Positions 1 through 64,000 of a stretch of DNA of 64,000 nt are shown piece after piece. Both the position numbers and the translations under genes were made by a program. Source of the stretch: Mustelus asterias (Eukaryota); contig NC_135830.1 of NCBI RefSeq assembly GCF_964213995.1, positions 10,974,001-11,038,000 of the forward strand. Reading direction: 5' to 3'. Each line of letters begins with the position of its first letter. The first letter of the stretch is position 1. The notes under the pieces are model-generated. The model was not told the DNA's origin and ran no database searches. It saw only the letters and a list, made by a program, of their open reading frames with translations.

Positions 1-12667: not shown

Positions 12668-13829
12668 ACGGGCAAAGTTTAGCTGATAGAAGCTGTCGGA
12701 AAGGGGAAGAGAGTCTGGGAGACGAAATAGGGAGCTTTGATGAGTGGAGGCGCAGAGAGTTAAGGTTCTGAGTCTAACATGACTCTTTTTAAACTAGTAA
12801 CTGAGTGCGAGTTACAACGGTTCGCACAATATCGAGACAGGGAATTGAATTTAATCCAGTGAAAGCCCTGAATTTAAACTCCTGAATTATTTCTGCAGTA
12901 AACATGTTTAGGAAACTTACCTGCCAATTGAAAGTGTGGCGGTTTGAGAGCACCCTGAGCAAAGTGGACTCCCGCTCTCCCTGTTTCTGCTTATATTCCC
13001 GACATAGATTTACTTTGTGCCCTTCTTTAACAGTGAAATATTGTCCAAACTTTGTCAGTCTTGCTGTTATTCAGTAAATTACCACACTGATATGACACAG
13101 AGGTTAATCCCCTTTATCACGTATCGTAATCTGGAAAAACTATTTGTGAAAATACTAACTGTTTTTAATTAACGTTCAGAGGCTTATTAACGAAAAAAAG
13201 CTTGTCACTCAATTTGAGTGAATAATTAACAAGCTATGTTATTTAAATGACCAAGAACTTTAAGTAAACAAGTAACATGTTAATTAAGGTACGGTTCGAA
13301 TGAAATGCTGTTCAAATAATACTAGGAACATTCATTACCAAAACTGTAATAACAGAATTTCAGTCACTCTCAAATAAATTATACAACCCTGTTCGAAGGG
13401 ATTCAGAAGATTTTGGAGTTCTTCAGTAGTTGTGCGCTGTCTGTAAGGTCTTGCTAACTCCGTATCCTTCTGTTAGATAGTTTTCTTAAGCGAGTTTTAA
13501 TCTGGCAGGGGTGGAGAACTACTGTACAGACAAATGTTTTTTTGACTGGCTGCCCTGGCCTCTGGAGATGTTCACCCAAGATATTATCGAGAGATGGCTG
13601 TTCCTCTGGCCTTTTTTACCTGCCATGACCTCGCAGTTTTCTTACACCACGATTGGTTTGATGCTGACAACAACAAAAAAATCAAAGCACATAGGTTTCC
13701 TTCAGCTGAGTGTTTACTTTAAACTCTTTGGCTGTCAGTTGAGTGGCTTCTTTGACTCAAATCCTAACAAAATGCAAAAACCTGTGCAGCCTGTTACTAA
13801 GTCAACCCTGATGTTTGGTCCCTTTAAAC

Positions 13830-16111
13830 CAGTGGTTTCCAAACTTTTATCAATGGGCCGCACTTTTGGAATAAAAATTTGCTCGCACCACACCGAATTT
13901 TTTATTGATAAGAAATACATTCAAAAACAAAAATAAAACAATTCCTCGCAGTGCTTAATTCATAACATAGAACACAACTACTTTATAATATGATCATGGG
14001 ACATCCAGAAAGTATAAAACAATGCAGCTACATAAGAACATGATTCATTCCCAAAATATACTTATAGACGAGCCTCTTACATATGTAACCTTCAGTAAGT
14101 ATACAAACTCAATGAGAGGTGTGAGCTTGTTTTTGTCGGGTAATCTCATTTATATTAGGTCTAATTTGAGACAAATAAACTCTCATCTCCTCAGCAACAC
14201 GAAGAAGCCTTTCTCTTTTCTGGTCTTTGATATTTGACAGAGCTGAAAATCGCTGTTCACAACAATATGTCGTGGAGAACTGTAGAAGAAGAGCTAATGC
14301 TCTTGAAGAGATGCGTGGATACTGTTTCTGGTTGCATATCCAAAAAGAGTCCAGTGGCATACTCCCGTGTTTCATTTTCAATGTGTGATCACTTGAAATG
14401 CAGGCCATTTCCTCCTCCTCATCCAATGTCAGACCTGAACAGCTGGAACTCACAAAGGGGTCTCTAACCCAGTCGAATTTTTCTGTCGACAACGATGAGA
14501 AGTAATGATCAATCTGCCCTACCAGTGTTGCAAGACGTTCCTGTATGAGGCCATACAATTCATTGTTCGTTTTAAAACTTTTTACCAGTGGGAACATTTC
14601 GAGGTTATGTTGCATCGCTCTTCCGAGCCAGAGCTGAAACTTTTTTTTTGAATGCAGTTAGTTTGTCTGTAAATGTGAGGATATTGTCATCGCGGCCTTG
14701 CATACTGGCATTGAGTACATTCAACCGGGATAAGATATCGGCCAAATATGCCAGCTTTGCACACCAGTCATTGTCATCCAGTTGGTGGTACAATGGGTTC
14801 CCTTCTTGTTCCAAAAATTCTCTTAATGCGTTCTTCAGTTCCAACACCCGATTTAAAACTTTTCCGCGGGACATCCAGCAAACCTCTGAGTGCAGAATTA
14901 GGCATTGATGTTTTGATCCCATGTCTTTGCAGAGTTGAGCAAATGACTGCACCTTTCGTGGTTTTGCTTTGATGAAGTTCACAATGCGCACAGTCTGATC
15001 TCGAACCAACTTCAAATCAGCTACAAGGGTCTTGGTGATTAATGCCTCTCTGTGTAAAAAGACAGCGAGTTGATATTACATCTGGATTTTTCTGTTTGAT
15101 GAGTGCCACCAAGCCTCTCACATTCCAGATCATACATGGCACTCCATCCGTACAAATTCCAATACAAGAATCCCATGAAATCTCAACTTTTTCCAAATAC
15201 TCAGACAAGGTTTGGAAATATCTTGTCCTCTGGTATGTTTTTCAAGTTCCTTGCAAAATAGAAACTGTGTGATTATTTCATCATTGTGAATGAATATGAT
15301 ATCGGCAAGCAAATGTGCTTTTCCACTAATGTCGGTCGATTCATCAACTTGAATGGCAAATTTAGAATTCTTCATACTTTCGGAAACACGCTTCGCAATA
15401 TTAGCTGACATATCAACTATTCTTCTGCGAATTGTATTTTCAGACAAAGGAATTTTCACAACTTCTCGCTCAGTTTCATCACCATACAAAGTTTTCACAA
15501 TCAGGCTGCAGGCAGGCTGAATCAATTTTTCAGCGATTGTATGTGGCTTTGTCTGTTGAGCAATCAATTCAGCCACTTGGTAAGATACAATCTGCATCTT
15601 ATCTGAGACTGTCATTCGTTTTTCAAAATACGATCGTTGGCATTTCTGCTTTTCCAAAAGCCTTTCGAAATATTGAACATCCTTGTTTGCCAGATTTCCA
15701 TGTTTTGACAACAGATGTATTTTCATCTTGCTTGGGACCATATTGGAATTGAAAGCTTCTCACCACAGTTCAAACACATAGGCCGAGGTACATATCTCCA
15801 GTCCATATGAAACCGAGACTCAGATAGCTATCCATATATTGTCGAAAAACTTTATTTTTTGGAGGTTTGCTTGGGCCGGCTACTGGTGTAGAATTAATCT
15901 ACTTTTCTTCAGCACTCTGTTCGAATGGCGATTCTGGATCACAACGTGGACTTGGATCGTCCTCAGCATCACTTGAAGCTCTTGCTCTCACTTTGGAAAA
16001 ATATCTATCCATGTTTAAATGTTTCTTTGATTGTCCTTGAATCTTCCCGCCACACTTGCCATCCTCTCTCGCCGCATCAGTGTGGCGCATCGCACCCTTT
16101 GTGAACCACTG
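13830..16111 (-). mobile_element. hAT (Buster/Charlie-type) DNA transposon, defective
   Basis: Imperfect TIRs CAGTGGTTTCCAAAC (13830) and CAGTGGTTCACAAAG (reverse complement ending 16111) enclose a transposase pseudogene; no matching 8-bp TSD. Confidence 0.9.
14109..16012 (-). pseudogene. Frameshifted Buster-type transposase (ZBED5/ZBED8/SCAND3/FAM200-like family)
   Basis: Successive minus-strand ORFs contain KPHTIAEKLIQPAC, FAIQVDESTDIS, GICTDG, HSEVCWMSRGKVL, LAYLADI, FSTTYCCEQRFS; at least 4 frameshifts. Confidence 0.9.
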
Positions 16112-16234
16112 GTCTGTGTGGATTGAACAAGTTGCTAATCATGGAATGCTACAGTGCAGAAGTAGGCCATTCGGCCCATCGAGTATACACCGACCACAAT
16201 CCCACCCAGACCCTTTCCCCGTAACCACATGCCC

Positions 16235-16466
16235 TCGCACATTTGCACATTCTCCCCGTGTCTGCGTGGGTTTCCTCCAAGCGCTCCGGTTTCCTTCCAC
16301 AGTCCAAAGATGTGCAGGTTAGGTGGGTTGCCCCTAGTAAGTTGCCCCTTTGTGTCAGGGGGATTAGCTTGGGCATGTGGGTCCGGGGATAGGGTCTGGG
16401 TTGGATTATAGTCGGTGTTGACTCGATGGGCGGAATGGCCTCCTTCTGCACTGTAGGATTCCATGA
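16235..16466 (+). mobile_element. 5'-truncated HE1-like SINE
   Basis: TTTGCACATTCTCCCCGTGTCTGCGTGGGTTTCCTCC...CR1-like tail GAATGGCCTCCTTCTGCACTGTAG. Confidence 0.8.
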
Positions 16467-17024
16467 TTAGCAACTTGTTTATCCACAACAGAATTTAATT
16501 ATAGTTGCAGAATTACATAATTAATCACCATCTGAAAAATGTCTAATAGTAGTGTGACACAGGCACACGTGATTCTGTAACTGAACCAGAGGAAATGGCG
16601 CACTTGGAGCAGAACCATCATTTTAAAGTCTTTCATCATAATAGAGAAATAGGAAAAACCACTCAGACAGATTAAGAAATCGAGACTCAGTGCTGATCTG
16701 CTGGGTCTTCCTGGAGATGAACGGGATTTAGGTGCCGAATGTTTCACACCCAGAATAAAGAGGGATAGTGACTAACTAACAGACAATTCTTAAAACTATC
16801 CCCTTTAAAGATAATTTGCTTAAAGGCTGACGGTGGTCAAACTCAAATAAGCACCATGGGATGAGCCCTACCCAGTGACTCGATTTCATTTGTTGGTCAG
16901 TCACGTTTGCAATCCAATGTTGCATATTCCAGAGATGATCAATTCGGAAGAAGAACATTTGAATTAAATAAATGTTAGGGATTGCCAGCAATTGCTGGCC
17001 TTGCCAGCGAGGTACACATCCCAA

Positions 17025-17450
17025 GATGTTTTCGCTGGAGTTCAGACGAATGAGGGGGCATCTCACAGAGACTTATAAAATTCGAACAGGACTAGACAGG
17101 GTCGATGCAGGGGGGATGTTCCCGATGGTGGGGGTGTCCAGAACCAGGGGTCAGAGTCTGACAATAAGGGTCGACCACTTAGGACAGAGACAATGAGACA
17201 GTTCTTCACTCAGAGTCGTGAGCCTGTGAAATTCATTACCACAGGAAGTAGTTGATGTCAAAACATTGAATGTATTCATGAGGCGGCTGGATATTGCACT
17301 TGGAGCGAACGGGGTCAAAGGTGATGGGAAGAAAGCAGGATTAGGTTACTGAGTTGGATGATCAGCCATGATCGTGATGAATGGCGACGTGGGCTCGAAG
17401 GTCTCAATGGCCTCCTCCTGCTCCTATCTTCTATGTTTCGATGTTTCAAT
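17025..17450 (+). mobile_element. CR1 LINE 3' fragment
   Basis: FSLEFRRMRGHLTETYKI motif and GGCCTCCTCCTGCTCCTATCTTCTATGTTTC tail. Confidence 0.85.
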
Positions 17451-17508
17451 GAAAGAAAGAGCAAACTAAAATTGTCATTTTCACAACATCTGTAATAGCA
17501 ACGTTTGT

Positions 17509-17523
17509 CCACTAGATGGCAGT
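17509..17523 (+). promoter_or_regulatory. Candidate CTCF site
   Basis: CCACTAGATGGCAGT closely matches the CTCF core consensus. Confidence 0.55.
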
Positions 17524-17904
17524 GAAACCGCAATTGTCGGCATTACATGAAACAGATTTTCTCAGTTGTTACTGCAATAGGCTCACTCTCTGTTCATCTT
17601 AAACTAGGCGCAGTCTCTGTTTATATGACACGAAATTATATTTCTGATTATATGGCGACAATTCTCATTTGCTTCTGTATTTGGCAATTTGCTGAACCAA
17701 GCATCAACTGACATAAACAGCATTGAATATATCGTGGCTAACATTATCATATTCCATATCTGAATTGTTAATTCACTAGACCCTGTCTGTCCTGATACTG
17801 CACAAGAACATGTTAAAGTTTGCATTAAACCAGGCTCTGTCTCAGTTATTACATTGTTTGAACCTGGCATGTAGATGACATCTCAATCACTGCTGCAAAG
17901 TTTT

Positions 17905-18185
17905 AAAATGTATTCATTAGTGTCACGAGTAGACTTGCATTAAAACTGCAATTAAGTTACTGTGAAAATCCCCTAGTCGCCACTCTCCGGCGCCTGTTCG
18001 GGAACAGTGAGGGACAATTTAGCATGGCGAATGCACCTAACCGGCACGACTGTGGGAAGAAACCGGAGCACCCGGCAGAAACCTACACAGACACAGGGAA
18101 AACGTGCAGACTCTGCATGGAATGTGACCCAAGGCGGGAATCGAATCCGGGTCCCTAGCACTATGAGGCAGCAGTGCAGCCTCCT
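17905..18185 (-). mobile_element. HE1-like SINE
   Basis: Reverse complement of the SINE head and core; same tail as 3955-4249. Confidence 0.8.
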
Positions 18186-18299
18186 CCCTGTTTGTACCAA
18201 ACAACCCCCTGTCTTTGCTTTTATTGTGCTGTGTGATGTTTCTTGTGTTGCTGTACTTGTCCATGTCGAAATTTTTATTAATCTAAGGCCTTAGTCTGC

Positions 18300-19365
18300 A
18301 TTCACTGCACAAGAATTTGTCTCAGCTTCTGTTACACAATGTCCAGAATTAGGTCAAAATAGAATAGGTCCCGTGTCAGTTTTACTATGCTAGACACTCT
18401 CTCCACATGCTGGATCATCCACACGAATACCATCATCACAGGTGAGAACACCACCCACTAGGTATAGAGTACATACTCATGCGACACTGCCAACGTTGTC
18501 TGTTTCATACGCTGCAGGAAAGGACGTCCTGAACCGAGACCATACTGGCGCTACGACAATGGATGAATGGACACCGCACAACAATCACCCTTTCAGCGGA
18601 CGCATGGTAGCACAGTGGTTAGCACAACCTATAGTATTAGAAACCCCGGGTTCGATTGCCAGCTTGGGTCACTGTATGTGTAGAACTTGCATGTTCTCCC
18701 CGTTTCTGCGTGGGTTTCCTGCGGTTTCCTCCCACATTCTGAAAGACGTGCTGGTTAGGTGCATTCACCCAAAGAGACGCTGGACTTTGGCGACTCGGGG
18801 AATTTGGCAGCACTTCATTGCAGTGCTAATGTATGCCTTACTTGTGACTAATAAATACATTTTATTTTTATGTTTACTTCAGCAGTATTCAACATTCAGC
18901 CTCCGATTTTAGAGTAGGCGCTCTCCAAGGCGGCTTTCAAGACACACGACAATGCAGAATCGCCGAGCAGATACTGATAGCCAAGTTCCGCATGCATGAG
19001 GGCGGCCTCAACCGGGATGTTGGATTCATGTCACTACTACTTGGAAACCCCACCATACTGCCTGGGATTGCAAAATCTTACTAACTCTCCTGCGTTCAGA
19101 TAATTCAAACCACTTTAACCTATGATTATCCCTCTCTCCACACACACTGTTTGTACCTGTAAAGACATGATTACCTGTAAAGATTTGTATTATAAGCATT
19201 CTTCACATTTCAATCTGTAATTATCTTGCAATTGCGTCTTTGCCTATATTTGCCGTGCTTTTGACCGTTCCTTCACTCACCTGATGACGGCGCAGCACTC
19301 TGAAAGGTCGTGATTCTAAATTAACCTGTTGGACTTTAACCTGGTGTTGTGAGACTTCTTACTCA
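18300..19365 (+). mobile_element. Penelope-like retroelement 3' fragment (GIY-YIG remnant plus terminal repeat), with an HE1-like SINE inserted at about 18597-18870
   Basis: Degenerate translation YSCDTANVVCFIRCRKG...RQWMNGHRTTI and LQGGFQDTRQCRIAEQILIAKFRMHEGGLNRD; ends in gttggactttaacctggtgttgtgagacttcttact; TTCAGC on both sides of the SINE. Confidence 0.8.
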
Positions 19366-22300
19366 TCTAATATAGACAGATATACTAACGTAATGATGAC
19401 ATAAACTGTCCGTGAGAGTAACTTAAACAAATATACGGGCTACATAGAATAAGAGACAATACCTGATATAACACTGGAATAAACCGTTATTTGTGTGATC
19501 TTTCTCGAAAAAAATACTTCGTCCAATAATAACAGGTACGAGTCAAATTATGGATACCAGATAAAGGTTCTTATTCAGAACTGATTGTGTAACGGTTTCC
19601 AAAAAGAATAATCGAGCATCAGTATTTGAATGACCGGCTCCAGTGCATCAAGAACAGAGACAGCTGGGCCCAGGCTCAGATGGGAGTCTGATATAGGGAA
19701 GCAACGGTTCTTAGGGTCTTAGTGCAGTTTTCTTTGTCATGTTGAATGATATGGGGATTTGTGTGACAAACGTGGAGCGGATTCATGATGACAGGTGCAG
19801 GAGTGACTGACGCAACCTGACTAAAATCTGTTATACCCAAGAGGAGGACAATCATGGCAGACTACAGGCATTTTTGACATTGGAGGTGACAGTGCTGAAT
19901 CTGTCAAAGGAACAGAAAATGATCTGTTCCTTCTCATTCTTATCAACAGTTCCCGGTTGAAACAGGCAGAGAAGGGTTTCATCCGGCAGCTTGTAGAAAC
20001 CAAAGTTTAATTCTTCAACTTGGGACATATGATGACTGAAAAGTTTAAACATCAAATATTCATCAGATGAAAAAACAACAGTGCAAGAAGTGTTAAGGGC
20101 ACTTCTGCTTTTCGCAAACAAGTTCTCGCTCGTGCTATTATGTTCAAAGTGATGATTTGTAAATAATAATGTGATAATTAATGGTTCTGGCAATTATCAA
20201 CGTGCACAGAACACAAATGCTGTCAAATTCTGTCAAAAGGCAGGGTGAGCACAAGACGACAGCTGTATAAATATTGCATTTTATGCAAATTCTTTGAAGC
20301 CAGGGATATATACAGAAAGGATGCTGGGACAATAAGATAGATGAACCATTCAAATGGTCCCATTTTCGATAATCCTTCGAAGTTTACCTCCATTAAAATA
20401 TTTACCTTATTTGTTTTACAAAGTTACTGTTGAACCTGATTCCATCACCCTTTCAATCTGTTCACAATTGTTCTTCTGCCTTCCTTTCAAATCATGGATC
20501 TGTGCCCACTGGTTACCAACTCTTCTGCAAATTTAAAAAGGTCCCTCTTTAATTACCCCACTGACACCTTCACTATTTTCAACACATTCATTACATGTAC
20601 TCACAGGAGATGGAGAGAGATACCGGGGGAGATAGGAGAATTAAAATGACAACGAAAGAAGGGGTGCTGACAGATAAAAACTGAGAAACAAAGAAGTAAC
20701 AAAGAAAGGGACATGATCAAATAATGAAAGGTAGCAAGCCAACATTTCCCGCCTTCAGAGAACTGAGAAAATTCAATGAAACATCCACTGACCATCGAGT
20801 TACGTCCAGGAATGGAAACATTAAACAGATCACCACTGGCTTATTTGTAAATGTCACCGTTATGTGATCAATGTGACTCTGCCCTGATTCTGTGGGCAGA
20901 TATATGCCGCATTGACAGATGTTGATACCAGATTGGGACCCCTGGATTTATTTTGTGCTCAAAAGTGAGATGTGTGGTTTGGAACCGGTAGCAGAGAAAC
21001 AGGAAGTTCTATTACCTAAGAATGAAACAGGTGGTGTCCGTTTGATGCTATCACCATGAACAGTCTTCCTGCCTGTTAGGGTGAACTCACCCTGAAACTA
21101 TGAAAAACAGCTACACAGATTGCTGCGGGTCTCAGCATTATATTCACCCCCATTCCCATTTTAAACAATAAACGAAATGATAACATCTGGGTTTTAATAT
21201 ATTAACTGAAGGGGACTGAACACAATGACTGGTAGAATAGAGAGAACATTCAAGCAATAATTTTGCCGACAGAGTTATTCCAAAATAGAACGTGCGTTCG
21301 GGGTTGTGTGAGAGAAAGAGCGGCCAGAGGTGAAGTGGGTGACCTGGTCTATTTCTGGCACTGAATTTTCCTCTAATGGAATTTTTGTGACTCAACCTTT
21401 TTCGTCACAAGATGCCAGAAGCAAAACCATGAACATTGTTTCCTACCAGCTGCCAGGTGCGGCTCTTCGGTACCTGTATAAGTGAATTAATGGAGACTGA
21501 GAGAATGAAGAAGGGTTATCTGATTTCGGTACAGTCTGAGATACAGACAGAGAGGAGAGAAGTTCAGTCAGTTATTTGAAAGATGCATTGCCTTGGCAGC
21601 GGAGTGGCCAGCTGTACATCAATTTCAAGGACGCCCAAGGCAATTCATTACCTTTAGATTTTGACTGCGGCATTGGATCTGCAAGTAAATACTCCATAAC
21701 GTATTATAACATACAGAAAGACGTTTTCAATTATTGGGCTGATGGTGGCGTAATATTAAAGTAATTGAACCAGTTATCAAGAAGCCCAGGCCAATGATGT
21801 GGGGACAGGGGTTTATCTCCGACCATGGCAATTCATCAATCTGAAATACATACTAATAGCAACCAGGGAAACCTCTCTGATTCCCCAATGAAGGAAATCT
21901 GCCATGCTGACCCGTTGTCATCATGGTGTGACTGCAGATGGACAGCAAAACGGCTCACCATTCAATGCCTTCTCGAATGCCGTAGCAAAGCACTCAGCTC
22001 AAGAACAATTAAGACAAGGAAGAAATACTTGTCCTGACTGTGATCCCACATCCCATGGAAAAATAAAGGGAAATAAAACACACATATATATGTTTATGTA
22101 TTACAACATATCTCCTCTCGCTGAATCATCTCCCACAGTCTGCCTGTATTTCTTTCTATCCATCCATCACAATGTCCTGATGTGTTGGAGAGATTATCAT
22201 TGCGGCTAACAATGTGCCAGAGAATCTGCATAACGTCCCTTTCCTGAGAAATGGGAACAGCTCGCATTAGTTTACAACTTGATAAAATTAAATTGCCCTC

Positions 22301-23489
22301 AGTACTGTTGCTGCGTAGATTTGTTTATAAATAGGCCTCATTGACAATGTGAAGAGTTTGAAGTTGGCTTGCTGCCAAGCGGACAGAACTGTGGAAACAG
22401 ATTTTTGATTTACCGAACAAAATCCCCAGATGCTTCCTGTAAATAACTATGTGCACTTGGCGGCAGGCTGGACTGCTGCCAAATACTGTTTGGGACAGAT
22501 TAGCGTGAATCTGAATGGATAAAATGGGATTCGCCCATTTAAACGTTCATTTCCTCAAGGAAGATATACTTCAGATGTGTTCTATCGAGACAGATATTTT
22601 AAATGAATGCACTGTTCATTATGCGATTAAATAGTATCAGAATATAGTAAACTGAGCAGATTCTATTTCATTTTTACAACTTTAAAGCAAATGTTATTCC
22701 AATAATTAAACCCTGTTTGTAAACAACTTCATCAAGTGCCAGAGAGATGTTGGACTTAACCAGTCTAATGAGATCAGTGTCATGGAAAAGAAAAATGAAA
22801 ACAAGAGAAATTAAAAGTCAATCATAAAACTGCCTTGAACAGTGGGGCATCCTGGAATATTCTGCAAGTTCTGCACCTCACTTCAACAGCAGAGTCTCAT
22901 ACAGCTGATGAGCACCTTGCTCTGTTCTACAGTATAGCTTGAATTCGATCATATAGCAGTTCATCTCATAGCTGCCAAGAGTGGAGAAATGACCAGTTCA
23001 TAACCTGGTTCAATGGAAGATGAAACATTTATTCTTATGATATTGTGTAATATGCTGCAAAGTCTGATATGCAGCGTTCCCAATACCAGTGAATGGTAGA
23101 CAGATGGTGGCCAATAAAGTGAGCTGCAATGATTTGGATGCTGAGGGAGAACTTTGCTGATCGCCGTTTCCATTCTGATTCATTAAATTCTCTGTCAAAG
23201 TCGAAGCCAATTTTATGATTCTCTGCAACTCAATATTGACTTATCAGGGAGGCGGTTTTCTTTTACCGTGAATTTTCACAGGACTGTCTTCCACTCAGGG
23301 GCATTTTGAGAAATGACAGGAGACACTGTATAATATAAAGTTTATTCTTATCTCCAAATCCAAATGTCACAGTGACAGGCATCTACACTGTAAATACCAT
23401 GACTTTGTTCACCCCCCGCATTTAGTCACAGAGATCGAAACGGATTCTCGGATAAATTATTCTCAATTATTTTCACGTGATGGAACAAA

Positions 23490-24150
23490 GTTCAAAGAAA
23501 AGTACAGCATGGGAACTGACCCTTCGTCCCTCCAAACTAGCACCGATCATGATGCCTGCCTAAACTAATATCGTATGCACTTACGAAGTCCATATCCTTC
23601 CATTCCCACCCTATTCATGTATTTCAACGTCAAGTTGACCCTTCAATGCCGCTATCGTACCTGCTCCCACCACTTCCCCGGGCAGCGCGCTGCAGACATT
23701 CACCACCCTCTGTGTAGAAAATGTGCCTCGCACATCTCCTCTAAATCTTTCCCCACGCACCTTAAACCTATGTCCCCAGTACTTACCTTTTCTGCCCTAG
23801 GAAAGAACATCTGACTATCCACTCAGCCCATACCACTCATAATCTTGTAAACCTCTTTCAGGTCACCCCATAACCTCCGTCGTTCCAATGATAACATGCC
23901 GAGTTTATCCAACTTCTCCTCATAGACAATACCCTCCCAATCCGGGCAACGTCCTGGTAAACATTTGTTGTACCCTCTCCAAAGCATCAGTATCCTTCAT
24001 GCAGTGGGGAACCAGGATTGTACACCATATTCTAAATGAGGCCTAATAAGGTTCTGTACAGCTGAGCATGACCTGCAAATTCCCCAACACAATGCCCCGA
24101 CCGATGAAGGCAAGAATGCCGTATGCTTTCTTGACTACATTATCCGACCT
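23490..24150 (-). mobile_element. CR1 LINE 3' fragment
   Basis: Reverse complement homologous to the 3' end of the CR1 at 52.1-53.9 kb, including the ttctttg-type tail. Confidence 0.8.
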
Positions 24151-24499
24151 TTTAGAGATCCCGAATTGTTGTAAAATAGACTGACAGTCTCTTTGTTCTC
24201 TGAAAATGTACTTTAATCATTTTTAGTTTTGCTTGCTCGCTAAGCAGTGTGGAAATAAATGGACTATAGATACAATGGAATTTGTTTATTTTGTGAAGAG
24301 ATTATGAATTACAATGTCACCATTCGAAATAATGAAGACATTACACTGAGTCCATTCAGCCAAACAAATATCAAAATACAGCTAAAATGTCCAGTTTAAT
24401 ATTAACCAAATGTAAATCTCGGAGTCCATTTTGTTGAGGGTGTGGAAAATAGGACCTGGATCCAGTCACCGCCTCCAGCAGGGAATCAATAGGCGGCGC

Positions 24500-24535
24500 C
24501 TGGGAAACCGCCCCCTTCTGCCGGGTATTTAAATA
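24500..24535 (+). promoter_or_regulatory. IgH V promoter (GGGAAA/GC box plus TATA-like TATTTAAATA)
   Basis: TGGGAAACCGCCCCC at about 24501 and TATTTAAATA at 24526-24535, about 90 bp upstream of the leader ATG; no octamer. Confidence 0.6.
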
Positions 24536-24624
24536 CCGTTCACTGGGACGGGAATCCAACAGTCCGGGAGCTGGTTTGTTCACTGAGTTTTTGACAAAAC
24601 CATTTCCTCCAAATGACAAGAAGG

Positions 24625-24670
24625 ATGAGCTCGGCGATTTCTCTCAGTTTGTTGCTGACTTTCTTATCCG
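24625..24670 (+). CDS. IGHV: IgM VH leader exon
   Basis: [15 protein letters not shown](G) followed by GTGAGT; in-frame upstream ATG at 24613. Confidence 0.93.
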
Positions 24671-27600
24671 GTGAGTAGTTGTTATTGTCCAAATCTCCCA
24701 CTGTTACTGTCTCAGTGTTATTCTATTGCTGGATTGTTTCAGAGTCAGGAATTATTTCCCCCGGATTAATCCTCGGGGTTTTTGATATTTTTACAGGTGT
24801 CCAGACGCAGGTTGTGTTCACTCAGCCGGAGGCAGCGACCGGGCGACCCGGAGATTTGGACAATAACAACTACTCACCGGATAAGAAAGTCAGCAACAAA
24901 CTGAGAGAAATCGCCGAGCTCATCCTTCTTGTCATTTGGAGGAAATGGTTTTGTCAAAAACTCAGTGAACAAACCAGCTCCCGGACTGTTGGATTCCCGT
25001 CCCACTGTAAAACCGGCGTCTTCCCTCTTTCTCACGCTTACATGTACTGGGTCCGACTCGTTCCCGGAAAGGAGCTGGAGTGGTTGGTTTTCTATCTTTC
25101 TTCCTCCAACAACAAGTACGCCCCAGGGATTCAGAATAGATTCGTTGCGTCCAAAGAGCTTTCAACCAATATATTCACTTTGGATATGAATAACCTGAAG
25201 AGCGAAGACACCGCCATCTATTACTGTGCATGGCAGACATCATTACCTGCGACGAATTTCGTCGACTTCTGGGGACCAGGAACCGCAGTGACAGTCACTG
25301 CAGGTAAGCGCATCGCATTTATTTAGTTACTGTTCTGCTTGAGTCTTTTAAAAATATTTTTCTCTATTTTGAAATGTCATTTGTTCACTGAAATGTGTGT
25401 TTGGTGGACACTGTATTGAGATTTGTTTTTACAATTGCATGTGATTCTGCTGAAAGGGGTTATAGAAGTGCGTTGTTTGTGGACAACGGGTGCTGCTGAC
25501 CTATCCGGTCCCTGACTGTTGTGACTTGGTGTTTATCTATGGGTATGCTTTGTGTCCGGGTTACTTTGAATATCTGTTAAACAGATTGTTGTTTCTACAG
25601 TGTGTCACCTCGGTGACGTCTGATTGCTACAGTTTTTCCGATCTAATGAAAACAGCAAAATGTTTAAATATGTTTTCAATATCACTGTCGTCAGAAATAT
25701 TTAGCAGTTAGATTTCTATAATCAAGTAGTTTTTGTGATAATTGGATTAGCATGTGTTAATATAACGCTCATGAATGCTCACATGCAATATTAAAAATCT
25801 CAACGCAATTAAAGGCTCTATTAGGTGCCCTTATTCAGATATACATTTATATAAAACTGCAATATCCATAATGCTCATGCTGTGGTTATATGATAAGATA
25901 TTAATAAATAATTATAATGTCACAATATTAGCTTGTTAAACATATTTCGTCGACTCACAGAAAGTAGTTGAGGACCAAAGATCGTATGTTTTCAAGAAGG
26001 AGTTAGATATAGCTCTTGAGACGAAAGTCATCAAAGGATATGTGGTGGGGGGGGGGGGAGGGGGAGGGGGGGAGGGGGGTGGGGAGGCGTTGTGGTAGGG
26101 ACCAGGAGTTGGGTAATCAACCATGATTAGACTGAAGAGCGTTGCAGGCTCGAAGGGCCGAATCATCCAATCCTGCTCCTGTTATCTTTGTTTCTGTGTT
26201 TTTCACAGTGCTGTCGCCAATATTCCCATTCTCTGTTATAAAAAAAAAATTATGATGTGGTGATGCCGGCGTTGGATTTGGGATAAGCACAGTACGAAGT
26301 CTCACAACACCAGGTTAAAGTCCAACAGGTTTATTTGGTAGCGTATGCATTCGGAGTATTGCTCTTTATTCACGTGAGTGAAGAGTTGCGTTCACAAACA
26401 GGACATACATAGACACAGACGCAATTTACAAGATAATGGTTGGAATACGAGTCTTTAGAGGTAATCAAGTATTGACGGTAGAGACAATGTTAGTGGAGAG
26501 AGGGTGAAGCACAGGTTAAAGAGGTGTGAATTGTCTCCAGCCAGGATAGTTACTGAGATTTTGCAAGCCCAGGCAAGTCGTGGGTGTTACAGATAGTGTG
26601 ACATGAACCCGAGATCCCGGTTGAGGCCGTCCTCATGTGTGCGGAACTTGGCTATCAGTTTTTGCTCAGCAATTCTGCGTTGTCATGTGGCGTGAAGGCC
26701 GCCTTGGAGAACGCTTACCCGAAGACGGGCATTCAGCCTCTGATTTTGGGTTCATGTCACTCGATCTGTAATCCCCATGAATTGCCTGGGCTTGCAAAAT
26801 CTCACTAACTGTCCTGGCTGGAGACAATTCACACGTCTTCAACCTGTGCTTAACCCTCTCTCCACTCAATTGTCTGTACCGGTAAAGACTTGACTACCTG
26901 TAAAGACTCGCATTCCAACCATGATCTGGTAAATTGAATCTGTGTCTGTGTATGCCCTGTTTCTGAACAAAACTCTTAACTCACTTGAAGAAGGAGCAAT
27001 ACTCCGAAAGCTTTTGCTGCCAAATAAACCTGTTGGACTTTTACCTGGTGTTGTGAGACTTCTTACTTTTTTGAATTATTCATTCGTTCTGTGACCAATG
27101 TCTGTCTGGCTGCTGCATTGCGATTTGCTTGTCATAATATATTTCATGCTGTTGGCAGTCTCCTTTTAGAATCATGTTGCTCCTCTTTGAAAGGGAATAA
27201 GGCAGTGGTTTGTTGTTTAGTTTTTGAAAAGTGTGTGCTCCGGACCTGCTTTGCATGATGAATGTTTGTGAAATTCTTTGGCGGTTATGCATTGTTTAAA
27301 GACAGTGACATGGAGCAGTTGCATATTTTCTGATCAAATGCAAATGTTGCACCTTTTTAAAGGCGATTGGTTGAATGAAAGGGGCCGGTTTCAGAGTGAA
27401 AAATTATGTTTTAAATGATGCCTCCATGCATGATTGAAATATTAGTGAAAATGGCATGTTGGATCATTAAGCGTTCATTTAGCACGTGATTTTGAATACA
27501 ATTACAATCTGTATAATTTGCAAATTGGAGAGTAAAATGAATTTAATTGAAACAATTAAAGTATGGTAAGTCTCTCAACGTTAATTAAATATGTAATTTT

Positions 27601-30600
27601 TAAAAATCGCCATCTGTTAATAATTTAACATTTGTTTTACAATTCTGCAGTTCATTATGCATAACTGACGTGAGTGAAGACTGTTATAGACTGAGGAGAA
27701 TTTTGAAATATTTCTGAAATAATTTTAATAAAACATGCTGATTCCACCGTTGTTTTCCGGTTGGTGAGCTGTGTTGAATTAATTGACGGAACCCTGATCA
27801 CGGGAGCTGAATTAATGTTTGCAGGTACTCAGATCATAAATATAAGTCATAAATTTCCATTGGTGAATATCTCCTGCTCTTCAATACTTTGTCGCAGCCG
27901 CAACCATGTAATTCCTTCAATGTCATTTATTTTTCCATTGCAAGATAATAGTAAACATAGAAACATAAAAACATAGATATTAGAAGAAGGAGTTGGCCAT
28001 TCGGCCATTCGATCCTGCACCACTATCCATTATGATCGTGGCTGATCATCGAATTCAATATCCTGATCCCCGCTTTCCCCATATCTCTTGACCCGTTTCG
28101 CCCCAGAGCTCTCTCTAATTTCCTTTTGAAATCACACAATATTTTGACATCAACTATTTTTTCTGGTACAATATCACAAAAGAAATCACTCTCAGTGTGA
28201 AGAAAATGTTCCTCACCTCAAACAATGACCCCTGGTTCTGGACTCGCCCACCAACGGCAAAATTCTTTCTGAATCTATCCTGTCTAACCCTTCCAGAATT
28301 TTATAAGTTTCTATGAGATCCCCTCTCACTCTTCTAAACTCCAGCGAATACAATCCTAACCGACTCAGTCTCTCCTCATATTCCTCATATGACAGACATG
28401 CCATCCCAGGAATCAGCCTGGTAAATCTTCGCTGTTCTCCCTCTATAGCAAGGGCATCCTTCCTCAGATAGGGACAGCAAAACTGCACACAATGCTCCAG
28501 GTGTGGCCTCACCAAGTCCCTGTGCAATTGCAGTGAAACTTTCCTATTTCTTCACTCAAATCCTCTGTCTATGAAAGCCAACAAATCATTTCCCTTCTTT
28601 ACTGCCTGCTGTACCAGTGCATTACTTTCAGCGACTGATGCACGAGGAAACCAAGGTTTTACTGAATATCCACCTCTCTCAATTTGCATCCAATTACATA
28701 GTCATTAAATACTGTTTTTATCTTCTTTTAAATCTGAGAACTGAATGTCGTTGTCTTTCATATGATAGTTTCAAATGCAGGAAGGTGAAGGCAGTGTAAG
28801 ATTAACAAAGAAATATTTGGAATTCTGAAAGACAAATTTAATCACTAAAGTCTAAAATTTGTTTTGAACTTAACAACAATATCTTGTCACCCAAAGCTAT
28901 GCCAGACATAGGATAGAATTATATATAAAGATCGAAATAAAATTAGCCTTAATAATTAATTATTCTTAAATATGAAATTGAACAACAAGATCTCAACTCC
29001 ATTTTCTCCTGAGCTCTCAGTGCAGCAGATAATTAGAGTGAATTATTCCCATTCACCTGTACAATATTCATTTGGACCTCCTTTTAATAAATCACACAAT
29101 TCAGTCATTAATTAATAAGATTTCGGGAATAGGGCCTTGTTGTATGCTTTGCCTGAGAGTCGGTGCAGACTCTATGGACTGAATGGCGTCCTTCTGCACT
29201 GTAGACATGATTGTATGATTCTATGACTGTGAGAATTGCAGGAGGAGCATATAAAATAATGTCATTAAAAGGAAGCGGCAGTATTACTGATTGCAAATTC
29301 GCCAAATGTTTAAATTTAGGCATGATTTGTTACGATCCCAATTGATGTTATAACTCGATGGGAAGATTCCAGAATAGAATTCTGGCGCAAAAAAACCCCC
29401 ATTAATATTTACGTTTTTAAAAGAATTAAAACGTGGAGGAACAGAGTCACAGGACAGCTAATCTGTTTTTCCGATTAAAAAAATAAAGAAACGTGTAAAA
29501 ATTGGATGATGGTACAATACACCTTTACTCCCCTCTTATTTTAACAAATGCATCCAGATTTCAAGATTAGCACAGATTACAAGGTACATTGCACTCATTG
29601 TTCTCATAAACACATAAAGTCCTTCTTAAGCACACAAGATGATAATGATATCCAAGTGAATGTCTGTGGAATTCTCCTCAGGATCCCCCCCCCCCCGCCC
29701 CTTCCCCCCCTCCCCCCCGGCCCAAATCCTTCCACCGCCCCCCATCAGATGATTGTCACATGAGAATTCCCACACGACGCTCCCAAAAGCAAGCTTTAAA
29801 ACATTTTTTCTCAGACTGAGAGAAGGCGATGGCCTGGTGCTATTATCGCTAGACTATTAATTCAGAAACATAGTTAATGTTCTGGGAACCCGCCATGGCA
29901 GATGGTGGAATTTGAATTTAATGAAAAATACCAGGAATTAAGAAACTACTGATGACCATGAAACGATTGTCATGGTCGAAAGAAAACATCTGGTTCACTA
30001 ATGTCCATCAAGGAAGGAAATCTGCCCTCCTTACCTGGTCTGGCCTGCATGTGTCTCCAGAGTCACAGCAATGTGGTTGACTCTCAATTCCCTCCAACAG
30101 CAACTCGGGATGGGCAATGAATTCTTGCCAGCCAATGACGCCCATGACCCACGAATGAATTACAACCAATGCATTCACTATTTCTGAAGTTGCAAAGTTT
30201 GGGATCCTAGGATGCAAGCCCTGAGGGTCTGGGGACATTTCTGCCTTTAGTCCCATTAGCTTTTCTAATATTACTTCTCTCATGATTGTGATGGCATTTA
30301 ATTCCACTCCGTATCTTTAGTATTAATGGAATGTTCGAAATTTCTTCCACCGTAAATATTGATGCAACATATCTTTTCAACTCTTCTGCCGTTTCCTGGT
30401 TCCACATAACCATATTCCTGAATTCGTTTTCTGAGGGGCCTATGTTCACTTTGACCTCTCGCTTCCTTTTTATGTATTGAAAGAAGATCCTATTCTTAGT
30501 CTTGATATTCTTCGCTAATTTGCCCTCATAGTTTAATTTCTCTCACGTTATTTTCTTAGTCCCCCTTTGATGCATTCCGAATTAATCCAGTCTTCGGTGC

Positions 30601-33600
30601 CATCACTGAATTTTGCCTCCTTATATGCTTTTTATCTTGCAACTTAATACTCTCCTTGGTTAACCATGGTTGGTTTATCCCTCTCTGAGATTGTTTCATC
30701 CTTTCTAGGATATATTTTTGCTGAGAGTCATTAATTGCTTCCTTAAATATCTGCACTACTTGCTTCTTATATTTCTGGCTAATTTATTCATCCAGTTCTC
30801 TTTAGCTAATTCTATCTTCATTTCATTGTCATTACTTTACTTAACTTAAACACAGTTGTTTCGGACCCAAATGTTTCACTCTCAAACTGAATATTAAATT
30901 CGATCACGTTTTGATCACTACTTTCTCGGGAATATCTTCGTCTGAGGTTATTTATTAAACTTGCCTCATTACCCCTTGGAAGATCGATAGTAGATTTTTC
31001 CCTGGTTGGTTCCATGACATTTTGCTCTCGGAAACTATCCATTAGGCACTCTCTGAGTTCGTTGTCCTAGCTTTCATTTCCAACCTGATGAGCCCAATCA
31101 ACATGAAATTAAATTGACCCATAATTATTGCTCCAATATATTTATATGCACTTACTATTTTCAAGTTATACCCTTTCCTATGGCGTGGCGACTGTTTGGT
31201 TGTCTATACACTACTCCCAACAATGTCTTCTTTCCTTGCTGTTTTTTACCTCCATCCAAATAAACAGGGATAACAGTGTCTAACTTGTGCAATTGATTTT
31301 TTGTTTTCGCAGCCTCACCGTCTCCACCCTCCCTCTATGGACTGTTCTCCTCCAGTGAACAAACAAACGCAGCTGGTACCATGATCTACGGCTGTTTGGC
31401 AATGGACTATTTCCCAGAAATCACTAGCCTTGTCTGGAAGAAAAATCAAGTGGCGATCACCACTGGATTGAGGACGTACCCATCAGTGTTAAACAACAAG
31501 GGATCCCACACGCTGAGCAGCCAGTTAACCATAAAAGAGTCTGATATAGGAAGCAGCAAAATTTACTGCGAGGTGCGACGCAGTGAGTCGGCCTGGAAAA
31601 AGGAAATGCCAGGTTAGTCTGAGACACATGCAGTGGATTAGGTGTTGGTGATTTTATGGGGGTGAATTGTAAGCAGACAGGTACTAATTCTGGAGTATAT
31701 GATTATGAATTGAAGGTCTGTATTGTGTGAAATCTGTGTACTTATACTTGGTTTACTCTGGATAATCCTACTTTCCTTGTGACATTCAGTGCAGTCTCCT
31801 CATCACACTCTGCACCATGTACTGTTCCGGTGTCCTCAACGCACACATGCACTGTGTACAGTTTCAGTCCCTTCGCATAGTCAGTGCACTGTGCACAGTT
31901 CCGGTCTGCAGATCACCCTCAGTGCGTTGTGTACAGGTTTGAACTGCAGATCATACTCAGTGCGTTGTGTAAAGTTCTGGACTGCAGATCGCTCCCAGTG
32001 AATTGTGTACAGTTCTAGTCTGCAGACCACACAGTGCCATGTGTACAATTATGGTCTCCAGATCACACGCGGTGCATTGTGTACAGTTGGTGCCTTCATG
32101 TCACACCTTGAATCCTATGTACAGTTGTGGCTTCCACATTGGGAAGTTGATACAGGGGCCATGGAGTAGATGCTTGCCTATTTACGATGAGACCAGAACT
32201 GATCATGTATAATATCAATAAGGGGTGAATAAGTTGTTGGTCTTTTCTCTGCAGAAGAGAATTCTGAGGTGTGATGAAATCGAGGTGGTCAGCAGTTTAC
32301 CAAAACTAGAGCTAATGGAGAAAACAGAATGATTTTAAACTACAGGTTAGCAATTCAGAAAATTACTCACCAAAAATGCAACCCGTCAAGTAACACTTGT
32401 AGCAGTTGGGGCGTTAGAAACGCAGAACACGTGGTTCGGAACAGGTGTAGGTCATTCAACCCCTCGAGTTTCCCCCACCACGTGACAAGATCATGGCAGA
32501 TTTGATTGCGGTCGAATAGGTCGATGCAGTTACATCGATGCTCTGAAGAGGAACCTGAACAGATGCATGAGGGAAAATGTAAAGAAAGTTATTTTGATAC
32601 TGCCAGATAAAGTAGGGCGAGAAGAATTTTGTATGGAGCATAAACTCTGGCATTGAAGTGATGGACCGAGTGATCTGCTTTACAGTCGTTTTGACAACCA
32701 ACCTACATTTTTTAATTGTTTGGCCTTTATCTTATGTTTGTAAATTGTTTGGTCTGCAACAAGATTAAATGCCAATAACATGTATTTTCTTGAAGATCGT
32801 GTGATCTATTATCCAACTGTAATCCTCACGTTGAGTTCCAGTGAAGAGATCACAAGCAGCAGACTTGCAACCTTCGTCTGTTCCATCGTTGATTTTTGTC
32901 CAAAGTCAATGACGGTGAAGTGGCTGAAGAATGGACAACCCATAGATTCAGGAATTGTAACCTCCCCCGCCTTTAACGTGAACGGGAACTTCTCGGCGAG
33001 CAGCCGGCTCACAGTCCCCGCTGGGGAATGGTTCAGAAAAGCGGTCTATACCTGCCAGGTCACTCATCAAGGGCTCACTCAAAATCGTAACATCAGCAGA
33101 TCTCAAGGTAAGAGACACAACCCTTGAAATTTGGGGTGATAGGGAGCGCCAATCTCAGTCACACGCAAGATTCTTATTGGAATAATGAAAGCAATTCCCA
33201 CCATTAATTAATTTCCTTTACAATCGTGCGGGTCCTTTTCCCTTCCAATGTAAAAGGAAATACAGTACATTCCTTTCTTACAGCGTCTTTACAAACATCA
33301 GGTTGTCCCAAAATACTCACAGTCTAATTTAGAGATGAGCTCATTGCAGTGTGGACAATTTAGCATCTCTCTGTTGTGGAGAAAACTCTCAGAAAAAACC
33401 TTTTGTTTCACTCCGTTTGTTGAGGAACGCATTTTGACGAAGAAACAATCAAATGTGTCGATGTTTTCCAGCGTTCTGTGTCTATTTTCCAGATTCCCGG
33501 CATCTGCAGTATTTCACTTTAATAGCTGAAAGACCTAGCCTGGTTTCCTTCCCATTGCCCTGGGAATTTTAATGTGACAACAACGAAGCCGATTTCGGCA

Positions 33601-36600
33601 TAATGTCTGATGTCAAAGTTGGCAATTGGCAGGATACAATACTTGCTCAATAGTACATTGCTGGTGCCAGCTCACTTTTCAAACATCCAGAAGGGAAGTA
33701 ACAACAGATCTTTCTGAATGGAATTCTTCTGTGTTCTGGATTCCATTACCTCACAGAATGAGGCGATGTTCTGTTCCAATGCTGCATGATGACTGAGGAT
33801 CGTGGGTTTCAGTTTTCCCCGAAATTCATTAGACGATATTAGATACCTGCAAACCTTTATTAAAATTGTCCATGATTCCACTTGCAATTTCTCACGTCAT
33901 TCCACTTCTGTGTTCAGTTTAAGCCCCAGCATGATAAGTTCACAGATGAAGCTTGCATTCCCTTGAGTATAAAAGATTAATGGGTAATCCACTCTGAACC
34001 CAAGCGACATTCTGTGAATTTCGCCTCAAATTCCCCAGTAATCGTCAAAGCAGCGTTTTCAAACTCCTCTCCCAAAGTGCTTTAAAATCGACTTTCACAA
34101 AATTGGTTTCCACCAGCAGTTTGCGTTGCAAAGCCATTCCAGTTATTCTAACCTACTCTTTCGAAGAAAGCTTAACAATGAATTCCGCATCCAGGTTTTA
34201 CATCGCTTTCTTTAGGATCTTTTTTTTTGTCTTTACTATTGTAAGAATTCTTCACAGTTACTTGTACTATCATTTTCCATACTCCATGAAAATGGCATGG
34301 AACGTTTGATTTACTTCCGTAGACTGCCTTCCCATCTTAAATCTTGTTACTGCGACTGTCTCTTCAGCTCAGAATAAGTTACCTGCTTTTCCCTTGAATT
34401 CCCCTGACCAGGACCTTGGTCTCTGTTCCGTTAACCTCAGTCTTTGTAAGACCTTCCCTCTGTCCTAATTCACCTGCTGCCTGTTCACTTTATCAGGTTC
34501 ATTGGGAAGTCTGCCTATTGCAGCCCCCTTGCCCTGTCCAGCTTTATTTTTCCCGTAGAGTTGATCGGCGTTCACTCCCCAGTGACCTATCTCCAACTTC
34601 TTTGGCTTCCAGTTAAATTAAAAACAAAAGAGACCCCTTCAATCTAAAAAGTGATTACTAAGCAACTGTCAGCTTTTCACGCTGTAACCATTCTAAGCAC
34701 AATAGAATCAGAGTTTGAATAGAAACCAAAATCCGCACACATTTGAACAACTCTGTCTAGCGTGCATCTAAATCTAGCTTTATGTTTCCTTGCACAGAAA
34801 GACGAAATTAAACGAACTTATTCCTGATCAGCTTGTTTCTAATCTTTACAGTACAGATACAAATCCCTTAAAACAGTACATTCCACTAGATGTGTTGAGG
34901 CTGGGACTCCTCCGTGATCCTTTCGCTGCCTTGTTTATCAAGAATCTGTCTTGCTGTGCCTTAAAAATATTAAAAGACACTGCTTCCACTGCATTTTCAA
35001 GAGGTGTTCCAAATAATCGCGACCCTCTGAGAGAATAAAAAAAACAATATCCTCATCTGTGCCTTAATCAGCAACCCTTTGTTTTCACACAGTAACTCTC
35101 AATTCTAGAGTCTCCCACAGAGTCAGGCATTTCCTCCACATCAATCTTCTCAAATCGCTCAGGATATTCAAGGTTTTAATCAAGTCAACTCTTACTATTC
35201 CAAAATCCAGTGAATGCAAAGCTCGCCCTTCCAATGTTTCCTCAAAAGACAGCCCACCCAATTTAGGTATTAGTCTAGTAAACCGTCCCTGAACTATTAA
35301 TCACACGTTAACATAACTCTTTATATAGGGAGACTAATAGTGTACACAATGCTCCAGATGTGGTCTCACTAACTGCCCATACCACCTGAAACTTAACAAT
35401 CCTGCTCTTGGATTGAATTCCACTCGCAGTCAACGAAAACAGATATTACATTTGCGAATTAGTTACTATAGCTGCATAGCAGCCTTTTGTGATTCATGCA
35501 CTTCGAAATTAAAATTCATCTGCACCTCAGAGCTCTACAATCTGGTAACATTTGAATAACATGTATCTTTTTATTCCGCCTGCCAGAATGGACAATGTCA
35601 TTGCTTCCCACATTGCACTCCATTTAACAAATCTTAGCCCACTCACTTAACCTATCTATATGTTTTTGTAATCTCCTTACCTGCTCGGCATAACTTAGTT
35701 TTCAACCTATAATTGTGCCAGTAGCAAATTAAGCCACCACCACTTCAACACGTTCATCCAATTCACATGCAATTTCCAACATATTTGGACCCCAGCAATG
35801 GTCCCTATGGTGCACGACTCTTTACACCTTGCCAAACACGAATAGACGAATTGATGCCAACTCTCTTTCCTGCTTGATAGCTAATCTTCTATCTTTGCCA
35901 ATGAGTTATCCCCGAAATAATAGGCTTTAATTTTACGCAAAACCATCTGGAGCTCCAAGTACAGCACATTCGCCAATTTCCAGTTATTCAGGGACTACAG
36001 GGACTACAGGGAATGGATGTGGTAATGGGACAAGCTGCCTTTCCAATCTCTGACTTCAAAGGCAAAAGCTTTAGAAGGCTAAATAGCTACCTTATTTAAT
36101 GTAATCATACGATGATCCTTTAACCCCTGATTTTGGGGCGAGCGAAATTCAGCCCGAAACATAAGTGCTCATAAATCCATTCCATTTGTTACACGGGACA
36201 TTTATTTCAGTGATTCAACTGGCGCTCTGGGAGCAACTACGCAGGAAATATTATGGAGTTTCCCGGAATTGTTCTAAGTCACTGTCCTTCAAATAAGAAT
36301 GGCGTTTACGCGATACCAGGCGAATGAGTATAACAAATATGTATTCCCATTGAAAGTGAGTTAACTGAACACCGGTGATTTGAATCTGAAGATAATGTTT
36401 GGATTAATTTTCGTTTCTGTTTGACAGGTGATTCTACGTGCAGCGATCCCATAATCACTCTGCTGCCTCCGACAATAGAGCAGGTTTTACTGGAGGCGAT
36501 CGTGACCTTAACCTGCATCGTGGCTAATGCTCCTTATGGAGTCAAGGTGTCCTGGAGCCAAGAAAAGAAGCCTTTGACGTCAGAGATTGCAGTCCGGCTT

Positions 36601-39600
36601 GGAGAGGATCCAGAAAGCGTGGGCAGCCACTTAAGCATCTCGACACAAGCTTGGCTGAGTGGAGCTGTGTTTGACTGCTTGGTGAGCCACGAGGATCTGC
36701 CGACTCCTTTGAGAAAATCCATCTACAAGGAAACAGGTGAGCGGCGAAACTGAAGCAATAGGTCATGCATTTTGTCTGTTTACGTTGCCAATAAAAGGAG
36801 AAGCTTTCCGATGGACTTGATTGATTTAGTGGACAAATTAGATGTGCCAACTTGTACTTCCTTCCACTGAGCGCTGTGCGACAAAAGGTGATGAATTATA
36901 GGGAAATCAAGATAGGCATATGAAACAGAAAGGAATGACAGGATTTGCTTACAAGATGGAAAGTGGCTGGTGTGAATAATAAATGCCAGCATTGAACAGT
37001 TGGGCCGAATGACATGATAAAAACATACAAACATACAATGCCAGTTTCCAGTTCAACTCTAGAATTTCTCAGGGAGAAGGAATTCACCCGCTCAGCTTGA
37101 AAACAGAACAGTCACCAGAGGGGAATATGGCAATGTTTTGTATTTTGCTGCAAAGCATGTTTCTTTCATCTTTTGTCTCAGGAATTCTCCAGTGTGCTTA
37201 CATCTAATGAACATTTTCTGCAGATCCAAATCCGCTGAAACCGTACGTCTCTGTCCTCCTGCCCTCGGCAGAAGAAGTCTCCGCTCAGAGATTCGTCTCC
37301 CTCAGCTGCTTAGTGAGAGGTTTCTCTCCCAGAGAGATCTTCGTCAAATGGACCGTCGATGACACGCCGCTGAATCCTGAGAACTACAAGAACACCGAGG
37401 TGGTGGCGGAGAATGGCAATCGCTCATTCTTCATGTACAGCCTGTTGTCCATTGCAGCAGAGGAGTGGGACAGCAGCACTTCTTATTCCTGTGTGGTGGG
37501 ACATGAAGCCATCCCTTTGAAGATCATCAACAGAACGGTTAATAAATCCAGCGGTAAATCGTGTTTTGTGAACATTTCCAATTATTCTCAATGAGAAACT
37601 CCATATTGCATTTCCGACGTTAAAAAAATAAAATCATTTTGCTCTACTTGTGTGTTAAAATACATCAGACGAATTACTTTTGTTTCCCATATTTGTCAAG
37701 GGGAGAACTGTTAGGTTAAAGTAGGATAGTTGTCAGACTTATGCCCCAGTCTTAGAGAGCCAGTTCGCCAGATTGAGATACAACACTAAGCGGACACGGC
37801 TGATGGTTAGTAAATCCGTGATTCCACTGAGTAACTTCAGCAACATTCTTCCAGTTGCTGGGAGATGTGAAAAAGTTCAATTTCCGAGAAATAAATGCAT
37901 AAACTTTCAGTACAAATATCTCATTTCTAGTTTTTTGTCAATCCCATCAAAGTATTAAAACTAAAGTGAGAACTAAATAAGAATAGGAACCTGAATTATA
38001 ATCCCAACTGCAGATGTGGGAAATGACAATTTAAACCCACTCTGCATTGACTTCACCAACAGACAGAGAGAGGGAAAAGAACAACTGTTAACTCATTATT
38101 ACTCTGCAGAGAGGAGAAAGGGCAATTCTTAACCAACGATGCACAGACTCGGCAACCGCTTACTACCCTCTGAACTCAGTTACCATTGGCATCAAAATGG
38201 GCTTCCATCTCACTGCCTGAAGATTTAAAACCTGCTTCATGGGAATCATGTGCAACATGCATATGTATGCAGCACAACATAATGCAAACATTTCTGGTTA
38301 CATTTGTCCCTCCTAATCATATGATAAATTGAATTTGAATGACCCAATAATTCACTGGTGATTGGATCCTACCAGTTGCTTCTGTTTTTCCACTTACATT
38401 CCGAGGGCTGCTGACTGAACTGTTAATTTCATTCGGCTAAAATCACATTACAGCCCGCATTGAAATATATCTATGACCAGAAAAAGGCAAGTATTGCAGT
38501 AACACAAACCGACAGGGCCACCTTGAGTTCATAGTGCTCGCCTAAACTTGCAGGAATAATAGAAATGCTCACATACTGACACAGGCATACAAACAGACAG
38601 ATACACCGACAAATACATCTCCACAAACACACTCAGACTCAGGAGCAAACACAGCCGATAATATTAATAACCCATCCCCTCTCATGAATTCAAACACATT
38701 CATGTTAAAACTGTTATATAAAGTGACACAGACATGGACATACATGCACGTACATCAAGAAATGCGGGCATTCGTAAATACAAGCCAGCATGTATTAATA
38801 CATTCACAGGCCCAAACAGAGACACAAACATGAGCATGCTCGCAGATACAAGAAAACAAACACAAGTAAAGATACCTCCTAGCACACCGAGATACATTAA
38901 CATTCACCAACACGTACATATAGACATTCATGTACATAGAATATCAAGCGCACACATGAAGACAGAAACATTAAGATGCTCACTTACACAGCGATACACA
39001 AATTGTTCCATAACCATAAGCACTAACACATGATCATATCAGCCCACCTCATTAGGTACATTAATACAGAAGCATAGACATTGATACATAAACGCACCCG
39101 ATAAACACTCACTTGCTAACAATGATAAGCACACATAAAAACTGACACATTAGCACACACGTGCATGCATAGCGATTAATAACTACAAAATACACTTATT
39201 AATGAAGGCAAATAAATGCACATAATATACCTAATTTTCAGATAAACATGTACATTATCTTTCATACTCCCGTATGTTAGAACAGAACTTGAGCATCACT
39301 GAACAAAGAGATATGTCACAGACATCTTGCGCTCAGCAGGACATTCACACGACCACCAAACATATATCAATTAATGATAGTGGTGAGTGTGGCGCACCTA
39401 ACGCCATAAAGTTGCATACATTGAAACTCAGAGCCCTATTCTATTGAGACAGAAAGAACATGTACACGCGTTGTGTCTTTCCTCTGAACAAAATAGGCGA
39501 CAGCCGTGCTCAGGTTCATTTCTCAGAGTCAAGCTGCCTGGTTTGAATTTAAACAAAACATGGTAGTTAACATTGAGTCAACATTTAGCTACTACATTCA

Positions 39601-41492
39601 CCTTGGAAAATCTCTACCCATCGGAGTCCATTTGCCAACCAATCAACACTCTCTTCTTGTTAAAAATAACTTGTAATCCCCTTCACATTTTGTAGTCCTA
39701 CGATTGCAAACACTAAAGCCCAAGCAGTCAGGAACGTCAGGCAAGAGGTGGCATTTAATTCAAAGTGTATTTTTAATGGGCACATTCTGTAAAACCTGAT
39801 TCTAATACATGTTGGTCTGTCAAAGACGGAACCATGTTCTCCTTCAGAAACCTAGATAAGTTAATAATTTGCCCAACACAAACGAACCAAAAATATAACT
39901 CATCTGATCATCATGGATAATATTTCACAGTAGTAACCTGAATTTTTCTCAAAAATTGTAAATCGTAAGAACATAAGACTTTCTTTCAGGACTAGACCAT
40001 AGACGCAATGTGCAATTCTTCAGCATTCAATAGAATAATGTCGGATATTGGGTCTCACTGCAATTTCCCATCCATTCCTCATATCCTTTGATTTCTTGAA
40101 AAAAATCAAAGATACATCTACCCTACCCCAACCAACGAATGTGAAGAATTCCCAAGATTCAAAACCACGTTTGAAAGAAAGTCTCCTCATCAGTCCCAAA
40201 CGACGCTCACACATCAAAAGACTGCACCCCCGTTTTTTGTTTTGCATTCGCCGACCAGCAGAAACAGTGACTGCCCTGTCAAACCCCTTCCGATTATTTG
40301 GTGTTTCAACGAGGGTTTTCTCACATTCTTCAACATTCGAGAGAATGTAGACCTAATTTATTCAACTCAGCTCAGTTAACTTCCCTCGCTTAGTCTTCAG
40401 AATATATTTGCTGATAGTCGGTACAAAATTAAAGCAGACTAAAAGAGCGTCTGACAATGAAGATAATGCATAATATTTTCGAACATAGAACATGAAATAA
40501 ACTCGGAGGTGCAGTTAGTAACATAGATATATTGCTGAGAATGATCAGTTAACGACAGATATATATTTTAAGTTGCATTAACTGATTAGATTATTAACAA
40601 ACAAACTTTAAAGATGACATTATAGAGCAAAATAATACCTGAACGAATATAAAAGTGAGAAAATCAATTTAAAAACGAAGGTAAAAGATAATACCAGTAT
40701 GACATCATGCATTAACAAATCAGTTAACGGTCTCCTCCTCGCCAACTCCACAGATTCCACGAACACAAGCTGGATTGAAGACAATGTGGATTATAACGGC
40801 AACATCTGGACAACCGCTTCCACATTCATCGTCCTGTTCTTCCTGAGCATGTCCTACAGCGCTGCAGTCACTCTGATGAAGGTGAGATGACCAATCTACT
40901 CACATTTCAAACTGAGAGAAAAATGGCGAAATGTTTTATTGATTAAAAACTCTAAATGTCTCAGATCATTAACATTTGCTTCAATATGTTATCTCTCTTT
41001 TACAGATCAAGTGATCGGTTGAATCTTTGGCCGCTGTTGATTTCCCTGAGCTGATTATTAAGATCTCTGTATAGCACCAATTCAAAGAGATAATTCAGCC
41101 CATTGAGTCTGCTCCGATTTACCAATAGAGCATTTACCCATCCCGATCCCCGTATTTAATTCCCCTAACCTGCACTAACCATGTCCAATCCACTTAATCT
41201 GCACACCCTTGGACTATGCGAGGAAACCCATGCAGTCACGGGGAAAACGTGCAAATTCCACACAGACAGGCACCCGAGCCTGGAATTGAACCCGAGTCCC
41301 TTGGTGCAGTGAAGCAGCAGTGCTAACGGCTGTGCCACCGTGCCGCCTTGATGATTCAATCTATTCACATTTCTAACTGACGGAAGCGGTTTGAAACATC
41401 TCCACAAGTCTTAATTGATAAACAACCTTTAGCTAAATGCTTCAAACACATGAAAAGTTTGCTCTTTTTTTCCTATTTTACAGGTCAAGTGA
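24625..41492 (+). CDS. IGHM: Immunoglobulin mu heavy-chain gene, germline-joined VDJ. Secreted form join(24625..24670,24797..25303,31313..31612,32796..33107,36428..36736,37224..37594); membrane form uses the 37553 donor, 40754..40881 and TM2
   Basis: All exons are open with GT/AG sites and compatible phase-1 junctions; sequences closely resemble shark IgM; the V carries a 51-codon in-frame insertion, so function is uncertain. Confidence 0.9.
24797..25303 (+). CDS. IGHV: Joined VH-D-JH exon with inverted insertion
   Basis: [19 protein letters not shown]-[51 aa insert]-[65 protein letters not shown], then GTAAGC; no RSS between V and J. Confidence 0.95.
24850..25004 (-). repeat. Perfect 155-bp inverted duplicate of 24544-24698
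   Basis: Base-by-base reverse complement, no mismatch found. Confidence 0.97.
26250..27066. mobile_element. Penelope-like fragment with long inverted terminal repeats in the J-C intron
   Basis: About 320-bp arms (about 26283-26610 vs about 26745-27066) around a minus-strand GIY-YIG C-terminal remnant homologous to 18900-19030. Confidence 0.8.
27955..28690 (-). mobile_element. CR1 LINE 3' fragment
   Basis: ORF 28213-28527: [40 protein letters not shown]. Confidence 0.9.
29825..30160 (+). mobile_element. tRNA-derived SINE (SacSINE/DeuSINE-like)
   Basis: Same family as 60178-60510. Confidence 0.7.
30160..31260 (-). mobile_element. Degenerate CR1 LINE ORF2 fragment
   Basis: ORF pieces [36 protein letters not shown] resemble the CR1 endonuclease/linker. 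Confidence 0.8.
31313..31612 (+). CDS. IGHM: IgM CH1 exon
   Basis: [58 protein letters not shown]; 300 nt, AG/GT flanked. Confidence 0.95.
31820..32130 (+). repeat. Degenerate approx. 37-38-bp tandem repeat (about 8-9 units) in the CH1-CH2 intron
   Basis: Recurring GTGTACAGTTC..CTGCAGATCAC..CAGTGC.TT units. Confidence 0.8.
32796..33107 (+). CDS. IGHM: IgM CH2 exon
   Basis: [50 protein letters not shown]; 312 nt. Confidence 0.95.
34890..35950 (-). mobile_element. Old degenerate CR1 LINE fragment
   Basis: Reverse-complement similarity to CR1 RT and 3' end (e.g. tgtacacaatgctccagatgtggtctcac). Confidence 0.65.
36428..36736 (+). CDS. IGHM: IgM CH3 exon
   Basis: [58 protein letters not shown]; 309 nt. 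Confidence 0.95.
37224..37594 (+). CDS. IGHM: IgM CH4 exon plus shortened secretory tail
   Basis: [60 protein letters not shown]|[13 protein letters not shown]; internal donor G|GTAAAT after 37553; AATAAA at 37627. Confidence 0.95.
40754..40881 (+). CDS. IGHM: IgM transmembrane exon TM1
   Basis: [42 protein letters not shown] with the conserved antigen-receptor TM motif; CAG acceptor, GTGAGA donor. Confidence 0.95.
41006..41014 (+). CDS. IGHM: TM2 exon candidate A (IK*)
   Basis: Polypyrimidine tract + TACAG|ATCAAGTGA. Confidence 0.6.
   Translation: MK
41070..41348 (-). mobile_element. HE1-like SINE
   Basis: Reverse complement of the GGCGGCACGGTGGCACAG.. head and core. Confidence 0.85.
41484..41492 (+). 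CDS. IGHM: TM2 exon candidate B (VK*)
   Basis: Polypyrimidine tract + TACAG|GTCAAGTGA gives the canonical KVK tail; AATAAA at 41821. Confidence 0.75.
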   Translation, partial: VK

Positions 41493-42983
41493 TTTATTGG
41501 ATTTCGGACAAATTTTCTCCATCTGTTTATCCATATAGCAGTGCTGTGGAAATATATTGTGTTATTTTAGTGATTTAGATAGACTTCAGTTAAGGGATAG
41601 CAACGTAAACTGTATTTCATTTTCTGTTTTACCTGATTGAGAAAATCGTGGCATACATATAATTGAATCTTGGAGATTCAATGTTGTTCGAATTAATCTG
41701 CAGTTTAGTAGTTATTTCTTATTGATATTTGTTCACTGCCTTTTATGTAGATATTATTTTTTTCCCTATGTTTCGTCGATATTTTGTTCAGTTGACGTAC
41801 ATAACTGGAGTCAACTTTAAAATAAACCTTTCTGTAAAATGTTGTGTAATTGTTAATAAAGATTGAGGGTATAAATGGAGTAACATTGATAACTGCCGAG
41901 ATTCGCGGTTTTCTCATATCGCTCTATTTTCCATGTCAAATTTCCCTTTCCCACTGTGTCGCTTTTAACTGACAGGGTTTCTCACGAATCCTGTTTCGAT
42001 TTTGAGCGAACCCTGGATACTTCAGTGAAGTATTCGCTGCGCCACCCAGTGTCCCATCAGTGAAAATGCACCTCCACCTCTGTCTCTTCATTCAAATTCG
42101 CAGAAGCAGATTGACGACAAGGTCAGCAGGAACACCTGAAGGTGCCTGGTTTGAATTTAAACAAAACTTTGCAGTTAACTGTCAGTCAACATTTAGCTGG
42201 TACATTCTCCATGGAACATCTCTAATAATCAGAGCCCACTTTCCAACCAATCTGCATTCTCTTCTCACGAATTAAAAATTGGTATTTCCATTACATTTGG
42301 TATTCATATGATTGTGGTGACAAAACATAGCTCTTCAACATTTTTTCCCGTACATTTCTATTGACACATGAGCACGTAACACACTCTCACAATCATGGAC
42401 ACATAAACAAAGAACGAAGCAGATCGAAATATGCTCATACGCACATATTCCAACGATAAAGCACGAACCATAACATCTGGCAAAGGGTTAAATTAAAATT
42501 AAAACAGAAATTTATGATGGGCGCATTCAGCACCACATGACCCAGATATATCCTGGTTTTTCAAAGGCTGAATCCATGTTGTTCTTTCGAAACTGGGAGC
42601 TAAGTTAATGAATTGATGGTCAGAAATAAACAATGCATATAACACGGCTGATCTATGACCTATCAATAAATATTGAATTACAAATTAAGCAGCTTGGAAT
42701 TTGTTGAATTGCTGCTTAAATTGCTACCTTACCACCCCCCCCCCCCCCCTCCTATGTACGAGGTCAAATGTCCCGTCATGCCACGCCACCCACTTTTACT
42801 GACAGGATTTCCACCAGTCCTGTTTGGGTGTTGAATGAACCCAAGGCCCTTCAATAAAGGAGCTGCTGCACCATCCAGTATCCCAATAATGGAAAATAAT
42901 CTCTACCTCTATCTTTTGAACAACATAATTCAGAAACTTGAGAATTCAAATATTTTGCCAGGAATGGACATTTCCATAGATCT

Positions 42984-42998
42984 CCACCAGATGGCGCT
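42984..42998 (+). promoter_or_regulatory. Candidate CTCF site between the IgM cluster and TCR V segments
   Basis: CCACCAGATGGCGCT, near-consensus CTCF core. Confidence 0.6.
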
Positions 42999-43912
42999 GC
43001 CTCACCATGTTTGTGTGTTTACCGCAGCGGGTTCAGCTGCTGGTCTTGTATTCCAGAGGGACAAGCGGCTCTCGGAAATCACCCTTTGCTAATCACGTGT
43101 TATGTTATATTATGGTAGGTGAATTGGCCATGCTAAATTCTCCCTCAGTGTAACCGAGCAGGCGCCGGAATGTGGCGACTTGGGGATTTTCACAGTAACT
43201 TCGTTGCAGCGTTAATGTAAGCCTACTTGTGACACTAATAAATAAACATAAATGAAATCAATCACTAAAGTTATTTTTATTTCTGCTTCTGGAATTCCTG
43301 ATTGCATTTCGGACGTTGCTTTTCACAGTGCCCCGTTGTTGGATTTGAAATACCGCTCATAGAGACGATGAAGGTATGAAAGCTAATTGGCACATATCCG
43401 ACATACTCTTTGATTTAAAGGTAACTGCTTCAATTTCAATGTCGTGTCTCAATTGATGTTATTATATTTCATCGACTATAGATTCTGCCATTAAATAATC
43501 ACCTATTTTTTGGTGAATTCATTAGAGCGGGAAATTGGGAGAAATTGTATTCTGAATTCTTAGGGAAATCGGGAGAAATAGAGAGCGCGAGAGAGAGGGT
43601 CAGGGACAGGAAGGAGGGGTTCAACGCACAGAGAAACCGCAAAATAGAGAAACAGATGAAGAAAAAAAAAAGACGCTGATAAAAAAACAAGGAGAATCCG
43701 AAAGGAACAAATCGCTACAGAGTTAACGCTGATTGGCGCCCACCTATCACTAGTTCTGAGAAAGCATCCAATCCTCTCCTCGGGAAACGCCCCTTCAAGT
43801 TCTGCGGATGTGAAGCCTGTTCCTGATTGGAGTTTACTCTTTTTGCCTCAGGCTGGAACGGCTGCGGATTTCAACTATTATGTTAATGTATTCGGACTGC
43901 AATCCAGACACC

Positions 43913-44375
43913 ATGAGTTCCCTAGCTTCCATTCTGATAATAATTGTCTTTCTGACCGGTAAGTCATTACTTAAATGGGCAGTGTGTGTTTCCTGTAATA
44001 TCTTCACTCCCAATTATTTGATACATTCTGTGCTTTGTTGCAGGAACAAATGGTGAAGATTCGGTGTTCCAGAATCAATCTGAATCATCGGCACTGGAAG
44101 GACAGGGCGTAATATTGGACTGTAAATACTCGACAACTGTTCTCTTCTGGTACATCCAGCATCACGGGAAGGCTCCGAGATATTTGATAAAGATATACAG
44201 CTGGGGGGATATCAAAACACCTCGAGATTCCCCAGACAGGTTATCGGCTGCTTTTCACAAAGGAAACAACACAGCCCCCTTAAATATCGCTGGAACTCTT
44301 CCCTCCGACAGCGCCGTGATTTTTTGTGCCATGAAGCTACTGCTGCAGAGATGTCGCGGATGCCGTACAAAAACC
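43913..44375 (+). pseudogene. TRAV: TCR alpha/delta V segment 1 (leader 43913-43958, V exon 44044-about 44337): open frame, RSS heptamer destroyed
   Basis: MSSLASILIIIVFLT|GTNGEDSVFQ..LDCKYSTTVLFWYIQHHGKAPRYL..SDSAVIFCAMK; nonamer ACAAAAACC at 44367; heptamer CAC deleted relative to V2; short CDR1. Confidence 0.85.
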
Positions 44376-46978
44376 CCAGACTGGGAGTTCAAGTTAGCGA
44401 TCAGCAGAGTGCGCTCTCACACTGATAATCTGAAACATTAACTGTGAGCGTCACAATGACATTTTATAATTTCAAGTCAAGGCTCAACAAGGAGCTGAGA
44501 GTCACGTAATTAATTAAACTAGTTGATTCAACTCACATCTATGTGAAAAAGGTCTCAAATTAAAGTGTGATTCCCCAATTTATATTTTGTTTTTTAAAGT
44601 TTTTCCCAATGTCTGAATTATTGTATAGTTCCTTCCCCATCACTCCTTCAGTTTCTCAGTCCAGTTGATCACAGCGGTGCAGAGAGTCTATTTGATAAGA
44701 ATGTTGTGTTTGCTCGCAGACAATTATTTTTAAAATGAACCAATGGTCTTTGTCGTTTGGAGCATCATTTTTCAGCTTTAATGTTTTCTGACATCTTTCT
44801 CAGTCCAGAGTTTCTGTCTTATAATAACACAAAAACACCGGAACACCTTCCCCTTATAAGGACATTAGTTATGTTTTTCCACTCACTCACACTCATCTCA
44901 CCACACAGGGAAATGTGAATAAACGTGTTTCACATTTTCTTTCAGTGCCCAAGCATAGATTGAATCAGAAAATTAAATTCCTCACGGTCTTACTTTTTAC
45001 AACCACAGAACTTCGGTCACTGTCTGTCCTCCGATGTTAAGGCAGGAGTCAAGGCTGAGACTGAACGCATGATACTGCAATGAAGTTTCATTGTTTATTC
45101 TGGTACCCGGGTGCACAGGCGTTGATTATGTGGAAAAGCTCAGTGGTTAAATTAATATAAGGAAGATTTTGCTAAATCATGCCTCCCAGTTGTATCAATC
45201 TACCAGTTTAGCTTCCTTTTCGGCTTCTCATTGATTGTTTATTCCTTTAAAACCAGGGTTTGATGTTGCGGTCAACTCAGGGAAAGGGGTTATTGACATA
45301 GTAAACCCAGACTCTGTTCAGCTCATCTTCACCCACACAACGCAGGCCCATTGTGACCTCACTCAGACTACTATCCCCATTGGCTTTAGCTTTGGTCTCA
45401 CGGGACTTTGCGATGGCCAGGCTCGATCGTGGAGACGTCCCCTGGTGGATTCAGTACAGTTTGGTTAAAAATGGGACTTTTGAGTGGATTTCTGATGTAT
45501 TAGGTTACATATCAAAGCAGAAATGTCAGACAATGTCTTCCAGTGATTTAAATTGGAGCTAATTATACGCTGTCCTCGTTGTTTTTCCTGTTAAGCCAGA
45601 AAGTCGTACAAACCCGCATACATCATCGTTTAACGAAACCAAGGGCTCTGTGTGCAATCTTGGGGAAGACGATTAGAGCGAGGGTAATGACATTGGAAAA
45701 AGTGCGGAGGCACCACACCAGAATAATGACAGGGTTGAGGGATAGCGATACAAATGGATTAAGCAAACTGAAATTGTTCCTCTTATACATTCTTCTGGAG
45801 TTCTCTGCAAAGAGGCAGGTCCTACCCAAAGCGTGATGAACTGCACAGCGCAAAGGACAAGCAGGCAGGTTTGAAATACACCACAGCCCGAATTGGAATA
45901 GGGCTCTGTGCTCCTGCAACAACCTGTCCTCTGTTCAAACCATTCCAGCGGAGCAGTCCGAGTTGCCGCGGCAAATTTGACTTTTTCATCCATGTTATTG
46001 TCTGGAGTTATGGAAAGTAATGGCTGAGGCTCCAATAAATATCCTTGGCTATCAGGTACAGGCTTTGGAATTCAAGCCGAAGTTTCTGCCTCAGAGGCAC
46101 AGACGCTAGCCACTGTGACACAGGAGTTCATCTCCGAATATCAAAGGAGGTAAATGAGAGACTGAACTGAGGTGCTCAACATCATGTGGTTTTGTTAAAG
46201 TAGATCGCATGCGACAGTTTTCGCGGGCAGAACATCGGAAAGCACAAGCGCCTACATTAGGAAGGGGAGAGGGCAATGTAAAGTTTAGATTAATTGATTA
46301 CTCTGGATTTGCTAAACTTGGAAGATGGTCATAGAAGTCACAAGGTGGTCATAAAAGTTATAGGATCCCTACAGTGCAGAAGGAGGCGATTCGGCCCATC
46401 ACGTCTGCACCGATTCTTACCCAGGCCCTAACCATGCGGTGCCTAAAGAGATGGCGGAAGAAGAGATAACAGTAAATTTCAGAAGGGAAAGAGAGATAAG
46501 TTGAAATCAGAAAAATGCCCGTCACTGTGAGAGATGCGTGGTTTGAAAGATGAATTGAAGAATTATGTCAATTCTGAATTCTGTCAGGCAAAGATACCAT
46601 GGGCCGAGTGGCCTCATCTCATGCACTGATATTTTGTTCATGTCCCTGGCCCAGTTATGCCCCTCCCTCTATCTTTCTTCTCAACCACTTGAACAGTGAG
46701 CAGGTGCAGAATGGAGAAAGATTCCGGAGATGGAAGTCTCGCTATTTCCATTTCGGGTGCAGTTGAAGCTGCCGCATACTTCACGCAATATTTTGTCTAC
46801 TGCATCCCCGCCCACGACGTCCGTTTTCTGCGCTCACTCTGAGCCTATTGTGTGATTGGACAGACTGCTGCCGCTGCTCCATTCCTCTCACTGGTTGGAT
46901 CAGCAGTGCAGTGGGACAGTGTATTTCTGTCTCTGACAGGATTTCTCTCACTGCAGAGTTAGAGACTCAGGAAGCATC

Positions 46979-47517
46979 ATGGTGAACTAACTCACTCCGA
47001 ACCTCATCATTATCTCACTTCTCAGTCGGTATTTTCTTCCCAGTAAAACTACATGCTCCTCCTGACTGCTGTAACCCAAATATTTTTGTTGATTAAAAAA
47101 AATAGTGATGATGATAATTGTATCGTTTAATCTGAGGCTAACTCTGATTGTCATATTGCTGTTGTTTCTGTTAGAATGGAGCCACCAAGGCAAAGTGGAA
47201 CAATTGGATCCTATTATCAAGGTTAAAGAGGAAAATGATGTCACACTAACCTGCGCTTGAAAACAAGCGATTACAGCCGTTATGTGTACTGGTAGAGTCA
47301 GCAGCCCGGGAAAGCTCCAGTGTACATGTTTCAGCTTATTGGAGAGAATGTGCAAAGGAACACCGAACTCAATGATAGGTTTTCTTCCGAATTTCATAAC
47401 ACGAACAAGACTAGCGAGCTAACGATCAGTAAAACACTGATTTCCGACCGCGCCGGGTACTTCTGTGCCATGAAGCCCACACTGCTGCAGAGATATAGCG
47501 AATGCCGTACAAAAACC
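46979..47517 (+). pseudogene. TRAV: TCR alpha/delta V segment 2, pseudogene
   Basis: Leader disrupted; exon from 47175 KVEQ..VTLTCA*, frameshift, YVYW*SQQPGKAPVYM..RFSS..YFCAMK; RSS CACACTG-24 bp-ACAAAAACC (47478-47517). Confidence 0.88.
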
Positions 47518-47550
47518 CCACACTGGCAGTTCCAGTTAGTGCCCAGAAGG

Positions 47551-47561
47551 GTGCGCGCGCG

Positions 47562-47596
<35 letters not shown>
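47551..47596. repeat. (GC)n(CA)n microsatellite
   Basis: gtgcgcgcgcgcacgcacacacaca... Confidence 0.95.
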
Positions 47597-47598
<2 letters not shown>

Positions 47599-48269
47599 GT
47601 AATTCAGTTTCCACAGTGAGAGTGACGGAGATTCTTAACATTGCAACAAAAGGCGAGACTCAAAAACAGCAACTGGTGTGGTCCAGTTGCAGTTACATTA
47701 GTTGATGGTCGGAACTTACATTTGCATTTGAAATAAGATTGACAAATCGATCTGAGATACTTCAGCACCTTTTGTTTTCGTTTTCGATGCCCTTCTCTGC
47801 CTATTTGTTCCAGACTGTCCTTGTCTGCTGATTTATGGAAATTGTGCACATTTCCTTTCCCAGTCTTTAACGTAAACATGAAAGCTTTCTCTGTTACCTT
47901 GTACATTAATTCAGAACCTCGTCAATCTGGCTGCTCAGCTATTCGGTCCCATTTTCCATCCACATCACTGATGAGGATTTGGCTTTGTATTGAATCACTT
48001 ACTAACCCGATACTCCTGGTGCAAGAATCCTGGTCCGCAGTATGGAATGGACATTCAGCTGCCTCTCATATAGAGAGGCAAAGTTATCGTATTCCCAATT
48101 TGACATTGTTATTGAGTTCAGCTCCTTGCAGATAAATCCTAGCTGTACCATACTGCCTATGGTAGCCCCACTCAGTTTTCCTGTGCTGTTCGCACTCTGA
48201 CCCGTCTCTCCTGTGCTGTTTTCTTGGAGATTTCATTGGAGATATTGATCTTTGCTACTTTTCTCTGTT

Positions 48270-48622
48270 TGGCACTGATTGGATCAGCAGTCCAATGGGG
48301 AGGTACGCTATGTTTCCACTCTGAAAGAGGATTTCACAGACTGCAAAATTACAAATTGAGGGAACATCATATTGAATTATCTCAGACCATTCATTGGTCT
48401 GTTACTTCTTATGAGCTAGACGTTTTAACAAAAAAAAACATCCCCCCGCCCCCCCCCCCCCCCCCCCCCCCGCACTGCAGCTGCTATCCCAAACATGATT
48501 AATAACAAACTGCTTGTTATGTTGCTCTGAGGATGGATATTGTCATTCTCCATGTCAGAACAGAGCCATCAGGACTCAGGGGACCGGTCGGTTCCTGAAA
48601 TTACGGTTGAAGAGGAAAGTCA
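48270..48622 (+). pseudogene. Truncated V remnant (promoter, leader and 5' V exon; paralogous to V2)
   Basis: Colinear similarity to 46890-47240 (ttggatcagcagt..gaggattt..actgca..gagcca.ca..ggtt.aagaggaaa); ends abruptly. Confidence 0.6.
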
Positions 48623-48885
48623 TCCCCTGTCGTGGGATGACCAAATTCACTTTGTTCCTTTCGTCCCTCCGCCAATAGAATGAATTGCAGATAAATGAAC
48701 TGTGAGGTCATTGGTTGAACTGAAGAACATCGGAGATTGAAGCCGATTGGATGTCATCTGATGACGTTTTCAACAGTAAACCAATCAACAGGGAGACGGA
48801 TATGACTCAACCTTTTCCCAACTCTTGACCGAAACAAATTCAGCTTCAACCCGTTTTGGTCAAGTTCGCCGCGAGCTCTGCAAAC

Positions 48886-49818
48886 ATGTGTCTTGTTACT
48901 CTGTATTTATTCCTCACAGCGGCAGCTCTGTTAATCGGTAAGTTCACAAGTTGCTCACTCTGTGTTACACACCATTACCACACACTGTATTCTGCCGGGC
49001 GGTTCGCTCAATGCAAGGGGGAGAGGGTGGGTGATCAGGGAATGGATTGATCACAAAATCGAAAAGTTATCTGGATCTCGCTGGTCTCAACATTGAACAC
49101 TGTTGGGATTGGGCACATTTCCCCCAGTGATTGATAGAGAATGAGTTGGGCTCATATTCAAGCTCCTCTGATACCAGTGAATGACTTTGGTAAACATCAC
49201 ACTTCAAACAGACTGACCGTGAGCAGTTTTCAGTAACAGGGACTGAAGTCGAGGAACTAACCCCGTTAGAAAGAGCAGAATGTTTATGGTGGAAGTTTTA
49301 CTTAATCGCCACAAATACCTTCCCATTCCAGCCACTGAACTGAGAGAAATATGTTTTGTTTTGCTGTCTGATTTCTCTCTGAGATTATTCTTGCCGATAA
49401 CGCGCAAATTCTGGGCGAAACTTGGTGAAGTCACAATGTTTAATTTAACATTCCTTTGGATTCTTACAGGACATTCCAGAGGAGATTCTGTTTCACAGAC
49501 AACGGCTACAGTCACCGTCACTGAAGGAGATGATGTTAGGTTGCTCTGTAATTACAAAGCTACAAACAACAACCTTTATCTATTCTGGTACCGTCAGTAT
49601 CCCAGCGGATCCATGGAGTATCTGCTGCAGACAAATAAATAGACCGGTAACACAGGGAGATCCCAGGGTACCGTTTGTCAGCGGAGCTCAATGATACAAC
49701 CCGCACCGTACCGCTGAAAGTTTCTAAAACAGAGCTGACAGACTCCGGGATGTATTACTGTGCACTTATATCGTGGGACCACAGTAGTTGAATCTCCCTT
49801 AACGCCCGTGCAATAACC
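48886..49818 (+). pseudogene. TRAV: TCR alpha/delta V segment 3 (leader 48886-48937, V exon 49470-49779), pseudogene with a 23-RSS
   Basis: MCLVTLYLFLTAAALLI|GHSRGDSVSQ..LLCNY..YLFWYRQYP..QTNK*, frameshift, RLSAEL..TELTDSGMYYCAL; RSS CACAGTA-23 bp-GCAATAACC; CRE-like TGACGT and CCAAT boxes upstream. Confidence 0.9.
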
Positions 49819-49903
49819 TCACAGCCCACAGGAGAACACCAAGCTCTCTCAATAGCACCCTCCCAGCACCACAATGGATCTTGTTATGGAATCAACGGGT
49901 GTG

Positions 49904-49966
49904 TAACGTATGGAGAGACTGCAAAGCTCATCTTCGGCAATGGAACCAGGCTGATTGTGGAACCCA
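49904..49966 (+). other. TRAJ: TCR alpha-type J segment (TYGETAKLIFGNGTRLIVEP)
   Basis: FGxG motif, GTAAGT donor, RSS GGATCTTGT-12 bp-GGGTGTG. Confidence 0.9.
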
Positions 49967-51039
49967 GTAAGTAACTAATCCTGGATAATGATCACTCAAC
50001 ATATTATTTTCTCCCTGTCACTTCATTGAGACATACAGTCGCTGTGTTATTTCAATTATCACTTGTTGTATAGACCGGGTGAGGAGCTCTCATTGGGAAT
50101 CCAAAGAGCAGCTTCAATGGACATTGAGATGGAGCAGATGAAATCTTTTTTGATTCCACAATTCACGACTGTTTCCTTAAAACATTTAATTGGCCTTTAA
50201 TCATAAAAACCCACTTGGGTAGCGAGCAAGGAGATGTGTTAATGAAATGTTTGTGCGTAATGCAATTAAATGACACATTGATAGATAGTTAGAAGAGGCA
50301 CGCCCCGATAGAGTCATAGAGTCATAGAGATAGACAGCACTGTAAAAGTCGCTTCAGCCTAACGAGGGGCAGAGATAGCGTAGACAGGAAGACACGTATC
50401 CCCATTTTAGAGGGATCAATGAGCAGTGATGCATTGATTTAAGGCAGGGATAGGCGATTTAGAGGGAATGTGACGAGAACCTTTTCGTCCTAAGGGTGAC
50501 AGAAATCTGGAACTCACTGTCTGAAAGGGTGGTGGTGACAGAGACCCTCACAACATTTAAGGAGTGTTTGGTTATGCGCTTTTGATGCCATATCATACAC
50601 GGCAATGGACCAAGTGCTGGAAATGGGATTAGAAAAGTCAGCTGGTTTATCTTTGGCCGGGGCAGACACGATGGGCCGAAGGGCCTTTGATATACTGTAG
50701 ACTTCTATTCTATTCCCTTGTGGGAGAGTCTAGGACCAGAGGCTAAATCCCAGAATAAGGGGTTGCCGATTTAAAGAGAGAGATGATGAAGAATTTCGTC
50801 CTTCAGACGGTACCGAATCTGTGGACTTCGTTACCACAGAGGGATGTATAGGCTGTCGTTAAGCACTTTCAATGCTGGGATAGACAGATTTTTAATCCGC
50901 AAGGAAATCGAGGGTTATGAGGACACTGGAGTTGAGGATTATCACATCAGATCAGTCGTGATCTCATTGAATGATGGGTGAGCCGAATGGCCTCCTTCTG
51001 CTCAGGGAGAAGTATCGGGGAGATGGAAAAAGCGAATCA

Positions 51040-51353
51040 GAGAATCCGACAGTGCAGAAGGAGGCCATTCAGCCCATCGAGTCTGCACCGACCACAATCC
51101 CACACATGCGCTATCCCCATAACTCCACATATTTACCTTGCTAATCCCCTGACACTACGGTCAATTTAGCTTGGTCAATCAACCTAACCCGCATATCTTT
51201 GGACTGTAGGAGGAAACCAGAGCACCCGGAGGAAACCCACGTAGACACGGGGAGAACATGCAGACTCCACACAGAGAGTGCCCCGAGGCCGGAATTGAAT
51301 CCGGGTCCCTGGCTGTGAGGCAGCAGTGCTAACCATTGTGCCACTTTGCCGCC
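51040..51353 (-). mobile_element. HE1-like SINE
   Basis: Reverse complement of head, core and CR1-like tail. Confidence 0.85.
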
Positions 51354-51625
51354 CTCCGTCAATTTCTTGTCCAAATATTGTGCTCTTTAAAATATGTTTA
51401 AAAAAACAGTGGGAACTAAGTCTGTGTGTGTGTGCGGGGGGGGGGGGGGGGGGGGGGGGGGTGGAGGGGGAGGGGGCGGGGAGGGGGGTGGACAGGGAGG
51501 AAATGGTTATATTTGGTTCGGGAGGGAAGCTAATTAAAAAGAGTAATAATAGCTCAAAGTGAATGTAAGCTAGACCTGGGTTCATGTGGCTGGGTCGATA
51601 TTTTGTAGTAGTTGTTACCACTGTG

Positions 51626-51684
51626 CTATGGTGGAATTGTGAAGCTTGTCTTTGGCGAAGGGACAAAACTCACTGTGGAGCCCA
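51626..51684 (+). other. TRAJ: TCR alpha-type J segment (YGGIVKLVFGEGTKLTVEP), intact
   Basis: ATATTTTGT-12 bp-CACTGTG, FGxG, GTAAGT. Confidence 0.93.
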
Positions 51685-52096
51685 GTAAGTCCTCAACTAT
51701 TTTCCACCATGACCTATTTACAGTAGGGGGACAATTGAAAATTACACTTCGAATATATATCACCAAATCATGTTTTTTGTTTCAATCGGTATCTACTTTT
51801 GGGGATGAGAGGTAATATAATGGCCATTAATAACGTGGAGAGGTCCTGTGCCGTATGTGTGAAAGTCCCTGCCCCTGAGCCAGAAAAGCCGGGTTCGAGT
51901 CCGAATCAATGTACTTGATGGCCAAGGAAGGTGAGGCACTGGTGGTAAGAGTGGGAGAGATACCTGCTCAGCCACGTTTGATATGGAGCGTGGCTTCCTC
52001 GATCTCTAAGCCCCTGGCAACAGTATAGTGACCTGCTCCAGAAATAACTAGCTCTGAAAACAGATCAATTCTGCCTTTGTGCACCATTGGGTGCAG

Positions 52097-53966
52097 TAAG
52101 GGAATTAGAAGTCACGAGATGTTCTTGGCAGGCAGGATTAAGGAGAATCCTAAGGCATTCTATTCATACGTTAGGAACAAAAGAGTTGTCAGGGAGAAAA
52201 TCGGTCATCTCAGGGACAAAGGAGGGGAATTATGCTTAGAACACATGGGAATAGGGGAGATCCTAAATGAATACTTTGCATCGGTATTCACGAAGAAGAG
52301 GGGCGTGTTAACTGGGAGTGTCTCGGAGGGAGGTGTTGACCCGCAAGAGAAAATCTCCATTACAAGAGAGGAAGTGTTAGATTTTTTACGGAACATTAAA
52401 ACTAACAAAGCCCCAGGGCCTGATGGCATCTATCCGCGACTGCTCAGGGAGACAAGAGATGAAATTGCTGGGCCTCTGACGGAAATCTTTGTCGCTTCTT
52501 TGGACACGGGTGAGGTCCCTGAGGATTGGAGGATAGCGAATGTGGTCCCGTTGTTTAAGAAGGGTAGCAGGGATAACCCAGGAAATTATAGGTTGGTGAG
52601 CTTGACGTCCGTGGTAGGGAAGTTGTTAGAGAGGATTCTTAGAGACAGGATGTATGTACATTTAGAACGGAACAATCTCATTAGTGACAGACAGCATGGT
52701 TTTGTAAGAGGGAGGTCGTGCCTTACAAATTTGGTGGAGTTTTTTGAGGAAGTGACAAAAACGGTTGATGAAGGAAGGGCCGTGGATGTCGTCTATATGG
52801 ATTTCAGTAAGGCATTTGACAAAGTCCCACATGGCAGGTTGGTTAAGAAGGTTAAGGCTCATGGGATACAAGGAGAAGTGGCTAGATGGGTGGAGAACTG
52901 GCTTGGCCATAGGAGACAGAGGGTAGTGGTCGAAGGGTCTTTTTCCGGCTGGAGGTCTGTGACCAGTGGTGTTCCGCAGGGCTCTGTACTGGGACCTCTG
53001 CTATTTGTGATATATATAAATGATTTGGAAGAAGGTGTAACTGGTGTAATCAGCAAGTTTGCGGATGACACAAAGATGGCTGGACTTGCGGATAGCGAAG
53101 AGCATTGTCGGGCAATACAGCAGGATATAGATAGGCTGGAAAATTGGGCGGAGAGGTGGCAGATGGAGTTTAATCCGGATAAATGCGAAGTGATGCATTT
53201 TGGAAGGAATAATGTAGGGTGGAGATATACAATAAATGGCAGAGTCATCAGGAGTATAGAAACACAGAGGGACCTAGATGTGCAAGTCCACAAATCCTTG
53301 AAGGTGGCAACACAGGTGGAGAAGGTGGTGAAGAAGGCATATGGTATGCTTGCCTTTATAGGACTGGGTATAGAGTATAAAAGCTGGAGTCTGATGATGC
53401 AGCTGTATAGAACGCTGGTTAGGCCACATTTGGAGTACTGCGTCCAGTTCTGGTCGCCACACTACCAGAAGGACGTGGAGGCGTTAGAGAGAGTGCAGAG
53501 AAGGTTTACCAGGATGTTGCCTGGTATGGAGGGTCTTAGCTATGAGGAGAGATTGGGTAAACTGGGGTTGTTCTCCCTGGAAAGACGGAGAATGAGGGGA
53601 GATCTAATAGAGGTGTACAAGATTATGAAGGGGATAGATAGGGTGAACGGTGGGAAGCTTTTTCCCAGATCAGAAGTGACGTTCACGAGGGGTCACGGGC
53701 TCAAGGTGAGAGGGGCGAAGTATAACTCAGATATTAGAGGGATGCTTTTTACACAGACGGTGGTGGGGGCCTGGAATGCGCTGCCAAGTAGGGTGGTGGA
53801 GGCAAGCACGCTGACATCGTTTAAGACTTACCTGGATAGTCACATGAGCAGCCTGGGAATGGAGGGATACAAACGATTGGTCTAGTTGGACCAAGGAGCG
53901 GCACAGGCTTGGAGGGCCGAAGGGCCTGTTTCCTGTGCTGTACTGTTCTTTGTTCTTTGTTCTTTG
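52097..53966 (+). mobile_element. Young 5'-truncated CR1 LINE with uninterrupted RT ORF (52077-53885)
   Basis: KAPGPDG, GNYRLVSLTS, QHGF..SCLTNL, YMDFSKAFDKV, GVPQGSVLGP, KFADD; (TTCTTTG)n tail. Confidence 0.97.
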
Positions 53967-54164
53967 TATGTCCTTTGTGTTATAGAATCGTATAAGATCC
54001 ATTGTTCCTCTTTTGGCGTAAATAAATTTTAAGATGAACTCTTCGCACACCATAGCAGCTTTCAAGGCAACTAGTTAATCTTCCAGTTTCCTTGCTATGT
54101 GTATTAGCCAGAAACTGAATGACCTTATGCATTGGTCGCTTTCTGCTGGCAATGTGTCACGGTG

Positions 54165-54230
54165 CTTATTACCATGACGGTAGTTAGAAACTCACTTTTG
54201 GCAGCGGAATCCAATTGACTGTTGTGCCAA
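54165..54230 (+). pseudogene. TRAJ: TCR alpha-type J pseudogene
   Basis: CACGGTG heptamer; YYHDGS*KLTFGSGIQLTVVP; donor mutated to CTAAGT. Confidence 0.85.
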
Positions 54231-54852
54231 CTAAGTGCCAGCTGATTTGTCTTTATCCATCGACGGACTTTTCTGCTAAACCCGTGTCTGGCAAATGGTA
54301 ACAAAGAGCGAAAATAATTAATTAATTTCATGTAATAATAAATTGTGAAATTGATCAACATATCATTAGGTAGCTAAGTAGAGAGACAGAAATCCAGGGG
54401 ATATAATCAGTAAATTCGCAGACGACAGAAAAAGTGGTGGTGTGGTAAATGGAGAGGAGGAAAGCCTTACATTATAGTATGATACGGAGGGTAAATGGGC
54501 AGAGCAATGGTCAAATGGGCAGAGCAGTGGAAAATTGAAATTTAACTCTGAAAAGTGTGAGATAACACATTTTGGGAGGACTAACATGACAGGAGAATAC
54601 AGCGAAGTTAATGAAATCCTGCATGGAAGGAACGTTAAACTTCTAACTATGTGTTGTACTTTTGTGAAATAGAGAAAATCAAATATAATTGGAGTTTGTT
54701 GGGAAATGGTTTCGGGGAGAGGTGCAGTTGCATTTTCCTCCTGCAACTTGAATCCGAATCTATAGTCAAAACACCAAGCAAGACAATAAAGACTTCTGGC
54801 ATTACTGTTCCCACGAGAGTAACAGATATGTTTAGCATCTGCAACGACAGTG

Positions 54853-54912
54853 TCACCCCCACTGATGACAGGCTGATCCTTGGCACTGGAACAAAAGTCA
54901 CTGTGGAACCCA
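54853..54912 (+). pseudogene. TRAJ: TCR alpha-type J pseudogene
   Basis: TPTDDRLILGTGTKVTVEP (F>L); donor mutated to ATAAGC; weak RSS. Confidence 0.8.
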
Positions 54913-55238
54913 ATAAGCACCCTCGCAAAATGTAACGATGAAGCACTGCGGACGCAGAAAATTTGAACATTATTTACTGCGAATAAAATTCACATTTGTA
55001 AAGTGGATAGAAGTATATGTCATATGGAGCTAACAGGCTAGAAGAAGGAATTGCATTTAAATTGGTGGATGTGGGGAAATATGTTTCTGTCAAGATCTCT
55101 CCTGTCCTGGCTATTGAAGTCAGCAGAATCTGAAATTGAACTCAAAACTCAAAGTCAGGAGAAATAAAATATGAATAAGTCTTATATTTCGGCTCATCTG
55201 GTTCGGTTTAATTTTTTGTCGCATTGTGTGCAGATGTG

Positions 55239-55297
55239 CTAGCACCAGAACTTTAAAACTTATATTTGGCAGAGCAACAGATTCACCATCCGACCCA
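55239..55297 (+). pseudogene. TRAJ: TCR alpha-type J pseudogene
   Basis: ATTTTTTGT-12 bp-AGATGTG; STRTLKLIFGR, then 1-nt deletion; donor ATAAGA. Confidence 0.75.
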
Positions 55298-55500
55298 ATA
55301 AGACATTTAAAATCTTCAGTTTGGATCCGGTTAGAATTTATAATGGTTGAAGTTTCATTCAAGGATCTCAAGGGCTCTTCCCAATGTGAACTTTGTATAT
55401 TGCCCTGCCCCCGAATTAGTGAGTATGCTTTATCATGTATTAAATGACATCTGCATCTTCACTCCAATGGAAGGTTTATGTCTGTGCCCTTTGCACTGTG

Positions 55501-55561
55501 CATTATGATGATACCGTGAAGCTCACATTTGACAGCGGCACCCAGTTGACTGTTGTGCCAA
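55501..55561 (+). other. TRAJ: TCR alpha-type J segment (HYDDTVKLTFDSGTQLTVVP), FGxG altered to FDSG
   Basis: GGTTTATGT-12 bp-CACTGTG, GTGAGT donor. Confidence 0.9.
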
Positions 55562-55814
55562 GTGAGTACGATTGGAAGTTACATTCATTTTGTTTCATGC
55601 AGATTATTTTTTCGCTTTATGGTGTCTGACAAATAGCAAGTCAGCAACGATCCAAAATATCACATGGAACATAAGTGAAGGCATTTTGTCTGTAAGATGA
55701 GCTTCAAAAAGATAGGGAGACAGCTAACTCAGGTCTCAATGCTTATTTAGACATGCTGTAGGTGACAGACCAATCTTTGGGCCTCAACAATATGACATGC
55801 ATTGATGGGTGCCT

Positions 55815-58800
55815 CATAGAAACATAGAAACTTGGAAGATCGTAGCAGGAGGAGGCCATTCGGCCCTTCGAGCGTGCTCCGCCATTCATTACGATCATGG
55901 CTGATCGTCCAACTCAGTAGCTTAATCCTGCTTCCTCCCCAAAATCTTTGATCCCATTCGCCCCAAGTGCAATATCTTGCCACCTTTCGAATACATTCAA
56001 TGTTTAGGCATCTACTACTTCTTGTGGTAATGAATTCCACAGGCTCACCACTCTTTGGATGAAGAAATGTCTCCTCACTACGGTCCGAAATGGTCTATCC
56101 CGAATCCTCAGACTATGACCCCTGGTTCTGGACTCCCACCATCGGGAACATCCTCCCTGCATCTACCTGTCAAGTCCTGTTAGAGCTTTGGAAGTCTCTA
56201 TGTGATCCCCCCTCATTCGTCTGAACTCCAGCGAAAACAATCCTAACCTAGTCAATCTCTCCCCATACATCAGCCGCGCTATCCCCGGGATCAGCCTGGT
56301 AAAGCTTCGCTGCACTTCCTCGGGAGCAAGAACATCCTTCCTCAGAAAAGGAGATCAAAACTGCACACAATATTCCAGGTGCGGCTTTACCAAGTCCCTG
56401 TATAATTGCAACAACACATCCCTGCTCCTGTACTCAAAACCTCTCGCAATGAAGGCCAACATACCATTTGCCATCTTTACTGCCTGCTGCACCTGCATGC
56501 TTACCTTCAGCGTCTGTTGAACAAGGACACCTCGGTCCCGATGTATTCTCCTCTCCCAATTCACAGCCATTTAGGTAGCAAACTGCCTTCTTGTTTTTGC
56601 TTCCAAAATGACTAACCGCACATCTATCTAAATTATACTGCATCTGCCATTGTTTTGCCCACTTGCACAACCTGTCCAGATCAGGCTGAAGGGTCTCTGC
56701 AGCCTCGTCACAGTTCACCCTCCCACCCAACTTGGTATCATCTGTAAATTTTGAGATGTTACATTTTGCTCCCTCGTCCAAATCATTAATATATATTATG
56801 AATAGCTGGGGCCCCAGCACCGATCCCTGTGGCACTCCACGAGTTACAGACTGCCAATTTGAAAATGACCTAATAATTCCTACTCCTTGTTTCCTTTCTG
56901 CCAACCAGTTTTCTGTCCTTCTCAATACACTTCCCTCAATCCCATGCACTTTAACCTTGAACAACAATCTCTTATGCGGGACTTTGTCAAACGATTTCTG
57001 AACGTCCAAATATGCATCAACTGGCTCACACTCGTTACATCTTCAAAGAATTCCAACAGATTTGTCAAGCATGATTTCCCCTTCATAAATCCGTGCTGAA
57101 TCTGTATGATCCTGCCACAGCTTTCAAAATACTCCGCTATAAGTACTTGATAACGGATTCGAGAATTTTCCCCAGTACCGATATTAGAAGACACAAACAA
57201 CATGCCAAAAATTGATGACAGGGAGGCTATGGCCGGTGAGAACCGAGAAACTATCATTATCACGAAAGAGGTAGTGATGGGCAAGTTAATGGGGCTAAAG
57301 GTAGACAAGTCTCCGGATCCTGGTAGAATGCATCCCAGGGTACTAAAAGAGGTGGCAGGAGAAATAGCAAATGCACTAGTGATAATTTACCAAAATTCGC
57401 TGGACTCTGGGGTGGTTCCCGCAGATTGAAAAACAGCAAATGTGTCGCCACTGTTTAAAAAAGGAGGTAGACAAAAGGCAGGTAACTATAGGCCGGTTAG
57501 CTTAACTTCTGTAGTAGGGAAAATGCTTGAATCTATCATCAAGGAAGAAATAGCGAGACCTCTGGATATGGATTGTCCCATTGGTAAGACGCACCATGGG
57601 TTCATGAAGAGCAGGTCATGTTTGACTAATTTGGTGGAATTCTTTGAGAACATTGCATGTGCAGTGGACAACGGGGAACCTGTGGATGTGGTGTATCTGG
57701 ATTTCCAGAAGGCATTTGACAAGGTGCCGCACGAAAGACTGCTACAAAAGATAAAGGTGCACAGTGTTACGGGTAATGTATTAGGATGGATAGAGGATTG
57801 GTTAACTAACAGAAGGCAAAGAGTGGGCGTAAATGGGTGTTTTTCTGGTTGGCGATCAGTGACTATTGGTGTGCCTCAGGGATCAGTGTTGGGACCGCAA
57901 TTGTTTATGATTTACATCAATGATTTGGAGTTGAGGACCAAGTGTAGTGTGTCAAAATTCGAAGATGACACTAAGATGGGTGGAAGAGCAAAGTGTGCAG
58001 AGGATGCTGAAAGTCTGCAAAGGGATATAGATAATCTGAGTGAGTGGGCGAGTGTCTGGCAGATGGAGTACAATGTTGGTAAGTGTAAAGTCATCCATTT
58101 TGGTAGGAATAACAGCAAAATGGACTATTATTTAAATGGTAAAACATTGCAGCATGTTGTTGTGCAGAGGGACCTGGGTGTCCTTGTGCAGGAATCTCAA
58201 GGAGTTGGGTTACAGGGGCAGCAGGTAATTGAGAAGGCAAATGGAATTTTGTCCTTCATTGCGAGAGGGATGGAGTTTAAAAATGGCGAAATTATGTTGC
58301 AGCGTATAAGGTGCTGGCGAGGCCACAGCTAGAGTACTGTCTACAGTTTTGGTCTCCTTACCTGAGAAAGAATATACTGGCACTGGAGGGGGTGCAGAGG
58401 AAATTCACTAGGTTGGTTCCGGAGTTGAGAGGGTTGGCTTATGACGAGAGACTGAGTAGACTGGGGCTATACTCACTGGAATTCAGAAGAATGAGGGAGG
58501 ATATTATAGAAGCATATAAGATTATGAAGGGAATAGATAAGATAAAAGCAGGGAAGGTGTTTCCAGTGGTGGGTGAAACTAGAACTAGGGGGCATAGCCT
58601 CAAAATAAGGTGAAGCAAATTTAAGACTGAATTGAGGAGGAACTTCTTCACACAAAGGGTTGGGAATGTGTGGAATTCCCTGCCCAGTGAAGCAGTTGAG
58701 GCTACCTCAATGAATGTTTTTAAGGCAAGGATAGATACATTTTTCAACAGTAAAGAATTAAGGGTGAGTGGGCGGGTAAGTGGAGCTCAGTCCATGAAAA

Positions 58801-60150
58801 GATCAGCCATGATCTTATTGAATGGAGGAACGAGCTCGAGGGGCCAGATGGCCTATTCCTGCTCCTAGTTCTTATGTTCTTATGTTCTTATTAGGCTTAT
58901 TGGTCTATGATTCCCTGTTTTCACTCTGCCACTCTTTTTGAATATTGGAGTGACATTAGCTACCCTCCAATCTGCAGGGACTATTCCAGAGTCTATAGAA
59001 TCCTGTAAGATGACCACCAATGCATCCATTATTTCTAGAGCCACTTCCTTTAGTACTCTGGGATGTAGATTATCAGGCCCTGCGGATTTATCCGCCTTCA
59101 ATTACATCAATGTTCCCAGCAACATTTCTCTACTGATGTTGATCTCCCTCAGTTCTTCCCTCTCACTCAATCTTGCATTCTCCAACATTTCTGGTATTTG
59201 ATTTGTGTCCTCATTTGTGAAGACAGAACTAAAGTATGTATTTCAGCTAGTCAGCCATTTCTCCGTCCCCTAATATACATTCCCCTATCTCTGTCTGTAA
59301 GGTTCTACATTTTGAAACTCTTAGTATCAGCCTTTATGTTCCCTGCAAGCTTAACTTCAGGCTGTATTTTCCTCTTGTTAATCAATCCCTTCGTACTTCT
59401 TTGCTGAATTCTAAACTGCTCCCAATCCTCAGACCTATTATTGGTTTTGGCCAATCTGTATGCTTCTTCCTTGGATCGGATACTATCTCTAATTTCCTTT
59501 GTAAGCCTGGATTGGCCCTCTTACCCATTTTGCTTTTGTGCCAGATAGGGATAAACAATTGCTGCAGTTCCCCCATGCGCTTTTTGAATGTTTGCCGTTG
59601 CCTATCCATTGTCATCCCTTTAAGTAAGTCTCCCCAATCTATGAAGGCCAAATCACGCCTCATATATTCATTGTCTCGTTTATTAAGATTCAGCACTGTC
59701 GTCTCCGAATCAACTACTTCACTCTCCATCTTGATAAAACATTCTCTCATGTTATGGTCGCTCATCCCCAAGGTGTCTCGCACAACTAGATTGGCAATTA
59801 TTCCCTTCTCACTCCACAATACCCAGTCTAAGATGGCCTGCTCCCTCGTTGGTTCCTTCACATATTGGTGAAGGAAGCCATCCCGTATCCACTCAGGAAT
59901 TCCTCCTCGACGGCATTGTGGCTAATTTGATTTGTCCAATCAATGTGCAGATTAAAATCACCCATGATCACCGATATTCACTCATCACATGCATCTCTAA
60001 TTTCGTGTTTAATGCCATTTCCAACATCACCACTGCAGTTTCGGCGTCTATATATGACACCCATCTGATGTTTTCTGCCCCTTGGTATCTCTCAACTCTA
60101 CCCATACACATTATCAGAGCTAATATAGTTTCCCACCATTGTGTTAATTT
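55815..60150 (-). mobile_element. CR1 LINE split by a second CR1 insertion
   Basis: Minus-strand ORF2 remnants on both sides of 57188-58888 are colinear (GNHRPISL-I | SVLGKILESVIK). Confidence 0.9.
57188..58888 (+). mobile_element. Nested 5'-truncated CR1 LINE
   Basis: RT ORF pieces 57202-58613, (TTCTTATG)n tail, flanking TATTAG duplication. Confidence 0.92.
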
Positions 60151-60177
60151 CCTGGGGGGGAGGTGAAACTGGGGGGA

Positions 60178-60510
60178 GGTGATGGCCTAGTGGCAATATC
60201 GCTAGATTATTAATCCAGGAATTTAACTAATGTTCTGGGGACCCACGTTCGAATTCTGCCACACAGATGGTGGAATTTAAATTCAAAAATCTGGAATTAA
60301 GAATCTACTGTTGACGATGAAAACCATTGTCGATTGTCGGAAACACCTATCTGGTTCAGTAATGTCCTTTAGAGAAGAAAATCTTCCGTCCTTATCTGAT
60401 CTGGCCGACATGTGCAATTTGGTTAACTCTCAATTGCCTTCCAAGGGCAATTGGGGATGGGCAATAAATGCTGGCCAGCCAACGATGCCCATGCCCCACA
60501 AATTAATGAA
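60178..60510 (+). mobile_element. tRNA-derived SINE (SacSINE/DeuSINE-like)
   Basis: GGTGATGGCCTAGTGG head, GTTCGAAT B box, GATGGGCAATAAATGCTGGCC tail. Confidence 0.7.
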
Positions 60511-61160
60511 AAATATCTCCCTTTTGGAAAATGAGCCTGAGTAACAGCAGATTCAACTAAACGTAAACGCAACTTTCATGCTCAACATGTCTGTTTACCT
60601 CTTTGAAATCTAACAGGACTATGACAATAGGAACAGGTAATGCTGGGAAAAACCCCAGCAGGTCAGGCTGCATTTGCAAGAAGAGAAAGCTTAGCTAATA
60701 AATGAAATACTATCCCTTGAATTGTATTTCTTTTCTGCCAGAGGTTGAGGCGTCGCTGGCAAGGCCATGCTGCAACTCTCTCATTGGCCGACCAGTTAAG
60801 CCATTTCGGAGATTGGCAGAGCAGGCACTGAGGGCTGAAGAGCCTCCCCTTGTTCATATGTTTCCTAACCTAGGCTCAGAGGCAAAATATATTTGTTGCT
60901 GGGGAAGGGCGTGGAGGGCTACATTTGACCAGTGACTATCTTGGCTCAGAAATTCTTCACGTTAATAGAATCTTAGAGCATCCAAGGAGGCTATTCGGCC
61001 CATTTAGTCTCTGATGGTGGGGAGGGGGAAGATATGCAATGTCTGATACCTGCAGCGAATTAGTGGCTGTTCCAGATTTGTCTTTGCCGCAAATTATCTG
61101 AAATCTGAAACACCTATCTCAAGAGAAGGTTTCTTAACTGTCTGAGCAATTGTTACTGTG

Positions 61161-61210
61161 CTACAGTAAATTAACGTTCGGCAGCGGCACCCAGGTGACC
61201 GTTATACCAA
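61161..61210 (+). other. TRAJ: TCR alpha-type J segment (YSKLTFGSGTQVTVIP)
   Basis: TACTGTG heptamer, poor nonamer, FGxG, GTGAGT donor. Confidence 0.85.
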
Positions 61211-61991
61211 GTGAGTGTGAAGTCAGTATGTTTTTTTCTTTCGTTCCACATCTCCTCTGTTATCTAGTTGTCTGTTGTAAGTAGTCTAGTCAAGCTGGGC
61301 AGAGTGCCAATATAATATGTGGCATGCAGGCGAAGAGACTGCACGGTTTTGCGTCAGTTTTGATCCAGCTCAGCTTAGCCAGGCATTAGAGATACATGGG
61401 ATAGGAGCTGGAACTGCCTCAGTAATATGATGTTGAACTGAGAAGCTGATTTGTGTCCTGTCAACGGGATAGGAAGATTCCATCCAGAGAGTTGACCCAA
61501 AAGAAAGAGGGGAGATGGGTAAGCATCATTGTTCTGTTTAAACCTTTGTAATTGTGAATTACACAGGCTTTTCATTCTCTTGGTGAAAAAGAAATTCTCC
61601 TCATGTTAGTCCCATATCCTTAGACTATGAAGCCTGGTTCTGGAACCTGCCGCCATCCTGAATCTACCCTGTCTAATCCTGCACTATGGGTTTTAATGAG
61701 ATCTTCTCCTCCTGCCTCCCTTCTTCTGAACCCCAGACAATAAAATCCTAACCGACTCAATCTCCCCTCATACGTCAGTATTGCCACTCCAGAAACTGTC
61801 CAGTGAACCTTCGCTGCACTCCCCCTATAGCAAGAACATCCTTCCTCGGATATTATTTTGCATTTGTTTCTTGGTAATAATGAACTGGCTGTGGAAGCAA
61901 GTCGAATCTTAAAAACCTTAGCATGAAAAATAATCCTTACATTGCTCTTCATGTGGGTTATGTCGATTTTGTACCATCTGGTATCACTGTG

Positions 61992-62051
61992 CAAACTATG
62001 CAACCACCAAGCTTATCTTTGGCAGTGGAACCAAACTCACTGTAGAACCCA
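61992..62051 (+). other. TRAJ: TCR alpha-type J segment (NYATTKLIFGSGTKLTVEP), intact
   Basis: CGATTTTGT-12 bp-CACTGTG, FGxG, GTAAGT. Confidence 0.93.
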
Positions 62052-64000
62052 GTAAGTGAAACTATTTTCTGCATTTTGTGTCTGGTTATAGTTTTAAAAA
62101 GTAATGTCCGATTCAAATACACCTGTAAAGAATCTTTGTCCTGTAATAGCTGCTGTTGAGTTGATTGGGAAGAGCAGGGGGCGAGAGGGGTGGAGTGAAA
62201 AATTAAAATGTCCTCTCACAACAGCAAATTATTAGACTCCTACAACGATGGAGGAGACCATTAGGCGCATCGCTTTTGCTTCGGGAACAGTGGAGTCATC
62301 GTCATTGTGTTTTACAGAACAGGAAGAGGCCCTGCGACCCATTGTGCCTGCTCCAGCCATTAAACCCCTATCTATTCCATCGCATTTCTCAAGACTTGGT
62401 TGCAGCCTTATATGCTATGGCATCAATAATCTTTGGACTTGCAGAGGACCAGAGGACCAGGTCCCTCTGGTCCTCTGCACTTTCTCGCGTCCTACAGTTC
62501 ATTGTGTATTCCCTTGCCTTGTGACCCCTCGCAAAATGCACCACCTCACACTTTTCAGGTTTAAATTCCGTTTGCTACTGTTCTACCTGTCTGACCAGCT
62601 CGCCCATATCGTCCTGTAATCTTTGCAAATCAGTGACATTTAATCTCACACGAAAAACATGTGAGCATCCTTGGCTTGACTTTGTGTGAAATTTGTATAC
62701 GCGCTCCCGAAAAAGTGCAAATTAAATGTCTTTATTCTGTCCTCCATGAGGTAAATATGGCTCAGCTGCTGCAATGCGAAGTTTCTGTCTTGAAAATTGT
62801 TCCTGCACATTTACTAATCACTGCAGTGAGACACCCACACTCAGCAGTCTGTTCACTTACTGGGTTCAGCATGTGACCAGTAAGGATAAGCTTATTTAAT
62901 GTCATTACCAGCTCTATGATGGACAGGGAGGCAGCATCATGTGGGAAGGCAATTGAGAACATTACACTGATATAATGAATTTGCGTAGCTGAATATCCAG
63001 CTCAGCTCGTCCTAAAATTGCAGTGTCCAGTCTTTGTAGCTCCAGTAGTGTCACATTGGACTCAAAAAATCATAATTTTATTTTTATTTCTTTGATGTGG
63101 GCATTAAATCAAATCAAATTAAATCAAATCCTAATTGCCCACTGGGCAATTTCAGGTTCCACGACATTGCTTCTTGGATCCAAAACATATTTCCTTCTCC
63201 AAAGGACATTGTTGATCGAAATGGGCATTTACAACACATGGCAGAAGTCCTTTTTCATTCGCAAACTTGGCAATAGTAAATTCACTTTCCACATCCAAGT
63301 CATTATGTATATTGTAAATAATTGTGACCCGAGCATTAATCGCTGAGGCACTCCACTTGTAACAGATTGTCATCCTCAAAATGCTCTTCTAATCCCAACT
63401 CTCTGTATCCTATCGATTAGCCAACCCTCTATCCATGCGAATATATTACCCCAAAAAGCATGAATTCTGAATTAGCCCTTTGTCCGAGATCATATTCAAA
63501 GCTTTTTGCTGCAAAGATAAGATACCAACCAATGAACGACAATGCTTTTTTAACGGCAATCGTCGATAGTTGCCGGAGTTTTTACTGGATGCTACACTTC
63601 GATCAATTTATTTGAAATTACTCCAAGTGCTGGGGCGGGAATTGAACCCATTTCTTCAGGGGAATTAGTCTGGGTCTCCGTGCTGCTAATCTAATGACAT
63701 TGCCATTTCGCTGCAACCATCCCACAATGTTGCATGAAGAATGTTTAGTGATAGTTTCAATCAAAAGTTTGTTACAGAGTCAGATATCACTGTGATTAAT
63801 TTCGTCTTGTGATCTTTATCAAAGAATTAACATTCAGTGCCATCATCCAGCACTTTCCTTCATGGACATATATAATATAGAGAAAGATAGAAAATAGGAG
63901 CACGGGTAGGCCATTCGACACTTAGACCCTGCTCTGCCATTCGACACGACCGTGGCTGAAACTGTAACTCAACACCATACTATCCCTCACCTCATAATTC

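What the first reader, a model, noticed from the sequence alone, without database searches (positions are those of the whole stretch)
24544..25004. Perfect 155-bp inverted copy of the gene's own 5'UTR, leader and splice donor inside the V exon, frame preserved
Seen: 24850-25004 is the exact reverse complement of 24544-24698, with GGAG microhomology at the left junction. It replaces about 6 FR1 codons (expected GSLRLT-like) with 51 stop-free codons just before the first Cys. Inference: a very recent template-switch event. The transcript would fold into a perfect stem of over 100 bp covering the start codon and the leader splice donor, probably self-silencing the gene. It could also yield dsRNA/siRNA complementary to similar leaders of other IgM clusters. 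Any protein made would lose V strand B.
Basis: partly seen in the sequence, partly recalled or inferred. Interest (0 to 1): 0.8.

Follow-up and report, generated by a model that had tools for sequence, protein, structure and literature searches.

The report
Backwards copy in shark antibody gene
A shark-type antibody gene carries a perfect back-to-front copy of 151 bases of its own start pasted into the antigen-binding exon, which a near-identical twin copy in the same genome lacks; it is likely a recent DNA-repair or copying scar that is predicted to fold the RNA over its start codon and so likely disables this one copy.

Summary
The gene is a germline-joined VDJ IgM cluster of a cartilaginous fish. 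New here: the genome holds a twin copy (99.6% over 111 kb) without the insert, which gives the pre-mutation state: 151 nt replaced 16 nt (GSLRLT), with 4-nt microhomology on the left and a blunt right join. A public run shows the right junction at about one copy per two promoter copies, which argues against a read artefact or a rare B-cell clone; the left junction lay in a coverage hole. Best reading: a one-off templated inverted insertion (switch order 3-2-1-4) giving a likely null copy. A 106-115 bp stem is predicted to bury the 5'UTR and AUG even after splicing. Splice blocking is uncertain. Silencing of other IgM clusters is possible on sequence but unlikely. No RNA evidence exists. Whether the twin is the other allele or a paralog is unresolved. 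The class is known, and this scan noted similar scars on other genomes. This one is long, exonic and cleanly resolved.

The parts
24526..24533 (+). TATA-like box; transcription start inferred about 24556-24565
   Evidence: sequence; start distance from general knowledge, not measured
24544..24698 (+). arm 1 (template): 5'UTR, leader exon, splice donor, first 28 nt of the leader intron
24613..24670 (+). leader coding exon; ATG at 24613 (only this gene and its twin among 5 aligned) and conserved in-frame ATG at 24625
24671..24796 (+). leader intron, GT..AG, identical to the twin
24696..24704 (+). 9-nt word identical to the word across the right junction (25000-25008); possible extra template step
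   Evidence: about 4% by a rough null
24797..25303 (+). germline-joined VDJ exon with the insert, open frame, J donor at 25304
24850..24853 (+). 4-nt microhomology (GGAG) at the left switch point
24854..25004 (-). 151-nt inverted copy of 24544-24694, replacing 16 nt present in the twin
31313..31612 (+). C-mu 1 exon (C1-set), open, splice sites AG/GT
32796..33107 (+). C-mu 2 exon
36428..36736 (+). C-mu 3 exon
37224..37594 (+). C-mu 4 exon with a shortened, altered secretory tail (same in the twin)
40754..40881 (+). transmembrane exon

Best explanation
One copy of a germline-joined IgM heavy-chain gene carries a 151-nt inverted copy of its own 5' end in place of 16 nt of the V exon, likely made in one step by microhomology-primed template switching during replication or break repair, and the copy is likely a null allele because its RNA is predicted to fold over the start codons. 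Inferred steps: the 3' end at 24853 annealed through GGAG to the opposite-sense template 159 nt upstream (or folded back on its own strand), copied back to 24544, and rejoined the V exon 16 nt further on, either bluntly or through one more short template step. The scar has no evolved function. The hairpin would block ribosome loading and scanning in cis, and any protein would lose most of V strand B. The intact twin and the many other IgM clusters would cover the loss.
For: Shown: ancestral state in the twin, with 16 nt that cannot be derived from the insert and that encode the framework found in 19 of 19 other V sequences aligned (19 of 29 other loci given). Switch order 3-2-1-4, left microhomology 4, right 0; this order with its mirror made 31% of high-confidence human-chimp events (PMC5453318, passages). 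One primed end plus one end-joined end is the pattern of yeast foldback insertions (PMC11724301, abstract). In run X1 the arm piece (depth 41.9) forks at 25004 into a promoter contig (28.7) and a junction contig (24975-25227, 0 differences, 28.2), so the junction carries about 13, one copy per two promoter copies. Predicted: pre-mRNA -323 versus -101 kcal/mol for the twin; spliced RNA -250 to -264 versus -66 to -70, start codons unpaired with probability at most 0.001 versus 0.43 and 0.06. AlphaFold2 gives pLDDT 58, with residues 1-43 and 52-65 under 50. Unique in the assembly.
Against: No RNA or protein evidence for silencing. The frame is kept and stop-free, which has a prior of about 3% (9% x 1/3) or 18% given the left switch point, and the copy ends just before an in-frame stop on the template: a hint of selection for an open frame, from one ascertained event. 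The left junction was seen in none of the runs laid (4 runs, 4, 5 different); 24842-24865 had no cover at all, so the twin's form was not seen either. The right junction is bridged by 30 letters on its left, one short of the tool's own bar of 31. X1 may be the assembled individual, so it is not independent. The structure model lacks its control, and its insert had no alignment depth.
Confidence: 0.72

Rival explanations
1. The insert copy acts as a hairpin-RNA gene: the stem is diced into small RNAs that lower the twin and other IgM clusters in trans.
For: All 91 21-mers of the exonic stem match the twin; 9-25 of 91 match each of 28 of 28 paralog loci, longest perfect run 27-40 nt. No premature stop, so no obvious nonsense-mediated decay. 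Promoter region is 99.75% identical to the twin. Template switches have made miRNA hairpins in primates (PMC10710096, abstract).
Against: A long hairpin expressed in mice was poorly processed to siRNA in somatic cells, caused no silencing in trans and was well tolerated (PMC3245926, abstract); sharks untested. Family-wide IgM knock-down would likely be selected against. The paralog matches lie largely at the leader end and donor. No Rfam match.
Confidence: 0.06
2. Assembly or read artefact (foldback chimera or consensus error); the real gene equals the twin.
For: Perfect arms; the left junction was not seen in any run laid; only 1 of 5 runs shows a junction; 18 of 30 V loci have a partner at 99.3% or more, so the assembly may keep redundant copies.
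Against: The right junction stands in X1 contigs at about 13-fold depth, and the arm depth is 1.46 times the promoter depth, as expected for three arms per two promoters. A random foldback would not recur at one base, delete 16 nt, use a microhomology and return to the forward strand.
Confidence: 0.07
3. The insert was kept because it leaves an open frame: the gene makes a heavy chain with a 51-residue insertion in framework 1, in germline or in an expanded B-cell clone.
For: Open frame at a prior of about 3-18%; C-mu 1-4 and membrane exons open with intact splice sites; the lineage has V dN/dS about 0.6-0.8 against paralogs with no stop.
Against: The stem covers the whole 5'UTR and both ATGs even after splicing; framework residues of strand B are lost and the model is poor; depth fits a constitutional copy, not a minor clone.
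Confidence: 0.1

Closest known systems
Short-range template-switch mutations, four-point model, type 3-2-1-4 (PMC5453318 passages; PMC7954356 passages)
   Same: Switch points in the order 3-2-1-4 within one locus; a perfect inverted repeat made in one step; a few bases of identity at a switch point.
   Different: 151-155 nt copied, against median 12 and maximum 128 in the great-ape gold-standard set (that method may under-call long events); lies in a coding exon, where such events are depleted.
Templated foldback inverted insertions at double-strand breaks (PMC11724301 abstract); polymerase-theta templated insertions (recalled)
   Same: One microhomology-primed end, one end-joined end, small deletion at the site.
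   Different: Yeast events are mostly 5-34 bp and adjacent to the break; here the template starts 159 nt away. The enzyme cannot be told from sequence.
Germline-joined IgM clusters of cartilaginous fishes, including nurse shark IgM1gj (PMC4279169 passages; PMC2193156 abstract)
   Same: Fused VDJ in the genome, cluster of leader, VDJ and C-mu exons; divergent V.
   Different: Four C-mu exons, whereas IgM1gj lacks C-mu 2; altered secretory tail; the self-complementary insert.
Endogenous inverted-repeat or hairpin RNA loci that silence related genes (plant endoIR-siRNA, PMC10827316 passages; Drosophila hpRNA PMC10317233 and maize Mu killer PMC3440606, search listings only; snapdragon niv-525 and rice lgc1 recalled)
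   Same: Inverted copy of a gene's own sequence inside its transcription unit, with sequence matches to a gene family.
   Different: Those have shown small RNAs or silencing in organisms with efficient RNAi; here nothing is shown, the stem is shorter, and the host is a vertebrate B cell.

Membership tests
Short-range template-switch mutation (four-point model) | Inserted segment is the exact reverse complement of nearby sequence | tested here: met
   155 of 155
Short-range template-switch mutation (four-point model) | Ancestral state known and explained by four switch points in an observed order | tested here: met
   twin gives the ancestral 16 nt; order 3-2-1-4
Short-range template-switch mutation (four-point model) | Arose at a replication fork rather than in break repair | not testable with these tools
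   both routes give this scar; the deletion and blunt right join fit end joining as well
Germline-joined IgM cluster | VDJ fused in genomic DNA at constitutional copy number | tested here: met
   same joint in two assembled copies; X1 depth over the joint 23.6-28.2, like the flanks; a run labelled as another organism (X3) holds 25087-25247 with 1 difference
Germline-joined IgM cluster | C-mu exons and membrane exon downstream | tested here: met
   four C1-set exons and a TM exon; C4 91% identical to other clusters
IgM1gj (nurse shark) | Lacks C-mu 2 | tested here: not met
   C-mu 2 exon present and open; definition from PMC4279169
Hairpin-RNA / endo-siRNA locus | Long perfect stem within one transcript | tested here: met
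   predicted only: about 140 bp unspliced, 106-115 bp spliced
Hairpin-RNA / endo-siRNA locus | Transcribed, and diced into 21-23 nt RNAs | not testable with these tools
   no RNA run was available to lay
Hairpin-RNA / endo-siRNA locus | Lowers target transcripts in trans | not testable with these tools
   only sequence complementarity shown
Known RNA family (miRNA or other) | Match to an Rfam model | tested here: not met
   0 matches at E up to 1 in 24400-25400

The most novel reading that the evidence does not exclude
A single copying error has turned a germline-joined antibody gene into a B-cell hairpin-RNA gene whose small RNAs target the leader shared by the whole IgM cluster family: a natural, heritable RNAi knock-down of a vertebrate antibody gene family caught at birth, with its unmutated twin beside it as a control.
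Probability: 0.06. Interest if true: 0.8.

Novelty: new member of a known kind. Interest (0 to 1): 0.3.

Why it matters
As a likely null copy in a family of dozens of clusters it has little biological weight. Its value is as a clean specimen: before and after states sit in one genome, the copy is longer than the great-ape gold-standard events, and it falls in a coding exon. It shows one way in which shark Ig clusters can die. The pair is also a ready-made test of what a perfect stem over a 5'UTR, AUG and splice donor does in a non-mammalian vertebrate B cell. If small RNAs were found, it would show in-trans control of an antibody family arising in one step.

Tried and rejected
No RNA holder listed; this says nothing on expression. 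X2 (same sample as X1), X8 (another sample) and X4 (another organism) showed no junction, but they did not cover the V exon right of it at 96% likeness, so they are uninformative. X3 shows a joint 24853 to 25110 with unknown letters between; not used. Allele versus paralog: collinearity runs from 49.8 kb in the window to at least 120 kb upstream, and a probe 274 kb upstream has its mirror copy at about 100%; probes 574 and 974 kb upstream have none at the mirror place among 40 listed hits; no N gap lies in 604 kb fetched; 18 of 30 V loci have near-identical partners. Left undecided, about even. A RAG cut at a cryptic signal in the deleted 16 nt was considered by eye against the recalled consensus: a heptamer-like word but no nonamer at 12 or 23 nt; rejected. 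Identity with IgM1gj rejected (C-mu 2 present). Protein searches gave only unnamed shark Ig proteins at 57-67% and PDB antibody V domains. The control structure for the twin was not obtained, so the model has no baseline. Earlier scan notes by place and by sequence: none. Four fetched probes (L102-L105) were not used. Paper searches for a like case in Ig genes listed none by title or abstract start; the library lacks most subscription papers, and no supplements were read.

Full report
Observation. The two arms are exact reverse complements over 155 nt and cannot be extended (one search finds the same pair). Arm 1 starts about 10 nt after a TATA-like box and covers the 5'UTR, the leader exon, the donor and 28 nt of intron. 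Arm 2 lies in framework 1 of the V exon. Spliced, the frame is open from leader to J.

The gene. It is an IgM heavy-chain cluster of a cartilaginous fish: leader, one fused VDJ exon (V-set), four C1-set exons and a membrane exon, all open with AG/GT ends. The nearest named proteins are unnamed catshark Ig proteins at 57-67%. Such germline-joined clusters are known and are expressed mainly early in life (PMC4279169 passages; PMC2193156 abstract). It is not IgM1gj, which lacks C-mu 2. Its V differs from seven paralogs by dN 0.18-0.23 and dS 0.28-0.31, far more than they differ from each other, so the joined lineage is old and has stayed open.

The twin. A search of the genome with the V exon's 3' part found two 100% places among 40 scored: the window and G000:C71:4.728 Mb on the minus strand. 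The twin has the same VDJ joint and no insert: 16 nt (GSLRLT codons) stand where the window has 151 nt. It is identical for 363 nt left and 345 nt right of the insert, 99.75-99.95% over the 6 kb upstream, 97.3-99.3% over the C region, and 99.58% over 111 kb further upstream. The shared block is at least 320 kb and did not show at 574 kb. This fits either the other haplotype placed in the same scaffold, making the insert heterozygous, or a young inverted segmental duplication. For a duplication: both ends continue without a gap into different sequence. For an allele: the identity level, and 18 of 30 V loci with near-identical partners. I could not decide. Direction is clear: the twin's 16 nt match the framework of 19 of 19 other V sequences aligned and cannot be made from the insert, so the insert is derived.

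Is it real? Five runs were laid, all as contigs. In X1 a 37-nt arm piece at depth 41.9 ends at 25004, and two contigs start from the same 30 letters: one runs into the promoter (28.7), the other into the V exon with 0 differences over 253 nt (28.2). The surplus of about 13 is what three arms per two promoters give. That fits a constitutional copy and not a stray foldback read or a minor B-cell clone. Limits: the bridge is 30 letters on the left, one short of the tool's bar; the left junction and the twin's form both fall in a hole (24842-24865) in all 4 runs; X1 contigs mix window and twin letters and may come from the assembled animal; the other four runs do not show a junction and mostly do not cover it. 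Each junction occurs once in the assembly, and 1 of 30 V loci has this arm pair.

How it arose (inferred). Switch points: leave at 24853, land at 24694 on the opposite sense through GGAG, copy to 24544, return 16 nt past the leaving point; order 3-2-1-4. That type and its mirror made 31% of high-confidence human-chimp events (PMC5453318 passages). The great-ape set has median 12 and maximum 128 nt and is depleted in coding regions (PMC7954356 passages), so this one is long and unusually placed. The right join has no microhomology; one primed end and one end-joined end is the pattern of yeast foldback insertions (PMC11724301 abstract). The 9 letters across the right junction recur at 24696-24704, at the landing point. 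This would allow one more short template step (5-nt then 4-nt overlap). In a null over 7,995 alternative junctions, 301 of the 7,213 left after dropping 782 trivial cases reach 9 letters (4%), so it is a hint only. Replication slip and break repair cannot be told apart.

What it would do (predicted). The unspliced RNA folds to -323 kcal/mol, z -28, against -101 and z -0.05 for the twin. After splicing a 106-115 bp stem remains from the assumed 5' end through both ATGs, -250 to -264 against -66 to -70. Structured 5'UTRs near -70 already mark mRNAs that depend most on unwinding during scanning (PMC6887119 passages); that stable cap-proximal stems block initiation is recalled textbook knowledge. 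The donor is another matter: in a co-transcriptional fold it stays as open as in the twin until the transcript reaches about 24881, 84 nt past the acceptor, so splicing may win the race. If protein were made, core residues of strand B are replaced, and AlphaFold2 gives pLDDT 58 with the N-terminal 43 residues under 50 (no control, no alignment depth for the insert).

The open frame. Of 1,347 antisense frames of 151 nt from this region 122 are stop-free (9%); with frame keeping, about 3%. Given the left switch point, 732 of 4,100 alternative ends are in frame and open (18%).

Silencing in trans. All 91 21-mers of the exonic stem match the twin and 9-25 match each of 28 paralog loci. But a long hairpin in mice was poorly diced outside oocytes and did not silence in trans (PMC3245926 abstract). 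Template switches have seeded miRNAs in primates, with a preferred stem of 35 bp (PMC10710096 abstract and opening text); this stem is three to four times longer. No Rfam match. I give this reading 6%.

Novelty. Four searches listed no report of a self-complementary insert in a germline Ig V exon, within a library that lacks most subscription papers. The mutation class is well described, and this scan has noted similar scars in other genomes (unchecked notes). Verdict: a real, very recent templated inverted insertion that likely kills one copy of a joined IgM gene; new member of a known kind; interest 0.3.

Noticed in passing
G000:C71:4.70-5.01 Mb versus 10.70-11.02 Mb (window 12617-49768 and upstream): An inverted near-identical block of at least 320 kb, 99.6% upstream but 97-99% over the C region, with a 99.75-99.95% patch just upstream of the V: haplotype pair, or duplication with gene conversion.
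   Followed up: partly
window 37554-37594 and twin L052: The secretory tail is shortened and its end differs from 5 of 5 paralogs translated, losing the penultimate cysteine; homology stops at 37579. The joined gene may make only monomeric or membrane IgM.
   Followed up: partly
window 44022-44441, 47296-47619, 49247-49770, about 54850-54935: V-set segments that look like T-cell receptor V genes and a J-like segment lie just downstream of the IgM membrane exon (the TCR label is my reading). 54560-54960 has four copies at 99-100% in the assembly.
   Followed up: partly
window 25257-25370: Runs X1 and X2 hold a 535-nt contig (depth 6 and 4.6) whose end matches this J and intron with 2 changes and 2 gaps but whose rest does not; no such locus was found in the assembly. 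It may be an unjoined or differently joined relative.
   Followed up: partly
window 25087-25247: Run X3, labelled as another organism, holds this stretch across the VDJ joint with 1 difference, so the joined gene likely predates that split.
   Followed up: no
L015:1430-1798 (G000:C166): A second, different germline-joined VDJ with an open frame.
   Followed up: no
window 26291-27067: A degraded inverted-repeat element (186 nt at 87% and 125 nt at 90%) in the J-C intron, likely a foldback-type repeat.
   Followed up: no
window 24524-24537: The TATA-like box sits in a perfect 14-bp palindrome in this gene and its twin, broken in 3 of 3 paralogs aligned.
   Followed up: no
L022:420-525 and 2619-2725: A 107-nt inverted pair at 94%, about 2.1 kb apart, around another V locus.
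   Followed up: no

What the first reader, a model, noticed from the sequence alone, without database searches (positions are those of the whole stretch)
31340..31365. CH1 lacks the cysteine that normally bonds to light chain
Seen: [10 protein letters not shown] with AGT at 31354-31356. Established (from memory of shark and other IgM): the motif is LYGLxSSCxQ and this Cys makes the H-L disulfide. VH FR2 also reads [12 protein letters not shown], with Leu for the usual Gln and Glu for the usual Gly at VH-VL interface positions. Inference: light-chain-independent or non-covalent pairing, or pairing with another partner. Neutral decay is the alternative.
Basis: partly seen in the sequence, partly recalled or inferred. 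Interest (0 to 1): 0.7.

Follow-up and report, generated by a model that had tools for sequence, protein, structure and literature searches.

The report
Pre-joined shark IgM with rewired cysteines
This shark antibody gene is already assembled in the germline and lacks both the cysteine that normally locks the light chain on and the one that builds pentamers; two related species make spliced RNA with the first change, so it likely encodes a fixed-specificity, single-unit IgM that holds its light chain without a covalent bond.

Summary
AGT (Ser) at 31354-56 replaces the CH1 cysteine found in 95 of 97 informative IgM CH1 exons of this genome; only this gene and its near-identical twin have Ser. 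It is not private decay: spliced J-CH1-CH2-CH3 contigs from two other organisms keep the Ser, and their CH1 differences are enriched for silent changes (10 of 17). The gene is a germline-joined VDJ IgM with four C domains. Its secretory tail has a clean 21-nt in-frame deletion and has lost the penultimate (polymer/J-chain) cysteine, while CH2 and the tail each gained one. Light-chain independence is not supported: CH1 and most interface residues are kept, human mu C137S still needs light chain and pairs with it non-covalently, and nurse shark IgM1gj also lacks this cysteine yet is reported to pair with light chain. Best reading: a conserved, fixed-specificity, likely monomeric IgM subclass with non-covalent H-L pairing, convergent with IgM1gj rather than its orthologue. 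Main rival: the bond moved to the new CH2 cysteine. The window's own copy has a 150-nt inverted duplication in V FR1 and is probably crippled; the twin is intact.

The parts
24613..24670 (+). Leader exon (coding part)
   Evidence: ATG at 24613, GT donor
24797..25303 (+). Germline-joined V-D-J exon (CDR3 region [15 protein letters not shown]); no RSS after the YYC motif
   Evidence: part after the insertion identical to the twin; same joint in organism C contig
24854..25003 (-). 150-nt inverted copy of 24545-24694 (5' UTR, leader, start of intron) inserted in V FR1; net +138 nt, in frame; absent from the twin
25057..25074 (+). FR2 changes Gln>Leu (25057) and Gly>Glu (25072)
31313..31612 (+). 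CH1 exon, horn-shark-type lineage; only the two canonical Cys (31393, 31567)
31354..31356 (+). Ser (AGT) in place of the heavy-light Cys
   Evidence: kept in organisms A and C
32796..33107 (+). CH2 exon, closer in DNA to conventional clusters (86%) than to the horn-type ones (77%)
   Evidence: spliced in
32897..32899 (+). Extra Cys in the CH2 F-x-P loop (DFCPKS)
   Evidence: no difference listed in organism C contig
36428..36736 (+). CH3 exon with N-terminal extra Cys (36439), likely the heavy-heavy bond
   Evidence: kept in loose ends of X1, X3, X9
37224..37553 (+). CH4 exon
37554..37594 (+). Secretory tail (G)[12 protein letters not shown]: 21-nt in-frame deletion, penultimate Cys>Ser, new Cys at 37562; polyA signal at 37627
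40754..40881 (+). Transmembrane exon 1
41006..41014 (+). Transmembrane exon 2

Best explanation
This is a germline-joined shark IgM heavy-chain gene whose CH1 has Ser where the light-chain cysteine normally sits, a change kept in spliced transcripts of two related species; its chain likely still pairs with an ordinary light chain but non-covalently, and is predicted to be secreted as a monomer because the tail has also lost its polymer cysteine. Shown: the Ser, the joined VDJ, intact reading frames and GT-AG sites for both secreted and membrane forms, the tail deletion, spliced orthologue contigs. Inferred: CH1 still needs a light chain to fold and leave the ER; heavy chains are linked through the CH3 N-terminal Cys; no J-chain or pentamer forms; the product is a fixed-specificity antibody analogous to IgM1gj. 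The working copy is likely the twin at C71:4.72 Mb; the window's copy is probably crippled by the FR1 inversion.
For: Ser only in this gene and its twin, 2 of 97. Contigs of organism A (X1, X3; one study; CH1 14 differences in 302 nt) and organism C (X9; 7 in 302) are spliced J>CH1>CH2>CH3. Neither shows an A>T at 31354: X9 has no A>T at all, and the only A>T of X1/X3 is at 31449. 10 of 17 distinct CH1 differences are silent against an expected fraction of 0.22-0.28, P 0.001-0.007. All 6 introns are GT-AG and there are no internal stops in either form. Tail: 21-nt in-frame deletion with stop and polyA kept, penultimate TGT>TCT; 28 of 30 tails keep the Cys. CH1 strand residues resemble paralogues. 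Human mu C137S is not secreted alone, assembles with light chain non-covalently and is secreted normally (PMC11161108 section 3.11). Squamate IgM lost this Cys and is presumed to pair non-covalently, and IgM1gj pairs with a germline-joined sigma-2 light chain (PMC4279169 passages) although its CH1 has Asn here.
Against: No protein data. All 13 sampled lambda-like C exons and 1 other light-chain C exon keep their terminal Cys, so a free light-chain thiol would be left and could bond to the new CH2 Cys. Outside CH1 the listed orthologue differences are mostly amino-acid changing: V 5 of 5 listed (7 in all) in X9; CH2 4 of 5 codons in X1 (6 of 15 differences visible); and 3 of 4 C/TM-exon differences between window and twin. 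The tail and FR2 changes were seen only in the two copies of this genome; no run was laid on the tail and no orthologue piece was listed over FR2. The new tail Cys (37562) could still form inter-chain bonds. The runs are not on record as RNA; cDNA origin is inferred from the splice joints.
Confidence: 0.55

Rival explanations
1. The heavy-light disulfide was moved, not lost: the light chain's terminal Cys bonds to the new Cys in the CH2 F-x-P loop (32897), much as IgG1 uses a hinge Cys (recalled).
For: The CH2 Cys is unique among the intact clusters compared (Gln, Tyr or Arg in 5 others) and shows no difference in the organism C contig. By Ig-fold topology (recalled) this loop faces the bottom of CH1, where the light-chain C-terminus lies. 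[quoted passage not shown] Sampled light chains keep the terminal Cys, 14 of 14.
Against: The codon can arise from CGT (Arg in the horn-type paralogue L003) by one CpG transition, and the same TGT occurs in the pseudogene L004, whose CH2 does not group with this gene. In X1/X3 one T>C row is hidden, so the Cys is not certain there. No distance could be measured.
Confidence: 0.22
2. Relaxed selection: a germline-joined cluster is still transcribed but is decaying, and the cysteine changes are tolerated losses.
For: The window copy has a disruptive FR1 inversion that forms a long hairpin over the leader (-288 vs -78 kcal/mol for the twin). V and CH2 differences are mostly amino-acid changing. 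Other joined clusters in this genome are broken (C71:17.39 Mb). The long CH1 branch (0.28) shows fast change.
Against: Open frames and splice sites in all exons; silent excess in CH1; Ser, splicing pattern and, in organism C, the joined CDR3 are shared with other organisms; the tail deletion is in frame and keeps its stop.
Confidence: 0.13
3. A light-chain-free IgM, or one with a non-light-chain partner, that keeps CH1; the FR2 Gln>Leu and Gly>Glu changes are early steps toward a single-domain V.
For: CH1 has no spare Cys at all. Both FR2 changes are at VH-VL contact positions and are unique among 30 V loci. Glu44 is a camelid VHH hallmark (recalled). Sharks evolved a light-chain-free isotype, IgNAR.
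Against: The core VL-contact residues V37, L45, W47, Y91, W103 are unchanged; CH1 is kept and spliced in; its strand residues match light-chain-pairing paralogues; human C137S alone is retained in the ER; Glu44 also occurs in light-chain-pairing rabbit VH (recalled).
Confidence: 0.1

Closest known systems
Nurse shark IgM1gj (P0014)
   Same: Fully germline-joined VDJ on a mu-type C region; also lacks the canonical CH1 Cys (Asn); reported as monomers/dimers with a preferred germline-joined light chain (PMC4279169 passages).
   Different: IgM1gj lacks CH2, has two extra CH1 Cys and a normal tail with the penultimate Cys. This gene keeps and splices CH2, has no spare CH1 Cys and has a shortened tail. 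CH1 identity is only 51%, against 52-65% for IgM1gj vs the conventional clusters; a CH1 clade of the two is weakly rejected (p-AU 0.04).
Horn-shark-type IgM C region (Heterodontus P0002, Scyliorhinus torazame P0001, paralogue L003)
   Same: CH1 69-71% identical and grouped together with modest support (80-81% bootstrap); lacks the extra CH1 cysteines of conventional houndshark IgM.
   Different: These keep the H-L Cys; L003 has a split V with RSS and a normal tail.
Squamate IgM and human mu C137S
   Same: Same CH1 Cys absent; light chain still associates, non-covalently (presumed in lizards, PMC4279169; shown for C137S, PMC11161108).
   Different: Those use rearranging V genes; C137S still polymerises through its tail Cys.
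IgNAR and camelid heavy-chain antibodies
   Same: Glu at FR2 position 44 (VHH hallmark, recalled).
   Different: Here CH1 is of mu type and retained, and V37, L45, W47 are conventional.
tsIgH of Triakis scyllium (PMC10331284)
   Same: Single-exon V, few extra cysteines.
   Different: tsIgH is under 30% identical to IgM and has three C domains; this gene is 57-86% identical to Triakis IgM by domain.

Membership tests
Cartilaginous-fish IgM cluster | Four C-mu exons homologous to shark IgM plus secretory and TM exons | tested here: met
Cartilaginous-fish IgM cluster | CH1 Cys for the light-chain disulfide | tested here: not met
Cartilaginous-fish IgM cluster | Secretory tail with penultimate Cys | tested here: not met
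Germline-joined IgH gene | V, D and J fused in frame in genomic DNA, no RSS left, same joint in other individuals or species | tested here: met
   twin identical after the insertion; organism C contig has the same joint with 7 differences in 173 nt
IgM1gj | Germline-joined VDJ | tested here: met
   as above
IgM1gj | CH2 absent | tested here: not met
   CH2 exon present and spliced in X1, X3, X9
IgM1gj | Orthology (one clade with P0014) | tested here: not met
   CH1 p-AU 0.04; V and CH3 trees do not group them but are poorly resolved
IgM1gj | Neonatal and epigonal expression; pairing with a germline-joined light chain | not testable with these tools
   run tissues are coded; no protein data
Heavy-chain-only antibody (IgNAR/VHH type) | CH1 deleted, skipped or replaced by a homodimerising domain | tested here: not met
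   mu-type CH1 spliced in
Heavy-chain-only antibody (IgNAR/VHH type) | FR2 hallmark changes at 37, 44, 45, 47 | tested here: not met
   only position 44 changed (hallmark list recalled)
Heavy-chain-only antibody (IgNAR/VHH type) | Secretion without light chain | not testable with these tools
   needs expression

The most novel reading that the evidence does not exclude
A conserved shark lineage encodes a germline-fixed IgM that works without a conventional light chain while keeping CH1: another route to a light-chain-free antibody, caught part-way, and hard-wired as a monomer by its cut tail.
Probability: 0.1. Interest if true: 0.85.

Novelty: new variant of a known kind. Interest (0 to 1): 0.5.

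Why it matters
Sharks make both pentameric and monomeric IgM from the same kind of gene, and what the germline-joined antibodies do is still open. This gene would be a second germline-joined IgM, independent of IgM1gj, to lose the canonical light-chain cysteine, and it also loses the tail cysteine, which would fix the monomeric state in the DNA. With one fixed V and a known exon structure it can be expressed directly to ask which light chain it takes, how it is linked and what it binds. Loss of the CH1 cysteine alone has precedents, so it is the combination, and its conservation, that is of interest.

Tried and rejected
Private mutation or sequencing error at 31354: rejected (twin, X1, X3, X9). 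Orthology to IgM1gj: not supported. Identity with tsIgH: rejected. Three word-based protein searches and the representative search returned no orthologue protein; these searches are insensitive to this, so it is weak evidence of absence. The look-up of sequencing runs: no RNA holder listed. Contig depths cannot rank expression and were not used. A Cys-free partner light chain was not found among 14 light-chain C exons (13 of the C8 cluster and 1 on C13; kappa not sampled). PDB sequence searches gave only mammalian antibodies among the 60 rows shown in each. No structure or complex prediction was run: a CH1-CL pair would pass by likeness to solved Fabs and the tools give no distances. The search of earlier findings returned nothing. 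Whether the twin is an allele or a paralogue was not settled: the two align over about 47 kb at 94-99% and several C71 clusters occur as mirrored pairs, which fits either a retained haplotype or a real inverted duplication. The FR1 insertion's right junction lies in a 253-nt X5 contig with 0 differences, but with only about 30 letters on one side, below the tool's bridging rule, and X5 may be the assembly's source. Rumfelt 2001 and Castro 2013 were not held, so IgM1gj biochemistry is second-hand.

Full report
Observation. The stretch 31340-31365 lies in the CH1 exon (31313-31612) of an IgM heavy-chain cluster and reads [10 protein letters not shown], with AGT at 31354-56. A search of the window's genome gave 98 IgM-CH1-like hits (343 candidates, 150 scored). 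I fetched all 98. One lacked the N-terminus; 95 of the other 97 have Cys and 2 have Ser, the window and a twin at C71:4.72 Mb. Many of the 95 are identical copies on small contigs. In database proteins 15 of 16 chondrichthyan IgM CH1 rows have the Cys; nurse shark IgM1gj has Asn. Turtle and marmot mu chains align a Cys here, so this is by alignment the equivalent of human mu Cys136/137, which bonds to light chain (PMC7709107 passages; PMC11161108). The FR2 changes are real and unique among 30 V loci. Two conventional clusters of this genome match Triakis scyllium IgM at 83-96% per C domain, so the genome is probably a houndshark or close relative (inference).

Anatomy. Leader 24613-24670, V-D-J 24797-25303, CH1, CH2 32796-33107, CH3 36428-36736, CH4 37224-37553 with secretory tail to 37594, TM exons 40754-40881 and 41006-41014. 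All introns are GT-AG and both forms are open. The VDJ is joined in the genome with no RSS, whereas most other V exons are followed by one. Extra cysteines: none in CH1, one in the CH2 F-x-P loop (32897), one at the start of CH3 (36439), one early in the tail (37562). The tail has a 21-nt in-frame deletion, keeps its stop and polyA signal, and has TCT for the penultimate TGT; 28 of 30 tails examined keep that Cys, the other 2 being the window and twin. The penultimate Cys drives IgM polymerisation and J-chain binding in mammals (PMC7709107 passages).

The window's copy is damaged. A 150-nt inverted copy of its own 5' UTR, leader and intron start replaces the GSLRLT segment of FR1, net +138 nt and in frame. 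It would add 46 residues, spoil the strand before the first Cys (inferred) and fold the leader into a long hairpin (-288 against -78 kcal/mol). The twin has a normal FR1 and is otherwise 99-100% identical in exons. Whether it is an allele or a paralogue is unsettled.

Conservation and expression. In run X9 (organism C) a 607-nt contig matches the joined CDR3-J (7 differences in 173 nt) and runs straight into CH1, then CH2 across a GT-AG intron, and another contig continues into CH3. In X1 and X3 (organism A, one study) a 1268-nt contig does the same. CH1 differs at 7 and 14 of 302 nt. Cys would need A>T at 31354; X9 has no A>T, and the single A>T of X1/X3 is at 31449, so Ser is kept in both organisms (one T>C row is hidden and would be silent at this codon). 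The runs are not on record as RNA; cDNA origin is inferred from the joints. Of 17 distinct CH1 differences (13 of 14 visible in X1, 7 of 7 in X9, 3 shared, one also polymorphic between window and twin) 10 are silent, P 0.001-0.007 against neutral expectation. Against this, the visible differences in V (5 of 5) and CH2 (5 of 7 codons over both organisms) mostly change amino acids. FR2 and the tail were not seen in orthologues.

Relationships. CH1 groups with the horn-shark-type C regions (P0001, P0002, P0003, L003, L004) at modest support, while IgM1gj groups with conventional IgM; forcing the two together is weakly rejected (p-AU 0.04). CH2 DNA is nearer conventional clusters (86%) than horn-type ones (77%), which suggests a mosaic made by gene conversion (inferred). 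So this gene and IgM1gj likely lost the cysteine separately.

Mechanism. Loss of this Cys does not free a mu chain from light chain: human C137S is retained alone, and with light chain assembles non-covalently and is secreted normally (PMC11161108, section 3.11 read). Squamate IgM has the same loss (PMC4279169 passage; a gecko preprint, 10.64898/2026.02.13.705754, passages, models compensation). Here CH1 is kept with paralogue-like strand residues and VH keeps the hydrophobic VL-contact core (numbering and hallmarks recalled). I therefore favour non-covalent H-L pairing, heavy-heavy linkage through the CH3 Cys and monomeric secretion (0.55). The strongest rival is relocation of the bond to the CH2 Cys (0.22): the loop should face the light-chain C-terminus (recalled topology), sampled light chains keep their Cys (14 of 14), and IgM1gj is considered to use substitute CH1 cysteines (PMC10331284, first of two parts read); but the codon is one CpG step from Arg and recurs in a pseudogene. 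Relaxed decay (0.13) and a light-chain-free form (0.10) remain.

Novelty. Five full-text searches listed no paper whose title or abstract start describes a four-domain germline-joined shark IgM lacking these cysteines. I read passages of PMC4279169, PMC5192425, PMC12227049 and PMC7709107 and saw the rest as listings only. Subscription papers on houndshark, dogfish and catshark IgM, and Rumfelt 2001 and Castro 2013, were not available and could mention it; no supplements were read. Verdict: a real, conserved variant of a known kind; interest 0.5.

Noticed in passing
window 24854-25003 vs 24545-24694: Templated inverted duplication of the gene's own 5' UTR and leader inside V FR1, with a 4-nt GGAG microhomology at the left junction; in frame, makes a self-antisense hairpin; absent from the twin.
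   Followed up: yes
window 37554-37594: Secretory tail shortened by 7 residues, penultimate Cys lost, new Cys two residues into the tail, N-glycosylation site kept.
   Followed up: partly
P0014 (nurse shark IgM1gj) CH1: Also lacks the canonical heavy-light Cys (Asn) and has a Cys-Cys pair later in CH1.
   Followed up: partly
L154-L155 (G000:C71:17.395-17.405 Mb); L157 (C71:9.509 Mb): Another germline-joined V, with a TAG stop, followed by CH3 and CH4 with no CH1 or CH2 detected between them; a close V relative at 9.5 Mb. Its FR2 also departs from the usual sequence.
   Followed up: partly
L120 and L152 (G000:C166:442801-461800): An in-frame joined VDJ on a conventional C region that keeps the CH1 Cys; tail slightly changed but with its Cys. 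Several other clusters are partly (V-D) joined (L118, L119, L121, L122, L137, L138).
   Followed up: no
L034-L036 (G000:C71:1.56-1.58 Mb): Intact horn-shark-type C-mu cluster driven by a very divergent V (43% to this V) with RSS; a pseudogene neighbour at 1.51 Mb has both the CH1 Cys and the CH2 loop Cys.
   Followed up: partly
G000:C71:4.7-5.4 Mb vs 10.6-11.0 Mb: IgM clusters occur as mirrored pairs with equal scores, and many more identical copies sit on small contigs: retained haplotypes or a large inverted duplication.
   Followed up: partly
P0035 (Pristiophorus japonicus model): Joined V with Glu at FR2 position 44 and a long Cys-containing CDR3; the gene model has no recognisable CH1 (may be a modelling error).
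   Followed up: no
window 31881-32095: 38-nt tandem repeat, about 5.5 copies, in the CH1-CH2 intron.
   Followed up: no
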